NCBI RefSeq assembly: GCF_032062105.1
Contig: NW_026929962.1
Span: 744,001 to 808,000, forward strand
Length of the DNA: 64,000 nt
Direction of reading: 5' to 3'
DNA from: Saccostrea cucullata
Lineage: Eukaryota
In this document: piece by piece, positions 1-64,000 of the stretch
How the letters are laid out: every line of letters begins with the position of its first letter
Numbering within the stretch: position 1 is the first letter of the stretch
The notes under the pieces: generated by a model
Database searches by the model: none
Told to the model about the DNA's origin: nothing
What the model saw: the letters and a program-made list of their open reading frames with translations, nothing else
Made by a program: the position numbers and the translations under genes

Positions 1-13706: not shown

Positions 13707-16700
13707 TCATGAATTTAATTGTTCTTTTATCAATTTTGTTGCTCTTTCAGCGGCCTGTCTTTTTACTCTAGGCAACGGAGGAATAACATCAACTGCTGGC
13801 TCTTCCTTCGTCATATCACTATCACCATGGTCAGATTCATCGGTGCATTCTATAGGATAAAGTAAATTTAACGGTCGGTTTAATGTTCTTTTGTCAGGTA
13901 ACATTACCTTTCCGGACCCGCATTGTCCATCTTGACTCTTTGTCAAATCGCAAATTCTTCCAATCTTCCAGCTTCCTCTAGGGAGATCTTCTTTGATGAG
14001 AACAACATCACCAATTCTTACCGGCCTGTTGTCTTGAATTCTTTTCCCTTTTAATTTATAGGATGTTCTTTCTCTTAGACTTAAAAGATACTCATCTCTC
14101 CATGTCTTCCAGAATGTATCTAAAATTCGTTGACCTTTCTTCCAAATTGTCAATAAAGTGTTTACAGAACTTGCAACGGGTACATAGTCTGGGTCCATGG
14201 GATCAAAATTTTCACTATCTTGAAGTCCTATTTTTGGATTCAAAGTGAGGAAATGCGCTGGAGTTAGGGTGATGTTTGAATTAATATCGTCTCCAATATA
14301 GACTAAGGGTCTAGAATTCACGACTGCCTCAGCTTCTGCAAGCATCGTTCTCATTTGCTCATTTGTTAAACAGAGTTTTCCTATAGTTTTTCTTAAGCAT
14401 CGTTTGACAACACCAACCAGACGTTCATAAAATCCTCCCATCCATGGTGCAAGTTTGGACATCATTATCAGACGTAACCTTTTCCCAACTTTTATCCAAA
14501 ACCAGGCTTGCAAGTTTCAATTGAGTACCATTATCAGAGATAATTTGTTTTGGCTTGCCCCAACGCGCAATAAATCTCCGTAGTCCTAGTAGAAACTGCT
14601 CTGTGGACATGTCCTGCATGAGTTCAAGATGTATGGCCCTTACTACCAAGCAGGTAAATAGACAGACCCATACCTTTTTATTGCCAGTTTCTGTTTTGAT
14701 GAAGATTGGTCCAAAGTAATCCACTCCTGTGTATGTACGAGGGTTGTCCCATAAAATCGTGGACAAGTTGTCTAATGTGAAAAATAAACATCACTGTGTT
14801 CTGAAATTTTCACTATTTTTTGGTACATATTTTAGTAATATACACAGCAAATTTCAAATAAATATATACATAAATAAACAAATTATGAGATTTTATGCCA
14901 TGTATTGTATCACCTTACGGCGCATGGATTATAACGTCAAAGTGTCTAAAACAGTGTCACGTTTTATCTTTGCTGAAAATGAAGTTGGATGAGTCCGACT
15001 TAAATTTAGGAATTTCATTGATACACATTCTTTAGTCTCCATAACCGAAGAACAAATTGGCATCCTCATGCGATCTTCTGAAGATTTATTAGTAAGTTTC
15101 GGACAATATTCTCACCATCATTCAACTAATAGAAAATCTCATATCGGCGGTCTACTGTGACAGCGTCCTTTGCTATTACATTAGGAGTTTGTCCGTATGT
15201 TTTGTACTCCCCAGGGACTCGATCAGAAAAAAAAAACTTCGCTAAGAAAACTCCTATTTCATTTGTATACTTAAGATATGGTGATATTTTTATAATCTTT
15301 TTTCTTCTATGGTCATTTCAAGTCTCTAAAGTGTCATTACAACATCGAAATAAAACTGAACTGTTCTCCGGTGCGCCGTAACGTCATAAAACGTCGCCAT
15401 TTTTCGTGTGTTGTGTTTACTACTTTCCCATTTCGAATGCTCGAGAAACTGCCAAAAATTAAGCAAATGCCTTGAAATTTTTACAAAGACTACAAAATTG
15501 ATTGTGGAATTGAATTAGGATAATTTTAATCCAAATCTTATGTATATTTTAAACTTTTATTTTGAATTCAAACTTGTGTATTCTTTAGTAAACCCTTGGT
15601 TTTTTGACCGTGCGCCGTAGGACAATACCTCGTGCACATTCAAGCATAATAAGATCTTTATTTTTGCCTATATTTTATCAAAAAAACTATCATGCACTTG
15701 AATATGATAAATAAACATTTACTGAAATTTTCAGCTTAGTGCGCCCATTACTTTTCGAGAAAAACGCTTTGTCCACGGACAACCCTCGTAAATGGTGCTG
15801 ATTCACTCACACGTTTCTTTGGTAGTGGAGGCATCAGTGGCATCTTGTATGGACCACCCTCAAACCGCTTACAGATTGTGCATTGGTGAAGTATTCTTTT
15901 TACTTCTGCTCTTCCCTGCGGAATCCAGTAGTCTTGACGAACCAATGACAGTGTTTGGGAGACTCCAACATGAAATGATTTTCTGTGGATGTAATCAATA
16001 ATCAGTCCCGTCACATGGTTCTTTCTTGGAAGGAGGATAGGAGATCTTGGACCTTCTGTCAACTGAGCATGCTTGAGTCTTCCAATGCATCTGATAATCC
16101 CTTCCTGATCCAATACAAGTCCTAATTGACTAATTAAATTATTTCTCTTATTTTCCTTGAGTGAGGTTTTGACATCACCATAGGTTTGAGTATGGATATT
16201 CTTGATTATATGAATTTTAGCATTCTGTAGTTCTGAGTAAGTTAGATGGTTCCAAGGCATTGGAATTTTCTTCACTCTTTTGATAAACCTGAGAGTCCAT
16301 GCTAAAACTCGAGTAAGGTTTATAAATGATGAAAAATTTTGGTAGTCAATGATGTTTGGATATCCAGTTGAGTCAGAATCTGAGTTGGTTTTTTTTCCGT
16401 TAGGACTCTCCCCAGCCACCAGTTTTGCTTCATAAACTATCTTTGGAGTCTTGCATTCTGATTCTATGACACTCTGCATTTCTTTACAGGTTTGTTGACT
16501 GTTCCATGAAGGCCATTCATCTTTCCTTTTAATTAACCATTCTGGACCATTCCACCATTGTTCAAATTCTTGAAGAGTTTTAACTGTTGTTCCTCTGGTT
16601 GCAATATCAGCTGGATTATCCTTTGTAGACACATATTGAAAAGTGATATCCTTGTTGTTTCTGATTTCTTTTACTCTGTTTTCCACAAAAGTTTTCAGAG

Positions 16701-19700
16701 GTCTCTTCATTCTTATCCAATGTAATACACATTGGGAATCGCTCCAAAGGATCTTTTCTGTGACAGGTAACTTCAGTTGTTGTTCAACAAAGTTAATGCA
16801 TCGGACTCCAATGACAACAGCCAATAGTTCTAATCTAGGCAGTGTTATTTTCTTGAGTGGCACTAATCGAGTTTTTGAAAACAGCAGGTTGACAGTACTT
16901 CTTTGTTTGTTGCTCTGGTGTAAATAGACCGCACAGGCGTACGCTTTAGTTGATGCATCACAAAAGCACATTAAATTGTATGTCACTGTACCAGTGAGTC
17001 CTATAAAACGAGGAATAGGGCAATTGGGAATATCATCCAGGTCTGCGGATATATTTTCCCGGCGCTGAATGTCTTCTTTGGTCAGTTCTTCATCCCACTC
17101 TTTCTTTTGGTTCCATAATGTTTGTAGAAACAACTTTCTCAAAGTAACTGGGGTGAAGAATCCAAGTGGATCAAAAACAGAAGCAATTCTTTGAAGGACT
17201 TTCCTCTTGGTGATAGGTGGAATATGAGTTTCATCTTTTGGACTGTTTATGAATAGGGAGTCCTCAGAAAGTTTCCAAGACAAACCAAGAATTTTTATGG
17301 TTTCTCTGTTTGCTTGATCAGCTTGAGGAATACACTGGCTAAACTCTGTGGAGTTAGATGCCCAGTCTCGTAAATTCATTGACATGGTACTGAAGATTTC
17401 TTTGGCGTCTGTATATAGTTTCCTAGCCTCTGAGACGGACTCTACACCAGTGATAACATTATCCACGTAGATATTGCTTCTTATGTTTTCAGCTGTTGCA
17501 GTGTTGTAGTTTCCAAGATGGTAATCTAAAGTTGCAGCCAATAGAAAATGGCTTGATATAACTCCAAATGGAACTCTCGTAAATCTGTATACTTGAATAT
17601 TGTTCTCTGTGGATGGAGTTTCAATATTCTTTAACCAAAAGAATCTTGTCACATCTCTGTCTTTTCCTTGTAATTCAATCTGTAGAAATGCCTTTTCTAT
17701 GTCAGCAATAATTGCAATCCTTTTCATTCTAAATCTCAACAACAGTCCACACAAATCATTTAGCATCACTGGTCCTCTGTAAAGACATTCGTTAAGGCTG
17801 TTACACTCTGGTTTGACCTTTGCCGATGCATCATAGACGATCCGTACTTTTGTGGTAGGCTTTGTTGGATCAATGACAGCATGATGGGGTATGTAGTGTT
17901 TGACACTATTCTTCACTTCACTACTCTTTGTCACCTTTTCAATTATGCCTTGCTTGCACTGGTCCTGAATTATTCCATCATATTGGTGAAGCAGCTCAGG
18001 GTTCTTTTTTAGTTTTTGAAGTAGAGATTTCAACCTTCCAAAAGCAAGTTCTCTGTTCTCTGGGAGTTCAGGTTGCTCATCCTTCCAGGGCCAAGTGACT
18101 TTATATCTACCATTGACTAGTTTTATTGTGTCGTTAAAGTTTTTTAAAGCCTTGTCATCATCTGATGAGTGGGGCTGATCCTTGATTCCAATAGTTTCCA
18201 AGTTACAGTACTCGTCTAGTGATGGCTTCAAGGGCAAACATTCAAATATCGACAGAGGAATGAAGACAATATTCTGTTGTTAGATTGTTTCCATTTACAA
18301 TCAGCATTTGGTGTAGATTATCTCTGGATACCTCAAAGTTAGCTTGTGTTCGTCCAGTGAGAATCCATCCTACCTTTGATGAGAGCAAGTAAAGTCCATG
18401 GTCAACTTCAATTTTTTCTGATGATACCAAATCAAGATAATAGTCATTCCCAATAAGGATGTCTATGGTTGAATTCTCTGTAGTTTTTGGTAAGGTATCT
18501 GCAAACTGTAGATGTTTCCATTGGCACTGTACCTTTTCAATGATGTTAGGTGGTAACGGTCTTCTGTGTATTGGTCCGGTTATTTGAGGCCCAACATTTG
18601 CTTCAATTCTCATGTAGTGTCCATCCTTCAGTTTAATTCTTAAAGATACATTTGGAGTTTTTACTATTTTTGGTTTCGTGGATCCAAAGGTGACAAGTGA
18701 TATTTCCTCTGTTCTTTTTCTTTTCAAATTCAATCTTGAAGCTAATTCCTCCGTAACATACGTTCTTTGAGATCCAGAGTCCATGAGAATTCTGATTGTT
18801 TCAAATATCGATCCAATCAGATCTGATGCATCAATTTTTGCAGTTTGCATTAGGACCATACTTCCTGATGACAGTAGGCTGTTTTCTCGAACATTGTTAA
18901 CTGTTTCTGAGTCACATAGTTCAGAGGATTCAACAAAGTGTGAGTTTTCTTGTTGCAGAGACTTCGGTGATGTTTTTTTGTCTGATGGCAATGGAAACAT
19001 GGTTTGTCGACTTTGCAGTCCTTGCTAAGATGACCTGGCAAAAGACAAATGTAACATCTTCCCTTAATCTTCTGTTTTCTGTCTTCAACTGTCCTGAATT
19101 CTTGGCATTCATCACTCCACTGATTTTGTTCACAGAAGATACAAATGGGATACTTTCTTTGAATTTTGTTTCTTCTTGGAGATTCTTTAAATGATGTTGT
19201 TAAGGCTTCCGCAGATGTATGTTTTCTTTCATGTTCATATACCATTCCAGGTGATGGGGGTATTCTAGCAGGTTGTTCTTCACGACCGGCTAGGTTTTCC
19301 ATATCTGTAGACTCTCTGGTTGCTATGAGTTATCAAGAAACATTCTCAGCTTTTGCACAGTCCACTTCTCTTTCTTTCCTTTCTGTATTTCTAATTGTAA
19401 TCTGGCTTCTTTTGGTTACTTTGTTATAATCATGGAAACAAAGACATCCTGGTTTACGTCCTGTTTCGATGCTTCTAGGCTGCGCATATGCTTTTCTAAA
19501 TCATCAAATAGTCTACGGAGACTGGAAGTATTATTGAGTGCAGGCTTAATGTTTATAAGGTCCACGTAATGTTTGTTAATTACAGACTGCACATCGTTCC
19601 GAATCGTTCTTTCAATATGGAGAGAGCTACATCAAAATTTTCATGGGAGAGCATGAGGCCGGAAATAGCAGATTGTGCCTTTCCTTCCATTCTACTTTTC

Positions 19701-20323
19701 AAGTAGTTGAACTTCTCAATACTGGAAAGTCTTGTGTTTTTGTGTACTGAAGCTTTAAAGGAGTCCCAGAACTCTTTCCACTTTAACTTGTCTCCGTTGA
19801 ATGAAGGGAGCTCAAACTTTGGTAGTTTAACTACTGGAGTCTCTTTGCAAATCTTTTCCTTTCTGTGCAGTTCCTGAATTTGGAGTTCTTGGAAATGCAT
19901 CAGTTGTTCCTGCATTTTTGTCTGCAGATCTATCATGTGGTCGATTCGTGGGTCATTTGGTGCTTCACTTTTCATATATGGAATGTCCACTTGTTCGTCT
20001 TTTTTCCAATAGTAGAATTTCTTCTGAGCGCTCTGTAACATCTGTGAGCAATTCAAACAACTTCTCACTATCTTCTGTAAATTTTTCAATTTCAGACTCA
20101 TTGTCTTGTTCTGATTCCAAGGCAATAGAAAATTCTTTCATCGATTCTTCTAATTAGCACCAAAGTCCTTTAACCGTCTCAAGGAAGATTGAATCTGCCT
20201 TATCCTGGTTGTCAAATCCTCTTCTTCAGCTTCTGAAGAAAGAAATGTCTTACTTTTGATCATTTCCTTCAGCAGTAGATTCTTGTACCTTGTACAAAGT
20301 CCTTTCAAGTATGAGGTTGACAT
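13707..20323 (-). pseudogene. gag-pol: BEL/Pao gag-pol with frameshifts, stops and an insertion
   Basis: Start MSTSYLKGL; PKFELPSFNGD; three Zn knuckles; protease LMDSGSQRT; RT ADIEKAFLQI...YVDN; RNase H FCDAS; integrase HHCC, GVDYFGP, SDNG, GGFYER. Confidence 0.93.
14738..15788. mobile_element. Non-autonomous Tc1/mariner-type element (copy 2) inserted in the BEL integrase
   Basis: TA-CGAGGGTTGTCC...GGACAACCCTCG-TA. Removing it with one TA restores APFT-YTGVDYFG. Confidence 0.93.
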
Positions 20324-20365
20324 CTTCTTCTTTTCCGTGATAAATTCTTGATTTCAGGCTCCAAT

Positions 20366-20383
20366 TCCCGGGTTCCGGCACCA
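20366..20383 (-). promoter_or_regulatory. BEL primer-binding site, tRNA-Phe type
   Basis: TGGTGCCGGAACCCGGGA, one difference from the complement of the tRNA-Phe 3' end (TGGTGCCGAAACCCGGGA). Confidence 0.8.
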
Positions 20384-21209
20384 AACAATGTGGCAAATCA
20401 CAATCACGCGGAAATCTTCTTTTACAATTTATTATGACGATTAAAGATAAATAACAAATCCTCAAGGGTTAACAATCACAATACCACATTGGCTAAGATA
20501 ATGAGATGGTTTCTGATATGTACTTAGTCTTTCTTCTATCTAAACTCAATGTAAACTCAATCAACTGAATGAATCAAGATCACAAAAACTCTCATATATA
20601 TAGTATTGAAGAAAAATCTGGAAATAGAAACTTCTATAAAATTCTAGGTAATTATATTCAAACATATTCTACAGACTTCTTGAGAATTCATTCATGAAAC
20701 ATATAGAACATTCTAGATTATACATGTACATCATTAAATTTCTATATTTATAATTGCAACAGTTCGCAACAATTGTGTAATCATTTACATGCATCATAAT
20801 ACACTCATTAACTCTGAACCTTTATTAAGTGTCTTTGAAATATTTTTTTATATAGTTTAATTTGCATTGTAGAATCTAAATTCAATGTTAAAACTTAAAA
20901 ATGATGCAGAATTTTAGAAATAAAGATCCAGACTAAAATCGACTCAAAAGCACAGGATCGAACGTCCTTAAATGAATGGAACAAAATTTTATTTTTAATG
21001 AGTCATGTACATTACTGAATACTCATGACACCTTTTTTTGCAGGATTACCGGTATTATATGGTAATATATTACAAGACAATTTAAAAAAAAAAAAAAATT
21101 TCAGCTATTGCTGTATAGAAACTTTAGCAATATATGTACTTATATTTAAGCAAGAATCACATTTTTGCAAGCAGGCAGTTCAATTTTTTCAAGAAAATAA
21201 GGTTATCTC

Positions 21210-21960
21210 AAACAAGAGGCCCAGGGGCCACATCGCTCACCTGAGCACATCGGCTAAGAAAAAAAAAGTACAAATCAGATCAGAATTGAAAAGATTACTG
21301 AAAAGGGGGGGGGGGGCTGAATTCTAATACTACTTGAGAATGCCTCCATGTCAATACAGCATATAACTTTGCTGTTCTTGAGCAAAAGATTTTTATTTAT
21401 TTTTTAAAACATTTTGTTATATGGATCTTGAGAAGATTTTTAAAGATTTTCCCCATAAATTCTTGTGTAAAACTTTGATTGGCCATTGTGGCCCCACCCT
21501 ACCCACGGGGGTCATGATTTGAAGAAACTTGAATGTACACTAACTGAGGATTATTCAACATTAGTTTCATCTTTCCTGACCCTATGGATCTTGAGAAGAA
21601 GATTTTTAAAGATTTTCCCTATAAATCTCTATGTAAATCTTTGATTGGCCATCGTGGCCCCACTCTACCCCAGGGGGTCATGATTTGAAGAAACTTGAAT
21701 GTACACTACCTGAGGATGATTCAACACGAGTTTCATCTTTCCTGTCTCAATGGTTCTAGAGAAGAAGATTTTAAAGATTTTTCCTATATATCCCTATGTA
21801 AAACTTTGATTGGCCATCGTGGCCCCACCCTACCCCAGGGGGTCATGATTTGAACAAACTTGAATGTACACTATACCTGAGGATGATTCCACACGAGTTT
21901 CATATTTCCTGTCTCAATGGTTCTAGAGAAGATTGATTGATTGTATTGTTTAACGTCCCT

Positions 21961-21994
<34 letters not shown>

Positions 21995-22871
21995 GTATGC
22001 CGGTGAAGGGCTTCAAATTTAGACCTATACTCGGCTCTCAGGGCCATTGAGCAGTGAGGGTTCTTTATCGTGCCAGCGCCTACCGTGACACGGGACCTAC
22101 GTTTTTAAGGTCATATCCGAAAGACCCGTGACTTTCACTTCTGATGCCGTCATGCCGAGCGCTTGGTGAAGGAACAGTCACTACCTATTTTTACGTCTTA
22201 GGTTTGACGCGGCGCCGCGAACGGGAATCGAACCCCGGGCCTCCCGATCACAAAGCGAACGCTCTACCACTAGGCTACCGTAAACGGTTTCTAGAGAAGA
22301 AGATTTTAAAAGATTTTTCCTATATATTCCTGTGTAAAACTTTGATTGGCCATCGTGGCCCCACCCTACCCCAGGGGGTCATGATTTGAACAAACTTGAA
22401 TGTACACTATACCTGAGGATGATTCAACATGAGTTTCATCTTTCCTGTCTCAATGGTTCTAGAGAAGAAGATTTTTAAATATTTTTCCTATATATTCCTG
22501 TGTAAAACTTTGATTGGCCATCGTGGCCCCACCCTACCCCAGGGGGTCATGATTCAACAAACTTGAATGTACACGACCTGAGGATGATTTCACATGAGTT
22601 TCATCTTTCCTGTCTTAATGGTTCTTGAGTAGAAGATTTTTAAATATTTTTCCTATATATTACTATGTAAAACTGTGATCGGCCATTGTGACCCCACCCT
22701 TGCCCCCGGGGGTAATGATTTGAAGAAACTTTAATCTTTACCACCAGAGGATGCTTATACATGAGTTTCATCCTTTCTGCCCCAGTGGTTCTTTAGAATA
22801 AGATTTTTTTTTTAAAATGCCATTAATTTTTCTCTTATTCATAATTATTTCCCCTTGGAAGAGGGCGTGGT

Positions 22872-22911
<40 letters not shown>

Positions 22912-23012
22912 ACTTTGTAGCAAGTTGAAACTGGTCCAGCGGTTCTTGAGAAGAAGTTGGAAATGTGAAAAGTTTACAACAACAACGACAACGACAACGG
23001 CGACAAACAGCA

Positions 23013-23051
<39 letters not shown>

Positions 23052-23064
23052 GCAGGTGAGCTAA
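21210..23064 (-). mobile_element. HINE with about 166-bp satellite-like tandem array
   Basis: Ends aaacaagaggcccaggggccacatcgctcacctgag and agctcacttgagccttcggcgcaggtgagctaa; (caacga)n microsatellite; tandem units containing cgtggccccaccctaccccagggggtcatgatttgaacaaacttgaatg. Confidence 0.85.
21933..22288 (-). mobile_element. tRNA-derived SINE, 12-bp TSD, inside the HINE array
   Basis: A box TAGCCTAGTGG, B box GGTTCGATTCC, (ATCA)n tail; TTCTAGAGAAGA at 21921-21932 and 22289-22300. Confidence 0.88.
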
Positions 23065-23679
23065 TAAAAAGTGATTTAGAAATTGAAAAGTACAAAAAAA
23101 ATATAAGACCTGTATTTAAAAATGTGTGTCAAGTTCGTGAGTTAGTCGAGGCCTATTACCATTGTCCACTTAACACCTTGATATTTACACGTACATTTTG
23201 TCCAGTGTGCCTGTTAAAAATATTTTTAAATATTGAGATGTTCTATAAATTACCCTGAATGATTAAAGCAAAGGTGCAGAATATTAAAACCTTCAGACAC
23301 ATAAATTTTGTTTCCCTTGAATCAATTCAAAATTATTTCGTTATACCTGGATTCACATCTTTAAATTCCATAACATTGAATTGCCTGGAGGAAATGAGAA
23401 ATGTAGTGAATGATACAATGTGTAACAAAATTATAATCTGTCTATACAGAAAATCAGTACTTTCTGATGTGACCCTCGTTCAGAATACGTACACTGATGA
23501 ATAATTAACGTAGTGAGCAGTGGACAATATGGTCATTTTTTTTCAACGTAAAATGTTGACAAATTGCATTGTTATGTATACCAATCAGCTAAACACACAA
23601 TCGATGGATTCTGCACGTTTTTTTTTTCAGTGATTAAAATACAGAGGATTTGTCAATACTAGCTGTTAAATAAGAGAAC

Positions 23680-24945
23680 ATGAAGGCTTCAGATTTGACC
23701 GTGCTGGCGATATTTTACACAATTATTGGACGTGTATCAGGACAATCGGGGACAGACATGAGAAATCTATATACCTACCTCTTTACGACTAGTGGCTACA
23801 ACAATAACATACGTCCGGTTGTGAACCAGAGTGTACCTACACAGGTATCAGTAGACCTTCTGTTGACAGGTCTTCTTGGGATAGACGAAGCTAAGCAGCA
23901 AATGGGATCTGTCGGTACTCTAACTATAAAATGGCGGGACGAATTCCTCTCTTGGACCCCGTCATCTTATGGAGATGCAATGTATTTTGATCTTCCACAA
24001 GATCTTATTTGGAAGCCGGATTTACAAATTTTCAATGGCCTGACTGACTTTACTAACTTGGGTGGAAGTTTTATGACATTGCGGGTGTTTAGTACAGGAG
24101 ATGTTATTTGGGTGCCATATAAAGTATTTCAGACTAAATGTAGGATTGACGTCACCTACTTTCCCTTTGACCGACAGAAGTGCCAGATAACGATGGTAGC
24201 CTGGAACAGTGATGCATTGTCAGTGTCTCTTACAATAGGGACAAACGGCATGCAAATAGATGAAGATATAAATGATGGACAATGGACCTTGTCGAATCCA
24301 AGAGCTGATGTCAGAATAGATGATAACCAGTCCTTGATTACGTTTGAATTAATGTTAAAAAGAAAACCAAAAGTCTTCGTTCTCAATATAATGATTCCTA
24401 TGTTTTTTCTTATAGTTCTAGATGTGTTTACTTTCATAATCCCTAACGATAGCGGAGAGAAAATATCATACTCTGTTGCTGTTATGTTGGCGTTATCTAT
24501 ATTTATGACAGTAGTGACTAGTATACTTCCGCCTACGTCATATTCTACGTCATATCTGGAAATGTATATTATACTTATTTTGGCATTAGGAACTTTGATA
24601 CTTATTATAACGGCAATCTCTTTAAGAATTCATGAAAGGGGCCAGGATAGAGAAATACCTTTTTGGCTACAGAAATTGATAGTGCTTTCTTGGAAATTAA
24701 ATTGTCGGTCTCGAAACAATTCAGTTCGGTTTATTTATCCGAACAAAATGGACAGTATAAGTAACAACGAAGTAGAGATGGATGTTAAAAATACGAAGGA
24801 CACAATGAATATAAATAATAAAGAAAATGAGTCTGTTTTCTGGACTGATGTTACATCAGCGGTAGATTTCTTCATGTTTTGGATATTTTCATTTATTATT
24901 TTGATAGCATCTGCTTCTCTGCTTGGACTTGCAGCCTTCAGTTAA
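23680..24945 (+). CDS. Intronless Cys-loop ligand-gated ion channel, nAChR-like non-alpha subunit (421 aa), paralog of 11090-12325
   Basis: Signal peptide; WKPDL; Cys loop CRIDVTYFPFDRQKC; SGEKIS; four TM helices; colinear with the first paralog. Confidence 0.93.
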   Translation: MKASDLTVLAIFYTIIGRVSGQSGTDMRNLYTYLFTTSGYNNNIRPVVNQSVPTQVSVDLLLTGLLGIDEAKQQMGSVGTLTIKWRDEFLSWTPSSYGDAMYFDLPQDLIWKPDLQIFNGLTDFTNLGGSFMTLRVFSTGDVIWVPYKVFQTKCRIDVTYFPFDRQKCQITMVAWNSDALSVSLTIGTNGMQIDEDINDGQWTLSNPRADVRIDDNQSLITFELMLKRKPKVFVLNIMIPMFFLIVLDVFTFIIPNDSGEKISYSVAVMLALSIFMTVVTSILPPTSYSTSYLEMYIILILALGTLILIITAISLRIHERGQDREIPFWLQKLIVLSWKLNCRSRNNSVRFIYPNKMDSISNNEVEMDVKNTKDTMNINNKENESVFWTDVTSAVDFFMFWIFSFIILIASASLLGLAAFS

Positions 24946-25972
24946 ACTAACGAAAAATGTATTACAAGTCAGTTTTAAATTAATTCTGGATATCCACCTG
25001 ATATAATGATGTATTTTCATCTCTCTGATTGTCCTTTGCAGAAAAGTTTTTTTTCATTTAGGATTGAATTAGCTACGTCTTGAATGATATTTAAATTTGT
25101 TGTATTAAATCATATTAAACTCTGAATTGAAACCTGGAAAAGGTACGGTGAAGCACAGTACCTTTTTATTTTGCTGTCCCTTTAATGTACATGAAATGTC
25201 TTCAATTCTTACAACAATTGTTCATGTACATGTGTATTTTATATTAAATATAGACCGAGTCTTAGGATTTTCTGAGTTAACCAATAAGCTGAAGCATCCA
25301 TGTATTTCAATCGTTACCAAGTGTTGCTATGAATCTGTGCAGTAAATATTTGCAATATCAACTGGGTTAACATAAAAATCATTACAAAAAATTAGTACTG
25401 CTTGCATAACAAATAAAGAAATAAAAAGTTAAATGCATTTTGAATTTCCTTTTATGTTTGTAATTGTTTGGTGAGTTGAGGTTCGAGGTCATTAATCGAC
25501 TTCAAGATCTTTCATTATCGGAAGGATTTACAATTGTAACCACTCTAATGTTAGTAATAGATAACCACATTGTACCAGTATTATCATTAACAAGCCGTAA
25601 AAGGTTACAATTTTCTTGCATTTAGAACCAATTGTTTGTATCTAATTTTCCACCAATGTTTTATTTTATTTTATCATTACTCATTCCTAACTTTAGAATG
25701 TACTTTTAATTATATGATAATACTTTGTCTTTAGAAATTAATATGCTTTTACCTTTTTATTAAATGACGATTATTTGACACTATGTCATGATAATTTGAA
25801 ATTAAGAGCTGATACTTTTTATTAGTTGAGGACACTATGACATAAGTCGATGATACTTTGATAGTTCCCCTGTATTCTAAATATAGTGTATTTACAATTA
25901 AAATGGAAACTAAGCAACAAGCAACACAGGATAAACGTTTCATTTATTGAGGTAAAGCAGAGAAATCCACAT

Positions 25973-52300: not shown

Positions 52301-55300
52301 CGCCAATGCACTTTCTGTTTTTCGTATTATTGTTATATTATGTCAAACTTTAAATTATCTCAAAATTCAGTTGGGTTGGGTTGGGTGGGGAGCCATTCAG
52401 TTTCAGTTGGGGGCACTATTAATTATCAAAAATTCCTTTGGTAAGCAAAAAAGAAAAAAAAAACAGTCATCAGATTTTTTGTAAGGGACACAAACATATA
52501 GTAGCTTTGTTTTATACTGCCAGTAGTTATCTATGTATCGGCAAAATTATTGGGGGTGGAGTGGGTGGCCATGATCTTATTAATTTAGAAGAAACCAACT
52601 TTATCCAGAATTACCTTCAAGAGTGTCAATGCCCCCATCTACTCCAGATAATGCAGTTTCTCCAATAATGGACTGTATTTTGTCCTCCATTGGGGTCACG
52701 CTGCAATCCGCTGGCAGTTGACCGCCACCAGTCCTCACTTGCTCGCGCTTTAATTTTGAAATTTTTTTCTTTGTCTCACTACATAGAACACTCCATTTCT
52801 TGTTTAGTTCATCTGCTGTACGTAAATGAGAAGTATTTACAGCATTAACTTTCTCACAGATTAAGTCCCATTCTCCCTTTTTCGCCTGATTTGTCACAGA
52901 TGAATTCTGTCTGGAGAATATCACGTTCTTCCTTTTCTCCACTTCTTCAGTCAATATAGAAATTTCTGCAGTTGAAAAATTTGGGTTCCTCTTTGGTCGA
53001 GCCATTATGATTTTGTGGGCGGGAAAGCATGTATACTTTTAAGCACGGACTCTTTACATGGACTAGACAATGCAATGCACTCATTCATGACGAAATGAAA
53101 GACACTTTAACTGCTGACTGGAGTGTTCGATTTAGGTTGCCGAAACCAAAAACCAAAAATATTTGTTTCCCAGTACTTTGTAATTAGATAAAATGTTTTT
53201 GTTAGTCATTAAATGTTTTTAACACTTTTCCCCATCGTTTCTTCTACCCACCAAGACATGTACATGTATAATAATTGTGTAAGAATTGGAAGTACAAATC
53301 AATTTACGTGCATGAAATGTACGATTGATCGTTGATACTATGTGACTTTTCTGTGCACGTACATGTGTGTGTTTAACATACATGTTGTAACAATACACCT
53401 ATTTAAGAAAAACAAATATCATATTACGAGACTGCCTATTAATTTCTGCATACAACATACAAATTAATTTTTACCTCACAATTTTTTGGTGAGGGGATTA
53501 AGGGGGAGAGGTGAAACCAAGTAGCTCGTAAAGGTTATATATGAATAGTTTAAGATATGACTTAGGAAAAAAATAAGATAAGAAAGTTTTGTGAAACAGC
53601 TATGACAAAACTTACGAACATCCTAAGTTATAACTTAGGCATATCCTAAGTCATCTTCGCTAGCCAAGGGTTTCCGATCCGATACCTACTCTACAACCCT
53701 TGGCAGATTTAGTCCTATCAATCGGGAACTTTGATTGCGCCGCCTATCGCCGTAATTGAGTTAAGTCCCTTGAAGCTCTTTAATATTTGTCCAATGAAAA
53801 TAGCTGTAACATACGTAGATCAATATGACGTTTGAAACAATATGGCGACCTCCATGTGGAATATATCCAAACAACTTCATACAGCTGTGGGCAGTGGGCA
53901 CACCTCAAAAGTGGTAGAAAATATCCTTCTTCGTGGATTTTTAGTCAAGAGTTTGACACTACTTTCTACTTGTTGCCGTATCAATTATTATCAATGAGCC
54001 GTGACATTTGATTGGCTTAAATTGATGCACCTAAAATGCGGAACACGGACTAATGTGGTCCTTTCAATAATTCTTGAAAACATATATAATTAAAAGAAAA
54101 AAATTCAAATTAATTAATCCCTCGTTTTTTTAAGCATAGATCACGTCATAACTTTCATCCCTTGTAAATATCACTTTTATTTTGCATAAAACACGAACAG
54201 ACTTTAATTCAGCCGAAAATCGTCGATTAGTAAAAACCTTGCGTAGACTCGGACTTCGCAGCCAATCAAATTCGTTTGCACGAGTTCTAAAATTTTCGGC
54301 CAAATCTGCCAAGGGTTGTAGAGTAGGTATCGGATCGGAAACCCTTGGCTAGCGAAGATGATCCTAAGTTGTATCTTAGGAAATATCTTAGGAAATCTTT
54401 GTGAAACGGGCCCCAGGTTTATCCATACTGGATAAACCCCATTATGTACGTATTATATTATCTACCCTTTGTAATCATCTTATCAGACAAATAAACTCGC
54501 TTGTTTTAAATTTACCAAAATTTGAAAAAAAAAAAAGAAATGAAGACGAAAGTTAATTGGTCATTAGAGATAGCTTAAAAAGGTTAGGAGGTAGATGCTA
54601 TATACAGTTTGTTAAAAGAGTATGTCGAGAATAAGGGAATGAAAGGTAATTCATTGTCCAATGCTGTAATTAAATGAAACATGGAGATAACGAACATTAT
54701 TCAAGATCACAAGTCCATAAAACAATACAAAATAGGAGCTGAGCAAACACAGACCTCCAAAACATCAGAGTGTGATCAGGTGCCATGGAGTAGAAAGTAT
54801 CCCTTGCCCATATCATAGATTACCATTAACGTTATTTTCAAGTGAAATATCCAAATATGAATCAGTTGTGTCAGACTCTATGATATCTTCTATTTCAAGC
54901 TCACCGGGATATATCGTATCGACACAAGAATGGAAATTACCTTTGTTAATTGATAATACGCCGTCGATATACATGTATCTAAATGTTGATTTGAAGGCCA
55001 CAGCAAGTGTTTCCTTTTTTTCACGTTTAAGGTTTTGGACATATTTTGCTTCATATGAATACAAAAATAGGCCTGCTAATAACGGAGCGCAATTGGTACC
55101 CATGGGATTTTTAATAGATTGTTTGAATACCTGGTCTCCAAATACCACATAGATATTGTCAATCAGAAACTCAAGCATCTTTTTATGTCAACTTCAGATT
55201 ACAATCTGAATGTTTGTTATCAAAATAATTTTGCAAATGAGCTTTGACAAGGTAAGTAACTTTACGAGTTTCCTTTTTATTGAAAAAGCAGCTGTCAAGG

Positions 55301-56397
55301 ATATAAAAAATCCTGGACTTTGATTCATTGTGGGGAATGGTTGTGTATAAAGTTGAAAAGTCGAAGTTTTTAAGCTGTTGATTTTTGGTAAAATCTTGTG
55401 ATTTCAAATTGTCCAAGAGTTCCTTGGATTTTTTACGTATCCACATCTGATATTCACCACTTTTCGATTTTATTGTTGCACAATACTCTTGAACTTTCCC
55501 CTTCACTAATGTTAATATCTTAGTAGGGAGTAAAGAAAAAGACTTGATTGAGCATTTACTGGAACCCGCCATGTATCTTTGTTTGTAAGGATTTTTATGA
55601 AGTTTTGGAATACAATATAGATATGGAGACAAAAATCATTTTGGATCTTTGGGATTTTAAAAATTAAACCCAAGTTCTTCTAAACTACAATTTATATAAT
55701 GAGCCTTTCAAACAAAGACAATGCTGTTACCTGCTTTGTCGGCAGGGACCAGTACGTACTGATCATGTAATCCATCTAATTCTCTAAAGTGAAGAAATAT
55801 AACCCCAACCGTGCAAAGAAAGTACGGGATCTGGCTCCGGGGCCATAAAACTGAGATAAGCTCATCTTTGATCTTAGTCTCACTTTTTCAAAAGAGATTC
55901 TAAGATCAAAAGTGAGCACGTCTCAATTTTATGGCCCATAGCATGTAGCGTTATGATCAATACCCTAGCAGTACAGTTCTACAGCTAAAGAAAAAATAAT
56001 AACACTGACTAAAACTTTTATTACACTAATTTTATAGAACACGATTTTACTAATTAAATTGATAAAGTAGTTCGGAACAAGAAAAAAAACATAATGCTTT
56101 GTAAACATTTTTGTAAGCACTTTTGCTAACGCGAGTCATGTATTTTTCAAGCAACTGTTACAACACAAGTTTCGTTTCTAAAACTTAAATATAACATGTT
56201 ATTGTTCACGTTTTTAATTACCGGTCAAAATCAACAAAATTGAACTCACGTGAATAGTTACACATTATTTGAGTTATAAATTCATCTTCTTCCGCTGTCT
56301 CTATGTGAGCCAAATAACCACCATGTATTTCACACATTTTCTGCTATAAAGTACATCAAATTCACACACGCCTACAGATCATTATATATATATATAT

Positions 56398-56437
<40 letters not shown>

Positions 56438-56705
56438 TAAATACATTTTAAAACACAGTCTTACATAAACAGCCCTATTTAAATAAAATAAAAGCCCTAT
56501 TACCACCCCATCCATCCATGACTCCGCTTCTGTTGACACATGATAACAGGAGTTCTTGAATGGTTGCCAGCCAGGTGGACATCCAATACCTAGAAATAGT
56601 TCATATTGAATTCAAATCTTATGAGAGAGAGAGAGAGAGAGACTTACCTGTACTAATTAGAGCTGTACATATTAATAGTGCTATTTTCATGTCGACTGCC
56701 AACAT
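43367..56705 (-). CDS. C-type lectin gene 3 (closest to gene 1), 5 exons, 158 aa, 12.4-kb intron 3
   Basis: Exons 56648-56705, 56504-56589, 56250-56340, 43658-43868, 43367-43397. Exons 2-4 (86/91/211) equal gene 1; in frame; ends YICEKKNIVIGSLVG*. The exon-4 acceptor is weak (attgaag). Confidence 0.78.
44089..44352. mobile_element. Degenerate hAT-like MITE
   Basis: CATTATCAGGCCAAA / TTTGGCCTGATACTG; 8-bp flanks attacatg and catacatg. Confidence 0.55.
46079..46350. repeat. Two diverged tandem copies of an about 138-bp unit
   Basis: ttatgccaaatgggtcaaggg...gcacaaatcgtgcacaaattaggtacaaat occurs twice. Confidence 0.8.
50111..51140 (+). pseudogene. Harbinger (HARBI1-like) DDE transposase with one frameshift near 50465
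   Basis: ALRFFATGSFQ HTH region in ORF 50111-50479; GAIDGTHI, SSHDS, LLGDSGY, VIERCFG in ORF 50469-51140. Confidence 0.9.
51246..53005 (-). CDS. Harbinger Myb/SANT-like DNA-binding protein, 3 exons, 248 aa, C-terminal coiled coil
   Basis: Exons 52615-53005, 51736-51861, 51246-51475; GT-AG, phases 1 and 1, fully open. RNPNFSTAE..W..I..VNA..R..KKW..RTGGG; tail IEKERLDIEKKRLDVE. Confidence 0.85.
51979..52308. mobile_element. MITE in Myb gene intron 1, apparent 5-bp TSD CACTT
   Basis: CATAGGCGTCGGAA...TTCCGACGCCAATG; CACTT at 51974-51978 and 52309-52313. Confidence 0.75.
53652..54360. mobile_element. MITE with about 59-bp perfect TIR and 9-bp TSD, inside the Harbinger right end
   Basis: CATCTTCGCTAGCCAAGGGTTTCCGATCCGATACCTACTCTACAACCCTTGGCAGATTT at both ends; ATCCTAAGT duplicated. 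Confidence 0.92.
54675..55760 (-). mobile_element. Penelope-like RT fragment, decayed
   Basis: PYLYCIPKLHKNPYKQRY, FDFSTLYTTIPH, PMGTNCAPLLA, RYMYIDG (catalytic DD lost), then the shared Penelope tail. Confidence 0.82.
55840..55937. mobile_element. 98-bp hairpin with GGGCC...GGCCC ends (Harbinger-like MITE)
   Basis: gggccataaaactgaga...tctcaattttatggccc, imperfect palindrome over its whole length; no clear TSD. Confidence 0.5.
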
Positions 56706-58515
56706 GTCCGTTACGTAAGATGTCCTAATTCTATGACTGCCAGATCAAAATAAGTCGACACTCGATTAAAGTAAGATATAGATTACATCATTTTATATCT
56801 GTCCTGGTTTATGCATAAAAATCATTTTTAAATTTAATACCGGTAATTATTCTTAATTAAAAAAAATCAACAAAATAATTTAATTAAAATAAACCTGTTA
56901 ACAGTTGCTTAAAGGTCATCAGAATATCTAATGCTACATGCAATTGATGATTGAAGCTAGAAAAATATTTTATTCTGTTCCTTAGCAAAACGTCAATGAC
57001 ATTGTGCATAATAAGAAACTGAATACAAACGTCAATGACATTGTGCATAATAAGTAACTGAATACACGTACTCTTTTGAGAATTTAGGGCGTGAAAAACG
57101 TGAATGAATATGCAAATTATTATGTTTTAGGCTCTATTGATAGTAACAAATGGATTAATCTACAGTTTCATATGACTAGCTTGAAAAGGCTTTCAGGTTA
57201 TGAAAGCAAAACTGACTTACCCTTTATAAAAATCTTTAAAAATCATTATACTACTCACTGTTTGTTATAAATTTAAATCTCGAATCTAATTCAGAGAGGT
57301 ATTTCATACATTTGGCCATATGCGAGCAAAGTTTGAATTTTGCAAAAAAAAAAAACCCATTCCCATAAGGACCCATGACGACCAATGCATTTTGGTTGTC
57401 CAGTGTCTTAGCTGTAGACCTTTAATTGTAACCAACTATTAATTTAGAATTTGAATTCAAAAATGCTGTAATTGCTCAGACATATTTTTCATCAACAAAA
57501 GTAGATTTTATTGAAATAAAAGTTTCAAACTGAGCTAAAAGGATCTGTTACGAATTTTCCCCCATGACCAAAATAACCCACAGATTGGATCACCCCAATT
57601 TATGCCCTGAATATTTAATCTATGTATCGTAAATTTATTTGTAGATATATGGAAATATTACCAATTATCGTATGTCATTAATGTATGCTTTATAATTCAT
57701 TGTATATGTTTATTTCATGGATATCCTTTCGTTGTAATGTACAAACCCGAATTTCCTCCATATACCAGCCCAATCGTAATAGCAAATGGCCGTCTGGCAT
57801 TGTTATACGATCAAGGTACCCAAATCCATCTTGGCATCGTTACCAAAACAATTCCCAAACATCAGATCATCCCTTTTCCCGCATTTGTAATGATAAAGCC
57901 TTTACTTGATGCAAAAGTTGTTTGTGTTATCATACAAACGTCGCGCGAATGCTGGCGGTACCGCTGGTTATTCGCACGTGAACTAATTCGGCCCTAGTGA
58001 TGAAAGGGTATATAAAGAAGGCTCTTTGGACTTTTTCTTCAGTCTGGGACGTTGGTCAGACTCATTAACATCTGACCAGCTCAGAGAATCCCAGCTCCCC
58101 AGAAGTGGGTAAAATCTGATGCCCCATATTGGGTAAATAAACCCAATCTGCCAAGCCCGGCAGATCCATACCCAATTGATTCACTGATGCCAATCCCCGG
58201 CAGATCCATACCCAATTGATTCATTGATGCCAATCCCGGCGGATCCATACCCCAATTGATTCATTGTTTATAAATTCATCCGGGTAACCCGGTCGAGCCG
58301 GATACCTTTTTATTGTCGGGTAACCCATAATTTATTATTGCCTAATTGCCAATTCTTATTGTTATTTGTTATTCATTGTTTGCACCATAATAAATTTTAT
58401 AAATTTGCAACCTGACTTTTCATTTAGAGTTAAAGGGTAAAATTCAGAAACAGGAGACCCACAATAATTTATTTTCATTGTAACAAACCCTGGAACAGGC
58501 GGAAACGTTACAATT

Positions 58516-58533
58516 TGGTGTCAGAAGTGGGAT
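58516..58533 (+). promoter_or_regulatory. Primer-binding site, tRNA-Leu type
   Basis: TGGTGTCAGAAGTGGGAT, 3 nt after the 5' LTR. Confidence 0.85.
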
Positions 58534-58645
58534 ATTTTAATTATATCTTGTTTTTGTTTACCCTAAGAAAAAGAAAACCATTTCTTAATATTTTTGTAAA
58601 TTTTTATTATTTCAAATTTTTCTTTTGGATACAAATTTTTGTACA

Positions 58646-60085
58646 ATGGAGGCTGATGAAAGCTTTGAAATTACTTTTAAACCGCACTCAATTTCACCCA
58701 ATGTTCATGTTAATTCTCATGACCGCCCGGATATCCCAAGTCACCATTCCATGCCGGCATCAAATTCAATGCTACATGTACCTGCAAGAGATAATCAACT
58801 TGATGTTATTCTCTCAATGTTGCATGATATGAAATCCAAATTTGAACAAGATAGTCAAGAAATGCGAATGAAATTTCAGCATGTTGAAAAACAAAATGAA
58901 ATCCTGCAAAGGGATAATGCTGAACTTCGAAAATTATATAGTGACAGGGGAGACAATCATCACAGTCCCAGTGCCCCGTCACATACAACCCAATCCAAAA
59001 CCAACAATGTAAATGAGTCCAATTGTCCCTACAGTGTCTCATTTGGGTCCAAAGATTGCCCCCGGTCCATTTCCATGAATGACCATCCAATAAATGAGTT
59101 TTCAACTCCTCAAGAAAACAGAACACATTACCCAGTGTCTGTTAAATCCAACGCACCCGTAAAGTTACAAGATTTTGATGGGTCGGAGGATTTTAATGAT
59201 TTCCTGGTCCATTTTGAAATTCTGGTAACCTTGCATGGCTGGGACTATAGAACAAAATCCCTCTACTTAGCCAGCAGCCTTGCAGGTAGTGCCAGAGCTT
59301 TGCTCACTGAGTTAAATGAAACCCAAAGAACAGATTACAAGTGTTTAGTGGATATTTTAAACAGACGATTCGGGTCTGTAGAAAGAGCGGAACTTTTTAG
59401 AGCCCAACTTAAAACTCGGGTTAAGGGAAGCAATGAAACCATATCTGAACTGGCCCAATCCATTAAGAAATTAACCCGACAGGCCTACACAACCACTGAT
59501 CAAAGTGTGCTATGTATCTTAGCCCTAGAACAATTCATAGATGCCCTACCTGACCCTGAAATCCGTCTCCGATTAAGAGAGGCAAGGCCCAAAGACATAA
59601 ATGAAGCTGAAATTTTGGCCATTCGGTTGGAAACTTATAGATTGGCAGATGCCCAAAGAAATAAAACTGTCCATGCCATTAACCAAACAGAACCCATTCA
59701 AAGCTTGCATGATGACCTTAAATCTCTTACCCAAGAAATCAGAGCTCTAGTAAGAAATTGTCAAATGCCTACCCAAAATATGGCAGGAACCCCATATCCA
59801 CATTATTTATATGAGAACTCATACCAAACCCACTATCAGAATTTTTCCAATATGGGCTCATATGAAAACTTGGTCAGATCCGACTACCAAAACAATAGAC
59901 CAACAAATTATGGACCAAGACCCCAGGTTTCACCCTACCAAGGAAATTCTAACAATTGGAAAAATTTCCCCAAGAACACAAGTCAAAATCAATTCCGACC
60001 TCAAAATCAGGGAAACTACCCTGCGTCGAATTCGGGGGTCGGAACTCGACAGGTTCAAGGGGCAGGCCCCAACACTTGCCATTAA
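58646..60085 (+). CDS. gag: Gypsy-type Gag (479 aa)
   Basis: Coiled-coil N-terminus; capsid-like FDGSEDFNDFLVHFE...W...LASSLAGSA...RF...FRAQL..R...ETISELAQSIKKL...FIDALPD; Q/N-rich tail. Confidence 0.88.
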   Translation: MEADESFEITFKPHSISPNVHVNSHDRPDIPSHHSMPASNSMLHVPARDNQLDVILSMLHDMKSKFEQDSQEMRMKFQHVEKQNEILQRDNAELRKLYSDRGDNHHSPSAPSHTTQSKTNNVNESNCPYSVSFGSKDCPRSISMNDHPINEFSTPQENRTHYPVSVKSNAPVKLQDFDGSEDFNDFLVHFEILVTLHGWDYRTKSLYLASSLAGSARALLTELNETQRTDYKCLVDILNRRFGSVERAELFRAQLKTRVKGSNETISELAQSIKKLTRQAYTTTDQSVLCILALEQFIDALPDPEIRLRLREARPKDINEAEILAIRLETYRLADAQRNKTVHAINQTEPIQSLHDDLKSLTQEIRALVRNCQMPTQNMAGTPYPHYLYENSYQTHYQNFSNMGSYENLVRSDYQNNRPTNYGPRPQVSPYQGNSNNWKNFPKNTSQNQFRPQNQGNYPASNSGVGTRQVQGAGPNTCH

Positions 60086-61269
60086 ATATGGCTCAACCTC
60101 TCTCACTAAAACCCAAACCCAATATTGAAAATAAAACAGAATTTGAATCCGAGAAAGAAATCCCTTGTTATACTGAACCTACCCCCACAGAAATTTTAGT
60201 GAGAGATAGAAATGGGGAAAATGATGGAATTTATGTTATTGGGAAAATTGGAAATAAAGAAACAAATGTACTAGTTGATACTGGTGCTAGTGTGACCATT
60301 ATCAGTACCCAATTCTTTGAAAATATAGATACTATGGAAAAGCCCCAAATTACTCCAGTATCTATCAAACTTACATCTGCAAGTGGTGATGTAATCCCAG
60401 TTAAGGGAGAATGCCCAATCAAAATATCCCTTGAAAATTTTCAAGTTACCCATAAAGTACTTGTGGCCAATATACAAAACCCATGCGTATTGGGATTAGA
60501 TTTTATGACTCAGAATTCATGTGACCTTTTGGTAAAACAGATGAAACTAAAGATACAGGGTCTAGACATTCCCTGCTTTAGTAAATCTTGTGTAAAAGTT
60601 GTGTCTTGTGGCAAGATAAGTCTTGCCGAGGATATTGGAAATCCTCCCCATTGTGATTATGTTGCTCCTGCAAAGGGAGATAACCCTTTATTTAAGGATG
60701 AGGTTGGAATAATAGAACCTATCCCAAGTTTTGTTGAGAAAAATGAATTGTTGATTACCCAAACCCCTTTAACTGTAGACGAAGAAGTCACAGTTTGTCA
60801 CATGAATATGAAAGACAAATGTAGCAAACTATATGAGAATACCCAAAGTGCCACAGTCAAATGTATTGACAAAATAGTAAATGTATTGGAAGACCCATCC
60901 AATACCAATACCATTAATGCTTTTAGCCAAGAGCTCAACCCCCAATATCCAGACCACTTGCAATGTATTAATGTTCAGAAAATCCCCAAAGAAATTATGA
61001 ATGAACCAAAGCAAGAGTTCCATTTGAATGAAAATTGCCATGAAGCTTTCGACAAACTCCAAAGAGCCCTGACAAATTCCCCAAGCTTATCCTACCCCAA
61101 CAATGAAAAATTACAAAATGGTGTTGGAAAATCATATGTACCATACCCATCACTTAACCCAGACATGATGATCCCTAGTTCATACCTTGCCGTGAGGAAG
61201 CCTTCCAAACCGTATGATGTACTTTCGGACATTGATCCTGGACCTTTCCAAATGACGCTGGATTCGTAA
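59956..61269 (+). CDS. pro: Aspartic protease ORF in -1 frame to gag, with a pol remnant tail
   Basis: LVDTGASVT...VLGLDF; later FHLNENCHEAFDKLQRALTNSPSLSYP (RT-RNase H connection remnant); no YxDD or integrase motifs. Confidence 0.85.
   Translation: MEKFPQEHKSKSIPTSKSGKLPCVEFGGRNSTGSRGRPQHLPLNMAQPLSLKPKPNIENKTEFESEKEIPCYTEPTPTEILVRDRNGENDGIYVIGKIGNKETNVLVDTGASVTIISTQFFENIDTMEKPQITPVSIKLTSASGDVIPVKGECPIKISLENFQVTHKVLVANIQNPCVLGLDFMTQNSCDLLVKQMKLKIQGLDIPCFSKSCVKVVSCGKISLAEDIGNPPHCDYVAPAKGDNPLFKDEVGIIEPIPSFVEKNELLITQTPLTVDEEVTVCHMNMKDKCSKLYENTQSATVKCIDKIVNVLEDPSNTNTINAFSQELNPQYPDHLQCINVQKIPKEIMNEPKQEFHLNENCHEAFDKLQRALTNSPSLSYPNNEKLQNGVGKSYVPYPSLNPDMMIPSSYLAVRKPSKPYDVLSDIDPGPFQMTLDS
60010..60070 (+). 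promoter_or_regulatory. -1 programmed ribosomal frameshift signal
   Basis: G GGA AAC in gag frame at 60010-60016; 8-nt spacer; stem 60025-60033 / 60042-60050; loop can pair with GGCCCC at 60065-60070. Confidence 0.75.
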
Positions 61270-62978
61270 TACACGGACGTGCACTGGACCTTTTGGATAT
61301 TTCAAAGGACTATATCGTATAACTTTGTGAACTTTATGATGATACTTGTGAATATTCGTGATGTGGATCGAGATCTGTGATTTGTATCCGTCGTGACTTT
61401 TCTATTCCAATGGATCCAGGATTGGTAAGAAGTGATGAACTGTGATGAACAAAAACATTTTGGTAAAAGTAAATGTATTGATAATGGATGAACTGTTATT
61501 CATATTATTGTTTTTCATAACTATGATTCATAACTATTGACCACATTGTTATTATTGATATGTATGTATTTTTGTGGCCCCTGATTATGTTTATTCATAT
61601 TGCAAATGTTACTTTTCATGACAATATTCCCATGAAATACAGTCCCAAAATTGAGATTTGATAAAACGACCCAACATTCGGGACGAATGTTTTCATGGAG
61701 GGGGAGCTCTGTTACGAATTTTCCCCCATGACCAAAATAACCCACAGATTGGATCACCCCAATTTATGCCCTGAATATTTAATCTATGTATCGTAAATTT
61801 ATTTGTAGATATCATGGGAATATTACCAATTATCGTATGTCATTAATGTATGCTTTATAATTCATTGTATATGTTTATTTCATGGATATCCTTTCGTTGT
61901 AATGTACAAACCCGAATTTCCTCCATATACCAGCCCAATCGTAATAGCAAATGGCCGTCTGGCATTGTTATACGATCAAGGTACCCAAATCCATCTTGGC
62001 ATCGTTACCAAAACAATTCCCAAACATCAGATCATCCCTTTTCCCGCATTTGTAATGATAAAGCCTTTACTTGATGCAAAAGTTATTTGTGTTACCATAC
62101 AAACGTCGCGCGAATACTGGCGGTACCGCTGGTTATTCGCACGTGAACTAATTCGGCCCTAGTGATGAAAGGGTATATAAAGAAGGCTCTTTGGACTTTT
62201 TCTTCAGTCTGGGACGTTGGTCAGACTCATTAACATCTGACCAGCTCAGAAAATCCCAGCTCCCCAGAAGTGGGTAAAATCTGATGCCCCGTATTGGGTA
62301 AATAAACCCAATCTGCCAAGCCCGGCAGATCCATACCCAATTGATTCACTGATGCCAATCCCCGGCAGATCCATACCCAATTGATTCATTGATGCCAATC
62401 CCGGCGGATCCATACCCCAATTGATTCATTGTTTATAAATTCATCCGGGTAACCCGGTCGAGCCGGATACCTTTTTATTGTCGGGTAACCCATAATTTAT
62501 TATTGCCTAATTGCCAATTCTTATTGTTATTTGTTATTCATTGTTTGCACCATAATAAATTTTATAAATTTGCAACCTGACTTTTCATTTAGAGTTAAAG
62601 GGTAAAATTCAGAAACAGGAGACCCACAATAATTTATTTTCATTGTAACAAACCCTGGAACAGGCGGAAACGTTACAGATCAAATATGGAAGTCAAACTA
62701 TATCTGTTTAAGAAGAAAGGAAAGATAGCAGAAAAGCTAAAACTTTTACAATGCAAGGCAAAAGAAGACATCGCGATTTATATGTACGTTTTGCTCCAAT
62801 AACGGATTTGATGTTTATTCCCACAATTTCACAAATGCACATAGAATTTATTGATAGAAAAACTAAGTATATTATTGATACTCTATAATTAGTAAATTAA
62901 GAACAAATACAGATCATGATACAAATAAGATTTTATTCAGATTCTGTAATGACAGATTTCTTACATTTAGTTAATCAG

Positions 62979-63088
62979 TCAACCAACAAGACTTGGATAT
63001 AGAGATCTGCAAAAAACAGAAAAAAATATTTATACATCCAAAAAACTACATGAAAAGACGAATATAATGTACCTCGTATTTATATCTA

Positions 63089-63167
<79 letters not shown>

Positions 63168-64000
63168 CCCTGACTGATAGAATATGAAAATAACGAACAC
63201 ATATTATCAGTATTATTTTCAATATTATTTTCAATATGATCTTATGAATACTCGCCTTTTTTCACAGACATATGGCCGATGTTCATCACAATCATCGTCG
63301 TCCCATTGACGGTTCGCCAGTCTTATTGACAGACAGTTTTCCCCATTCATATTGTTAGGCCTTCCATGAGCAAAATTGGTGAAATTGAATTTCAATCCGA
63401 TTGGTTCCCATACCCATGTGCCTTCTATCGTCCAATCAGATCCTCCTATCCAGAAGGAGGAGCCTGAAATCACAAAATCTTTTAACGAAAGCTTCAATCA
63501 GAATATTTTGTGAGATATTTTTGATGTTTGTTGAATTTAGCTTTGCCCTCCTGAAAAGCAATTGATTATATTAGTAAAATACTTTTTCATGAAGATGGGG
63601 GTAAATGTGTGAAATAATCTTTTTTTCCGTTTAAACAATTTTTACAAAAGAAATATAGAGTTTCTCTTCTTTTTTCTAAATAAATTACTTGAATTTTCAA
63701 ATAAAAATCCACGAACATAGCTTTCTTCAAATATTGAAAATCATTCAAAATAACTTTTGAAAACTGACACTGGGAAACGATATTGTCGTTAGCATTTTTC
63801 AAAAATAATATTGAGTGTGTAAAGAATAAGTTTTTCAGAGCTTAAGAAAAACATTAATGCATAAAACAGAAATAAAGTGCAGAATTACACTTTTTAGCAT
63901 TTAATTGAAAGAAATAAACACTTACTGTGTGATTTTTGTAGCAGAGACACTATGAATGCATTAGTGTCTCTGTCCATAATATGTGCAAGGTGTCCGCCAT
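62979..64000 (-). CDS. C-type lectin gene 4, partial (exons 3-5), GC-AG last intron
   Basis: Exons 63926->64000, 63256-63463, 62979-63006: GGHLAHI...SSSFWIGGSD..RPNN..C..WDD..C...YVCEKRSLYPSLVG*. Confidence 0.82.
63092..63163. repeat. (GA)n microsatellite in lectin 4 last intron
   Basis: Pure GA run. Confidence 0.95.

Follow-up and report, generated by a model that had tools for sequence, protein, structure and literature searches.

A Gag-protease family of Ty3/gypsy elements in Saccostrea cucullata that lacks reverse transcriptase and has likely switched helpers by 5' module capture

How does an LTR retrotransposon multiply when reverse transcriptase (RT) and integrase are gone and only its Gag and protease frames remain open? 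The question is raised by an element in a 64-kb stretch of the Saccostrea cucullata genome (GCF_032062105.1, NW_026929962.1:744,001-808,000, plus strand), referred to here as the window, in whose coordinates positions are given. It belongs, as a young copy, to a multicopy Ty3/gypsy family without RT and integrase (family A), whose capsid and protease are under purifying selection. With a probability that we put at roughly 75%, the family uses particles in common with pol-bearing relatives for its replication and has switched helpers by capturing their 5' modules during reverse transcription.

The whole element occupies 57546-62677 (5132 bp), and all of its features lie on the plus strand. Its TG..CA LTRs (5' LTR, 57546-58512, 967 bp; 3' LTR, 61710-62677, 968 bp) differ by six substitutions and one gap across 968 columns (99.3% identity), and they are flanked by GATC target site duplications (TSDs) at 57542-57545 and 62678-62681. 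The 3' end of a tRNA-Leu(CAG) gene from the same genome, where two of four loci are called as tRNA-Leu, is complementary to the primer binding site (58516-58533). A polypurine tract is found at 61697-61706. Paired LTRs, TSD, primer site and polypurine tract, all of which the initial annotation had reported, with LTR identity at about 99%, mark a Ty3/gypsy derivative. The pol order in the pol-bearing relatives L041 and L054 is protease-RT-RNase H-integrase, and their RT is nearest to Ty3 among solved structures. The gag frame (58646-60085) encodes 479 amino acids, the same length as first annotated, and includes a capsid recognized by a SCAN-like match (about 59150-59710). The protease frame (59953-61269) was also correctly described as open; it has 438 codons instead of 437, lies at -1 relative to gag and overlaps it by 133 nt. 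Within this overlap is a candidate -1 frameshift heptamer, G GGA AAC (60010-60016). The retropepsin domain (60217-60567), with its catalytic Asp codon at 60277-60279 (DTGA), is followed by a protease-RT spacer (60568-61008) that remains open at a dN/dS of about 1 in family A. Next come the junction of a 900-nt RT-core deletion (61009-61017) with a 35-codon scrap of the RT thumb/connection (61009-61113), and then, beyond a further deletion of 60 nt that is also in frame, a decayed remnant of the RNase H N-terminus with a tail (61114-61269). The 3' UTR (61270-61696) ends in about 95 nt that match the pol-bearing family F41. Pfam detects the protease and, of RT_RNaseH_2, positions 2-29 only, and the RT core, the rest of RNase H, the integrase and the BTB-domain ORF3 of relatives are missing from the window element. 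The predicted structure is confident for protease residues 12-133 only (pLDDT <50 beyond), and a fold search with this model confirmed the retropepsin fold and nothing further.

At least 36 distinct family-A insertions are present in the genome, belonging to subfamilies A1a (8), A1b (12) and A2 (16); the counts are lower bounds, since the best 40 candidates were scored per search (150 for protein). Both frames are open in 22 of the 36. Family A resembles the design termed 'semi-autonomous' in that Gag and protease are open, RT and integrase are absent and the element has been amplified in its deleted form. Two further, independent Gag-protease-only families occur in the same genome. A single ancestral deletion of 900 nt, in frame and flanked by short homology (AAGCAAGA / AAACAAGA in L042), removed the RT core. 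Splicing, or retro-copying of a spliced gag-protease RNA, was rejected as its origin because the junction has no GT-AG and no such joint occurs among RNA reads. The initial annotation was right about the loss of RT core and integrase, while RNase H, which it took to be wholly gone, survives as the N-terminal remnant, of which subfamily A2 retains 60 nt more than the subfamily of the window element. At least three deletions are therefore needed, only the first two of them in frame, where at least two frame-preserving ones had been proposed. A protein search for the junction in other species (best 150 scored) gave four relatives, none with the junction, in a database so sparse for such genomes that the result does not speak for absence elsewhere.

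The pol-bearing relatives comprise at least seven insertions in three families, F41 (1), F42 (2) and F47 (4), so that family A outnumbers them by about 5:1. They share the primer site, U5 and leader with family A and are candidate helpers; in all seven, gag or pol is interrupted in this assembly. In the tree of the protease and spacer, from which L047 was left out and in which L048 represented F47, the 21 family-A rows form one clade (100/99), and a grouping of A1a with F47 is rejected (p-AU 7e-5). In the capsid tree, computed without L026 and L054, A1a instead joins F47 in one clade (100/99), and monophyly of family A is rejected (p-AU 1e-85). The backbone (protease, spacer and connection scrap) is one clade, and the U5-leader-gag segments of the three subfamilies match three different pol-bearing families. 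A1a is closest to F47 in five of five copies (95-100% over the last 200 nt of the LTR; 96-97% to L047 over leader and 5' gag), A1b to F41 in six of six (92-97% and 90-92%), and A2 to F42 in ten of ten (93-96%, and 88-91% to L042). The pairing holds in all 21 copies, and off-diagonal pairs reach 71-86%. This mosaic make-up went unnoticed in the initial annotation. In the window element, crossovers are placed in R (about 58149) and inside the capsid (about 59588). The 5' LTR has a family-A U3 and TATA (58009) and is F47-like from about 58149, with AATAAA at about 58389; the 3' LTR is the same U3(A)/U5(F47) mosaic. The captured module (58149-59588) consists of the 3' part of R, U5, the primer site, the leader and gag almost as far as the capsid end, so gag is F47-type to about 59588 and family-A type thereafter. 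Identity to the F47 copy L047 is 94.6% over 58149-59659. F47 is the likely donor, because it has its own U3 (found also in two solo LTRs with TSDs) and because family A is about as distant from it in the capsid as in the protease. A family-A U3 was not seen on any pol-bearing element among the best 40 matches, and none of 19 LTR-only matches, nine of them with exact TSDs, is followed by primer site and leader. A patchwork of family-A letters in L080 was considered as a reciprocal exchange but is probably an artefact of the assembly consensus, and L080 entered the comparison through its U5, gag and RT matches only. Because the backbone branches within the pol-bearing elements of this animal genome, descent from the plant Athila (ATHILA/Sabrina) lineage is ruled out. 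Named Gypsy clades of molluscs include the C-clade and MolGy1-16 (PMC6238403).

Crossovers in R and in the capsid are what reverse transcription of two co-packaged RNAs would be expected to leave. In the mechanism that we propose, frameshifting at G GGA AAC would yield Gag and a Gag-protease fusion, and this Gag would co-assemble with the Gag-Pol of a helper, which would supply RT, RNase H and integrase. Packaging by this Gag is probably biased towards the element's own RNA. A mosaic would be born when a family-A RNA and a helper RNA, one of each, shared a particle. Strong-stop DNA copied from the helper 5' end would jump to the family-A 3' end, giving the crossover in R, and RT would then switch back to the helper RNA within gag, giving the second. 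The product would be a helper leader and capsid on a pol-less backbone, with capsid and packaging signal suited to the new helper and the chimeric Gag processed by the element's own protease. Synonymous divergence leaves a count of three captures in doubt. In 5' gag and protease, respectively, dS is 0.31 and 0.34 between A1b and F41, and 0.34 and 0.39 between A2 and F42; these values are close, so one pairing may be ancestral. Between A1b and A2, dS is 0.80 in 5' gag and 0.18 in protease, a contrast that needs only one swap and would bring the captures to two in all. At least two captures of a helper 5' module would then be needed.

A selected Gag-protease family might also have acquired its 5' swaps incidentally to co-packaging, with any related Gag-Pol able to mobilise any subfamily. 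The primer site is the same in all families, recombination of co-packaged RNAs is routine according to the available text of PMC6894440, L012 carries an additional capsid swap with F41, and one of the three pairings may be ancestral. However, each recombinant gave rise to a subfamily that expanded (8, 12 and 16 insertions), and it is the same functional block that was swapped, with U3, protease and spacer remaining family-A type in 21 of 21 copies. We regard incidental swapping as improbable, though it is the strongest competitor of helper switching. A further extension of helper switching is offered tentatively: the pol-less backbone may be a long-lived generalist parasite that outlives its helpers and recaptures packaging signal and capsid as one cassette (R/U5 to capsid) while keeping its own promoter and protease, and the 35-residue RT connection helix, retained independently by a second family, may dock to the helper Gag-Pol. 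The connection scrap was rejected as a universal need, being absent from family C, having a dN/dS of 1.01 within A1b and showing a conserved Trp changed to Leu throughout family A.

Selection was estimated from open-frame copies only, broken frames being excluded and pairs being non-independent. On this basis, capsid dN/dS within subfamilies is 0.23 (A1a), 0.06 (A1b) and 0.11 (A2). Protease dN/dS is 0.34 (A1a), 0.56 (A1b, with an interval of 0.28-1.16 that spans 1) and 0.48 (A2), and 0.39-0.44 between subfamilies. The dN/dS analysis of gag-pro that the initial annotation suggested thus points to purifying selection. One might still suppose that Gag alone matters and that the protease frame is carried as a passenger, decaying slowly and open only to keep the RNA translatable. 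The spacer, after all, stays open without detectable constraint, protease dN/dS is 0.14 between pol-bearing families and so indicates tighter constraint there than in family A, and three of the 22 open frames listed are altered in or beside DTG (DMG, DTS, DTGT), with DTGV and DTGS in two more. Against this stand protease values below 1 in five of six family-A comparisons and in family B (0.35, 0.21-0.58), a catalytic Asp retained in 22 of 22 and 9 of 9 open frames, respectively, and the heptamer, conserved in 25 of 26 family-A loci examined and 9 of 9 in family B. In all three independent Gag-protease-only families, moreover, the deletion stops at the protease. A passenger protease is therefore quite unlikely. 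Indels shared by at least two copies are in-frame versus frameshifting at 7:2 in the protease frame and 8:42 in the 3' UTR (Fisher p=5e-4; families A and B pooled, with alignment-derived gap events that may overlap). A hairpin 3' of the heptamer recurs and is no more stable than shuffled sequences (z -1.4 in the window).

The supposition that an ordinary full-length element was altered by post-insertion decay, segmental duplication or assembly artefact has very little left to recommend it. Some loci are indeed duplicated or in tandem arrays (L030/32/35/37, L020/21, L002/3, L010/11), and the L080 patchwork looks like a consensus artefact. Yet after these duplicates were collapsed, 34 of the 36 insertions share the RT-deletion junction and 16 have exact 4-bp TSDs that differ between copies, and these two facts rule it out. 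Each copy has the same mosaic in both LTRs, and five solo LTRs of the window's mosaic type each have their own TSD. LTR pairs at 21 family-A loci are 0-3% apart, those of L012 and L023 being identical. The structure is not single-copy, and the initial reading of a non-autonomous lineage is upheld by the shared junction, the different TSDs, the selection on capsid and protease, and the primer site and U5 held in common with pol-bearing relatives.

The Gag-protease-only design is known from plants (Sabrina_SA/WHAM and ATHILA), as are the host switches of Angela. LTR swapping in soybean, reportedly described by Du et al. in 2010, is comparable to the Angela case. In wheat, RLG_Sabrina_SA and RLG_WHAM are 'semi-autonomous' Gag-Pro gypsy elements that have kept Gag and protease intact, lack RT and integrase, reach high copy numbers and have an inferred autonomous partner, Wilma (PMC9744471). 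Family A shares the first three of these traits and may have partners of its own; unlike these plant elements, which have little homology to their partner, it has close relatives and a mappable junction, keeps an RT connection scrap and exchanges gag with pol-bearing families. In Brassicaceae, 934 Gag-protease-only ATHILA elements compare with 440 complete ones (bioRxiv 10.64898/2026.03.20.713144). There too RT, RNase H and integrase were lost (about 3 kb) and the loss recurs in several families, but the recurrence is ascribed to a recombination hotspot, and 5'-module swapping is unreported for ATHILA in the parts of that preprint available. Wheat RLC_Angela is similar in that the interior forms one clade while the LTRs group with different autonomous partners; its non-autonomous members have dead coding sequence and exchanged LTR sequence (PMC9744471, as far as its available text goes), whereas in family A the U3 stays and what is exchanged comprises R/U5, the primer site, the leader and a functional gag. 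Plant TR-GAGs, too, are short LTR elements that are non-autonomous and have kept their Gag frame intact, but they are under 4 kb with a single Gag frame, and the present element, at 5132 bp with two frames, is not one of them (PMC4350172). Among animals, mouse IAP 1delta1 is an LTR element that has lost internal sequence in frame, depends on proteins supplied in trans and is helped in cis by its own translated product; it differs in being a betaretrovirus-like ERV in which parts of gag and pol are deleted and Gag is also needed in trans (PMC6466679, available sections). The literature searched held no animal Gag-protease family with module swaps or a Gag-carrying helper switch, nor a gypsy element carrying a BTB ORF; either may yet exist in subscription journals, Repbase reports or supplements. 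The remark that such elements are little described in molluscs holds for the same literature, although the design itself is well described in plants. In this animal genome, Gag-protease-only elements are a selected way of life with at least three origins, and not debris. Mapped crossovers are available for a helper switch that would have carried the capsid gene, and three matched parasite-helper pairs on one backbone offer a natural experiment on what determines co-assembly and the specificity of packaging in LTR retrotransposons. Such families, despite their excess over pol-bearing kin, would escape pipelines that require RT or integrase.

RNA support for the window element is weak. Three raw runs of 11-13 million records each gave 87-164 reads, of which only 4 match at ≥99% identity, and depth is 0 over 58796-59356; the Logan-contig run X1 gave small shares only and may include DNA. 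Over RT and integrase, RNA reads of the F41 copy are almost absent. That the element is a capsid or restriction factor domesticated by the host, or that it regulates the adjoining lectin genes, is very improbable: capsid constraint is strong and the element sits between two lectin-like genes, but the copies are dispersed and young with LTRs still paired, the scarce RNA comes mostly from other copies, and the left flank is single-copy in the assembly, leaving no second or empty allele for comparison. On the minus strand, a lectin-like ATG at 56704 lies about 840 bp from the 5' LTR, as first noted. On the other side, for which about 300 bp had been given, the Lectin_C exon (63234-63497) ends about 550 bp from the 3' LTR, and a candidate poly(A) signal lies about 250 bp from this LTR.

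The element at 57546-62677 (5132 bp) is a real element that belongs to a Gag-protease-only Ty3/gypsy family, here called family A, with the subfamilies A1a (that of the window), A1b and A2. Its LTRs align over 968 columns with 6 substitutions and one gap, and a GATC target duplication flanks the element on either side, which bears out the initial annotation of LTRs about 99% identical with an intact target duplication. The primer site has its complement in a tRNA-Leu(CAG) gene of the same genome. The open gag frame that had been reported lies at 58646-60085 and encodes 479 aa, with a SCAN-like match in the capsid. In the second frame (59953-61269, 438 codons, -1 relative to gag), domain profiles detect a retropepsin plus a 28-position match to RT_RNaseH_2 but neither an RT core nor an integrase. 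A predicted structure of the product of this frame is confident for the protease alone, which in the model resembles retroviral-type proteases. Heptamers such as G GGA AAC cause -1 frameshifts. This candidate frameshift site lies at 60010-60016 and is conserved at 25 of 26 loci examined of family A and at 9/9 of family B, a second Gag-protease-only family; the hairpin 3' of it is no more stable than shuffled sequences.

A search of the genome with the 3' part of the deleted element finds many collinear copies at 72-100% identity. With further searches added and duplicate loci merged by their common flanks, family A comprises at least 36 distinct insertions (8 of A1a, 12 of A1b and 16 of A2), all counts being lower bounds, and both frames are open in 22 of them. 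The first junction, which is the joint of the RT-core deletion, is spanned at 40 of 45 matched loci, or 34 of 36 insertions; those not scored as spanning it include four pol-bearing loci, L009 (slightly under threshold) and the further-deleted L020/21. Exact 4-bp target duplications, mostly different, flank 16 insertions and two more carry one mismatch, the ends of the remainder being damaged or unread. Thus the copies with a common junction and different duplications, by which the initial annotation proposed to recognize a lineage, do exist. LTR pairs are 0-3% divergent, and solo LTRs of the same types are present. The copy at L020/L021 is a 3.1-kb A1a derivative in which gag and protease are largely deleted; it has paired LTRs and a CTAC target duplication. 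Gag-protease elements also form head-to-tail arrays of partly near-identical units at L010/L011, L067 and L068, with periods of 6392, 5151 and ~5150 bp.

Pol-bearing relatives of ~9 kb are found in the same genome, plus more distant families. They are F41 (L040/L041, one insertion), F42 (L042, L044) and F47 (L047, L048, L080, L081), and their gene order is gag, protease-RT-RNase H-integrase and a BTB-domain frame. Compared with F41 and F42, family A is missing 900 nt of RT core, in frame, in a cut that is located at a short homology and has no splice signals. It retains 35 codons of the thumb/connection region (the connection scrap) and a decayed RNase H start, A1 has lost a further 60 nt in frame, and the stretch that begins in mid-RNase H and ends ~100 nt short of the polypurine tract is gone or unrecognizable. 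The earlier claim therefore stands for the RT core and integrase and fails for an RNase H that is wholly gone. None of the seven F41, F42 and F47 insertions in the assembly has uninterrupted gag and pol; pol of F41 and F42 is frameshifted, F47 is broken by stops, deletions or insertions, and some of these breaks may be assembly errors. In L080, a pol-bearing F47 copy, ~2530-3560 (element orientation) is interleaved with short collinear family-A stretches, which is likely an assembly-consensus artefact. The third frame (~390-415 aa, 3' of integrase; L041:6566-7804, with matching frames in L044, L050, L053, L056 and L080) has a C-terminal BTB_2 (KCTD-type) domain in all six that were scanned; two also have a weak C2H2 finger. 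The frame is lost from all Gag-protease derivatives, and no gypsy element bearing a BTB-domain gene was found in the open-access literature searched.

Pairwise Nei-Gojobori dN/dS, estimated for open-frame copies only with codon-bootstrap intervals, is 0.23, 0.06 and 0.11 for the capsid within A1a, A1b and A2, respectively. For the protease it is 0.34, 0.56 and 0.48 within these subfamilies, 0.39-0.44 between them and 0.14 for F41 vs F42. The spacer between protease and RT has values of 0.7-1.6 in family A (0.24-0.29 in F41 vs F42), which together with its open frame indicates that it is decaying within that frame. The connection scrap gives 0.24 in A2, 0.27-0.31 for A1 vs A2 and 1.01 within A1b, and the tail 0.6-1.5. 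The catalytic Asp is present in 22/22 frames listed. With families A and B pooled, indels common to at least two copies split into 7 in-frame and 2 frameshifting in the region that starts at the protease N-terminus and ends with the scrap, compared with 8 and 42 in the 3' UTR (p=5e-4). The dN/dS values, the conserved Asp, the indel bias and the heptamer indicate that capsid and protease were both under constraint during the spread of the family. This constraint and the many copies with a common junction uphold the original proposal of a non-autonomous lineage over decay after insertion: the lineage is a selected one.

The 5' part of family A is mosaic. U3, the gag C-terminus, protease, spacer and 3' UTR are common to A1a, A1b and A2 in binned identities, and the three diverge in a block from R to capsid. 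The window element is 94.6% identical to the F47 copy L047 over 58149-59659, identity falling to 73-77% across the protease region; in U3 it is 72% identical to F41. The protease plus spacer tree places 21 family-A rows in one clade (100/99) and rejects A1a+F47 (p-AU 7e-5), whereas the capsid tree unites A1a with F47 (100/99) and rejects a family-A clade (p-AU 1e-85). The closest match of U5 and of leader plus 5' gag is F47 for 5/5 A1a copies, F41 for 6/6 A1b copies and F42 for 10/10 A2 copies. The first switch point in the window is ~58149, downstream of the TATA box (58009) and upstream of a conserved AATAAA (~58389), and hence probably within R; the second is ~59588, in frame near the capsid end. 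A 40-bp tandem repeat within R (58156-58275 and 62321-62440) begins at the crossover, and the repeats at this position differ among the subfamilies. F47 is the likely donor of the window's module, because its distance from family A is about the same for capsid as for protease and because it carries a U3 of its own, which also occurs in two solo LTRs. Either the A1b-F41 or the A2-F42 pairing may be ancestral, since each of these subfamilies is as far from its partner in 5' gag as in protease. At least two captures are required.

Two template changes in a particle containing family-A and helper RNA would account for the layout of the window element. If first-strand transfer took place from one RNA to the other, U3 and U5 would come from different RNAs, and a return to the previous template within gag would bring in leader and capsid. 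PMC6894440 describes such strand-transfer and template-switch steps; we infer their application to family A. Because family A has neither RT nor integrase, both would come from a pol-bearing element in the shared particle. Its own Gag may favor packaging of its own RNA, by analogy to IAP 1delta1, for which a cis effect is reported (PMC6466679), and joint capture of leader and capsid would adapt it to a new helper. RNA data contribute little: three raw runs contain 87-164 reads each, mostly from other copies; most of the A1a capsid has no reads, and RT/IN of F41 has almost none.

Gag-protease-only elements arose at least three times in this genome, given that three families are separate. Family B (L060-L068, L075-L077, L086, L087, L090-L092; 1.3-kb LTRs, protease ~50% identical) has a different in-frame junction, spanned at 16 of 21 loci matched, and keeps the same connection helix. 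Its dN/dS is 0.07 for capsid, 0.35 for protease and 0.34 (0.15-0.75) for the scrap. It has its own RT-bearing, otherwise deleted kin (L088/L089), which show that it originated independently. Family C (L045:3862-9289, nested in a family-A copy, and L119-L128) contains only Gag(CCHC) and protease, with 1.4-kb LTRs that are paired at 9/11 loci examined. It is unrelated, has a different primer site and ends directly after protease with no connection scrap; most of its protease-to-LTR stretch is covered at 20 places. Retention of the helix in two of three families may reflect either function or favored breakpoints.

The Gag-protease-only design itself is already known. Wheat Sabrina_SA and WHAM (PMC9744471) share it with family A, and among ATHILA elements no other form is as common (bioRxiv 10.64898/2026.03.20.713144); for wheat Angela, host switching through LTR exchange is reported (PMC9744471). 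The window element is not a TR-GAG (PMC4350172). The main text of a mollusc LTR survey (PMC6238403) has no match to the term 'non-autonomous', and no animal element exchanging a gag-bearing module was found in literature outside subscription journals, Repbase and supplements. What is new, as read from sequence, is the mapped and apparently repeated capture of U5, leader and capsid from different pol-bearing families by one backbone.

Elsewhere in the window, two long uninterrupted frames of ligand-gated ion channel subunits (11006-12325 and 23674-24945, + strand; Neur_chan_LBD plus membrane region) lie on either side of a BEL/Pao element (~13700-19000, - strand). Four C-type lectin end exons are in tandem on the - strand (27590-27832, 37688-37924, 43657-43881 and 63234-63497). 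Because no end exon for the lectin gene starting at 56704 was found in 44000-57600, 43657-43881 may be its last exon. The putative intron of this gene contains a DDE_Tnp_4 transposase frame (50448-51140) and an element with 60-bp inverted repeats (53651-54361).
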